Source: Octopus vulgaris
Taxonomy: Eukaryota
DNA length: 64,000 nucleotides
Assembly: GCA_951406725.2 (NCBI GenBank)
Contig: OX597830.1
Coordinates: 79,112,001-79,176,000 of the forward strand
Reading direction: 5' to 3'
In this document: piece after piece, positions 1-64,000 of the stretch
Numbering within the stretch: the first letter of the stretch is position 1
Layout: every line of letters begins with the position of its first letter
The notes under the pieces: generated by a model
The model's input: the letters and a program-made list of their open reading frames with translations, nothing else
What the model was told of the DNA's origin: nothing
The model's database searches: none
Translations under genes and position numbers: made by a program

Positions 1-70
1 AGATGGATGAAATGTTGCGAAGCATTTTGCCCCTGCATGCTAACAATTCTGCCAGCTTGCCACCTTAATA

Positions 71-134
<64 letters not shown>

Positions 135-137
<3 letters not shown>

Positions 138-685
138 TGCAGTACCAGGCAGTGGCTCTCATGGTTTCTGATCTTAACTGATTGGAAGTGTTATCATGTA
201 CATTGTTTTGTCTTGGTATAAAAGATGGGCTACAGTAAATATTCTGCTCAATACCACAGATTTGCTTGTCAGTTGTTTGACCGTAACCAGTTGAGCATGT
301 CCCTTAGTGGCTGACGATATGTGCATCTCTGATCACGAGCAGAAGTAGTGGGGGAGCATCATAGCCATGTGTTGAGAAGGATTCTTTGGGGTTTGAATAA
401 TTCCCCTCTGGAAACATGGGTGGTTCTTTCAACATCCTTAAACAACCCTTATTCAGGGACCGTTTGAGCGGGATGGGCTAGTCAACCTGAAGAAAATTCT
501 AACTGGGCCCCACCTGCAAGGTCATGTGCTGTTTATCTTGATATGAGATCACCATGTCGTGCACATATGGTTGTGATGCATGTGCCTGGTGTACCCTTAT
601 CAGACGGGTAGTCATGATGGGTATACTGGGCTTTGTATATTTTACCCCAGTGTCACTTTGATGGCATGCACTGCTCTCTCACTCA
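135..685 (+). mobile_element. Non-coding ~550-bp retroposon-like repeat embedded in (AAT)n, copy 1
   Basis: Near-identical to 808-1320; its last ~160 bp recur at 17635-17795; all copies end at CTCTCTCAC..TC-(AAT)n. Confidence 0.75.
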
Positions 686-712
686 ATAATAATAATAATA
701 ATAATAATAATG

Positions 713-743
<31 letters not shown>

Positions 744-807
744 TAATAATAATAATAATGATAATAATAATGATAATAATAATAATAATAATGATAATAA
801 TAATAAA

Positions 808-1318
808 TGCCCTGATGCAGTACCAGGCAGTGGCTCTCATGGCTTCTGATCTTAACTGATTGGAAGTGTTATCATGTACATTGTTTTATCTTGGTATAAA
901 AGATGGACAACAGCAAATATTCTGTTCAATACCACAGATTTGCTTGTGAGCTGTTTGACCATAACCATTTGAGCATGTCTGATGATATGTGCATCTCTGA
1001 TCCTGAGCAGAAGTAGTGGGGGAGCATCATAGCCATGTGTTGAGAGGGATTCTTAGAGGTTTGGATAATTCACCTTTGGAAACATGGGTGGTTCATTCAA
1101 CATCCTTAAACAATCTTTATTCAGGGACCCTTTGAGTGAGATGGGCTACTCGACCAGAAGAAAATTCTAACTGGACCCCACCTGCAAGGTCATGCGCTGT
1201 TTATCCTGATATGAGATCACCATGTCATGCACATATGGTTGTCATGATGGATATACTGGGCTTCATATATTTTACCCCAGTGTCACTTTGATGGCATGCA
1301 CTGCTCTCTCACCCACTC

Positions 1319-1320
<2 letters not shown>
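808..1320 (+). mobile_element. Same ~550-bp repeat, copy 2 (two internal deletions)
   Basis: Direct repeat of 135-685 separated by an (AAT/GAT)n tract. Confidence 0.75.
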
Positions 1321-1357
<37 letters not shown>

Positions 1358-1420
1358 TTTTTTTTTTTTGTACTTGTTTCAGTCATTTTGACTGCGGCCA
1401 TGCTGGAGCACCGCCTTTAG

Positions 1421-1587
1421 AGTGGTGAAAGAGTACAGCAGGGATAACCACCATCCCCTGCCGGAGCCTCGTGGAGCTTTTAGGTGTTTTTGCTCAATAA
1501 ACACACACAACGCCCGGTCTGGGAATCGAAACCGCGATCCTCCGACCGCAAGTCCGCTGCCCTAACCACTGGGCCATTGCGCCTCCA
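1421..1587 (-). mobile_element. tRNA-derived SINE family D, 5' part
   Basis: Minus strand GGCGCAATGGCCCAGTGGTTAGGGCAG (A box) ... GGTTTCGATTCCC (B box); longer copy at 56060-56492. Confidence 0.75.
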
Positions 1588-1902
1588 TAATAATAATAAT
1601 AATAATAATAATGATGATAATAATAATTTCTCCTATAGACACAATGCCTGAAATTTGAAGGGAGGAGGCAAGTCGATTACATATCAAGACTCCTAAAATA
1701 CTAAAATGATGAGATGGTCACTGACGGAATGTTTTCCATTACAGATCTGCTTAAATCAGGTCTTTTCTTGGGGCTAAACAACATTTGAAAAATAGAAACA
1801 AAGGTGAAGGTCAGCAGCTAGAGCACCAGTAGTAGATTGTACAACTAGTGGTGGTGGCTAGTAGTGGTAGTGGTGGTGGCTAGTAGTGGTAGTGGTGGTG
1901 GC

Positions 1903-1936
<34 letters not shown>

Positions 1937-2634
1937 GGTGGTGGTGGTGGTGGGTTGTAGTAGAGGTGATGGTAGTTAGTGGATAATAGTGGTAGTAACT
2001 GTAGTCATAGTACTGATGGTAGTGGTTGCAATTATAGTTGTGGTGGTGGTGGTGGCTGACAGTAGCAAAAGCCGTAGTAATAGTGTTGTGGTGCTTCTAA
2101 GCAACAGATTAATCCATCTCCACCACTCCAATAACAATTATCTTGCCATTATAGAGACAAGTTCACTCTTTCTCTCTCTCCTCTCTCTTTGTGTCTCCTT
2201 CCTCTCCTTTCTTTCCCCCTCCTCTCTCTCTTTCTCACTCCTGCTTCAGGGTGAAAGGAGGAGGTGATGAAACCAGGGTGGAAGGGTGAGGTTGATAGGT
2301 GCAGGGTTTGGAGTGTTTGTTTGGGGAGGAGGGGTGTATTAGAGGACAAAACATTCCTTACTTATAATTGCTTCGCACACACATACACACATGCACGTGC
2401 ATAAACAAACACAGACATGGATGCTTACATAGATATACGCAACACAGATATGTACCACACGCATTCACATAAATATATACATGCATGCATACATACATAC
2501 ATACATACCATATTTTCTGGCATACAAGTTGACTTGGGATATAGTCTAAAGCAGTGGTCCTCAACCAGGGTCCACATAAGATTCTGTCATTAAAATTTAT
2601 GTGCAAGAAACTGGTTTTATTTCTACCATGCTCA

Positions 2635-3738
2635 AAATTTTATAGTTATCTGGTAACTTTGAGTTATCAATCGCTGATAATCCAGCCTCGACCTGTTTCA
2701 TAATTTCCGTCCCGTGACTTCTGTCTGACAATGTTCCAGCATATACTCACCCCAAGCTCTTGACGGGGTTTTCTTTGACAGTTGGAATGCTTTCTTCAGC
2801 TATTCGAAACTTAAATTCCTTCTGTACTCCCTTAACAGATGTCAGACAACGCAGCTACTTTTGCTCTAAACTGCATCCTTGACCACCTCACATGTTCGTC
2901 TAGTCTCAAGTGGGCATTCTGCATGACTTGTTTATCTGTAGCTAGAAGTGTCACATGGCGATCTTTCGGTACTAGTAACATAATTGCCAATTATAAACCC
3001 ACGTGGGTTTATTTACATTTCTGAAGAAAAAAGATACCCTTCCTCCGACCCTTAACCCTAACCCTAACCCTAAACCTACATATATAAAAAAATTAAAGTT
3101 TTACGGAAAGTGACGATCTTCTTCTTTAAATGTAAACAAATACACGTGATGTAAATGGGACTCGTATCGAAAGAATGCCATGTCACATTATCCATAAAAA
3201 CTTTCTTAGGCGATTGTACATGGGCAATTTGTTCTGAAAAATCTACACCTTTCAAAATCATTTCCATGACTAAGATAAACCACATGACAGATATTGTACA
3301 GCCAGCAGCAGCAATGCCAATCTCCAATCGGTGCCAATCTGTTGTAAAATCTCCAGCTGTAAACCTCATTTCGAAACTGTCATAGTACATCCTCATTGTT
3401 TTGATCACTTTGTTTGGAATGTGGAAGTGGTCCATTGCTCTTATCAGTAATTCGTGTGGCACTGAGACATATGCATTAGCTAGGTGAAGCCATACCACGT
3501 ACAGACTTTTCTTGTTCTGTTTGGCATCCTGGATTGCTTTCCAAATCAAAAAACAGTGTTCAATGCATCCAGGGATCCTGGGGATTCTGGCCTTTTGAAC
3601 AGATTCATCAACATATCCATTATTCTGTAAATATGTCACTGTTCTCCTCGACAGAATTCCCATAAAGATCTTGCCTTCCACATTCAATAAGGATATCGGC
3701 CTAAACTGTTTTATAGTCTCTGCATTGGCCTCCTTCGG
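2635..3738 (-). mobile_element. HERO-clade (RLE) non-LTR retrotransposon reverse transcriptase fragment, decayed
   Basis: FRPISLLNVEGKIF, QKARIPRIPGCIEH, VVWLHLANAYVSVPH, GCTIS, FMDNVT; resumes past an insertion as LDEHVRWSRMQF..IPTVKENPVKSLG..IDNSKLP. Confidence 0.85.
2913..3179. mobile_element. MITE-like insertion with 8-bp TIR and internal (TAACCC)n
   Basis: GGCATTCT...AGAATGCC termini; interrupts the HERO RT right after FMDNVT. Confidence 0.6.
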
Positions 3739-3860
3739 CAGATCAGACTGGAGCCTGGTGCAGCCTCCTGGCTTCCCAGACCCCAGTCGAACCGTCCAAC
3801 CCATGCTAGATGGAAAGCAGACGTTAAACGATGATGATGATGATAATGATGATGATGATG
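3739..3860 (+). mobile_element. RTE-related SINE family C, 3' end
   Basis: CAGATCAGACTGGAGCC...GGAAAGCAGACGTTAAAC-(GAT)n; same tail at 6880, 9623, 25600, 30658, 32600, 40105. Confidence 0.8.
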
Positions 3861-4054
3861 ATATATATAAATATATGCACATATACACACATACATGTAC
3901 ATGCCTACATATACATGTATATATACATGTACATATGGGTACAGGACGTCAAAAAAACATGAACAAAATGATGTATGTATATATATATATATATATATAT
4001 GCCTCAGAAAGAAGAAATGGAGCAGGCAGGACGAGAGAACATGTGGGACCAAAA

Positions 4055-4097
4055 GTTGCTGAAGATGTCACAGAATGTGTGATGAAAGAACTTTGAC
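4055..4097 (+). ncRNA. Degenerate minimal type I hammerhead ribozyme (Penelope pLTR relic)
   Basis: GTTG-CTGAAGA-T-GTCACA gaatg TGTGAT-GAAA-GAAC-TT-TGAC; stem mismatches are explicable as CpG decay. Confidence 0.55.
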
Positions 4098-4242
4098 AAA
4101 TAGACTAATAATAGTAAAAGAGGTGAAGTGAACATGAAATAAATAGTGTGAGTTCAACTGGCAAAAGATGACTCCTCATATTTAACAATGCCTGTTTGAA
4201 CACACAATTTCACATCAAAATTTTTGCAAAACAAATACATAT

Positions 4243-4426
4243 AGGCGAAGGAGTGGGTGTGTGGTAAGTAGCTTCTTTACGAACCACATGGTTCTGGGTT
4301 CAGTCCCACTGCATAGCACCTTGGGCAAGTGTCTTCTACTATAGCCTCGGGCCGACAAAAACCTTGTGAGTGGATTTGGTAGACGGAAACTGAAAGAAGC
4401 CTGTCATATATATGTATATGTGTATG

Positions 4427-4485
<59 letters not shown>

Positions 4486-4679
4486 CTGTTTGTCCCCCCC
4501 AACATCGCTTGACAACCGATGTTGGTGTGTTTACGTCCCCGTAACTTAGTGGGTCGGTAAAAGAGACCGATAGAATAAGTACTAGGCTTACAAAGAATAA
4601 GTCCTGGGGTCGATTTGCTTGACTAAAGGCAGTGCTCCAGCATGGCCGCGGTGAAATGACTGAAATAAGTAAATGAGTA
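4243..4679 (+). mobile_element. tRNA-headed CORE-SINE family B (OR1/OR2-like), full length
   Basis: A/B-box head, ACCTTGGGCAAGTG CORE motif, internal (TA)(TG) microsatellite, GACTGAAATAAGTAAA tail. Confidence 0.85.
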
Positions 4680-4687
4680 TATGTTCA

Positions 4688-5045
4688 TAGGCACAGGTGT
4701 TTTTGTATGTTAAAAAGCTTGCTTCCCAACCATATGTGTCCAGGTTCAGTCCCACGCTTGGCACTTTGGGCGAGTGCTTTCTACTTTAGCCTTGGGCCAA
4801 CCAAAGCCTCACAAGTGGATTTGGTAGGCAGAAACTGAAAGAAACCCATCGTATATGTGTGTGTGTGTGTGTGTTGGTTCGTTTACGTCCCCATTACTTA
4901 GAAGTTCAGCAAAAGGGTCTGTTGAAATAAGTACTAAGCTTTAAAAAATAAGTTCTGGAGTCAATTTGTTCAACTAAAACCCCTCAAGGTGGTGCTCCAG
5001 CATGGCCACAGCCAAATGACTGAAGCAAGTAAAGTAATAAAAGAA
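4688..5045 (+). mobile_element. CORE-SINE family B, diverged copy
   Basis: Colinear with 4243-4679. Confidence 0.8.
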
Positions 5046-5420
5046 TGTGTGTGTGCATGCATGCGTGTGTATGCTTGTGAAGGCGCATGGCCCAGTGGTT
5101 TGGGCATTGCCCTCACAATCACTAGATTATAGGTTTGATTCCAAGACTAGGCAGTATGTTGTGTTTTTCAGCAAAACACTTCATTTCGCATTGTTCCAGT
5201 GCCCTCTTTTGATCAGGGCGCAATGTTAACCTGCTTACCCAGCCAGTGGTGTGGTATCATTCAAAATGCAAAAGCAATGCAAAGTACATTGTGACCTATG
5301 ATGTGTAACAACATCTGATTGCCTGGTCAGTCACATGCTCACATGATATGTGTGTATGTGTGTATTGTATGTATATATATGTGTATATATATATAAATAT
5401 ATATATATATAAATTTTTCT

Positions 5421-5457
<37 letters not shown>

Positions 5458-5603
5458 ATGTAGATATGTGTGTGTGTGCATGTATATGTATATATGCATG
5501 TGTGTATGTATGTAGGGAGAGTTCACGAAGAAACAAAAGACAAAGACAGGTGGTGTACAAAACAAACAGATGTATTAGTATAACGCTCAGGAATAGAAAA
5601 AGT

Positions 5604-5639
5604 CTTTTATGTTTTGAGCCTACGCTCTTCTACAGAAAG
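5604..5639 (-). ncRNA. Degenerate minimal hammerhead motif in a probable Penelope-derived repeat (5515-5670)
   Basis: Minus strand CTTT-CTGTAGA-A-GAGC gtag GCTC-AAAA-CA-TA-AAAG; core positions mutated. Confidence 0.45.
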
Positions 5640-6629
5640 GGACACAGAAAGAAACAAGGAGAGAAAAAAATGTGTATGTATGTATATCCCTGCATATATG
5701 TACATTATGCATTATATATATATATGTAACAGACTTTGACCTCAATTTCAATGAAAGACTCATACTTTTTTTTAAATTTTCATGAACAAAAATGCGGATG
5801 TTCCAAGTGAATGCTTACGTCATCAAAACTAACGAATCAAACTTGCTGAACTCAAATAGATCAAGCTTTAGATTAGCTAACTCAGCCAACGAAGGAGGCA
5901 GAAATATCTGAAAATAGCTAAACATTTGAACAAAGAGCTTACGGCAGCCATGCATTCACGACGAGTTCTATTCAATATGTATTGAATTCATCAACTAGTT
6001 TCACCAAATATGAAGAGACTGCACCACAACAACCTATTCTATACTAGCTTAAATACACTGGGACAGCTGACACTTGCATTAATTCTCTCTCCCCCACTCT
6101 CTGTTGCTCTGTCTCCCCTTGCTTTCCCCTCTCTCTATGTCTATCTTATCTTCACATATCTACAGAAACTGCATGCAATATTCTGTAGTTTCTCATCGGA
6201 TGGTCATATCCAATACAACGTATGAAAAGTAGAAAATGTCTTCTCTCATACATTCATCGAAATTTCCAGTCACCTTATTGTAAATGTGGTAAAACATATT
6301 TGTGTTAAACTGGTGACGATTTCATATTTGCCCAAATGTTTTACATATGTATGTATGTGTGCATGTGTGTCTACACACATATGCCACATAATACTAATTA
6401 TAATTCTTTCTACTATAGGCACAAGGTCTAAGATGTGGGGGAGGGGGATAATCGATTACATCAACCCCAGTACTCACCTGGTACTTATATTATTGATCCT
6501 GAAAGCATGAAAGACAATGTCGACCTCAGCAGAATTTGAACTCAGAACGTAAAGACAGATGAAATGCCATTAAGCAATTTTCTTGGTGTGCTAACGATAT
6601 TATTATTATTATTAATAATAATAATAATG

Positions 6630-6679
<50 letters not shown>

Positions 6680-7604
6680 TTAGGCTTTAGGGGATGGTGA
6701 GATCAAGGTAGTTCACAGTGTTTGAGATCTAGTTTTATTATGTTCTGTTTTGATTCCTCTCCTGAAACTCACATTTGTCTTTCAGTGACACTGCTTTCTG
6801 CATCGTCGTCGTCATCATTATTATTATATATATATGTGTGTACGTATTTGTATGTGTATATATATATATATATATATACACCCATGCTAGCATGGAAAGC
6901 CATGCTAGCATTGTCCAACCCATGCTAGCATGGAAAGCGGACGTTAAACGATGATGATATATATGTCTGTGTGTGTGTGAATATATAGAGGGGTGTATGT
7001 ATATATTTGCTATACTGTACTTGCAATGTTTATTGCCAATCTAGCTGGACACTATGGGTGAACAGCTTACTTTTGTTGGCCATCTCTTTATCTCACTATG
7101 GCCATCATGTCTAAAGTAGAAAACAATGTTTTTCTTGAGATTTTAGACTCTTTCCTTTTCTATCTGTCTCCATAATTTCATTTTCTTTTTCCTTTTTCCA
7201 TCTGGGTTTTGACAGCTAATCACTTATACATTCCTGTTTAAATGCATATCAACATTCACATTTCCTGTATATTTCTGTATGCGCATGAATAGTAATTTAC
7301 GTATGTCTCCATTATGCACCTGTCTACATACATATAGTTATATGGTTATATATGGTTATATAGTTATATGGTTATTTAAATCTGTATTTTTCGAGGAGTG
7401 CTTTCTTTCATTCAGGTTCTTCAGAACACCATAACTTATGTATTTCATTTTTGTTACGGTTTCAATAATGACCATTTTCCATGTATTTAAACATTTTCCT
7501 AAATAAACACACACTTCATTTCAGAAGCTCCAAAGAACGATCATAGAGGAGCTTTGCGAAGCGCGTTATAAGGTCACTACCCAAATAATGTTACATATTA
7601 TGCA

Positions 7605-8040
7605 TATGCAGGCATGGCTGTGTGGTAAGAAACTTACTTACCAACCACCTGGTTCCGGGTTCAGTCCCTCTGCGTGACACCTTAGGCAAGTGTCTTCTAC
7701 TATAGCCTCGAGCTGACCAAAGCCTTGTGAGTGGATTTGGTAGACGGAAACTAAAAGAAGCCCTTTGTGTGTGTATATACGTGTGTGTGTGTGTGTATGT
7801 GTGCGTGTCTATACATGTGTATGTCTTTGTGTCTGTGTTTGTCCCTCACCACTACTTGACAATCAGTGTTGGAGTGTTTTGTCCCTGTAACTTAGCAATT
7901 TGATAAAGGAGACCAATAGAATAAATACCAGGCTACAAAAAGCCCTGGGATCGATTAATTCAACTAAGACCTTCAAGGCAGTGCCCCATCATGGCCACTG
8001 TCACATGACTGAGACAAGTTAAAGATGAAAGAAAAGATAA
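7605..8040 (+). mobile_element. CORE-SINE family B
   Basis: Same head, CORE motif and tail as 4243-4679. Confidence 0.8.
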
Positions 8041-8735
8041 GGTATATATATATATATACACACACACATACATATGTACATACATGAATACAGACACATA
8101 TAGGTATACATGGACATACGCATACATTTGTACTTACACACACACACATATATATATATATATACATAGACATATGCATACATGTACATACATATACAAA
8201 CACATATACACACGCATATATATGCATGTGTGCGTGTGTGTGTGTATATGCATACAAACATACGTACATACATGTATGTACGTGCATAAACCATGAATAT
8301 ATATACCTACATACCTACATCTCTATTTATTCATTTATAAATACCTCCATACACAGAGAAACAGCTGACAGGAATTAGAAAGGAAAACGAGAAAGGCCAT
8401 TCAGTCTTTGTCAAAGCTTTCTAAAGACTGCTTTTATAACTTATTAAGTTTCAAGCCCTTATTGTCTTCTTAAATTGAAGGATTTATCTGTCTACCTTAA
8501 TTGGACTTAAGGCCAAATAACAGAAAACGCTATTGAGAAGACTAATGGTTTTTGTTATTGTAGTTGTAGCTTTCGTTGTCATTGTAGTTGCTTTTGTTGT
8601 TGTTGTTCTTGTTGTTTTTGTTGCTATTAAATGCTGGGTTAACACTGAATAAGTGGATGTATCATTAACTCTTTTGATGTCATCAGACACCAAAGACTAT
8701 TTTGATACTGGGGGTAACAGTTACATGACACTCAC

Positions 8736-8828
8736 TTCGGCCACAACTAAGTGAAACCGTAGTCGTAGCTTGCAGTGTATGCGGAAGGATCTGGTAACGT
8801 TGCTGGAGATCCTGATTTTAGCTGCCAT
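8736..8828 (-). CDS. Candidate first coding exon, 31 aa MAAKIRISSNVTRSFRIHCKLRLRFHLVVAE
   Basis: cacgATGG context, open to GAA|GTGAGT donor; upstream acceptor TATTTCAG| (8853) and donor CAAG|GTAAGG (8994); locally CpG-rich; no homology recognised. Confidence 0.25.
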
Positions 8829-9094
8829 CGTGGTGACATCTTATGTGGTGCACTGAAATAGGTTGTGGTATATGCAGGACATTTGAAATAAGACACCTGC
8901 CTTCTCTTCGTCAACACAGACCTCCCAGGTGGTAACACGCCCTTCCATGTAGCCCGACCCGAACGCTAAAAATAGCAACTGCTTTTTCCCTTACCTTGTT
9001 AAAGTGCTCAGACGTCCAGCACTGTTGGCTACCCCGATCGAAAAGGTCCAATTATCCCCTGCCTGCGTGCGCCTCACTCCTGCACCCTTCCTCT

Positions 9095-9237
9095 TCCGGT
9101 CAGCTCCCAGGTTCCAGTCAGCTCCCAAGTTCCAGTCAGCTCCCAAGTTCCGGTCAGCTCTCAAGTTCCAGTCAGCTCCCAAGTTCCGGTCAGCTCCCAT
9201 AGTTCTGGTCAGCTCCCAAGTTCTGGTCAGCTCCCCA
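9095..9237. repeat. 18-bp minisatellite, ~8 copies
   Basis: TCC(A/G)GTCAGCTCCCAAGT repeated. Confidence 0.95.
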
Positions 9238-9259
9238 GCAGCTGATGTTATCCCACAGT

Positions 9260-9623
9260 AGCCAATGCCAGTGTCGTGTAATTGGCACCCATGCCAGTGA
9301 CATGTAAAAAGTACCCTTTGATGTTTGGGCCTCATGGAGACAGTGATAAGTGACTGAGACCTTTGGCAATATATCATGCTTGAGAAGACCTGTCAAACCA
9401 AGTGAGGTCGTAGTCGTGGCCGATGCTAGGGTTTTGCAACTAGCAACCATGCCAGTGGCATGTAAAATGCACCCACTACACTCTTGGGATGGTTGGTGTT
9501 AGGAAAGGCATCCAGCTGTAGAAAGCATGCCAAATCAGATTGGAATCTGGTGCGGCTTACTAGTTTTCAGTCAAACTACCCAGCCCATGCCAGCATGGAA
9601 AACGGTTGCTAAATGATGATGAT
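9260..9623 (+). mobile_element. RTE-related SINE family C
   Basis: TGCCAGTGGCA units, GTTAGGAAAGGCATCCAGCTGTAGAAA motif, (GAT)n tail. Confidence 0.75.
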
Positions 9624-9641
9624 ACAAATTTTCTGCTTTTA

Positions 9642-10208
9642 TTGGGTTGTCCGGAAAGTTTGTGCCGATTTATAGTAGCTTACCTTTCGACTTATTTTAG
9701 AACATGGTTGAGTCTGTAAAATAGGATTTGACTACACCTCCATTTAGAGCACAGTTTAAGCTATCTTTTTGTGGAAGAAGGTTTATGTTCCTATAACATG
9801 TGTTAATTCTCTAACCCTTTAAAATGGAAGATAAGATAGTTCATTTTCGGCACTTGATGCTTTGGGAACCAGACAAAAATTGCTGCAGCTCGGGCTGGGA
9901 TGTGTTACCCCACCCTCCATATTCACCAGATATTGCTCCTTCGGATTTCCACTTATTCAGGTCTCTGCAGAATAGTCTTAATGGTAAAAATTTCAATTCC
10001 TTGGATGATGTAAAAAGATACCTTGATGAATTCTTTGCCATGAAACCACCACAATTCTGGGAAGAGGATATTTTCCAGTTAAAGGAAAGATGGAGACGCA
10101 TTGTGCAACAAAATGGTTTATATTTGGTTGATTAAAAATGTAATGGCAAGTATTTATTGACCTTTTTCTTTCCTTTAAAAATCGGTACGGACTTTCTGGA
10201 CAACCCAA
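9642..10208 (+). mobile_element. Mariner-like element, internally deleted, both TIRs present
   Basis: TA|TTGGGTTGTCCGGAAAGTTTGTGCCGATTT ... AAATCGGTACGGACTTTCTGGACAACCCAA|TA; ORF 9824-10135 with WDVLPHPPYSPDIAPSDFHLF. Confidence 0.95.
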
Positions 10209-10377
10209 TATATCATACACCTAAGATTGTCCTGGTTCTGTTGATACAAACTTTCTGATTTTAAAGTGATTTGAATTTAAAATTATCCATCAAAATTTCA
10301 TATTCATTTATGTTGCAAACACCAGCTTCTTTGTTATTTTCACAATTAACCGAAGCAAAAGCCAAGTAATTAATTAA

Positions 10378-10825
10378 CCTTTTAGCATTTAAACCAGCCA
10401 TATCCAGCCCAAATATTCTATCTATTTTACATTCAAACTGGCCAGAATGACCCCTTGAGTCATTCTAACAGCGAGCTGGCAGAAACTTTAGCACACCGGG
10501 CGAAATGCTTAGCAATATTTCGTCTGCCGTTACGTTCTGAGTTCAAATTCCACCAAAGTCGACTTTGCCTTTCATCCTTTCGGAGTCGATGAATTAAGTA
10601 CCAATTATGCACTGGGGGCGATGTAATCGACTTAATCCCTTTGCCTGTACTTGTTTGTCCCCCTCTATGTTTAGCCCCTTATGAGTAGTAAAGAAATAAG
10701 AATGACCCCTTGAACCTGCCCTACAATGCCATTCTAAAAACAAACAATCACATAATTTGAAATCTGCGAAACAATATGAATAAATAAGCTTTCATTTGAC
10801 AGAATCATCTGAATGCTAAGAGGTT
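10378..10825. mobile_element. piggyBac-type MITE interrupted by a family A SINE
   Basis: TTAA|CCTTTTAGCATT start, homologous to 35811-36030. Confidence 0.7.
10467..10698 (+). mobile_element. tRNA-headed SINE family A (Meta/MESC-like central domain)
   Basis: TGGCAGAAA A box, GAGTTCAAATTCC B box, GCCTTTCATCCTTTCGGAGTCGAT core; 15-bp TSD AGAATGACCCCTTGA. Confidence 0.85.
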
Positions 10826-11046
10826 CAGGTAGATTTTTGTATACTCAGATTGCCTTCATGTCACCATCTTTCCCCTGTTTCCATGCAATGTAATATTTCC
10901 TCATGGCAAGATATGTTTCTACAGGAATATTAGAAACAAATTGTACAACTTATAAGACAATGACATTCATTTACATCTATGACATGATGTCACGAGAAAG
11001 ACACACACACACAAAACAGCTCTAAACATACACACACACACACACA

Positions 11047-11612
11047 TCTATTATATAAAATCCTTTCCGTCTGTCTGTGTGTGTGTTTTCTCGGATCTCG
11101 GGCATCCTCCATCCGATTGCGCTCAAATTTGATATGTAGATAACGACAGTATCAGGGCGTATATAAGTCTTGAAAAAATTACAAAAATCGATTCCACGTG
11201 AGAATGCAATCAATAAAGCCATGTTTGTCCTGCTTTTCTTCTGTCAACCTGTACATAACTGCACCTTCTATTTTTTATTGTTTTTGTACTGCTTAAAGGC
11301 AAATTTCTTTCCTGCCAAGCTTACTATTTAAACCATGTTTGTGTTCTCCCAGTCAACAGTCTTATCATTACTGGTACTTTAAACTCTTCGGTTGCATATT
11401 TGTGTGAATAAAATCGTTTTTCTTTGGAATAGGTAAAAAAGTCTATCGTTATTTCTTCTTTTGCTGGTGTCTCAAATTTAGGTTAAATCAGTGTTTCTCA
11501 AAGGGGAGGACTATGGGACGGTCGGACAAGTTGTTTTGAGAAAATTTGGTTTAAATGTTTGACAACTCAGCACCATCCATTGGACGGGGTGGGGGTGGGG
11601 GCGTTTAGCTCA
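11047..11612 (+). mobile_element. Non-autonomous Helitron-like element
   Basis: A|TCTATTATATAAAA 5' end; second copy at 40135-40663 has the 3' hairpin. Confidence 0.7.
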
Positions 11613-13694
11613 TATATATATACACAATTAAGATTCAGTTAAATTAGGTACTTAAGTTGATGCACCAAATCTGTCCAGTATTGTCTGCACAGCTTGAAAT
11701 TAGGTGAACAAAAAGCAAATAAGTAACAAGGATATGCCTGGACATCCTTGTTACTTATTTGCTTTATATGTATATATATATATATATATATGAATGTGTG
11801 CATGTGATTGTGTTTGTCTCCCACCATTTGACAACCATTATTGGTTTGTTTACATCCCCATAACTTAGCTGTTTATCAAAAGCAGACAGATAAAATAAGT
11901 ACAAGACTTTATAAAAAAAAATCCTAGAGTCAATTTATTTGACTTAAATCTTTCAAGACATTGCTCCAGCATGGCTGCAATCAACTGATTGAAACCAGTA
12001 AAAGGCAACAGATAAATGATAAATGAATGCAATTATGACTGATCCATCCTGTTTTCACTGACAAGAGTACATCAGTCAAAGAGAAACAAAAAGAAAATCG
12101 AAATATTTAAAAAAATGCAAAAAAACAACAACATACATATAAAGAATTAAAAGAGAAAACAAATGATAAGAATGAGTGAGGAGAAGGGGAATGGAATTAT
12201 GGGGTGGTGTTGGTGTGGGGTGGCAGGATTTTCCACCCATATTCAGGTTTTTATCCAACTGGTCAAACCAGAAGAACCAACGAGGGGTTTGTAAGTGGTT
12301 TCTTAGTGATACAAGATTGAAGGGTTATTATTTTTTGGAGTATCTGTCTGTTCGTCCCATTGCTGTCTTTTATTAATTAATCTTAAAGCTTCTGTCGCTA
12401 TGGAGATGGTTGTTGTTATTGCTGCCACTGCTACTGCTGCTATTATCATTATTGTTGATTTTTTTAGCATCTGACCAAGCACAAGTAGAAATTATACCTG
12501 TGAGGAAGCCACTACATTCTACTGTTATTTAGCCCCTGGTCAGCCAACACAGGTTGAGCAGATCTATGATGAAAGACATTGCAGCCAAGAAGAACCATTA
12601 TTCTCTACAAAAGGGATTGCATCTTTCGTGTTCTTTTTGATGGAAGAAAAAAGAGTGTGATCTAGAAGGAGGTTTAGCTGTTATCTCTAACAGACCAAGC
12701 AACTACATAGAGGCTTCCCTCATTCTCCTCACCCACCCTCATCAATGCACTCTCTTCCAGTTTCTTATCTCTGTTATGCAGACAATTTTTCATATTAGTC
12801 AAGCATACTTGATTATGAGGGCATTGCACAAATTCTGTAATCCAAGATTGAAAAATTGACACATTTATCTCCCCCCTCTCTCTCTTTCTCTCTCTCTCTC
12901 TCTTGTCTTTTTTAAGCTGTTTAGTCAGGGTGGAAGGGTACTATCCATGAACCCCTCCCACTCGCTGTTTAAAGCCTCAGTGACTGATAGGAAGACAGTT
13001 TCCTCAGACTGGAAACATGGTCAGAATGATTGCAACAGTGTGAACTCAATGGCCAGACGGTGGTATTAAACTGGGTGAGGTGTCAGGTTACTTGTCACAT
13101 ATACATCAACATCATCATCATCATCACCATCATTGTCCGCATTGTAATTTAATGTCTGTTTTCTGTGCTGCCATGGGTTGGATGGTTTGACAAAATCCAG
13201 TGAGCTGCAGGGCTGTGTCAAGTTCTAATGTAAGCTTTGACATGGCTTCTATGGCCGGATGCCCTCTCTAACACCAACCACTTTACAGTCTGTATTGGGT
13301 GCTTTTTTTTTCATGGCACCAGCACTAATGAGGTCACCAAGTAACTTGCAAGACAAGGAGAAAAAATGGAAACATAAAACCACCTCCCTTTCTCAACTAA
13401 GGGACAGTGGTGAGTATTTGAGAGAGGCAACAGTGGTTTTAGGCCAGATATTGAGCATCTACAGGACAATAGAAAGAGACAAGTATAGATGTCTCAGTAT
13501 AGAAGAGATAAATGGCTGCCCCACATTATACAAGGCAGAGAGTAGCAAGAAAGAAGCTGGGGGTGGTGGTGACAAGATGCCAAAGCTAAACTGGATGAGA
13601 TGTTAACCTTTTCTTAACCTTATTTCTGTTGACATACATTGTCATTTATTTATTTCTTTGCTTATTTTTATGTCAACTTTTTTGTAGTAGCATA

Positions 13695-14110
13695 CTCTTT
13701 TACTCTCTTTTACTCTTTTACTTGTTTCAGTCATTTGACTGCGGCCATGCTGGAGCACCGCCTTTAATCGAGCAACTTGACCCCGGGACTTATTCTTTGT
13801 AAGCCCAGTACTTATTCTATCGGTCTCTTTTGCCGAACCGCTAAGTGACGGGAACAAACACATAGCAGCATCAGTTGTCAAGCGATGTTGGGGGTACAAA
13901 TACAGACATACAAACATATACACACACGCACATATATATACATATATACGATGGGCTTCTTTCAGTTTCCGTCTACCAAATCCACTCACAAGGCTTTGGT
14001 CGGCCTGAGGCTATAGTAGAAGACACTTGCCAAAGGTGCCACGCAGTGGGACTGAACCCAGAACCATGTGGTTGGTAAACAAGCTACTTACCACACAGCC
14101 ACTCCTGCGC
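13695..14110 (-). mobile_element. CORE-SINE family B, near consensus
   Basis: Reverse complement of the family B structure. Confidence 0.85.
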
Positions 14111-14369
14111 GGGTTAGATTAATATATTTATTATGAGGCATTAGTTTATATCCAAATAACCTTCCTGTTTTTCACTAGCCCAACATGTTTTTCAAGCAAG
14201 GGATCTTTAATTCTGTACCTTTTCAAAAGTGCAGAGCCAGCAGATAATTTGTTAACTGGAAAAACAACATCACTCTTTGTACCTCAGCAATTTTCAGAAA
14301 ATTACAAATACAAACACTCACATAGATATACATGAATGCACACACATATACATGCACAATCAGAAATTT

Positions 14370-14536
14370 GGGACTGTGTGGTAAGAAGCTTGCTTCCCAA
14401 CCACATGGCTCCTGGTTCAATCCTACTGCGTAGCATCTTGAGCCAAGTGTCTTCTACTATAGCCTTAGGCCAACCAAAGCCTTGTGAGTGGATTTAGTAG
14501 ATGGAAACTGAAAGAAGCCCATCGTATATATGTATA

Positions 14537-14579
<43 letters not shown>

Positions 14580-14790
14580 CTTTGTGTCTATGTTTGTCCC
14601 CCACCACCACTTAACAGCCGGTGTTGGTGTGTTTATGTTCCCATAACTTAGTAGTTTGACAAAAGAGAATGATAGAATAAGTACTAAGCATGAAATATAA
14701 AGACATAAGTCCTGGGGTTGATCTGTTTGACTAAAACCCTTAATGATGGTGCCCTAGCTTGGCTGCAGTCAAGTAAAAGATAAAAGATAT
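14370..14790 (+). mobile_element. CORE-SINE family B
   Basis: Head, CORE motif and tail present. Confidence 0.8.
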
Positions 14791-14810
14791 CCATATGCTC
14801 ACACACAGAT

Positions 14811-14812
<2 letters not shown>

Positions 14813-14850
<38 letters not shown>

Positions 14851-15262
14851 ACACACACATACACACATACATACATACATACATACATACATACACACAC
14901 ACATACATACATGCATACATACATACATACATACATACATACATACATACATACATACATACACACACACATACATACATACATACATACATACATACAT
15001 ACATACACACACACATACATACACGCATACATACATACATACATACATACATACACACACACATACATACATGCATACATGCATACATACATACATACAT
15101 ACATACATACACACACACATACATACATGCATACATACATACATACATACATACATACATACATACATACATACATACATACATACATACATACATACAT
15201 ACATACATACATACATACATACATACATACATACATACATACACACACACATACATACATGC
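14813..15262. repeat. (CA)n/(CATA)n microsatellite
   Basis: Direct reading. Confidence 0.98.
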
Positions 15263-15632
15263 ATGGGATATGTAACACACTGCTTAAATACCAATCTTGA
15301 GAATAAGTCTTCTCAAACTGTGAAAGGAAAAGGCTGATTCCTAGACTACAGATCCAATCCATAACTGGGACTGTAAATATCTGTAAAACTTTCCAGGCGT
15401 TTATCATTAAAGTATATATGTGCATGTCTAGACATGCAGCTATGTGCACGAGAATACAAAGATAAAACAAAACATACAAACTGCACATACACATAACATA
15501 CAAAAATACCCTGTTGGTGTTGTTGAAATTCCAGTGAAACGAGGCTTGGATCTAGGTTAGAAACAGGCTCTTTCTCTACTGGCAAGAAATCTTGAAATAA
15601 AATAATATACACACACACACACTTACACACAC

Positions 15633-15709
<77 letters not shown>

Positions 15710-16286
15710 ATATGTCTGACTCTATACAGTTTCCGTCTACTTCTACATGAGGAACAAACAAGGGGATATGACAAAGACAATAGTGGCAATCCCTAATAGG
15801 AAGGGGGCCTTGTAAATAATGATCAAACAAATTCTAAACCCATAATCAGACCCACATGTCATACAAATATCAGTTTTTGATATAAAGAAAATACCAATAT
15901 TAGGTACTACAACTAAACGTATAGTGTACAGCAGGACTATGACATGTGTACACAACATAGAGTATATTGCGATGTTGGTTGGAAAAAAAAAGTGCTTAGC
16001 TGTCACTTGTAAACAAGTGTGACCATGGCAGCTTGTATCATGCTTTTGCTCATTGTTTTAGATGCTGATGTAGTCATGAGCAGACATAATCATTCTCTTG
16101 GCCTACCCTTCCTTGACCCAGTGAGACAATGAAAACCTGACAGATGAAGGGAGGGAGAGTGAGGTGCACAAACTGTTGGCTGAAACCTATTTTCATCAGT
16201 GTAGACTGAACCAATTTGAAGTAAAGTGCTTTGCTCAAGGATTCAGTACAATACCCAGACAAGGAATCAAACTTACAACCTTACAA

Positions 16287-16933
16287 TGTTTATTTCTTTA
16301 TTGCCCACAGGGCACTAAACATAGAGGGGACAGACAAGGACAGACAGAGATTAAGCCGATTACATCGACCCCAGTGCATAACTGGTATTTATTTAATTGA
16401 CTCCAAAAGGATGAAAGGCAAAGTCAACCTTGGTGGAATTTGAACTCAGCAAGTAACAGCAGACAAAATACCTATTTCTATTTCTTTACTACACACAAGG
16501 GGCTAAAAACAGAGAGGACTGACAAGGACAGACAAACGGATTAAGTCGATTACATCGACCCCAGTGCGTAACTGGTACTTAATTTATCGACCCCAGAAGG
16601 ATGAAAGGCAAAGTTGACCTTGGCTGAATTTGAACTCAGAACATAACGGCAGACGAAATACTACTAAGCATTTCACCCTGCATGCTAACAATTCTGTCAA
16701 CTTGCTGCCCTTAATATTCTTTTCTACTCTAGGCACAAGGCCTGAAATTTTTGAGGATGGGCCCAGTCAATTAGACCAACTCCAGTACACAACTGGTACT
16801 TAATTTATCAACCCCAAGAGGATGAAACGCAAAGTCAACCTCGGCGGAATTTGAACTCAGCACGTAACCGCAGATGAAATACCGCTAAGCATTTCGCCCT
16901 GCATGCTAACGATTCTGCCAGCTCGCTGCCCTT
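16287..16933 (-). mobile_element. Family A SINE multimer plus adjacent copy
   Basis: Three consecutive B-box/core units, one joined at GACAAAATAC|CTATTTC. Confidence 0.8.
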
Positions 16934-17512
16934 AATATTGAAGCAAACATGTGACTTGCAAGGTCACACACCTTCACCACCAGGGACTGCAACCATATTG
17001 TACGGAGAATACTGCAGAATTTAGGGATCTCTATACAACATGCAGAATATTGTACTACTGGGTTCTTCAGACATTTGCGGAGCATTTTGAGACTTGTAAA
17101 GGCACGTGGCTAAGTAGCTGAAGGGTTGTTGGCATCTTGGTCATAAGCAAGTGAGTGGGATTCCTAGAATGAAAGCATGAGATCCATATTTCACTGTAGA
17201 TGCAGCTTATCAACATGGCATGCATGTAACACTTTAGAGACAGAATCAAATCTGTTAGTCCAAAATATATGTAGGTAGTGTATGAAACATTCTCTGGTTT
17301 GTAGTAGCACTGCATAAACAGATATATATATATATATATATACAATGTGCATTATTAGCACTGTATACATTAATATGTATACAGTACCAGTACTGAACAT
17401 TGAGTTCTCTGTTGATACAACAGAAAATATTACAAACAAAATACTAAACATAAACAAAGTGTACAGAGCTGCATTCAGGAGTTCAGATAAAATACAAAAT
17501 AAATATAACTGA

Positions 17513-17795
<283 letters not shown>

Positions 17796-17819
17796 ATAAT
17801 AATAATAATGATAATGATA

Positions 17820-17874
<55 letters not shown>

Positions 17875-18719
17875 CGATGATGATGATAATGGCTTCAAAT
17901 TTTGGCACAGAGCCAGAAGTTCTTTAGGGAGGGGGAAGTCAATTACATTGACCACCCCCCACCAGTGATTGAGTGGTACTTATTTTGTTGACCCTGATGA
18001 TTTTTAAAATGAGAATATCTGAAATAAACACAACTGCTCTCACAAATGAGAATATTAAAAATGAACCCGACCATTCTCAAAAATTAAGTAAAAAAAAAAC
18101 AGGAAAAATAATCCAGAATCCTTGTCCCCTACTGAATTGATCCCAATATCTAATCAGTTCATGCCAGTCCCGAGGCCAAACATCCCTTACATAAAGTATT
18201 TTCATACTGTAAAAATAATAATCTTTCTACTATATGTACAAGGCCTGAAATTTGTGGAGAGGGGACTAGTTGATTATATCGAGCCCAGTATCTCACTGGT
18301 ACTTAATTTATCAACCCCAAAAGGATGAAAGGCAAAGTTGACCTCGGTGGGATTTGAACTCAGAATGTAGTGATGGGCAAAATACTGCTAAGTATTTCCC
18401 CCCCGATATGCTAATGATTCTCCCAGGTCACCGCCTTACTACTGTAAAAATAATAACACCAAAACAAACTGCGCTACCAACTGTGGTTGAAAGAGTGGTG
18501 AGAGCACACAATAAAAATGAATTGAATGGTAATAATGTTTTCTGATTTAGGCACAAGGCCAGTAATTTTGAGGAATGGGGTTAGTTTTTGTCATTGGCTG
18601 GTAATTTATTTCACTGACCCCCACCACACGGGTGACAGGTAAAATTGATGTTAGCAAGATTTGAATTCATTGTATAAAGATCCAGAAAGAATACTACGAA
18701 GTATTTTGTCTGATATCCT

Positions 18720-19066
18720 ATAGAAAAGGAAAGTGAGGGTAGAGAGGAGGGTGCTGCCTTCCAGCGATTTTGTCAAAACGTGGGTGAATGTAGCACGAAA
18801 GGCTCGAGTGAATAGGCATACTCTAAACAAGCAACTCAAGATCAAGGTTGGATGAAGAGAAAAGGGTACTTGCCCAAGAGGTCAGGGGGTTCATGGTTTT
18901 TCTGGGGTTTCCACAAGCAGCCCTTGGAAGTTGCCCACTTTTGGGGATTTAACTGTTTAATTTTTATTGTTTTTCTTTATTTACACATTCCAATCCCACT
19001 TGTTTTGTACTGTCCTGTATTGTCCCCAATCTTTTATATGAACCCTCAGTGGTTAATAAAGAAAAG
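18720..19066 (+). mobile_element. L1/Tx1-like LINE 3' end
   Basis: KRKVRVERRVLPSSDFVKTWVNVARK..stop, T-rich UTR, GTGGTTAATAAAGAAAAG end; related to 32146-32510. Confidence 0.5.
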
Positions 19067-19069
19067 ATT

Positions 19070-19323
19070 ATTATTATTATTATTATTATTCAGTAGTTTT
19101 ATTTTTATAGCGTGCTTTGACTTCACTACTGAGTGCAGCTCTGTGTGCCTTGGGTATGTGCTGTGGTTTGTTGTGGTGCTCTTACGGTTACCGTATTGAA
19201 AGTGTTTTGCGTAGAATGTGTGCAGTGCCCAATAGTGCAATTTTCTGTATGTTATATGTGTTTGTAAGTCCTGGTGTTTTTGTCTCAATATTTTTTTTAT
19301 CATACCTAATGCGCCTACTATGA
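19070..19323 (-). mobile_element. Dong/R4-clade LINE 3' end
   Basis: IIVGALGMIKK..TYNIQKIALLGTAHILRKTLSIR-stop, short UTR, (AAT)n tail. Confidence 0.75.
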
Positions 19324-19443
19324 TAGGTACAAAGCCTGAAATTTGTGGGGAGGGGACTAGTTGATTACATCAAGCCCAGTGTCTCACTGGTACTTAATTT
19401 ATCAACCCCAAAAGGATGAAAGGCAAAGTTGAGCTCGGCAAAC

Positions 19444-19494
<51 letters not shown>

Positions 19495-19712
19495 GCAGCA
19501 AACTAGCACAATCATTAGCATGTTGGAAAAAATGTTCAATGGTATTTTCTTTCAGCTTTACATTCTGAGTTCAAATTACCCTGAGATCAACTTTGCTTTT
19601 CATTCTTTCAGGGTCAACAAAATAGGTACTACTCAATCACTGGAGGGGGGGGTCAATGTAATTGACTTCCCCTTCCCACAAGAACTTCTGGCTCTGTGCC
19701 AAAATTTGAAGC

Positions 19713-19713
<1 letters not shown>

Positions 19714-19751
<38 letters not shown>

Positions 19752-19769
19752 CATTATTATTATTATTAA

Positions 19770-19808
<39 letters not shown>

Positions 19809-19822
19809 CATTATTATTATTA

Positions 19823-19854
<32 letters not shown>

Positions 19855-19861
19855 TTTATTT

Positions 19862-19943
<82 letters not shown>
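19714..19943. repeat. (ATT)n microsatellite
   Basis: Direct reading. Confidence 0.98.
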
Positions 19944-19944
<1 letters not shown>

Positions 19945-20468
19945 GGTGTCAAGATGGCAGAATTATTAACATGTCAGAAAAAATGCTTCCGGCACATCCA
20001 CTGGTTTTACATACTGAATTCAAATTCTGCTTAGGTTGACTTTGCCCTTCACCTTTTTGGGGTTAATAAAAAAAGTACCAGTTGAATACTTAGGTCAGTG
20101 TAGTCAATAGTCCCCTCCCTCGAAATTTCAGGTTTTGTGTCCATTACAAAGGATTATTATTATAAGGTTTTAAAGGACAGTAGGTTTTCTGTTTTTTTCT
20201 TTCTTTCTTTCTTTATTACTACTAGTATTAATGGTGGTGGTGGCATTGGATGTGATGGTGGTAGTGACTCTTTACATTCTGAGTTCAAATTTGTCTTTCG
20301 TTCTTCCAGGTTTGACAAAATAGAGTATCAGTCAAGTATGGGGCAGTGAGGGGTCAACTTAATTTCTTCCCCCCCTCTCCCCTGCCCTCAAAATTGTCAG
20401 GCCTTGTGCCAAATTTTCAAACAGCTAATTGCATTATTGTGATGGTGATGATGATGATGACAAGGACA

Positions 20469-20510
<42 letters not shown>

Positions 20511-21054
20511 GTGGTGATGGTGGGGGTGGGGGTGGTAATAATGATGGCAAAAGAGTCAACAGAGAAGGAGAAAAGTGAGAGTGTGAAACAAATATATGCA
20601 AAAAACTTCAGACCAAACACACACACACACAAATTAAAAAACTAAAAGGAACAAACCTTATTTCTCCGTAACAAAAATATATTTAAATCCTCCTCCATAT
20701 CTCATGCGAAGTTACCATTCCAATAAATGCAGTTTTTGCGTCAAAGGCTATCCAGACATAAAATGAATATCTATATATTTATGTATAATCTATATATGTA
20801 TGTATGTATGTGTATTTATATATATGTGCACAGCTTTATGTATGTATATGTATGTACTGTATGTGTGCTCAATTTATGTATGACTGCACATTCCGATATA
20901 TGTATCTATTAATCAATATCTATATAAATAGATCAATATATGCATAGAAACACGATTATCTTATACCAACTACCTAATATTTGTCTTAAAAAGCATTTAT
21001 GTAAACAAAGAGTTTACATACACAGAAATTTGTATGTTTATATATGTATGTATA

Positions 21055-21090
<36 letters not shown>

Positions 21091-21387
21091 TGTATGTATT
21101 TGTGTTTATGTATGTGTGTATATATATATATATATATATGTGTGTGTTTGTAAATAATAGTTAGGGAGACTATATATATATTATATATATGTGTGTGTGT
21201 GTGTGTATGTAGAGAAAGGTGTACTCTACAGGTAGTCTAAATCACTATATCCATATTGTCATTAACGTGTTTATGTGTTCATATATATATATGGAGAAAA
21301 CTCAGGTAAACTTGATGGCCAGACCATAGGTATACATCTCTGTCTTACAATGATCAAGGTTTTAAAGGACAGGATATTTTCTGTTTT

Positions 21388-21427
<40 letters not shown>

Positions 21428-22207
21428 TATTACTATTAGTATTAATAGAGGTGGTGGTGGCATTGGAGGTAATGGTGGTAGTGACAGTAGTAACAGCAGG
21501 TGTAGTAACAGTATCAGCAGAAGCTATAATAATATGTAGTAGTGGTGGTGGTGGTGGTGGTGATAGTGGTGATGGTGGTGATGGTGGTGGTGGTGGTGGC
21601 GGTGATGGTGGTGGTGGTAGTGTTTTTTTTTATTGTTTTCTATGTTGACAATGTGTGACAGGTAAGAAAGAGAAAAAAAAAAGCCAGCTTACAGTAAGTA
21701 CTAAGTAAAGAAAAAAGACAGAAGTGTGGTTTGTGTGTGTGTGTGTGTGTGTGTATGTGTGTGGGTGTGTATGTATATGAATATATATATGTGTGTGTGT
21801 GTGTGTGTGTATGCATCTATGTATATGAATATGTATGTAAATATATGTGTCTGTGTGTTTGTGTGTATACATATGAATATATATGTATTTGTATGTGTGC
21901 ATGGATATATGTATATATACATATGTATGTTATATGTATATACATTTGTGTATGTATAGATGTGTATGTATATATATATATATGTATATATGTATTTAAA
22001 TATATATATATACAATATATGCAGGTACATCAAATCTTGATAAATATATAGATACATATATAGATATGTATACAGGTGTATGTGTCTGTCTATCTAGCTA
22101 TCAATATATATATATACATATGTGTGTGTGTGAGTGTGTGTGTGTATATATGTGTGTGTGTGTGTATTTATATATTTATATATATAAATACATGTGTGTG
22201 TGTGTAT

Positions 22208-22257
<50 letters not shown>

Positions 22258-22701
22258 AGCAGAGGTGACAGAAATTAAAAAGGGGGACAAGAGAGAAGGA
22301 GAGTAAAGACAAATGGGAGAGAGAGGAGTAAAGACCAAAGGAGAGAAAGAGAGCAGGGTAATAGAGAAGACAGGTGAGGTAGGTGAGAATTGGCAATGAA
22401 AGACAGGTAAGCATATAGGTGGGGTTAGTAGCACCACATGACCATCACCATTATCATGGACAGCATCACTGTCCTCCACACCACTAGCATCCACATCACC
22501 ATCACCATCACTGCTACCACCAATACTGTCAGCATCTCTCCCTCAGACAGCTGGGGCCCTGAGGAATGGCCACAGGGGTTCAATTATTATTTTAAATGGC
22601 CATCATTTCCTCCCACTCCACCAATCACTATCACTAACACCTCTCTACCATCTCTAACACAGCCACTACCACCACAACTACCATTATTATTATTATTATT
22701 A

Positions 22702-22808
<107 letters not shown>

Positions 22809-23101
22809 CGTTATTATTGCTGCTGCTTGTTTCACCTTCCTCTTTCCTCTAACAACAAGTGTCTTCTCTGATCACCTGACACACATGTATAGACAAGCAG
22901 ATAGACACCACATGTACACATGCATGCACGTACACACATATACACACACACACATATGCACATGCACACATTTACCCTCACACACAAGCAGCCCTTTGTG
23001 TGTATACGTGTGTATGTGTATTTGTGTGCGTCTATGTGCGTGAGGGAGAGAAAGAGTAAGAGGAATGAAAGAAGGGGGGAAACAAGTAAAATAAATCTAG
23101 T

Positions 23102-23180
<79 letters not shown>

Positions 23181-23380
23181 TTAGAAATGTTTACAGTGTA
23201 TTTAATTGCACCTGCTCATGGTACCAGTTTACAAGTTGTTGTTGGAGCCAGCAAGACTTTCCATGTTAGATTGTTATGTGATGACAGGATGTGGGGATAC
23301 AGTGGTTCAAATTTCTATCAATGAAATTAGTTATAAGTCTATATGATGATAAAGATGTTGATGGTATTGTTAGTTGTGAA

Positions 23381-23613
23381 AAGGCAGTGAGCTGGCAGAA
23401 TCGTTAGCACACCGGGCGAAATGCTCAATGGTATTTCCTTTGCCGTTACGTTCTGAGTTTAAATTCCGCCAAGGTCGACTTTGCCTTTCATCCTTTCAGG
23501 GTCGATTAAATAAGTACCAGTTACGCACTGGGGTCGATATAATCGACTTAATCCGTTTGTCTGCCCTTGTTTGTCCTCTCTGTGTTTAGCCCCTTGTGGG
23601 TAGTAAAGAAATA
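23381..23613 (+). mobile_element. Family A SINE
   Basis: Full length; ~17-bp TSD GG(T/C)ATTGTTAGT(T/C)GTGA. Confidence 0.9.
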
Positions 23614-23857
23614 GGCATTGTTAGTCGTGATTGTGGTGGTGATGATGAAAATGATGGTGGTACTGGTCTGTAATATTGTTGTGTTGGTGATGGTGGTAGT
23701 GGTGGTGACAAGAATGGTGGAGGTGGCAATGATGGTGATGATCATAATGGCAGTAGTGCTATTAATTATGATACAGCTAACGAAGGATTAATTTTTTTTT
23801 TTAAGTTCCAGCTTCACAAAATATACCTTTTTTGTGCCCAACACTTGTGTCAGAAGT

Positions 23858-24110
23858 CATCATCATCATCATCATAGTTTAACGTTCGTTTTCCAAGCTA
23901 GCTTGGATTGGATGGTTTGACCGGGGTCTGGTAAGCCAAGAGTCTGCACCAGGCTCCAATCTGATCTGGCAGTGTTTCTACAGCTGGATGCCCTTCCTAA
24001 CGCCAACCACTCCATGAGTGTAGTGGGTGCTTTTTACGTGCCACCAGCACAGGAGCCAGAGAAGGCTGGCAAACAGCCACGATCAGTTGGTGCTTTTACA
24101 TGTCACCGAC
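23858..24110 (-). mobile_element. Family C SINE
   Basis: (CAT)n then CAGCTGGATGCCCTTCCTAACGCCAAC. Confidence 0.8.
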
Positions 24111-24415
24111 AGAAATAAATTCAAATATTAGAAAGCCTTTGCAATGATAAAAAGTTATATACAAATTTAAAAAACATTTATGGTATACTTTCAATGTGAG
24201 TTAAGAGAGTGATGACGGAGTCTCCTAAGAGATCTTTTTTACAATTTGTTGATCACTCTCAGAGAAGATGTACCCAATCTCCTTCCTATAGCATAGAATG
24301 TTCAGCTACCATTTAAAGCTTCCAGCAACCAAGCCATCACTGTGATGGATAGTTTCATTTGCATATTTTTGACTTGTCATTAAATCATGAGGCAGCAGTT
24401 CTCAAATAAATTTAA

Positions 24416-24642
24416 CCCATTTTTTTTTTTACCATATTTCTTTTGAGATTCTCTGTGTTGCTTTCAGTTAATTTTAGATAAAACAAAGAATTTAGTAAAA
24501 TAACTTAGTTATCATTAAGCTAGTATTAGGAACATAAATTGTGGCTTGGGTTTAGCAGAAGATTTTAATTAAGAACTTTTAAAAACAAGACATTTATACT
24601 ACAGAGCCAGAGGCAATTTCAAGCAGGTTGGTATCAAAAGGG
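24416..24642. mobile_element. piggyBac-type MITE (second family)
   Basis: TTAA|CCCATTT...AAAAGGG|TTGA; related piece near 35105-35235 in opposite orientation. Confidence 0.55.
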
Positions 24643-24944
24643 TTGACTATCTGAGAGCCATTAGATGTGATAAAGAGCATTTTAAGAATACAAACACATT
24701 TCTTTTATACTTTTGATATACACAAGGATATAGGGTGGTGGTCTTCCGATGGATTGTTTCACAGTTTATTGATTGCTTTAGAAAGTATTTAGTATGCTTA
24801 ACTTCTGTCACATGCTGTGTTGCACTGCTGTTTACTGATAAGGTATTTGCCAAGTGCTTCAGATAGAATATTTTGATTTCAGTCTTAGAAACAGTGTAGT
24901 GTGTTTCCTATAACTTATAGAGAACCTTATTTATGGAAATATAT

Positions 24945-25140
24945 TCGAAGGTATGTGTGCTACTTTCCTTGCAAACATCAGCTCCGCTGGTGAGCTACCT
25001 GCTGGTGTATTCAGATTTGGTTTCACATGGTACACTCTTAAAAATTGTTGTCGAGCTACCTCATCCGTAACTTCCTTATTTGACTTTCTTAGGGCTCTCT
25101 TGAAGGTATTGACAAGGAGTTCTATCTTCCCATTAGATCT
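24945..25140 (-). mobile_element. Ty3/Gypsy integrase fragment
   Basis: RSNGKIELLVNTFKRALRK...FLRVY..PN..TPAGSSPAELMFARKV. Confidence 0.85.
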
Positions 25141-25600
25141 TGCCAGTGGCACATAAAAGGGCACTATTCGAGTGTGATCATTACCAGCATCGCCTTACTG
25201 GTACTTGTGCCCGTGCTAGTAGGGTGCCAAGAGCAGTATCCGAGTGTGATCGTTACCAGAGCAGCCAACTGGCTTCTGTGCCGGTGGCACGTACAAGGGC
25301 ACCATTCGAGCGTGACCATTACCAGTGTCGCCTTACTGACACCTGTGCCGGTGACATGTGTAAAAAGATTCAAGTGAGGTCATTGCCAGCACTGCCTGAC
25401 TGGCCCCCATGCCGGTGGCACGTAAAAAGCACCCACTACACTCTCAGAGTGGTTGGCATTAGGAAGGGCATCCAGCTGTAGAAACTCTGCCAGATCAAGA
25501 CTGGAGCCTTGTGCAGCCATCTGGTTCCCTAGCCCTCAGTCAAAATCGTCCAACCCATGCTAGCATGGAAAGTGGATGTTAAACGATGATGATGATGATG
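25140..25600 (+). mobile_element. Family C SINE with internal ~65-bp tandem units
   Basis: Five TGCC-start units (TGCCRGTGGCA consensus) precede the GGAAGGGCATCCAGCTGTAGAAA motif and (GAT)n tail. Confidence 0.85.
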
Positions 25601-26296
25601 ACATACATGAGAAAGGGGATACCTATGTACCATTAATAAGTTTGCAAATCCAGTACCCAAGACACTTTTAGCCTCATAGTTATTATTATTGGAGCAACAG
25701 GATTCATACCAACCTGTCTGGAGCAAAGTGTGGTTGAACTTGGGGTTTTGGGGAGAGAATGCAAATCTATAATTTGTATGCTATAAATGATTACGATATA
25801 AGGAACCACAAAAATCTGCAAGACCTTCTTAAGATTTAAAGGATGGTGGTTAAAACAAGATTCTTTCCTTGACAACCTTGCTACCAAGTAGGTGACTAGT
25901 CAAAATGTACTCAAAACATTAGAAAGAGAACATACATAGGTGTGTGTGTGTGTGTGTGTGTGTTAATCATTGTTATCATCCACATTTTACTGTTCAATTT
26001 TCCATGTCCACATTGGTTGGGCAGAAATTTGCCGAAGCAGATTTTCTCAGGCCGTATATCCTTCCTGTAGCCAACGCATGACTGTTTCCAAGCAAGCTAA
26101 ATTTTCCAAAATGGACAGACATGTTTTTCACAGAATACTAGAAATTAATGACACTCAATTAATGACATTCATTTACAACTAGTATACAATGTTGAGGCAA
26201 TGAAATACACACACTCATACCCATCTATGCATGCACACACAAGCATACGTGTGTGTATGTATATAAATATGTGTGTGTGTATGTATATATATGTAT

Positions 26297-26735
26297 TTTT
26301 CCATTGTCTTGGCTTAACAACCCTCATCGTTTGTTTTTACTGTGTTATTCTCTTTGTTCTGTCTTTTATTGTTTTTACTTTTATTGTTTTTACTGTCTTG
26401 TTTTGTTCTTACTGTCCTGTTCTTGTTACCACTTTTACTCCTCCGCAAAAAATCCCAAATTTTATTGGACCGTTTCAACGAAGTCGCGTCTTGTCCTTAC
26501 CTTCGAAATGCGGAGTAGCCGAAACAGGGGCAACTGAAGAAGGGGAATATTCCTTGTGTTGTATATCTTGTACTCTGTTTTTTCGTTGTTTGAAAAAAAG
26601 TCTCTTCCATGTTTTTGGTTTTATGTTTTCGTTTCTCATTGTGTTCTACGTTTTTTTGTGTCCTGTACCCATATATGCATGTATATATACATATAGATGT
26701 AGGTATGTACATATATGTATGTATATATGCATATG
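26297..26735. repeat. Unclassified dispersed T-rich repeat
   Basis: Similar to 43240-43560 (same strand) and 3870-3970 (opposite strand). Confidence 0.55.
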
Positions 26736-26744
26736 TTTTATTTA

Positions 26745-26785
<41 letters not shown>

Positions 26786-26788
<3 letters not shown>

Positions 26789-27365
26789 TGGGGTTGGACA
26801 AAATAATGGAAACACCTTAAAATTTCAAACAAATTTATTTTAATATGGAGTAGGACTGCCTTTGGCAGTAATTGCAGCTTGAATTCTATGAAGTATGGAC
26901 TCATACAAAGTTTGAATTGTCTCCAAAGAAATTTTTGTCCCTTCTTCTGCTAAAACAGTCTCCAGTTCTTGTAAATGATGATGGTGAAGGATATTGACTC
27001 CTTACTTGTTTTTCTAAAATGCACCATAAATGTTCAACGATATTGAGATCAGGGGACTGTGGTTGCCAGATAAGATGTTCAACTTCACTAGAATGTTCCT
27101 CAACCCATTCAGTAACAACTTTAGCCATGTGAATTGGTGCATTATCATCGTGAAAGATTGCGTTTCCCTCCAGAAATAGTTCTGCAACCATAAAATGAAT
27201 TTGATCAGATAAAATGCTTAAATAGTCTTGACTATTAATTTTGCCATGAAAGGAAACCATTGGACCAGTGGATTTTCAAGATTGCCAGATCATCACAGAT
27301 CCTCCTCCATGTTTAACAGTAGGAAGAAAACTGTCTGGATCAAATGCTCCTTTTGGCTGTTTCCA
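26786..27365 (-). mobile_element. Tc1-like transposon 3' fragment (DD34E-type transposase)
   Basis: FHDDNAPIH...WQPQSPDLNIVEHLW; TIR TACTGGGGTTGGACAAAATAATGGAAACACC next to (TA)n. Confidence 0.9.
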
Positions 27366-27798
27366 CACATATATAGTAAAAAAGGAAAAAAAAAAACATA
27401 CTAAATCTACCAAAGTCAACATTGCCTTTCATCCATTCCAGCTTGATAAAATAAGTACCAGTTATTAAAAGGGATCAATGTAATCAACTTTCTTCCGCCC
27501 TGAAATTGCTGGCCTTGTACCAAAATTCAAAACCAATAATATTCTTGTCATATTAACCTTCTACCATGTCATCATGAGTCCTTTAATCTGAATGGCTTCC
27601 AGATTATAGGTAGCTTTTCAAAGATATATATATATAATAGTTATCGCCATACTAATATGGCATTCTTATAATAATAAGAATAAAGCTGTCCGCTTATTAG
27701 CTCCATGAGGCCATCGCCTTAAGTTAGCTATTTGATACACAAACTGTATCCATATAACCTTCGAACAAGGGAGGTCAGTCGCTCCACACTACTTGACC

Positions 27799-27849
27799 GA
27801 CAGCTACAGACGCGTTTCGGGGTATTGCCCTTTTCAATGTAGCATAGTC
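27799..27849 (-). ncRNA. Minimal type I hammerhead ribozyme, copy 1
   Basis: GCTACA-TTGAAAA-GGG caata CCCC-GAAA-CGCG-TC-TGTAGC (one G lost in stem II). Confidence 0.7.
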
Positions 27850-28159
27850 AGACCAGTAGGTGTCGCTTCTGACAATCTCTGTTCGAAGGTTTTATTTACC
27901 TAGTTTCGGTGGAATACATCCACTTGTTTTCAATAATAGAAATATTAAAATTACTAAGTCTCTCTAAAAGAGAACACGGCAGCGTTCCCGGAAAATAATA
28001 GTTATCGCCATACTAATATGGCATTCTTATAAAAATAAGAATAAAGCTGTCCGCTTATTAGCTCCATGAGGCCATCGCCTTAAGTTAGCTATTTGATACA
28101 CAAACTGTATCCATATAACCTTCGAACAAGGGAGGTCAGTCGCTCCACACTACTTGACC

Positions 28160-28211
28160 GACAGCTACAGACGCGTTTCGGGGTATTGCCCCTTTTCAAT
28201 GTAGCGTAGTC
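28160..28211 (-). ncRNA. Minimal type I hammerhead ribozyme, copy 2 (intact)
   Basis: GCTACA-TTGAAAA-GGGG caata CCCC-GAAA-CGCG-TC-TGTAGC; U3-A8 core, palindromic stem III, GUC site. Confidence 0.8.
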
Positions 28212-28420
28212 AGACCAGTAGGTCTTTATTCTTATTTTTATAAGAATGCCATATTAGTATGGCGATAACTATTATTTTCCGGGAACGCTGCCGTGTTCTC
28301 TTTTAGAGAGACTTAGTAATTTTAATATTTCTATTATTGAAAACAAGTGGATGTATTCCACCGAAACTAGGTAAATAAAACCTTCGAACAGAGATTGTCA
28401 GAAGTGACACCTACTGGTCT

Positions 28421-28472
28421 GACTACGCTACATTGAAAAGGGGCAATACCCCGAAACGTGTCTGTAGCTGTC
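28421..28472 (+). ncRNA. Minimal type I hammerhead ribozyme, copy 3
   Basis: As copy 2 but stem III CGTG. Confidence 0.7.
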
Positions 28473-28693
28473 GGTCAAGTAGTGTGGAGCGACTGACCTC
28501 CCTTGTTCGAAGGTTATATGGATACAGTTTGTGTATCAAATAGCTAACTTAAGGCGATGGCCTCATGGAGCTAATAAGCGGACAGCTTTATTCTTATTTT
28601 TATAAGAATGCCATATTAGTATGGCGATAACTATTATTTTCCGGGAACGCTGCCGTGTTCTCTTTTAGAGAGACTTAGTAATTTTAATATTTC

Positions 28694-28732
<39 letters not shown>

Positions 28733-28914
28733 ACGGGCTTCTTTCGGTTTCTGTCTACCAAATCCTCTCACAAGACTTTGGTCAGTCCAAAACTATATTA
28801 GAAGACACTTGCCTAAGGTGTCATGCAGTGAGAATGAACCTGGAACCATGTGGTTGGGAAGCAAGCTTCTTACCACACAGCCATGCTCGCGCCATATATA
28901 TACATATATATGCT

Positions 28915-28947
<33 letters not shown>

Positions 28948-28949
28948 GC

Positions 28950-28984
<35 letters not shown>

Positions 28985-28990
28985 CATATA

Positions 28991-30369
28991 TTCCACCTTT
29001 GTCGCTCCAGAGATTTGGCACCAATCTCAAATCATTCCAATACCCAAAAAAGGCGATTTGTCCCTCGTCACCAACTACAGGGGCATATCTCTAATGTCAA
29101 TTGCTGCAAAACTGTACAACAAACTGATCCTAAATCGTCTTGTCCTTTTTGTTGAACCTTTGCTCAGAAAGAACCAAAATGGATTCAGACATGGGCGCTC
29201 AACGCTGAGCCAGATACTATGCCTGCGCAGACTTATTGAAGAATCAAAAGCATTTAATCGCGATCTTGCAATGGTATTTGTAGACTTTTCTAAAGCGTTC
29301 GATTCTGTAGATAGGTACAAGATGTTTGAAATCCTTAAGCTCTATGGGATACCAGACAAAATTATTTCTGCCATCAAGGTCCTCTACACAGATACGTCTT
29401 CAACCATCTTAACCCCTGATGGAGAAACATCATCTTTCTCGATCGAGGCCGGAATACTGCAGGGAGACACACTCGCCCCATTTCTTTTCATCATTGTTGT
29501 TGATTATGTGCTACGTATGTCAGTTGATACCATCTCTGGCAAGGGCTTTGAAATAAAACCAAGAAGAAGTTCCAGACACCCAGCTGAGTACTTGACAGAC
29601 ACTGACTTTGCTGACGACATCGCTCTTATCAGTGATTCTCTCTCCAATGCCCAGTCTCTCTTACAATCTCTTGAACAAGCCTCAAATTGTGTAGGTCTTT
29701 ACCTCAATGAGACCAAAACTGAATACATAAACAAGTGCCTGTCCAACAGTGATTGCATCATCCACACTCTCAACAGTGCACCTTTAAATATGGTTTCTGA
29801 TTATAAATATCTTGGGTCATACATATCATCATCTGGAAAAGACTTTCTAACTAGAAAGGGTATGGTCTGGTCAGCCTGTAATGACATGCATAAGATCTGG
29901 TCATCAAATCTAAGTAGAGACTTCAAACTTGAAATATTCAAAGCCACAGTCGAACCAATCCTACTATATGGCTCAGAAACCTGGACGTTATCAAAGAAGC
30001 TTGAGAGGCGGTTGAATGGAACCTACACTCGCCTCCTTATGAGAGCTCAAAATCTCTCGTGGAGGCGCCATCCAACCAAAATGCAAATATATGGGAAATT
30101 ACCACATGTGTCATCTCTTGTGAAAGGTAGGAGAGTCCAGTTTGCTGGACATTGTTGTAGAGCTGAAAAAGAAGTAATTTCTACTCTTCTCCTCTGGAAG
30201 CCATCTACTCGCAACACCAGAGGGCGCACACTCTCCTACCCTGATGTAATCTCCAGGGATACAGGCATCCAGCAACAGGACCTCCGTAATGCTATGATGG
30301 ACCGTGAAGTCTGGCGCAACATGGTAAATTCCATTGTCTCGACCACGGTCGAACAATGATGATGATGAT
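28991..30369 (+). mobile_element. RTE-like LINE, 5'-truncated, uninterrupted RT-domain ORF (~455 aa) to stop at 30359
   Basis: PIPKKGD, NYRGISL, QNGFR, FVDFSKAFDSV, GILQGDTLAP, DFADDIAL, YKYLGS, LLYGSETWTL; (TGA)n tail; inserted in (TA)n. The N-terminus of the 516-aa track ORF is SINE/microsatellite. Confidence 0.95.
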
Positions 30370-30399
30370 ATATATATATATATAAAATCAAATCAAATC

Positions 30400-30655
30400 A
30401 AATCAAACCAAATCAAAATAGATGAACATCAATGGAATTTGTATCCTTGTGGTACCAGTGCCGGTGGCACATAAAATCACCCACTACACTCTCGGAGTGG
30501 TTGGCGTTAGGAAGGGCATCCAGCTGTAGAAACACTGCCAGATCTGACTGGCCTGGTGCAGCCTTCGGGCTTGCCAGACCCCAGTTGAACCGTCCAACCC
30601 ATGCTAGCATGGAAAGCGGACGTTAAACGAATGATGATGATGATGATGATGATGA

Positions 30656-30658
<3 letters not shown>
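30400..30658 (+). mobile_element. Family C SINE
   Basis: TGCCGGTGGCA..GGAAGGGCATCCAGCTGTAGAAA..CCATGCTAGCATGG..(GAT)n. Confidence 0.85.
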
Positions 30659-30689
<31 letters not shown>

Positions 30690-31146
30690 TTTATCTTTTG
30701 CTTGCTTCAATCATTAGACTCTGGCCATGCTGAAGCACTGCCTTGAAGAATTTTTTAGTCAAACAAATCAACCAAGCTCTTGTATTTTTAATTAATTTAT
30801 TTATTTATCTCTTATCTTTCACTTGTTTCAGCCAGTATACTGCGGCCATGCTGGGGCAACTCCAGTTGTCAAGCAGTGGTGGGGTACACACATATATATA
30901 TATCCCAGGCTTCTTTTTAGTTTCTGTCAACCAAATCCACTCACAAGGCTTTGGTCAGCCTGTGAGACTATATGAGAAGACACTTGCCCAAGGTGCTACG
31001 CAGTGAGACTGAACCTAGAACTATATGGTTGCGAAGTAAACTTCTTACCACACAGCCATGCCACTTGTATATAAAGACCAATACTGAAGGAATGCTCAAA
31101 TTCTTTTACTTGTAAACATTTCTGTGTGCGAGTGTTAGTGTGCATT

Positions 31147-31207
<61 letters not shown>

Positions 31208-31644
31208 TATATTTCACTATATATTGACATGTTTTATTTACGTATATGTCGTTTGTCTAGGTAAGTATGCATCATGCCATTGGAATTCTACGCAGTTTTA
31301 TTCTTTTGAATTCCCACGTTAAAATTTGTGACAATGTTGCTGAAATATTTCTTGCTCCACTGCACTTTTCTCATTATTTCAAACCTTGAACTCATAAAGA
31401 AAAAAATATTCACACCTTTGTGACTCCAGTCAAATGCAGACATATCTATACACAATCCACGCATCCATAATACAGGCACACCCATTCATACTTAAACCTA
31501 CTCATATTGAAGCAATCCCATTCATATACAAAACAAACCAACACATTCATATATGGACACAGACATTCACATATAAACACTCGCACATTCTTATAGAAAC
31601 CCACATGATTACAATAAATAAAGGATTTACTCTTTATTTTTTTT

Positions 31645-32071
31645 TTTTTACTCTTTTTACTTGTTTCAGCCATTTGACTGTGGCCATGCTGGAGCACCAC
31701 CTTTCATCGAGCAAATCGATCCCAGGACTTATTCTTTGTAAGCCTAGTACTTGTTGTATCGGTCTCTTTTGCCGAACCGCTAAGTTACGGGGGACGTAAA
31801 CACACCAGCATCGGTTGTCAAGCGATGTTGGGGGGGGGGGAGACAAACACAGACACACAAACATATACACGCATACATACATATAAATACATATATATAC
31901 ATATATACGACGGGCTTCTTTCAGTTTCCGTCTACCAAATCCGCTCACATGGCTTTGGTCAGCCTGAGGCTATAGTAGAAGACACTTGCCCAAGGCGCCA
32001 TGCAGTGGGAATGAACCTGGAACCATGTGGTTGTTAAGCAAGCTACTTACCACACAGCCATTCCTGCGCCT
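31645..32071 (-). mobile_element. CORE-SINE family B, near consensus
   Basis: Full structure on the minus strand. Confidence 0.88.
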
Positions 32072-32073
32072 AA

Positions 32074-32106
<33 letters not shown>

Positions 32107-32145
32107 CGATGATGATGATGATGATGATGATGATAATAATAATAA

Positions 32146-32510
32146 GCTTTTCTTTATTGGCCACAAGGGCTGAACACAAAACAAAAAGGGTTGATACAAT
32201 ACAAGGGACAAGTGGGGCTTAGCATAATACATAAAAAAATAAAATGAAACAATAAAAATTAGCAACAAAAATTTAACAATAAAACTCTCCAAACGGTAGG
32301 GAGTTTCTCCCAGGGGGCAACCAAGGAATCCTATACATCCTGCTCACCCCAACCAACAAAAGCACCTCAGGCAGGCACCTCACTCCTTCTCGACCCTTCT
32401 CAACCTTACAAGCATATGTTCAGAGTAGGCCAATTCCCACAGGCCATATTTGCCACATTCACCCACCTTTCAATAGAAATCCTGGGCCTGAAACACATGT
32501 AACCCATTCA
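32146..32510 (-). mobile_element. L1/Tx1-like LINE 3' end
   Basis: RWVNVANMA..stop, T-rich UTR, CAGCCCTTGTGGCCAATAAAGAAAAG end. Confidence 0.5.
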
Positions 32511-32946
32511 AAAGCACACAAAGTGGGCTAATTTCACTTAAACATTTATTATTTGGTCCAACCCATGCTAGCATGGAAAATGGACGCTAAACGATGATGA
32601 TGATGATGATGATATTTATTACTGGGTGTCAAAGTTTTTCATTGCATGAAATGTTAATTGGCCACTGACATGATTACATTGTAGGTAGTACAACAAGAAT
32701 GTCTTGAATATAATAAAAACAACAAAAGGAGTGGGACTGAGGGACAGTCAGAGATGTTAAATGAAGGTGAACTATAGTAAAAGGTTTCGCTCTGAAGTTG
32801 CTGGTATTTTAATTAAAATAAAATGCAAATTTTTATTGTAAATTGCATTTAGTCTATCAGTTTCACACATACACACATATATATACACAAGCATATATAT
32901 GAAATTAAATATCAAACTTTTTTGTTTTCAAAATATTATGATTCAC

Positions 32947-33069
<123 letters not shown>

Positions 33070-33176
33070 ACGGTCACTACCACATCGATATTTTCCCTCT
33101 GCCGTAAGGCTTCACTTCCACACACACCAGCTGAATTCAATTTGTCCCCAGTCGAAAGATGCCTGTTGTTATGTCC

Positions 33177-33224
<48 letters not shown>

Positions 33225-33547
33225 CATTATTGTTATTTTTATTGTATTTTTGCATTTATATTCGTGTAACATTGTCTGCTTTTCCGTCCTTGTTTTTGTA
33301 CACATTCGATGCTTTCTTCCAAGGAACCTAATGCTCTTAGCTTAGTTTTTCCTTGGTACTGGTCAGATTGGAGCAATCTCAAGATTAATCAGCCGAAATT
33401 GCAAGGATGATCTGGTTCTTGACTGAAGATAAAAGGCTTCGAATGACCCGTCCTTGTTTTTTTGCATTGTCTATCTGGATGTTTTGTTGTACCTTTTCCT
33501 ATCACCTGGTTGTCCGGATGTTTTGCGTTCTTGTCCCATTTTGTATT

Positions 33548-33582
<35 letters not shown>

Positions 33583-33693
33583 TATGTATGTACGAATGTA
33601 TGTATGTATGTATGTATGTATGTAAGGGTCTGCTAAAAAGTTCATAGGCTGAAAATTCTTCTGAAACAAGTAAAACATAAAAGATATACACAA

Positions 33694-33731
<38 letters not shown>

Positions 33732-34243
33732 ACACATATACATACATATATGTACATTTGTTGTGGGAGGAATGAGTTTATCAGAGGAACCAGAGAAGAG
33801 TTGGTGATTAGTGATAGGGTAGGGTGACTGTGTGTGTGTGTGGTAGGAGGGGGGGGCGTGACATGGAGTATTTTCTATTTTGTACTTCAGGTGGAACCGT
33901 TGTTGGTTGATAAGCAGATGGCATAGAAAAAGTGTGTATTTTGGGTTGTCTGCTATATTTGGAAGTTTTTGAGAAGTCTGAGATAGATTAAGAGGCAGTG
34001 GAACAGTTGGGTAGAGACAAAGCTACAGAGATAGAGATAGAGAGAGAGAGAGAGAGAGCAAAGATGAGGGGGTGGTGGATAAAAGAGTGAATCAAAGAGA
34101 GGAGTAGGGAGGGGGACAAGGATAGACAGAAAGTGATAACAAAATTGATCGCTTGGTTGAGACATCAACAAAGAGCAAAGGAAAAGAGAATATGTAAGAA
34201 ATAGAGAGAGAGGAGAAAGAAAATTAGCTTTGGTGTGTTTGTA

Positions 34244-34276
<33 letters not shown>

Positions 34277-34364
34277 AAGAGAGACTGTGTAATGTGTGTT
34301 GGAAGAGACAGAGACAGAGAAACACACACACATACATACATATGTATGAGAGAGAAAGAGAGGG

Positions 34365-34416
<52 letters not shown>

Positions 34417-35553
34417 TGAGGGATTTTGCTGTATGTGTGAGTTTGTTGGAGAAAGTGTGAGCGGGACAAGAGTGAAACTACTTGTGTGCCAGCATGTATG
34501 TAAAAAAAAAAAATGGGAGGGAGAGAAAATTTTCAAAGAGAGTAGCCAAAGAAGTGATAAGGATGAAATGAAATTTAAATGAGACAGGGAAAGGATCTAG
34601 GTCTGGAGGGGGTTATATATATATATATAGCAGTGATAAGGTTTTCTTTAGGGGTCATTAAGTAGATAAACATGATAGGAATTGTAGTGATGGTGACATT
34701 AGAGAAGGTGGAAGCAACATATCCTCATTTTCTTAGCTCTGACTAAATGGAAGGGAAAGGGTTAAAAAACAGTATATATATATATATATATATACAAGCA
34801 TAATGAAAGAGAAAGGGGTGGGAGTGAGAGAAAATATGAGGAAAGAAAGAAAAAAGACAAAAAAAAAAAATTAAATAGATTTAAAGATTGAGACGTGTGG
34901 TTTCTTAGTTCTTCAATGGTGGACCATATTTCTACAAGAAGTCTCTGCAGAAAAGGATCAGAGAATGTAAATGCAACTAAATGAAGTAGAACAAGATTTT
35001 AAGACTAAGATTCCTTGCTAAAAAAGTAGGGGTTATCTTTGTGGATCCTTTGGAAGTATTCTTCATTTTGAATCATACTCATTGTGTGGTCCCCCCCCCC
35101 TTTGGAGCCCTATGATACCAACCTACCTGAGACAAATCCTGGCTCTGTGATACTCCATAGTTTTAATGGGACCGAAATTAAAACAGTCTCTCCAAATTTC
35201 GTGTTAATTTACGTTTCAAACATCAGCTTAGCAAACGTCTCCAGTCTGATCTGGCAGTGTTTCTACAGCAACTTCCTAATGCCAGCAACTTCCCAGCAAC
35301 TTCCTAATGCCAACCACTCCATGAGTGTAGCGGGTGCTTTTTACATTGCCACCGGCACAGGGGCCAGAGGAGGCTGGCAAATGGCCACGATCGGTTGGTG
35401 CTTTTACGTGTCACCAACACGGACGCCAGTCAGGCGGCACTGAAAAATATACAATCACATCATTGAAATCTTAAAGCTCCAAGATAATGCATGATTAATT
35501 CAAACCAGTGCATTTGATGGAGTAATCTGAATGCTAAAAGGTTAAATATGCAT

Positions 35554-35589
<36 letters not shown>

Positions 35590-35810
35590 TTATGTTGCTT
35601 CTTACTTTATTCTGATAACGGGTTCACCTGATATGCTGTCACCACCAACGCAAATGACAAGTGCTTGTAAAATATAGTCTATAAAAGTAATTAAGCTATT
35701 TTAATTAATCTAGTAGTTACCATGTGTAAACAATGCTTATAAAATACACTATAAAAAAAGTAATTAAATCAGTTTAATAAACCTTATAAAATTATAAAGC
35801 ATGTAATTAA

Positions 35811-36030
35811 CCCTTTAGTGTTTAAACCGGCCATATCCAGCCCAAATATTCTACATGTTTTATATTCAAATGGGCGATATGTAGCCTCTCACACCTAACC
35901 TACATTAACATTCTAAAAATAAACAATCACATCATTAAAACCCCAAAGCTATAAGATAATGCTTTATTAATTCAAACCAATTTGAGTAAAAAAATATTAC
36001 ATTTAACAGAGTCATCTGAATATTAAAGGG
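35811..36030. mobile_element. piggyBac-type MITE
   Basis: TTAA|CCCTTTAGTGTT...AATATTAAAGGG|TTAA. Confidence 0.88.
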
Positions 36031-36129
36031 TTAACTCACTTTAATTAACCTTAGTAGTCACCTCTGCTTCATACCAACTGCTAAGATGTTTCCAGGTCTT
36101 TTACATTACTGGAAGTCAGAGTCCCAGTT

Positions 36130-36359
36130 CTTTTATTCTTTTACTTGTTTCAGTCATTAGACTGCGACCATACTGGAGCAGCACATCAATGGGTTTTAGT
36201 TGAACAAACTGACCCCAGGACTTATTCTTTGTAAGCCTAGTACTTATTCTTTCGCTCTCTTTTGCCAAACTGCTAAGTTACAGGTTCATAAACACACCAG
36301 CATTGATTGTCAAGCAATAGCGGGGGGGGGGGGAACAAACACAGACACACACAATACAT

Positions 36360-36393
<34 letters not shown>

Positions 36394-36556
36394 GACAGGC
36401 TTCTTTCAGTTTCCATCTACCAAATCCACTCACAAGGCTTTGGTCGGCCTGAGGCTATAGCAAAAGACACTTGCCTAAGGTGCCACGCAGTGGGACTGAA
36501 ACCGGAACCATGTGGTTAGTTAGCAAGCTACTTACCACACAGCCACTCCTACGCCT
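36130..36556 (-). mobile_element. CORE-SINE family B
   Basis: Full structure on the minus strand. Confidence 0.85.
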
Positions 36557-36777
36557 AAAACTTCTACTCAGCAGAAGGTACCTTCATGGTTCACCAGAAG
36601 AGAGGGTGACTACCACAATGTATTGTGAAGTGCAAAGAGCAAGATGAGGCAAGACATCTTGGGATATCTACTACATCAGTTTCCATCCCCAGTTGCCTTG
36701 ACTTGATCTTGCAACTGGAATGAAGATGGTCATGGATGAGCAACTGACGTTGACAGTATATAACACTTGGTATAAAT

Positions 36778-37008
36778 GGCGGCGAGCTGGCAGAATCGTT
36801 AGCACGCCAGGCGAAATGCGTAGCCGTATTTCGTTTGCCGCTACATTCTGAGTTCAAATTCCGCCGAGGTCAACTTTGCCTTTCATCCTTTCGGGGTCAA
36901 TTAAATAAGTACCAGTTACGCACTGGGGTCAATGTAATCGACTTAATACCTATGTCTGTCCTTGTTTGTCCCCTCTGTGTTTAGTCTCTTGTGGGTAGTA
37001 AGGAAATA
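36778..37008 (+). mobile_element. Family A SINE
   Basis: 16-bp TSD AGTATATAACACTTGG (36755-36770, 37009-37024). Confidence 0.92.
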
Positions 37009-37420
37009 AGTATATAACACTTGGGACCTTAAACAAAGACACTACACAAGTCATCAGTCATTATTAAGGATTGCTAGATGGGCCTCATCACTCATCACTC
37101 TGATGTATAAACATGACTTCTAGTTGCTCTTCTGCTCTACTCTGCTTTATGTCTTACATATTACAATGTATCTTTTATCTTTTACTTGTTTCAGTCATTA
37201 GACTGCGGCCATGCTGGGGCACCAACTTGAATTTTTAGTCAAATGAAACAACCTCAGTACTCATTTTTTTTACTTAAGTCTAGTACTTATTCTGTCAGTC
37301 TCTTTCGCCAAACTGCTAAGTTATGGGGATAGGTAAGTGGTGATAGGGGACAAACACAGACACAAAGGCAAACACTCACGCACATATATATATACACATG
37401 ACAGGTTTATTTCAGTTTCT

Positions 37421-37836
37421 TACTTCTTTACTGCCCACAAGGGGCTACACACTGAGGGGACAAACAAGGACAGACAAACGGGTTAAGTCGATTATATCGA
37501 CCCCATTGTGTAACTGGTTCTTATTTAATCGACCCCGAAAGGATGAAAGGTAAAGTTGACCTCGGCGGAATTTGAACTTATATATTTAGCGGCAGACGAA
37601 ATACCTATTTCTTTACTACCCACAAGGGGCTAAACACAGAGAGGACAAACAAGGACAGACAAACGGATTAAGTGGATTATATCGACTCCAGTGCATAACT
37701 GGTACTTATTTAATCGACCCCGAAAGGATGAAAGGCAAAGTTGACCTCAGCGGAATTTGAACACAGAACATAGTGGCAGACGAAATACTGCTAAGCATTT
37801 CGCCCGGCATGCTAACGTTTCTGCTAGCTCACCGCC
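37421..37836 (-). mobile_element. Family A SINE dimer nested in a family B copy (37172-37990)
   Basis: 15-bp TSD TTTATTTCAGTTTCT (37406-37420, 37837-37851). Confidence 0.88.
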
Positions 37837-38257
37837 TTTATTTCAGTTTCTGTCTACCAAATCTACTTACAAGGCTTTGGTCAGCCTGAGACTATAGTAA
37901 AAGACACATGCTCAGGGTACCATGCAATGGGATTGAGCCAAGGACCATGTGGTTGAGAAGCAAGCTTCTTACCACACAGCCAGGCCTGTACCTTATAGTG
38001 AACTATAATTTTCCATGTAAATCATTCTTATTGGGTTTAGAAAAGGGCCATCATCATTACCATCACAGCCACAACAACCACTACAACCACAACCATCAGC
38101 ATCACTATCATCATCATCATCACTATTAACTCAATCATCTTGCCACCATCACCATCCTCACAACCTACCACCAACACCACTGTTAACATTATCACTGGCA
38201 CTACATACAGTCAACAACATCATCACCAACTCTATCAACCCAACTATGACCACCACA

Positions 38258-38318
<61 letters not shown>

Positions 38319-38457
38319 TCAACACTACCATCATCACCACCAGCATTGCTACTATTAACATGACCATCACTATGATCACTACCATTGCCATCCCCACTGC
38401 CACCACCACCTTCATCATCCCCACCATCAAAACCATCAGCATCAGCATCTCTTAGCC

Positions 38458-38502
<45 letters not shown>

Positions 38503-38761
38503 TTCTTTTGAAATTGAGGAGTTTAACATGGGGCAGTCTCTCCCACCCCACCAACCCTCTATCTTATCAACATCAACAGATTTACTTTATGTGATGGTAG
38601 AGGTGTCGGGTGTGGGGGGGTCTGCAGGTGAAGTCAGGGTAGCAAGAGCATGGGTGGGAAGATGATCATGTATGTGTGTGTGTGTACTTGTGTACATGTG
38701 CATATGTAAGTCTGAGTGTACAAATCTGTGTGTGTGGATGTGTTTGTACATGTGTGTGTGG

Positions 38762-38799
<38 letters not shown>

Positions 38800-38868
38800 C
38801 TAACCCAGTGTTGTTTCGAGTGAATATGAGTATGGAAATCGTATATTATCTCTTTATCTATCTATCTT

Positions 38869-38904
<36 letters not shown>

Positions 38905-39032
38905 ATCCAGAGCAAGAGAGAGGGAGAGAGAGAGAGATGTACTCCTTCTCTCTCTCTGTATATGCCATATGCATGTATGTATGCACGTATATATATATAT
39001 ATACATGTATGTATGTGTATGTATATGTATAC

Positions 39033-39176
<144 letters not shown>

Positions 39177-39463
39177 GAGAGAGAGAGCGAGAAAGATAGA
39201 AAGAATATGTGTATGGGTGTATTTAAGAGTAGATGTATTTGTGTGTACATGTGAGTGAATGTATTTGCAATCAAGAAGAAAGGTAGGGCTGGGGGAGTCA
39301 CCCATAACAGATGCTGTTTTCATTTCACCACTCAGCCACCTCAGGACAACTGGCAGCAGCAGAAAGCACCAGGCATAATAATAATAATGGTAGCAGGATT
39401 TACACTGATTTATATATAAAAGGTTTCACTGTGGGTGGCTAGCAATATATATATGAGTATATA

Positions 39464-39925
39464 AAAGGCGGCAAGCTGGCAGAAACGTTAGCACGCCGGG
39501 CCAAATGCGTAGCCGTATTTCGTCTGCTGTTACGTTGTGAGTTCAAATTCCGCCGAGGTCGACTTTGCCTTTCATCCTTTCGGGGTCGATAAATTAAGTA
39601 CCAGTTTCACACTGGGATCGATGTAATCGACTTAATCCGTTTGTCTGTCCTTCTTTGTCCCCTCTGTGTGTAGCCCCTTGTGGGTAGTAAAGAAATAGTA
39701 TATATGAGTATATAAAAGGCGGCGAGCTGGCAGAAACGTTAGCACACCGGGCGAAATGCGTAGCCATATGTCGTCTGCTGTTACGTTGTGAGTTCAAATT
39801 CCGCCGAGGTCGACTTTGCCTTTCATCCTTTCGGGGTCGATAAATTAAGTACCAGTTACGTACTGGGATTGATGTAATCGACTTAATCCGTTTGTCTGTC
39901 CTTGTTTGTTCCCTCTATGTTTAGC
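39464..39925 (+). mobile_element. Two head-to-tail family A SINEs
   Basis: Both preceded by TATATATGAGTATATAAAAGGCGGC. Confidence 0.88.
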
Positions 39926-40101
39926 TTGTGCCGGTGGAACATAAAAGCACCCACTACACTCCCTGAGTGGTTGGTGTTAGGAAGGGCATCCAGCTGTAGA
40001 AACTCTGCCAGATCAGATTGGAGTCTGGTTTGCCAGACCTCAGTCAAATCGTCCAACCCATGCTAGCATGGAAAGCGGACGTTTAATGATGATGATAATG
40101 A

Positions 40102-40134
<33 letters not shown>

Positions 40135-40139
<5 letters not shown>

Positions 40140-40663
40140 TATATCAAATCCGTTCTGTCTGTCTGTGCGTGTCTTCTAGGATCTCGGGCATCCTCCATCC
40201 AATTGTGCTCAAATTTGATATGTAGATACCGATGGTATCAGGGTTACAAAAATCGATTCCAGGTGAGAATGCGATCCATAAAGCCGTTTTTGTCCTGCTT
40301 TTCTTCCGTCAACCTGTACATAACTGCACCTTCTATTTTTTGTTGTTTTTGTACTGCTTAAAGGCAAATTTCTTTCCTGCCAAGCTTACTATTTAAACTA
40401 TGTTTGTGTTCTCCCAGTCAACAGTCTTATCATAACTGGTACTTTAAACTCTTCGGTTGCATATTTGTGTGAATAAAATCGCTTTTCTTTGGAATAGAAA
40501 AAAGTCTATCTTTATTTCTTCTTTTCCTGGTGTCTCAAATTTAGGTTAAATAAGTGTTTCCCAAAGCGGGTGCCTATGGGACAGTCAGACAAGTTGTTTT
40601 GAGAAAATTTGGTTTAAATATTTGACAACTCAGCACCGTCCATTTGACGGGTGGGGCAGCTCG
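40135..40663 (+). mobile_element. Non-autonomous Helitron-like element, copy 2
   Basis: Homologous to 11047-11612; 3' hairpin CCGTC cattt GACGG then CTCG|T. Confidence 0.72.
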
Positions 40664-40804
40664 TATATATATGTGTGTGTATGTGTGTTTGTGTGTGTGC
40701 GTGTGTGTGTGTGTATGTATGTATGTATGCATGCACGCATGCACATACGTCTGCCTGTCTGTCTGTTAGCCAGACAGGCGTGCAGGCAGACAGACAGATA
40801 GGTG

Positions 40805-41574
40805 TGTAGCAAGAAGCTCTATGGAGATCAGAACAGATCTTCAAAGAAGAAGCCCTCTCCACCACTTCTTCGTGCAGGTGTTTTGGCTTTTAACTCCCTA
40901 CAACCTTAGGGAACCTGGCAGTACCTAGGTCTTGATTCCTGGATACCTCTCTGCTGGCACATTCTGTACCATTGTCTGCATTACACCCCTCCTATATGGT
41001 TAAGGTACCCCAGATTCAAGGTACTTTGAGTGTTGTAACCAGGTCAGTTGAAGAAATCAGTTAACTCTAGGTTAGATTATGCCTTTGAAAATTCACTTCC
41101 ATTCCTCTTTGACCAGATCCAATTGGAACTCTTCTCAACTGTTTCTGTTATTGCCCTAAGAGCTCCAGTTCTTTTTCTCCCAGAAACTGAGAGCTACTTT
41201 AAGAGATCAAATGCAGATTTGCCCACAAAATTTTCGCAGGAACCTCTGTGGTGAGGACTTTAGGAAACCAGATTCTCTCACAGTCTCATAACTAAACAGT
41301 CATATTTTTCATTATTGCAGATGTGAGCTTCCTCCATTCTGCTTTCATATAGCACAGTGAATTCAATCAGAATCAAGTATTTTGATGAAAGCAAGGTGAG
41401 TGTAATGTCTGGTCTCATAACACTTTTGTTAAAGATATCGGGGTGATTCTTCCATTCTGAAAGGTCTGCTGTGCATTTCCAGCCATCCATTCCATTCAGT
41501 AGGCCCTATTTTCATGATTCAATTGGTACACTAGTTTTAGGCCACAATTTTTTACTCTCTGCAGAACATAACAT
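40805..41574 (-). mobile_element. HERO-clade LINE 3' end: restriction-like endonuclease fossil and 3' UTR
   Basis: GWKCTADL..MRPDI..LIEFTVLYESRMEEAH..KY, then FVGKSAFDLLK..ALRAITETVEKSSNWIWSKR..stop. Confidence 0.85.
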
Positions 41575-42063
41575 ACATACATCATCAAAGACATACATCA
41601 TCTCGAAAGAGTTCAGAAGCTGGCTACCCGCATGGTTCTTGGCCTCAAGCATTTGTCTTATGAAGAAAGGCCGAAGACGCTCGACCTTTATTCTCTTGAA
41701 AAACGCCACCACCGTGGTGATCTCATTCTCACTCACAACATCATAAGCGGAAAGTGTAACCTCTCGAAAGAGCTGTTCTTCACTCCTGCTCCAGAGCGTG
41801 GGCTGTGGGGTCACTCCGAAAACTACTGCGACGATTTCATCTCAATCAAAGGAGAGGAGCTTTCTCCGTCTGGGTTGCGGATCCGTGGAATAAGCTGCCG
41901 GACGAGATAGTGAAGATACCGACGACCGCTCGGTTCAAAGTCTCTCTTGACCAGAAATGGCCTGAACTCTTTGCATGAACACCCTCCCTGTACATAACTC
42001 CATGTCCCCCTACATGGCCTTGCTTTTTGCTTTTTGAGCCAAAAAATTAACTAACTAACTAAC
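41575..42063 (+). mobile_element. CR1-clade LINE 3' fragment inserted in the HERO element
   Basis: KDIHHLERVQKLATRMV.GLKHLSYEER..LYSLEKR..RGDLI..WNKLPDEIV..FKVSLD; (TAAC)n tail; TSD AACATAACAT (41565-41574, 42061-42070). Confidence 0.93.
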
Positions 42064-42105
42064 ATAACATTGGTAGCACTACTGTCCATATTTATGTGTG
42101 TGTGT

Positions 42106-42202
<97 letters not shown>

Positions 42203-43762
42203 GCAAAGTATTAGGTCCTGGTAGGGTCTAAAGTTAGGATATTTCTAGAGAAGTACTCAATCCAAATACTGGGCTATCAACACTGTCGGGTTCCAGACCA
42301 ATGACGGAATTCCTCAGGTGTAGAAAATCCTTGTTTTACTACAATCACACCATAAAGTGGGTTTGGCAAAGAGTAAATAATCCACGTTAGAAGAAGAAGA
42401 AGAAGAAGAAGAAGAAGAAGAAGAAGAAGAAGGCGGAGGATGATGATGAGGAGGGGCGGAGGAGGAGGAGGAGGAGGAGGAAATTCTTTGCATAAACTGG
42501 TGTGGCAAGCAGAGTTGGAACCTTATCTCTGCTGCTTGAGGATGTATTATAATTATTAAATGGCAATTAAAATTAGCTTCAAAGTTGACATGTCATGAAA
42601 GAAAGGGATAGTTTATCATGTGGAGATAAGAAAACAGTCAGGGACACTTGTTCCTGACCGAAGGCTAGCACAGCAATTGTCAGACCTTATTTCCAGTAGC
42701 CAAGGGACATAGACTTATATGTGCGTGTGTGTGTGTGTGTACATATATATATATGTATATAAAGGGTAAAAAACCCCTTCGGTTATGAATGACCATGGGA
42801 TTGCACCTAGAAAGTTAACCTTCGAGGCATAAATCTGGACAAGATTGTTTATGGGGGAACCTCAGAAATGGTAAATGGTTTATGGCACAAAAGAAATCAC
42901 TTTAAACTTGCTAAAATAATATTTGGGATGTCTTTATCTCTACTAAGTATAGATGCAGATGTGTTACCTATTCTCTATTCTTTTTATTTTATCTCCTCTC
43001 CCTTTCGTTTTCCTCTCTCATTCCTTCTTTTCCTCTCCCCTTCGCCGTTCTCTGTCTGTCCCTCTCTCTCCCTCACTCTTCCACCTTTGCTCTCTCATTG
43101 CTCGCACATGACCGTCAGCCATCTTTCTTTTTCTAACTTCAATTTCCTTCTTTCTCTCTTATCAGTCACAGAGTTGGGGCGCATTCTTGTCTGTCTCCTG
43201 TCAGAGCTTGTTTCTCCGCGTTCACCAACTCAACTTGTCTAGGCTTAGCAGCCCTTCCTCTTTGTTTTCACTGTCTTGTTTTTGTTACCAACTTTAACCC
43301 ACCGCAAAATCTCAAATTTTATTTAATTTGCTTTGCGGGAGCAACTGTTAAGTCGAAAACGTATTTTGTTGTGAAATGTTCGAAATACGAAGTAGAAAAA
43401 CAGCCAACAACTGATGAAGGGTCGTTTTTTCATGTTACTTGTCTTGTTTTCCATTTATTTCTTTCGTTATTCGCAAATTAAGTTCGTATTCCATGTTTTC
43501 GTTTTTCTAGACTTTTTTCGCATTGTAAGAAACTCAACGTCCTTACTATTCTGTTATTTTATCACAATGTTTCAAGCAAGCTACAACCCTCTCCTTTTAT
43601 GTATGTATGTACGTATGTATGTATGTATGTATGTATGTATGTATGTATGTATGTATGTATGTAGGCATGTATGTATGTATGTATGTATGTATGTATGTAG
43701 GTAGGTAGGTAGGTAGGTCGGTCGGTCGATCGATAGATAGGTAGATAGATAGATAGATAGAT

Positions 43763-43804
<42 letters not shown>

Positions 43805-44451
43805 GATTCCAGACTGCAGTAAAGTACCTTGCTTAAGGACTCGATGTGCCACATTGTAGAAGAAGTGAACCCATGACTGATGGTGAGTTGAACATCGTAA
43901 CCACCAAGGCATTCACAACGTTATTTGAAACGGCGTCAACGCAGCGCGCATGACAGAATGAAAAGATCAGCTTTAAGCAAGAAGACAAGGAAATAATAGA
44001 AAACAAAGCTAATGGAATGCAGAAAACTGGGAAATATTTTGTATTGAACAATACAAAGTAATTAGCAGCAAAAACCTAAAATTCTAATGACAGGACAAAT
44101 CATTTCGGAGAATGCATTATAAAGCCATACACTAAAACATGAAAATCCCTCTCACACAAAGCAGATAAGAATAAAAGTACATTCACACAACAATAGCTTG
44201 TAGAGTCAACAACATTTTTTAATAACAGTCACACCTTACCAGAAGACAATTTGAAGTTATTTCCGAAAACATTGTCCCTCTTTTTCAGTTTAGTTAAGCA
44301 TGAGTTTCGCTTATGTACGACAATAGAAGCAGTATCAATGTTATTGACCCTGAGCACTTAGTTTGGGAAATATGTTATGAAAGCTAGGTGCAGACGGTTG
44401 AACGAAATTGTTGTTTCTACCAACATTAACATGACAATATCTACTGTAACA

Positions 44452-44850
44452 AAAGGCGGCGAGCTGGCAGAAACGTTAGCACGCCGGGCGAAAAGCGTAG
44501 CAGTATTTCGTCTGCCGCTACGTTCTGAGTTCAAATTCCGCCGAGGTCGAGTTTGCCTTTCATCCTTTCGGGGTCGATTAAATAAGTACCAGTTACGCAC
44601 TGGAGTCGATATAGTCGACTTAATCCGTTTGTCTGCCCTTGATTGTTCTCTCTATGTTTAGCCCCTTGTGGGTAGTAACGAAATAGGTATTTCGTCTCTC
44701 TTTACGTTCTGAGTTCAAATTCCGCTGAGGTCGACTTTGCTTTTCATTCTTTCGAGGTCGATAAATTATGTACCAGTTACATACTGGGGTCGATCTAATT
44801 GACTGGGCCCCTCCCCAAAGATTTCGGGTCTTGTGCCTAGAGTAGAAAAG
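44452..44850 (+). mobile_element. Family A SINE heterodimer (long tail plus short tail)
   Basis: 16-bp TSD AATATCTA(C/T)TGTAACA (44436-44451, 44851-44866). Confidence 0.9.
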
Positions 44851-46482
44851 AATATCTATTGTAACAGTAAGGCAATTAGGCAGGATTTCGTCCGTCTTTA
44901 TGTTCTGAGTCCAAATTCCGCCAGGTCGACTTTGTCTTTGACCCTTTCGGAATCGAAAAAATAAGTACCAGTTGAATATTAGGTCAATGTAATCGACCTA
45001 TCCCAATCCCCAAAGCTGCTGGCCTTGTGCCAAAATTTGAAACTAGTATCTACTGCGATCACCACCAGAACCTGGAAGGAGCATGAACGTCAAAGGGTTT
45101 ACAACCCAATAACGGACTCAGGGGCCTTGGAGGTCCTTAATCCCTTGCGTGTCCAAAACATTCTCGTAGTTTTGTCGTAAACGTTCATGCTTGTTTCAGG
45201 CTCTTAGTTAGCATTTGTTTCCTTTCATAAGCACCAGATTACTCCGGTGATTGAAAAAGAATAGGGAATACGTACCGTCATTGATGATGGACGCCAAGGA
45301 AATGTATCACATGATACGCAGGACAAGCCAGGGGTTAGGTGCAGCCTTCTGGAAAGAGCCAGGATTTTGTATATTAAGATACATTTTTGTTGAGCACACA
45401 GTACCATATTTATACTGATGCTCTTTAACAAGGCCAAATAGTAGAGCCATTGGAGAGTAGAACGAAACGATCTGCTGTATTTGTTCCAGCTTTCTGTATT
45501 CTGAGCTCAAATCACGTTGAGGTCAACTTTGTCTTTCATCCTCTCCAGAGTCGATAAAATAAAGTATCACTGGTCCCAGGGCAGCGGATTGGCGGAATTC
45601 TTAGAGCATCGGAAGAAATGCTTTGAAATATTTGTTCTGGCTCTTAGCGTCTTAAGTTCAAATCCTACTAAGTTTGACTTTGCCTTTCATTTTTTTTTTT
45701 CTGAGGTTTAAAAAGTACCACTTTATAATGATGTATAAAGGGGTGATGTATTGGTGAATGAGATACCTTGTGGTGTATGTTTTGACTTTCGGCATCCTGT
45801 GTTCAAATTCTGCACGAATTAACTTCACCTTTTATTCTTTCCGGAATCAATAAAACGAAGTTCCTCTGGTTCAGGGATGGAGGGTTGACAGAATTGTCAA
45901 AGCATCGGACGAAATACATTGAGGTATTCGTCCCGGCTCTTGACGTCCTGAGCTCAAATCCGGTCTAGATCAACTATGCATTTCACCCTTTCAGGGATCG
46001 ATAAAATAAAGTATCAGTAGTCTAGGGAGCATTGATTATTGGCGAACAAAATTCCTTGTGGTATTTGATTTCGGCTCTTGGTGTTTCTAGATCTTAGGTG
46101 GCAAACTTAACTCGTCATCCGGTTTAATACCAACAACTGGTCCTCGGATGTACCTAACGAAGTCCAATATTGTGAGCATTCGTGTCTCATTTTAGAATAA
46201 TGTCCTTCCTTCTTTTCACCAATCTCAGAAAACTAAAAATATTGTAGAGTGGGGTATCATAAGTGCTTGTGATTTCTTCAAAGATTAGACAGTAAAGTAA
46301 ATTCATTTGAAAAATGATCATTAAAAAGTTCATGATATGGACGATGGTAAAAATCTTTCATTGGTTACTCTATCGTTCATTGGTCAGTTTATCTTTCATT
46401 AGTAAGTTTACCTTTCACTGGCTAGACTGTATTTCCATTTCTTGTTATAATTACATTGAACGCGAGGTGGCCTATGCGACAT

Positions 46483-46676
46483 GGCACCAGCCCGGCTTGC
46501 GCTCTGCTGATGTGGACGTCCGGTCCAACAAAAGAAACGGGATAACCCTAACCCTAATCCTAACCCTAGTGTAGCATGATCTCGGGTGAGTTTGTGCACC
46601 AACTTGACAAACACTGCCTGGCAAGTTTCCGCTCAGTTTCCGAGCCTCGCAACGGAGCCTGAGTCAATGCGGTGCC
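46483..46676. mobile_element. MITE-like element with internal (TAACCC)n
   Basis: AT|GGCACC...GGTGCC|AT termini; TAACCCTAACCCTAATCCTAACCCTA at 46543-46568. Confidence 0.5.
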
Positions 46677-47731
46677 ATTACTCGCGACCGGCATTTAGCT
46701 TGATAGAGAATGTCTGCACATCGGCGTTTCCCTGAGGCTTGGCCACCAGGTTTCGGGGTTCTGTCCCACCCCTTGACACCATGAGCAACTGTTTTCTACT
46801 ATTGTCCCAGGTCGACCAAAACTTTGCAAGTGGATGTGATAGATGGAAACTGAAATAAGCCTGTCGTGTGTGTGTGTGTGTGTGTGTGCCCTTTTCACCG
46901 TTTGACAACTGAAGTTATTTTTTACGCCCCACCCCACCCCACAACTTAGCTGTTCGGCAAGAGAAACCGATAGAATTAATACCACACTTTTTCTAACACA
47001 AAAGAAGGTATTGGGGTCGATTCGCTTGACTGAAATCCTTCAAGGAGGCTCCCCAGCATGGCCACAGTCCAATGACTGAATCAAGTAAAAGATGAAAGAT
47101 AATCATATTACTAAACCATACTCGCTCGCCAGTGACGGCTAAATCTACTGTTGTATAACATCTTGTTCAACATCATTGACACCATCCGACTGGAAAGAGT
47201 CAAACAAAAAAAAATTTTTTAATTAAGGACAGCATTTTCCTTCCTCCAAAGAGAATAATAAGTGGTGGTGGTCGTGGTGGGGGAGGTTGCTATTTATGTA
47301 TAACTATGTTTCAATTATCCATTCGCGTCTCATGACTTCGAGGTCACAAAATTATAGAGTGACTGTTTGTCAGTTTTCTTCTATATATGGAATCCCAGAG
47401 TGGAGGGGAACATATTTCTGTTGACACATTTAGAAACATAATTCTGTAGTTTGCGTTCCATAAATTCGACGATGAAACCATTAATTTGTAATTGAGCATT
47501 TAACCGTTGCGTGCATGTGCGTGTGTGCGTGTGTGTGTGTGCGTGTGTGCGTGTGTGTGTGTGTGTGCGTGTGTGTGTGTGTGTGTGTGTTAATTACGAA
47601 TTATGAAACATCCGTGAAGCATTATCCCATGTCAGTCGATTATATCAAGACGGCAATAACACTAATAATAGAGTAGTAGGATAAGCATGACAAAGAAATA
47701 AAGGAACACCCACACATAAACACGCCTGTGT

Positions 47732-47795
<64 letters not shown>

Positions 47796-48029
47796 GTGTC
47801 TGTGCGTGTGTGTGTGTGTGTTTGATTGTGTGTGTGTGTATGTGTGTGTGTGTGTATATGTATGTCTGAATGTATGTATGTTTAGATAGATAGATACATA
47901 CATACATAAACACGTGTGTGTGAGTGTGAATGTGTGAGTGTGTGTGTGTGTATGTGTGTGTGTGTGTGCGTGTGCATACTTATGTGTGTATGTATATATA
48001 TATGTATGTCTGTATGCATATATGTATGT

Positions 48030-48448
<419 letters not shown>

Positions 48449-48769
48449 GTTTCTTTATTGGCCACACAGGGCTGCACACAGTTGTGACACGGATAAACTT
48501 GGAAAGAGAGTAATCAAAACTTATACAGAATTTGACTTAGAAATTACGCAAAACACAAAGCTGTGATCAATAAGTTTCTGAGATGTAACCCCAAAGCTAA
48601 ACACTGGAACACCTCACTACCATAAAAATCGACCCCGGGACTTATTCTTTGTAAGCCTAGTACTTATTCTATCGGTCTCTTTTGCTGAACCGCTAAGTTA
48701 CGGGGGACGTAAACACACCAGCATCGGTTGTCAAGCAATGGTGGGGAGACAAACACAGACTCACAAGCA

Positions 48770-48790
48770 TATACATACATACATACATAT

Positions 48791-48825
<35 letters not shown>

Positions 48826-50070
48826 CATACATACATACATACATACATACATACATACATACATACATACATACATACATACATCCAAACATACATACAA
48901 ACATACATACATACATACATACATACATACATACATACATACATACATACATACATACATACATACATACATACATACATACATACATACATACATACAT
49001 ACATACATACATACATACATACATACATACACATACATACATACATACATACATACAAACATACATACATACATACATACATACATACATACATACATAC
49101 ATACATACATACATACATACATACATACACACATACATACATACATACATACATACATACATACATACATACACACATACATACATACATACATACATAC
49201 ATACATACATACATACATACATACATACATACACACATACATACATGTATACATACATACATACATACATGTATACATACATACATACATACATACATAC
49301 ACACATACATACATACATACATACATACATACATACATACATACATACATACATACATACATGTACATACATACATACATACATACACACATACATACAT
49401 ACATACATACATACATACATACATACATACATACATACATACACACATACATACATGTATACATACATACATACATACATACACACATACATACATACAT
49501 ACATACATACATACATACATACATACATACATACACACATACATACATACATACATACATACATACACACATACATACATACATACATACATACATACAT
49601 ACATACATACATACATACATGTATACATACATACATACATACATACATACATACATACATACATACATACATACATACATACATACACACATACATACAT
49701 ACATACATACATACATACATACATACACACATACATACATACATACATACATACATACATACATACATACATACATACATACATACATACATACATACAT
49801 ACATACATACATACATACATACATACATACATACATACATACATACATACATACATACATACATGTATACATACATACATACATACATACACACATACAT
49901 ACATGTATACATACATACATACATACATACATACATACATACATACATACATACATACATACATACATACATACATACATACATACATACACACATACAT
50001 ACATACATACATACATACATACATACATACATACATACATAGGTAGACAGACAGACAGACAGACAGACAG
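48770..50070. repeat. ~1.25-kb (CATA)n microsatellite
   Basis: Direct reading; variant units CACA and CATG. Confidence 0.98.
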
Positions 50071-50130
50071 CAAAGATAATATTTACGCGCACGCGTGTGT
50101 ATGAAAGAGAGAGAGAGAGAGATATACTAA

Positions 50131-50808
50131 TACTCTTACTCTCTTTTACTCTTTTACTTGTTTCAGTCATTTGACTGCGGCCATGCTGGAGCACCGCCCT
50201 TAGTCGAATCAAATCGACCCCAGGACTTATTCTTTGTAAGCCTAGTACTTATTCTATCAGTCTCTTTTGCTGAACCGCTAAGTTACGGGACGTAAACACA
50301 CCAGCGTCGGTTGTCAAGCAATGGTGGGGGGGACAAACACAGACACACAAACACAGACACACACACGCATATATATATATATATATATATACGACGGGCT
50401 TCTTCCAGTTTCCGTCTACCACATCCACTCACAAGGCTTTGGTCGGCTCGAGGCTATGGTAGAAGACACTTGCCCAAGGTGTCACGTAGTGAGCCTGAAC
50501 CCGGAACCATGTGGTTGTTAAGCAAGCTAGGAAGGCGGCGAGCTGGCAGAAACGTTAGCACGCCGGATGAAATGCTTAGCGGTATTTCGTCTGTCGTTAT
50601 GTTGTGAGTTCAAATTCCGCCGAGATTGACTTTGCCTTTCATCCTTTCGGGGTCGACAAATTAAGTACCAGTTCCGCACTGGAGTCGATGTAATCGACTT
50701 AATACCTATGTCTGTCCTTGTTTGTCCCCTCTAGGTTTAGCCCCTTGTGGGTAATAAAGAAATAGGTTGGTAAGCAAGCTACTTACCACACAGCAACTCC
50801 TGCGCCTA
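50131..50808 (-). mobile_element. CORE-SINE family B with nested family A SINE (50531-50764, +)
   Basis: 17-bp TSD GGTTG(T/G)TAAGCAAGCTA (50513-50529, 50765-50781). Confidence 0.9.
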
Positions 50809-50871
50809 ATACACTTCATTACAGATATCAATTGAATCATATCTAGCCTCTTCAAACAGAAATATTCAATA

Positions 50872-51037
50872 TAGGCGCAGGAGTGGCTACGTGGTAAGTA
50901 GCTCGCTTACCAACCACATGGTTCCGGGTTCAGTCCCACTGCGTGCCATTTGGGTAAGTGTCTTCTACTATAGCCTCGGGCCGACCAAAGCCTTGTGAGT
51001 GGATTTGGTCGACGGAAACTGAAAGAAGCTCGTCGTA
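50872..51037 (+). mobile_element. CORE-SINE family B, 5' half
   Basis: AGGCGCAGGAGTGGCT head through GAAACTGAAAGAAGC. Confidence 0.85.
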
Positions 51038-51078
51038 TATATATATGTATGTATGTGTGTGTTGTGTGTGTGTGTGTA

Positions 51079-51948
51079 GAGGACCTGCGGCAATTTGCAA
51101 AGTCAGCTGACAAACATTTTTTTATCCAGTGGTGTCATGATCAATGCCATAGGGTCGGCCCCGAGACAGGGTAGGGTTAAGCATGATGACCTGCGCTTCA
51201 ACCACGCAAAGTTCGGGAAAAAGGCGACAAAGTGCAAACAACCATGTAGCTTCAGGACCTGGTGAAGCACCAGTGACCCAGGTAAATTCCAGGGCCGGCC
51301 GCTATTTGAACGCCCTGGTGGCCGGCAAACATAACCAAATGCTCTTCTATGTCCGCGATCGCAGCTCCGGTCGCAGATTCCTAATCGACACAGGAGCAGA
51401 AGTCAGCGTGATCCCGGCACCAGCAAGGGAGCTCCGTCACGGAAAGCGGAGCCAACCTTTAACAGCCGCCAACGGGTCCACAATCGAGGCACACGGTCGT
51501 CGGACCCTTTCTCTCAACATCGGCTCACAAAAATACACATGGGCATTCACCATCGCCGATGTCCATCAGCCCATATCGGTGCACACTTGCTACTGGTTGA
51601 TCTGCGGGGAAGACTCCTCGACAACAACACATACTCTTCCGTGCCTCTTGCAACATCTGTACATAACCCCACCCCCCGCGCATAGCAACCATCTCGCAGA
51701 CCAAGAACGAATTCTCGGATCTTCTTGTAAGTCGCCCCAATCTCACCACTCCGGCATTCTCCAAACCTACAGCCCGCCACGGGGTGACACACCACATTTC
51801 CACCACCGGCCCCCAGTGCACAGCCGCGCACGTCGTCTATCACCAGACAAACTTGCAATTGCAAAGGCCGAGTTCAACAATATGGGGGCATTAGGCATTG
51901 TTCGCCGATCAAGCAGTCCCTTGTCATCACCCCTGCATGTGGCCCCCC
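51079..51948 (+). mobile_element. Ty3/Gypsy gag C-terminus, aspartic protease and RT start, frameshifted
   Basis: DLRQFAKSADK; FNHAKFGKKATKCKQPCSF; RFLIDTGAEVSVIP; LTAANGSTI; RARRLSPDKLAIAKAEF..GIVRRSSSPLSSPLHV. Confidence 0.92.
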
Positions 51949-52666
51949 AAATCCAATTTCCGTCTACCAAATTTGCTCACAAGGCATTAATCAGCCCAGC
52001 GCTATAGCAAAAGACACTTGCCTTAGGTGCTGTGCAGTAGGGTTGTATCCGAGACCTCGTATTTGCAAAGCGATTTTCTAAACTACACATCCATGTCTGC
52101 GCCTACAGAATTTTCTGTTCTTTCTTCGTATTTTTCTAAAACTGTCACGAGCTTTTTGGTACATAACCTGCCTGATATCTTGTCTAATCAGCACCGAAGA
52201 CATAAAACTAGATAGCTAATTGTATGAATAGACGTCTAACCAAGTAGATATATAAATAGCTAGATAACATATATAAGCAGACAGAATATAAGACAGATAG
52301 ACATACACTGGTTACTAAAACTATTAATGTATTTTCAGCTAGATGCACGCATGGCTGTGTAGTTAAAAGCTTGCTTTCCAACTACGTGTGTGTGCATATA
52401 CATACGTGTGATCACGTGCGCGTCTTTGTGTCTGTATTTGTCCATCACTGCTTGAAGACCGGTGCTGTTTTGTTTACGTCTCTATAACTTAGTGGTTCAG
52501 CAAACGAGATTGATAGGACAAGTGTCAGACTTAAAACGTAAGTACTTGGGTCTATTCGGTTGGCTAAACACTCTCAAGGCGATGCCCAACACGGACGGTT
52601 GCAGTTCAATGACCGAATCAAATAAAAGATATTGTGGTATATATATATTTCTGCGTGAGTGCGCGC

Positions 52667-52699
<33 letters not shown>

Positions 52700-52785
52700 A
52701 AATAGGGCGTTATGTTATAAACATATCAATGAAAACAGCCTTCTATTTAGTTGTTTATTCGATGGTACTCAAGTACCCTCGCAAG

Positions 52786-52998
52786 AAGGCGGCGAGTTGG
52801 CAGAAACGTTAGCACGCCGGGCGAAATGCGTAGCCGTATTTCGTCTGCCGCTACGTTCTGAGTTCAAATTCCGCCGAGGTCGACTTTGCCTTTCATCCTT
52901 TCGGGGTCGATTAAATAAGTACCAGTTACGCACTGGGGTCGTTGTAATCGACTTAATCCGTTTGTCTGTCCTTGTTTGTCCTCTCTGAATTTAGCCCC
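52786..52998 (+). mobile_element. Family A SINE, near consensus
   Basis: A box, B box and core intact. Confidence 0.88.
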
Positions 52999-54448
52999 TC
53001 TGAGACGCCGGCATGGGAAGCCTTTATCTCATTATTGGACTTGCTAAAAAATTTTCAAAATTTCCAAAATTACCAAAATTTCCTCAAAAATACATATCGA
53101 TTTTAAAATAGGAAGGATATGTTGAACAATGCAGTCTTAAACTTACAAAAAAATTAATGGGATAAACAGGGCCTAGAAATAAATACTAACCAAAACTCCC
53201 ACAAAAAAAAAAATAATTAAAAAGCCCTTCCCTAGCCATAGTCTCATGAGGCCAGGTTCCCCTTTTTTGGGCATACATTAGTAATTCCGCCACTGGTGCT
53301 AGAAGCCTTTCGTCTGCTACTGATATGCTTCTGTGCGTTTTAGCTCTGTACGTCCTGCACGGGAAGCTTTTTCATGTAGAATAAGTAGCAGTTCTGTGGC
53401 CTTCTACAGCACATCCACGTTAAGATATACAGAATGTTATTTTAAATATTAAGGTTATTTAATGATATAATGAGTCATAAAATAATTTAGTCACGAGGAA
53501 CTAAATTATTCTATAACCAGTTACAAAATATTGCACCATCTATTCTGAGGTTGTACAACACACCCCATAGTTAAACCATTTTCTGATATAACTGACAAAC
53601 AGCAGGACATTGGAAACGTGACGAAAATATTAATTGAAGGATGAACAACATTACATCAGCACACATTCGTTGTATTCTGTTATTCTTGCAGTATTTTCAT
53701 TCCAATTAATTGGAATGAAAATTACTGCCGTACTTGTTTTATTTTTAAGCCTAGTACTTATTCTAACGGATATCTGTTGCCGAACCGCTAAGTTACAGGA
53801 AAATGTTGTTGACAAATTACGGCAGATATTGTATTCACCTCAATAGACGTCATTGATTGGTTGAAATTGTCGAAATGCAAGAAATTTAACGACAAATAGC
53901 TTACAAACTACAGAATTTTCTCAAGAAAGCCAAGAGAAAAAGATGTTTTATGTAACACATTCTACCAGTATACGAAGTTTAAGAGTGTTTAGTTACAAAG
54001 AAATTGTTTTAAAAATCTGCCGGTCAAAATGAAAAGACCCCTGCTCTTGAATCACACTCTCCCGTTTAAAAAAAAATAGACAAGATGGTCATAGTTGGAA
54101 CGCTCTTGAGCATACGTGTGTCTGGACTGGCCTCATCTAGAGCTAAACAATAACAACAACGTTTAAAACCGCAGCTGAGACCACTCTGTTGTAAGCACAC
54201 GGGGCCAGGTTTCCGGTTTGAGGCTACCTTCCTCCCACTTGTATTGGAGGCCTTGTATAAAGGTCGTGGGCGCTTTGCACATGTGAAATGTTGTACAAGC
54301 TGCTACTGAGACAAGTGACGAAATAAAGTGGGAGGAGACTGTAGCAAGGATAGAAGGAGGAGGAGGTGGAGGAGGAGGAAGCAAGAGTATAAGAAGAGGC
54401 GGAGATACAGAAGGAAAACAAACACGAAAGTGAAGTGGGGGGAAAAGG

Positions 54449-55102
54449 GGAGGCAAGAGAGGAAAGGTAAAAGAGGAAGCAGGAGAAAGAGACGGAGGGA
54501 GGAAATGAGAAAGACAGATACGAAAGAGAGAGGAGAGGTGGGTGATGTCGAAAGAGGAGGCAAGAGAGAAAAGGTAAAAGAGGAAGCAGGAGAGAGGGAG
54601 GGAGGGAGGGAGGGAGGGAGGAAAATGAGACAGACAGATACGAAAGAGAGAGGAGAGGTTGGTGAAGTAGGGGAAAGAGAAGGCAAGAGAGAAAAGGTAA
54701 AAGAGGAAGCAGGAGAGACGGAGGGAGGGAGGAAAATGAGACAGACAGATACGAAAGAGAGAGGAGAGGTTGGTGAAGTAGGGGAAAGAGAAGGCAAGAG
54801 AGAAAAGGTAAAAGATGAAACAGGAGAAAGAGAGGGAGGGAGAAAATGAGACAGACAGATACGAAAGAGGGAGGAGAGGTTGGTGAAGTAGGGGAAAGAG
54901 AAGGCAAGAGAGAAAAGGTAAAAGAGGAAGCAGGAGAGAGGGAGGGAGGGAGGAAAATGAGACAGACAGATACGAAAGAGAGAGGAGAGGTGAGTGATGT
55001 CGAAAGAGGAGGCAAGAGAGAAAAGGTAAAAGAGGAAGCAGGAGAGAGGGAGGGAGGAAAATGAGACTGACAGATACGAAAGAGAGAGGAGAGGTTGGTG
55101 AT
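54449..55102. repeat. Purine-rich ~110-bp minisatellite, 6 units
   Basis: GGCAAGAGAG starts at 54452, 54559, 54683, 54793, 54903, 55011. Confidence 0.95.
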
Positions 55103-55332
55103 GTCGGTGATGTGGAAAGAAAAAAGACGAAGAATGAGGAAGAAGAGAGAAGAAGAACAACGACAAAAACGACAACAACAACATCTGGAAGAAATGTGAC
55201 CTTAACGAAATGAACTGACGTCTTCACCCTTGCTTGCTGCTGTTGTTTAACCCCAAGTCAGCCCCCAACTGAGTAAATCTATGATCCAAAAGATATTCTT
55301 GATATGACCATCCCATCTTGTCAATTCTTCAT

Positions 55333-55765
55333 TCTCTTTTACTCTTTTACTTGTTTCAGTCATTTGACTGCGGCCATGCTGGAGCACCGCCCTTTTTGCC
55401 GAGCAAATCGACTTCCCAGGACTTATTCTTTGTAAGCTTAGTACTTATTCTATGCCGAACCGCTATGTTACGGGGACGTAAACACACCAGCATCGGTGGT
55501 CAACCGATGCTGGAGGGACAAACACATACATACATACATACATACATACATACATTCATACATACATACATACATACATACATACATACATACATACATA
55601 CATACATACATACGACGGGCTTTTTTTTTCAGTTTCCGTCTACCAAATCCACTCACAAGGTTTTGGTTGGCCCGAGGCTATAGTAGAAGACACATGTCCA
55701 AGGTGCCACGCAGTGGGACTGAACCCGGAACATTGTGGTTCGTAAGCAAACTGCTTACCACACGC
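55333..55765 (-). mobile_element. CORE-SINE family B
   Basis: Full structure on the minus strand. Confidence 0.85.
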
Positions 55766-56059
55766 TTGTTTTTTTTTGTTTTGTTTTCCTTTTTTTTTTT
55801 CAACATAGGCGCAGGCGTGGCTATATGGTAATAAGTTCGCTTCCCGATCACATGCAGTCCCACTGCATAGCACCTTCGGCAAGTGTCTTAGCTCCGGGCC
55901 AACCAAATATATACGTATGGGATCTTTTCAATCTCAATCACTGAAAAGATCCTACGTATGTGTGTTTGCGGGTGTGACTGTACCCTGAGACCGCTTGATA
56001 ACTGGTCAGCAAAGAAGACTAATAGAATATGTACCAGGCTTAAAAATTAATCTTGGGGT

Positions 56060-56492
56060 CGATTTGTTAGGGTGTGCTGTTTCTGACATGTTGAGCGACC
56101 ACGTAGAGGCTCCTTCATGCTTTTGTTAGTATTCTTGTTGTTCTCGTTGCTGTTGCTGCTGTTGAGCGAACGGTCTTCGTTCCAGAACTCGCAAGATGGA
56201 AAAAGTCCGAAACGTGGTCCTTTGCTATTCGTAAGACCCGCAGAAGAGAAAGCAGGTCAACCCCCGACACCGAGAGCATCGACGGATGGATGAATGCGCA
56301 TCCAGGCTCAACGGTTGCGTAGGAAGTCGGGGATAAGAAACAGGAGAAAAGAGTGAGAGAAACTTGGGGCGAAAGAGTACAACAGGGGTGTCTTCGCTCA
56401 ATAAACACATACAACGCCCGGTCTGGGAATCGAAACCGCGATCCTCCGACCGCGAGTCCGCTGCCCTAACCACTGGGCTATTGCGCCCCCAC
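56060..56492 (-). mobile_element. tRNA-derived SINE family D, longer copy
   Basis: Head nearly identical to 1490-1587. Confidence 0.75.
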
Positions 56493-56829
56493 TGCTGTTG
56501 CTGCTGTTGTTGTAGTGGTTGTTCTTATTATTTAGCTGCAGGTCAACCATCAACGAAAAGACCTACCATTTGAAGCACTCAAGCCGTGGCCATCACGTCC
56601 TTTTCCCCTATATACAGAAGGTGATGACAAAAGGTGATTTGAAGTAGATTTTAGCTGTTCTTTCGGACTTGCCGAAAGATCAGGCAAAAGCTTCTTGTTA
56701 TTTATCATTGGCATAGATATGTAATGTTGGGGTAACACCGAAGGGAAGATGGGACAAAGGAAGAGACACAAAGAGAAAGCGAGAGAGAAACAGACAGCTA
56801 GACAGACAGAGATTGACAAATAGAAAGAT

Positions 56830-57400
56830 AGGGCAAGTTGAACGTTTTAAATTTGATTCTGCAAGATGCGAACGAAAATATCTTTACAATTACATGAAGA
56901 TTAAAGACTTTCACCGACAAGTTAGAACTGTGAATAAGGAAAGTTAAAAACTTGCAGCTGGGTTGCTTCCCAGGCGTAGAGGCTTTTTCCAAACAAATTT
57001 AAGATTTTGTCAGAAGACAGTATCATTTTCTAGGTATTTTCCATCACTTGATTATCAAATGTATGAGTGGGTCACCCATCAATCCTTTCGCAAGATACGA
57101 CAGTATACACCTGCCATTAACATTAACAGAAGAAAATTTAATAGACTTCACAAACGATCCTGTGCTCAAAGCCTCATTTTTTGTGCTAGAGTTTTGGATT
57201 TCGCTTTGGAGCCAATATCTTCGTAGAGCTACTACAGCCGTTAAATCTCTGTGACCTTTTTGGATCATCGTATCTTTGTGAATTAGATATCTAATGGAAA
57301 TGAAGCAAAAAAAGAAAACGGGAATAATTATAAGTGGTAGATGAGGAGTTACGCATTTGTTTAATTTAGAGCCGTGTTTTTGATAAAATTCTTTCTCAAA
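56830..57400 (+). pseudogene. hAT (Charlie/Buster-type) transposase C-terminal fossil
   Basis: KLNVLNLILQDANENIF..FTDKLEL; EENLIDFTND.VLK..F; EFWISL; PFGSSYLCE; DEELRICL; contains stops. Confidence 0.75.
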
Positions 57401-57442
57401 ATCAACTGCATCCTTCTTACCAAGAACATTATTATTATTGTA

Positions 57443-57762
57443 CTAGCTGACCACCTGCCGTCAATAATGACGGCTAATTATAGTATTTTATAATTAAATA
57501 ACGTATAAAATAAGGTACTTAATAATCACACATACAAACATTCACATACTTTCCTTATACAGGCACACACATATACTCATACAGAGTTGAAACGCTGATT
57601 TTTTTTCACCTACACACACACACACAAACACACACACACATACACACACACATATATATATACATATATATACACACACACATATATAATATATATATAT
57701 GTGTATGTATATATATACATACACCAAATATATAAAACTACACTCATTATTATATTAGGAGA
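57443..57762 (-). mobile_element. Non-autonomous Helitron-like element
   Basis: A|TC 5' end, hairpin GCCGTCA ttat TGACGGC, CTAG|T 3' end. Confidence 0.75.
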
Positions 57763-58181
57763 TATATATATATATGTTCATAAAACAATGTTATTTTATT
57801 GTTGCTATAATAAGAATTTATTTATTTTTATTCATACTAATAAAGTGTATTCAATTTTGCTGGGATTTTTATTTGGTGTGCTGCAAAATAAATTCTCGCC
57901 CAGTGTGTCGTAAGGTAAAAAAAATGTTTGTCAGACACTGCTCTAGGACAATCGTTTGCCAAGTGCTTAGTGCTGGCTGGTACTGTACTGAGATCAATGT
58001 AATCACGTAGAAGCCCTCTCTCGGTAAAGTCTGTGTGCCCTATACTGAGGTTAACATGCAGTTTACTTTCGAAAACAAAAAAAAAAAAAATCGTTGAAAA
58101 TAAATTGTCTTATGAAGATAAAAGTAAATTGCGATAGGAACAGGAAGTGACGACAGTGACATAACAAAATTTCATTAAAAC

Positions 58182-58439
58182 ACGTTCGATATACGACGGG
58201 CTTCTTTCAGTTTCCGTCTACCAAATCCACTCACAAGGCTTTGATCGGCCCGAGGCTATAGGAGAACACACTTGCCCAAGGTGCCACTAAGTAGCTTGCT
58301 TAACAACCACATGGTTCCGGGTTCAGTCCCACTGCGTGGCACCTTGGGCAAGTGTATTCTCCTATAGCCTCGGGCCGATCAAAGCCTTGTGAGTGGATTT
58401 GGTAGACGGAAACTGAAAGAAGCCCGTCGTATATCGAAC

Positions 58440-58441
<2 letters not shown>
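58182..58441. repeat. 106-bp-arm inverted repeat derived from a family B SINE head
   Basis: 58182-58287 is the reverse complement of 58336-58441 with about one mismatch. Confidence 0.92.
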
Positions 58442-58509
<68 letters not shown>

Positions 58510-58949
58510 CACATACATACGACGGACTTCTTTCAGTTTCCGTCTACTAAATCCACTCACAAGGCTTTGGTTGGCTGGAGGCTGCAGCAAAAGACACTTG
58601 CCCAAAGTGCCATGCAGTGGGACTGAACGCGGAACCATGTAGTTGGTAAGCAAGCTACTTACCACACAGCCACTCCTGCCCCTACAATACACAAAATAGT
58701 TTTTTCTTTTAATTTTTCATACAATTTCTTATTATATATAAGGATAAAAATATGACAGGATTTTTTTAAATGTCGAACGGCTATAAGGGTCCACCCGAGT
58801 AAAAAAAAAAAAAAAGGAATGGCTGAGAACCACTGATCTAAAAACACTGACAACAACTGTATACGAACTTAGACGACTATTTGAAACTAGTGATGATTTG
58901 TTTACATATCTTCATGAGCATTTGTGGCTAAACAAAGGCAAGACTTCTT

Positions 58950-59410
58950 TTTTAATCGACCCCGAAAGGATAAAAGGCTAAGTCGACCTCGGCGGAATTT
59001 GAACTCAGAACGTAACGGCAGACGAAATACCTATTTCTTTACTACCCACAAGGGGCTAAACACAGAGAGGACAAACATAGGGATTAAGTCGATTATATCG
59101 ACCCCAGTGCGTAGCTGGTACTTAATTTATCGACCCCGAAAGGATGAAAGGCAAAATCGGCCTCGGCGGAATTTGAACTCACAACGTGGAGATGGACGAT
59201 ATATATATTTCTTTACTACCCACAAGGAGCTAAACATAGAGGGGACAAACAAGGACAGACATAGGGATTAAGTCGATTATATCGACCCTAGTGGGTAACT
59301 GGTACTTATTTAATCGAGCCCGAAAGGATGAAAGGCAACGTCGACCTCGGCGGAATTTGAACTCAGAACGTAACGACAGACGAAATACCGCTAAGCATTT
59401 CGCCCGGCGC
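58950..59410 (-). mobile_element. Family A SINE trimer
   Basis: Units joined at GACGAAATAC|CTATTTCTTTACTACC. Confidence 0.85.
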
Positions 59411-59849
59411 CATTTCAGGTCATTTCATGTCCGTCGATATTAATATAGTTAATATAGGTAACGAATAAAAAAACTGAAACTTTGGTTAAATAGCAATAGT
59501 CGGCCAGAGCCATCTCAATAACACAAATAGTATCTCCTTACTATGCTATACTTATTTTATAGATACTAGGAGAGGGATCAGTGTTAATAGGGTGGGGTTT
59601 GATTTCACCATAACGATGATGATGATGATGATGGCAGTGATGGTGGTGATGATGGTGATGAGGAGGATGATGATTATCACTACGATAACAGTGGCGATGA
59701 TGTGGATGGGACGACGAGGCGAGGAGGATGAAGATGAAGAAATTGACGACGGCGAATATGATGGTGGTGGTCGTAGATGATGAGGAGAAGGATAAGGATG
59801 ATCATGACAACGACGATGACGACGATGATGACAGCGACAGCAATGGTGA

Positions 59850-60310
59850 CGGTGGTGGTGGTGGTGGTGGTGGTAGCCGTGGTGGTGGTGGTAGTGGTAG
59901 CCGTGGTGGTGGTGGTGGTGGTGGCAATTTGGTGGCGGCGGCGGCGGCGGCGGTGGTGGTGGTGGTGGTGTTTGAGGCAATGTGGCGGCGGCGGCGGCGG
60001 CGGTGGTGGTGGTGGTGGTGGTTGAGGCAATGTGGTGGCGGCGGCGGCGGCGGCGGTGGTGGCGGAGGCAAAGTGGTGGCGGCGGCGGCGGTGGCGGAGG
60101 CAAAGTGGTGGCAGCGGCGGTGGTGGTGGTGGAGGCAAAGTGGCAGCGGCGGTGGTGGTGGTGGAGGCAAAGTGGTGGCGGCGGTGGTGGTGGAGGCAAA
60201 GTGGTGGCGGCGGCGGCGGTGGTGGTAGTGGTGGAGGTAATATGGTGGCGGTAGCGGTGGTGGAGGTGGTGGTGATGGTGTCGGCAATGTGGTGGCGGCG
60301 GCGGTGGTGA
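59850..60310. repeat. (GGT/GGC)n tract punctuated by GAGGCAA(A/T)GT
   Basis: Direct reading. Confidence 0.9.
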
Positions 60311-60840
60311 TGGTTCTCCTTGTGGTAGTGATGACGATGACGTCGACGATGACGACGTCGGTGAAGGTAGTGATGAGGAGGTGGAGTCAGGGGAGGTGAA
60401 TGACACCGATGACGATGGTGATGACAATGATGATGATTATGATGATGATGATGATTGTGTTATCGTATAATTGACATGATTTAAAACTTCTGAGTTTTTG
60501 GTGTACATGCTTTTGCCAATGAAATAGGAACAATGTGTGTACGTGCGTGACAACATCACCGGTTTAAAAAAAAAAAAGCGTGTTGTGACTTAGTCGTTCA
60601 TTTATTCAATAAAACAGAGATCGATAAGTAAGTAAATAAAGAAGAAGAAAGAAAAAACCCGGATCGATATGATCAATTAAAAGTCCTTATATGCAGTGCT
60701 ACTGCATGGCCGCAGTTCAGCGGCTGAAAACAAGAAGAAAAAAAGGAAAATGAAAAGAGAAATCGAGAAACAGCTATATAGACAGACAGACAGACAGACA
60801 GATAGACAGATAGATAAACAGTAATAAATTGACACAGACG

Positions 60841-60910
<70 letters not shown>

Positions 60911-60961
60911 TAGATAGATAGATAGATAGATAGATGGATAGATAAACAATAATAAATTGAC

Positions 60962-61061
<100 letters not shown>

Positions 61062-61113
61062 TGGGACATGCGTGTGTATGTGTGTAGGTGTGTATAAAAA
61101 CAAGGATACTTAC

Positions 61114-61167
61114 ATCGCGAGGTTTGCCGTCGTTTGAAGAATTCGTGGGTAAGTTTCCCGATTCCAT
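61114..61167 (-). CDS. Candidate first coding exon, 18 aa MESGNLPTNSSNDGKPRD
   Basis: caaggATGG context, ends in frame at GAT|GTAAGT; non-repetitive CpG-retaining upstream region with TCAGTC Inr-like motif at 61399-61404. Confidence 0.4.
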
Positions 61168-61839
61168 CCTTGGTACTCCACCATATATCTATATTTATGT
61201 ATATATATATTCATATACAATTCAAAACATACATGTGTTTACATGTGAAGCACAACAAAATCTACGGACGTCGCTGTGTTTTGATCTTCAGAAATTAAAA
61301 CGTCTGCGCTTGATTCGCGTTGTTTTGGGAGAATTCTATCTTTTCTTTTCTCTTTTTCCGAAAGGACTTACATAGTTTATATATGTTATGTCCGTGACGA
61401 CTGAGTGTGAACTGCGAAGTGAGCGTGTGAATAAAGAAGTGTGGGAGTCTGTTAAATAAGGGAAGTGTGTGTGTGTGTGTGTGTGAAGGACCGACGAGCG
61501 AGTGAAAGGATAAGTGTGAGTGAGTGAGTGAGAAGGGAAACGTGAGTGTTACTTTCATAACACGCCGACTGTCACTAGTATAAACAAACCATTCTGGTGC
61601 CACACGTTTGTAGACATATATATATTCATATACTGTGTTGTGTGTGTGTGTCTTTGATTTGCGTAGAACAGAACGAGGCTGACAGTGTCCATTCAGCCGA
61701 GAGAGAAGTTTGGCAAAGCGGGATTTGGGGCATCTACGATGTTTGTATTATAGAGTTCTTCGTATTTCTTCTTATCTTCTGTGTTATAGATACAGCTTGC
61801 ATCAGATTTATACACACACACACAGACACACACACACAT

Positions 61840-61872
<33 letters not shown>

Positions 61873-61958
61873 CACGCACACACATGCATACATATATACA
61901 TATATGTATATGTGTGTGTGTGAGTGTATATATATATATATATTTATGTGTATGTATA

Positions 61959-61984
61959 TCTTTATATATATATAAAACTGAGAA

Positions 61985-62023
<39 letters not shown>

Positions 62024-62843
62024 GTGTTTCCCTAAAACTTGAGAACTACATGACCAATTTCATTCAAATTTTACACATGCCTTACTTAGGGTCCAGGGAG
62101 TGTCATCGGCAAAAAAATTTAACTTTTTGCCTAGGGCGAGCCCACAGCAATATCATATCTTCTCCACTACAATTCCCTAAAACTTGAGAACTACACAACC
62201 AATTCCATTCAAATTTTACACATGCCTTATTTTCATGGCATGTAGTTTCATGGGCAAAAAAATGTTCAACTTCTTGCCTAGAGCGAGCCCATAGCAATAT
62301 CATATCTTCTCCACTATTTCAGTATTACGTGTTAAAAGTGAAACAAAAATATTTCTCTATTTTATGTCAGATGCTTTCACCTTAACAATAAAAATAATAA
62401 TAACAATTGAATTATATGTAGTAAGTAATAATTAAAATCAAACTAAAGTATAGTATAATCGTAACATACAAAAGTAAAAATAGCAATTGGTATAAAATGA
62501 TTTGAACTTGAATAAGTGGTTTCACATGAATGGGAATAAATTAAAAATAAAATTAGCGTGCAGAAATGGAATAGTACAGATGGATAATAAAAAAATTAAA
62601 TTAAAGAAAAGACTATTGTCTATAAAGTATACAATATAGAGAAAAAAGAAGAGCTAACAATTCCAGTCTGTTATATATTTTGAGTATTGTTATCACTAGC
62701 GATATCAAGATATAACTTTGTATTTTGCATTTTATGTGTAGATGTATATATATATAGATGTACATGTAATATGTACAGATATATATGCACATATATACAT
62801 GCACTAGCACTATGACCCGGCAACGACGGGTCTTTAATGCTAC
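61959..62843 (+). mobile_element. Non-autonomous Helitron-like element with internal 145-bp tandem duplication
   Basis: A|TCTTTATATATATAAAA start, (GTCT)n, duplication 62028-62170/62173-62317, 3' hairpin GACCCG gcaacga CGGGTC then CTAC|T. Confidence 0.62.
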
Positions 62844-62901
62844 TATATACATATATATATATATATATTTATACTCGCACACATATATACATACATGTAT
62901 A

Positions 62902-63066
<165 letters not shown>

Positions 63067-63439
63067 CATTGCTGGAAATCAAATTAAATAAAGAGAAAAA
63101 AAATTCAGACAGTAACAAAGTCGGAGCATCGTCTCTGCACGTGTAAGAGAGGGGGAGAGAGAGAGCGTGCGGGCACAGTGTATGTACACAAACACACATA
63201 CACACTCGCCACCATACATGCATGCATACATACATACATACATACATACAAACATACATACATACATACATACATTCATACATACATACATACATACATA
63301 CAAACATACATACACACATACATACATACATACATACATACATACACACACACGCACGTATATATATACACATACATACACAAACATACACACTTACATA
63401 CAGCGCATCATACTTCACACTCTACATCTCCTTCTCCTC

Positions 63440-63478
<39 letters not shown>

Positions 63479-63739
63479 CCTATTTATCAACATGTCTATC
63501 TCTATGTATGTATGTATTTATATATATATATTTTTTTCTTTTATTTGTTTCAGTCATATGACTGCGGCCATGCTGGAGCAAACCGATCCCAGGACTTATT
63601 CTTTGGAAGCCTAATACTTATTCTACCGACCTCTGTTGCCGAACCGCTAAGTGAGGGGGACGTAAACACACCAGCATCGATTGTCAAGCGATGTTGGGGG
63701 AACAAACACAGGCACACAAACATATACATACATACATGC

Positions 63740-63819
<80 letters not shown>

Positions 63820-63921
63820 ATAAGAACGGTAAGAAAACAAAAGAAAGAAAGAGACCTCGATATTATGTAAATAGAGGAATTTATCTGTAAATGTAATATA
63901 TGACAGTTATTCGGTAGCCAT

Positions 63922-63982
63922 GATAAAACTCCGAGTTTCAGATGCCGAAGTGGAAATCCACTCTGCCATCTCTTCAGTTATC
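63922..63982 (-). ncRNA. Type I hammerhead ribozyme motif at an inversion centre (Penelope-like pLTR)
   Basis: Minus strand GATAA-CTGAAGA-GATG..AGTGG attt CCACT..CATC-T-GAAA-CTC g GAG-TT-TTATC. Confidence 0.6.
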
Positions 63983-64000
63983 CGATGGCCGGATAACTGA

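What the first reader, a model, noticed from the sequence alone, without database searches (positions are those of the whole stretch)
27634..28699. Retrozyme/Penelope-like 361-bp ribozyme unit in tandem-plus-inverted array: candidate self-cleaving circular RNA replicon
Seen: 1.6 copies of a 361-bp non-coding unit (27634-28223), then 1.3 inverted copies (28224-28699), giving ~413-bp palindrome arms, inserted in (TA)n. Each unit has a minimal type I hammerhead. On the minus strand two GUC sites (28170, 27809) are exactly 361 nt apart. The unit is structured: a 12-bp AACCTTCGAACA/TGTTCGAAGGTT stem encloses the ribozyme and there is a GCCATA-ctaa-TATGGC hairpin. Known: minimal hammerheads with palindromic stem III typify Penelope pLTRs and metazoan non-LTR retrozymes, which act as dimers and yield small circRNAs. 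Inference: a non-autonomous cephalopod retrozyme-like family copied from a circular or multimeric RNA template.
Basis: partly seen in the sequence, partly recalled or inferred. Interest (0 to 1): 0.85.

Follow-up and report, generated by a model that had tools for sequence, protein, structure and literature searches.

The report
Ribozyme repeat spread by Penelope enzymes
This is one copy of a gene-less, roughly 360-base repeat found over a thousand times in the genome; each unit carries a predicted self-cutting hammerhead RNA, and the copies are likely pasted in by borrowed Penelope retroelement enzymes that would copy one RNA, possibly a circle, from both DNA strands at once.

Summary
In detail: 1.6 units head-to-head with 1.3 units, in (TA)n, with three type I hammerheads. 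Corrections: the core is the U3:A8 variant and the helix sizes are canonical, not minimal.

The unit is a genome-wide family (1,209 exact ribozyme 25-mers; at least four subfamilies, 75-99% alike). Its hammerhead stems covary and only core position 7 varies freely. No sampled copy (0 of 129, plus 0 of 30 older ones) joins a Penelope ORF.

Copies end at two fixed sites 62 nt apart. In 65 of 68 head-to-head insertions with both ends at such sites, each arm uses a different site. Two autonomous Penelope families here do the same (9 of 9, 6 of 6). Both arms share one haplotype (3% discordance versus 34% between loci).

Best reading: a non-autonomous retrozyme mobilised in trans by a Penelope RT/endonuclease priming one RNA from both target strands. 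A circular template is modestly favoured over an uncleaved multimer (about 55:35). Cleavage, circles and the partner enzyme are not shown, and nothing supports RNA-to-RNA replication. It is a new member of a known kind, with a clear mechanistic footprint.

The parts
27634..28223 (-). Arm 1: 590 nt, 1.6 tandem units in ribozyme sense. Its 3' end (27634) is the inner end site, unit position 175 counted from the cleavage site.
28224..28699 (+). Arm 2: 476 nt, 1.3 units, head-to-head with arm 1. Its 3' end (28699) is the outer end site, unit position 237.
28638..28699 (+). 62-nt one-sided tail between the two end sites (inferred RT start sites)
   Evidence: tail = stretch between two RT start sites in PMC11167929
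28164..28205 (-). Intact type I hammerhead, U3:A8 core, predicted cut after C28170
27803..27843 (-). Second hammerhead, stem II one base short, predicted cut after C27809
28427..28468 (+). Third hammerhead, stem III palindrome altered by one change, predicted cut after C28462
27756..27891 (-). 12-bp stem (27756-27767 with 27880-27891) at the base of the long helix capped by the hammerhead; its 5' strand is the family's hotspot for 5' truncation
27646..27661 (-). 6-bp hairpin 12 nt before the inner end site; nearly invariant in three subfamilies, one compensatory pair in the oldest
28223..28224 (.). Inversion junction (unit position 309 meets 124), blunt
27624..27633 (.). (TA)n target, left side
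28700..28730 (.). (TA)n target, right side

Best explanation
The locus is one insertion of an ORF-less, roughly 361-nt hammerhead repeat (a non-LTR retrozyme) that is likely pasted into (TA)n tracts in trans by the RT and GIY-YIG endonuclease of an autonomous Penelope-like element, which would nick both target strands and copy one RNA from two fixed internal start sites, one per strand. Steps: (1) Tandem copies would be transcribed (inferred). (2) Hammerheads would cut, probably as dimers through the palindromic stem III, and the monomer would be ligated to a circle (inferred from covariation and from mussel and axolotl retrozymes; not shown). (3) A Penelope protein, probably a dimer, nicks both strands of a (TA)n tract (target shown; enzyme inferred). 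(4) One strand primes at unit position 237, the other at 175 (the one-each rule is shown; priming is inferred from PMC11167929). (5) Each cDNA runs on past the ribozyme site, often beyond one unit (shown); most likely round a circle with strand displacement (about 0.55), otherwise along an uncleaved multimer (about 0.35). (6) The two cDNA ends join by short microhomology, giving head-to-head arms with a 62-nt tail on one side (pattern shown; repair step inferred).
For: Family: 1,209 exact 25-mers over the ribozyme, reversed control 0; subfamilies about 97, 87, 84 and 75-80% alike. Ribozyme under selection: among 201 motifs with core letters left free, U3 200, U4 199, G5 201, A6 201, A8 201, A9 199, GAAA 194, while position 7 is A 120, C 42, U 37, G 2; the three commonest stem III middles (154, 28, 7) are all palindromic. 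On 23 copies, 98.5% of cells pair and 11 of 84 pairs change on both sides, 1 of 500 shuffles as high (related sequences, structure drawn from the same alignment). No ORF: 6 of 129 loci have a Penelope fragment nearby, none continuous with the unit; 0 of 30 older loci; 50 single-armed copies share no 5' flank. Two end sites: of 80 two-armed loci among 129, 68 have both ends at a canonical site and 65 of these use one of each (binomial p 2e-16 against 0.5); in the positional sample alone 30 of 31. Same rule in two autonomous Penelope families here: 9 of 9 pairs and 6 of 6 scoreable of 7. One template: discordance at 18 diagnostic sites is 36 of 1,524 within arms, 24 of 754 between opposite arms, 74,214 of 216,731 between loci. 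(TA)-rich 3' flank in 154 of 191 arms; 47 of 77 junctions overlap by 1-9 nt. For a circle: 29 of 30 positional arm pairs copy overlapping unit positions; 11 of 30 would need 3 or more linear units while 4 of 59 loci hold such an arm; unit-specific substitutions recur between loci no more than chance (28 versus 24, range 17-31) and no two loci share two. In vitro, an anole Penelope protein nicks and extends both strands and starts at two internal sites that bound the tail (PMC11167929).
Against: No cleavage, circle, strand or transcript start was measured. The partner enzyme is not identified: the unit has no DNA similarity to the flanks of 20 GIY-YIG loci, 12 extended loci or 31 loci of the second family, apart from one neighbouring subfamily-B copy and matches of 37 nt or less. 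Its tail is 62 nt against about 35-40 nt in those families. The one-each rule also holds for 4-5-kb autonomous elements, so it does not by itself show a circle. 5' stops cluster at the 12-bp stem (35 of 191, p 6e-12), 23 of them after more than one unit; a circle already paired with cDNA should have lost that stem, which fits a folded linear multimer better. There is no significant excess of stops at the cut site (11 of 191, p 0.09). 12 of 48 loci show some arm-to-arm discordance, mostly deletions and CpG changes, but L012 differs at 2 of 5 sites. The shares of arms crossing the cut site (154 of 191) or exceeding one unit (119 of 191) are inflated by how loci were picked. PMC11167929 found cleavage unnecessary for insertion, unprocessed RNA the main substrate, and no difference in start site between strands. 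Only 1 of 9 Xenopus retrozyme dimers cleaved in the 2026 preprint.
Confidence: 0.8

Rival explanations
1. Same family and same Penelope machinery, but the template is a linear, uncleaved multimeric transcript of a tandem array; the second strand primes at an upstream unit, and circles, if made, are by-products.
For: Stops at the 12-bp stem recur on second and later passes (23 of 35). Unprocessed RNA was the main substrate in vitro (PMC11167929). In the 781-aa family the inner-site arm is the shorter in most pairs and stays near pLTR length. Arrays of 5.5 and 7.6 units exist as possible donors.
Against: A multimer offers as many upstream 237 sites as 175 sites, yet same-site pairs are 3 of 68. 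Long donors are rare (4 of 59) while 11 of 30 insertions would need them. No donor-ordered mutations are shared between loci. In the 775-aa family both arms can hold the ORF end.
Confidence: 0.35
2. The inverted arm comes from fold-back or self-priming (cDNA or antisense template), not from a second target-primed start.
For: Proposed for rotifer Penelope elements from palindromes at junctions (PMC3846280, passages). It would also give one haplotype in both arms.
Against: Each arm ends at its own canonical site in (TA)n. The inner-site arm is longer than the outer-site arm in 37 of 62 loci, so it cannot be a mere copy of it. L100 has arms with no shared positions. The junction here is blunt and not palindromic.
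Confidence: 0.1
3. The unit is just the pLTR of a rare autonomous Penelope element and all sampled copies are 5'-truncated.
For: Tail, inversion, (TA)n target and U3:A8 core are all Penelope traits; the 781-aa family has a U3:A8 hammerhead with the same stem III palindrome as subfamily B. Only about a tenth of the copies were inspected, with 1.5-4 kb flanks.
Against: 0 of 129 and 0 of 30 loci join an ORF. Units repeat seamlessly up to 7.6 times, and the roughly 360-nt period holds across subfamilies 25% apart. The hammerhead has canonical helix sizes, as in retrozymes.
Confidence: 0.08
4. An autonomously replicating circular RNA (viroid-like replicon) that sometimes integrates.
For: Highly self-paired RNA. 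At least 24 haplotypes among full units. RNA-to-RNA copying has been floated for retrozymes (PMC7229834).
Against: Hammerheads on one polarity only. Haplotypes are explained by successive retrotransposition. No data on minus-strand RNA.
Confidence: 0.04
5. The palindrome is an assembly or long-read fold-back artefact.
For: No laid contig was listed across this locus's own junction (the listing was cut).
Against: The arms differ by private changes and by the 62-nt tail, and 80 of 129 loci show the same architecture with different junctions.
Confidence: 0.01

Closest known systems
Metazoan non-LTR retrozymes (mussel 350-390 bp, axolotl 330/350 bp, coral 225/245 bp; PMC7229834; read: parts 2-4 of 6)
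   Same: ORF-less tandem unit of similar size, under 50% GC, one type I hammerhead per unit with canonical helix sizes and palindromic stem III, highly self-paired, thousands of dispersed copies, Penelope elements in the same genome.
   Different: U3:A8 core. Head-to-head arms with a one-sided tail and two fixed end sites are not described in the parts read. Cleavage and circles were shown there, not here.
EN+ Penelope-like element insertions with pLTR, inverted 5'-truncated copy and one-sided tail (PMC8557442, PMC3846280: passages; PMC11167929: main text and methods)
   Same: Inverted copy at the 5' end, tail at one end only, two internal end sites, microsatellite target, microhomology junction, partial tandems.
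   Different: No ORF; tail 62 nt rather than 30-40; the whole element is the repeat unit. The strict one-site-per-arm rule and shared haplotype are counted here; the papers say only that the tail is optional on one arm.
Non-autonomous Chlamys elements such as MRC1 (PMC8557442, passage)
   Same: Non-autonomous Penelope derivatives with multicopy head-to-tail insertions.
   Different: Most Chlamys lack canonical hammerheads and resemble their autonomous partner at the 3' end; no such likeness was found here.
U3-A8 hammerheads of Schistosoma Cercyon Penelope elements (PMC4209133; read: parts 1-2 of 4)
   Same: Same core covariation.
   Different: Those are min-HHRs, mostly single; here the motif has canonical helices and sits in tandem units.

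Membership tests
Non-LTR retrozyme | Short (150-450 bp) head-to-tail repeat without ORF, LTR, PBS or PPT | tested here: met
   361-362-nt seamless units, up to 7.6 copies; no attached ORF. PBS and PPT were not searched separately.
Non-LTR retrozyme | One type I hammerhead per unit | tested here: met
   core is the U3:A8 variant; no Rfam hit.
Non-LTR retrozyme | Conserved, highly self-paired RNA structure | tested here: met
   z -7.25; compensatory pairs.
Non-LTR retrozyme | Dispersed multicopy, non-autonomous mobility | tested here: met
   1,209 exact motifs; unrelated flanks.
Non-LTR retrozyme | Self-cleavage of the transcript | not testable with these tools
   Needs in vitro transcription.
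Non-LTR retrozyme | Expressed as linear and circular monomer RNA | tested here: inconclusive
   No RNA holder listed; only contigs of runs guessed to be RNA could be laid.
Autonomous EN+ Penelope-like element (unit as pLTR) | RT plus GIY-YIG ORF continuous with the repeat | tested here: not met
   0 of 129 and 0 of 30 loci; no hit in the window.
Penelope-mobilised insertion | Two end sites with a one-sided tail | tested here: met
   65 of 68.
Penelope-mobilised insertion | Inverted 5'-truncated copy joined head-to-head | tested here: met
   80 of 129 loci.
Penelope-mobilised insertion | AT-rich or microsatellite target | tested here: met
   154 of 191 arm ends.
Penelope-mobilised insertion | Sequence kinship with the pLTR of a partner element | tested here: inconclusive
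   Shared core variant with the 781-aa family only; no alignable DNA; other families not all examined.
Viroid-like circular RNA replicon | Ribozymes on both polarities or RNA-to-RNA replication | tested here: not met
   One polarity only; replication itself not testable.

The most novel reading that the evidence does not exclude
These insertions are fossil rolling-circle products: a Penelope RT dimer binds one 361-nt hammerhead circle, primes both nicked DNA strands at two different sites 62 nt apart, and chases round the circle by strand displacement. That would be direct genomic evidence that retrozyme circRNAs are the reverse-transcription template, and one rule (one start site per strand, one RNA) would explain the head-to-head arms and one-sided tail of Penelope elements in general.
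Probability: 0.45. Interest if true: 0.75.

Novelty: new member of a known kind. Interest (0 to 1): 0.5.

Why it matters
Two published ideas lack direct evidence. One is that animal retrozymes are moved by Penelope enzymes, argued so far from co-occurrence and pLTR likeness (bioRxiv 10.64898/2026.07.22.740005, which leaves the mechanism open). [quoted passage not shown] This family carries the Penelope insertion signature with no ORF, is young, has over a thousand copies, and sits beside two Penelope families with intact ORFs. It is a ready test system: a 361-nt RNA, two predicted start sites, and two candidate enzymes. The strict one-site-per-arm rule also constrains how Penelope proteins finish integration, which the in vitro work left open. 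A natural U3:A8 hammerhead lineage kept through at least four subfamilies is a further, smaller point; standard descriptors would miss it.

Tried and rejected
Rfam scan of 26500-30000: no ribozyme hit, only microsatellite-driven miRNA matches.

Expression: no RNA holder listed. Contigs of three runs guessed to be RNA hold pieces of the unit, but contigs give no strand, ends or circularity and may hold DNA, so this is not used as evidence. The same call listed no contig across this locus's junction; its tables were cut.

Partner search: no alignable DNA between the unit and 20 GIY-YIG loci, 12 extended loci or 31 loci of the 775-aa family, apart from a neighbouring subfamily-B copy. A third, divergent Penelope fragment (L120) was not followed up genome-wide.

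I first read the one-each rule as proof of a monomer circle, and dropped that when both autonomous families showed the same rule.

Excess of 5' ends at the cut site as proof of cleavage in vivo: not significant (11 of 191).

Locus-private substitutions fixed in all units (11 in 6 of 74 loci) are weak support: 3 of the 4 seen on both strands come from L131, which looks like a later local duplication.

The 30 oldest-subfamily loci were left out of the one-each count because their query held both end types. Twelve overlapping duplicate loci were dropped before counting.

The flanking RT at 28992-30356 is not the partner: no match to either Penelope protein.

Literature: seven searches listed no paper on this family, on hammerhead repeats in octopus, or on twin priming in Penelope elements, judged from listings. 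The library lacks most subscription papers, Repbase and Dfam were not available, and supplements were not read, so a prior entry for this repeat is possible.

Full report
Observation. The described structure is in the sequence. Arm 1 (27634-28223) holds 1.6 units in ribozyme sense on the minus strand; arm 2 (28224-28699) holds 1.3 units on the plus strand; both outer ends run into (TA)n. A whole-window scan found three hammerheads, all in this element and all in the same unit polarity, with predicted cuts after 28170, 27809 and 28462. I number the unit from the base after the cut (u1-u361 = window 28169 to 27809). The monomer folds far better than shuffles (z -7.25).

The ribozyme. The core is UUGAAAA, so the C3:G8 pair is U3:A8, a variant reported for Schistosoma Penelope elements (PMC4209133, parts 1-2 read). 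Rfam gave no ribozyme hit. Helix I has 6 bp, helix II 4 bp, helix III 2 bp with a palindromic loop, which that paper calls canonical rather than minimal. In 201 motifs from the sampled loci, with core letters left free, six core positions were kept in 199-201 and GAAA in 194, while position 7, the free position of the hammerhead core (established knowledge), took all four bases. The three commonest stem III middles are all palindromes. On an alignment of 23 copies from three subfamilies, 11 of 84 pairs change on both sides, including stems I, II and the intermolecular stem III pair; these sequences are related and the structure came from the same alignment, so this is supportive, not a probability. 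Loop 2 and the bulge in helix I resemble the tertiary contact of canonical metazoan hammerheads; that likeness is recalled and untested. Cleavage was not measured.

The family. The genome holds 1,209 exact copies of a 25-mer over the ribozyme. Searches found subfamilies about 97, 87, 84 and 75-80% alike, all with a period near 360. I analysed 129 distinct loci: 40 best hits, 59 taken by position from the pattern list, 30 of subfamily B; twelve overlapping duplicates were dropped. Six have a Penelope protein fragment nearby and none is continuous with the unit; none of 30 oldest-subfamily loci has one; 50 single-armed copies share no 5' flank. So the unit is not an ordinary pLTR in this sample, which covers roughly a tenth of copies.

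Insertion anatomy. Arm ends cluster at u175 and u237, and 154 of 191 such ends face (TA)-rich DNA. Of 80 two-armed loci, 68 have both ends at these sites and 65 use one of each; 12 have one end elsewhere; the positional sample alone gives 30 of 31. This window obeys the rule: u175 at 27634, u237 at 28699. Opposite arms share a haplotype: 24 of 754 comparisons differ at 18 diagnostic sites, against 74,214 of 216,731 between loci; 36 of 48 loci are fully concordant and most exceptions are deletions or CpG changes, with L012 a real exception. 47 of 77 junctions overlap by 1-9 nt, a figure that alignment ends can inflate slightly.

The machinery. The genome has two young autonomous Penelope families with open 781-aa and 775-aa frames; the first has RT and GIY-YIG domains and a cysteine linker of the kind PMC8557442 ties to Neptune elements and microsatellite targets. 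Both end at two sites about 35-40 nt apart in (TA)n, and their head-to-head pairs use one each: 9 of 9 and 6 of 6 scoreable of 7. PMC11167929 (main text and methods read) showed that an anole Penelope protein nicks and extends both target strands and starts at two internal RNA sites that bound the tail. The unit thus bears the Penelope signature in trans. Which family moves it is open: the 781-aa family shares the U3:A8 core, but no DNA aligns.

Mechanism. I infer that a Penelope protein primes one retrozyme RNA from both nicked strands, one at each site, and that the two cDNAs are joined head-to-head. Fold-back copying is unlikely, as the inner-site arm is the longer in 37 of 62 loci. Circle or linear multimer is unresolved. 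For a circle: arms overlap in unit position in 29 of 30 positional pairs; 11 of 30 would need three or more linear units while 4 of 59 loci offer that; unit-specific mutations show no donor order, 28 recurrences against 24 expected. For a multimer: 5' stops pile up at the 12-bp stem (35 of 191), 23 of them beyond the first unit; and unprocessed RNA was the main substrate in vitro. Stops at the cut site are not clearly enriched (11 of 191). I put the circle at about 0.55. Sequencing runs could not settle expression.

Comparison and novelty. It works like a metazoan non-LTR retrozyme (PMC7229834, parts 2-4 read) and meets every feature testable here; cleavage and circles are untested. A 2026 preprint (10.64898/2026.07.22.740005, parts 1-3 of 5 read) already derives animal retrozymes from Penelope elements. 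The inverted arm and one-sided tail are known (PMC8557442 and PMC3846280, passages). Unchecked notes from other genomes in this scan describe the same shape. What this case adds is an ORF-less family with the full signature, a counted one-site-per-arm rule in three families, and one haplotype per insertion. Seven literature searches listed nothing on this family; repeat libraries and supplements were not seen.

Verdict. Real, a new member of a known kind, interest 0.5. The 'replicon' reading is unsupported. The rolling-circle reading has probability about 0.45 overall and would merit 0.75.

Noticed in passing
window 28337-28373 (+) and the matching stretch of each unit (u237-u273): A second hammerhead-like stretch (U3:A8-type core, hairpin, GAAA) starts exactly at the outer end site. 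Its stem I is poor and its GAAA is lost in subfamilies B and C, so it is likely a relic or chance.
   Followed up: partly
L051:906-4590, L054:768-4471: The 781-aa Penelope family has a second, upstream frame of 300-480 aa with no Pfam match, and a U3:A8 hammerhead with a weak A-U stem I.
   Followed up: partly
L058, L254-L283: A very young 775-aa Penelope family forms head-to-tail tandems 4,271 bp apart and head-to-head pairs in which both arms hold the ORF end. Its pLTR has a hammerhead-like motif with C at core position 4 and a palindromic stem III (motif read by eye).
   Followed up: partly
window 26901-27275 (-): DDE_3 transposase remnant of the Tc1/mariner kind just left of the insertion.
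   Followed up: no
window 28992-30359 (+): 5'-truncated LINE-type reverse transcriptase with a 455-aa open frame; no match to the Penelope proteins.
   Followed up: partly
window 28731-28890: A very high-copy short repeat next to the right (TA)n; it recurs in many flanks and is far deeper than the unit in all four laid runs.
   Followed up: no
L096:548-2547, L154:4176-6914: Longest arrays seen, 5.5 and 7.6 units, each with variants fixed across its units; candidate donor loci.
   Followed up: partly
L236:1168-1918: A copy that seems to mix subfamily C and subfamily B sequence in one arm; possible recombinant or template switch.
   Followed up: no
window 27634-28223 in public runs: Half or more of the sampled words occur in 11 runs under four coded organism labels, so the family is probably shared by related species; only two of those runs were laid.
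   Followed up: no
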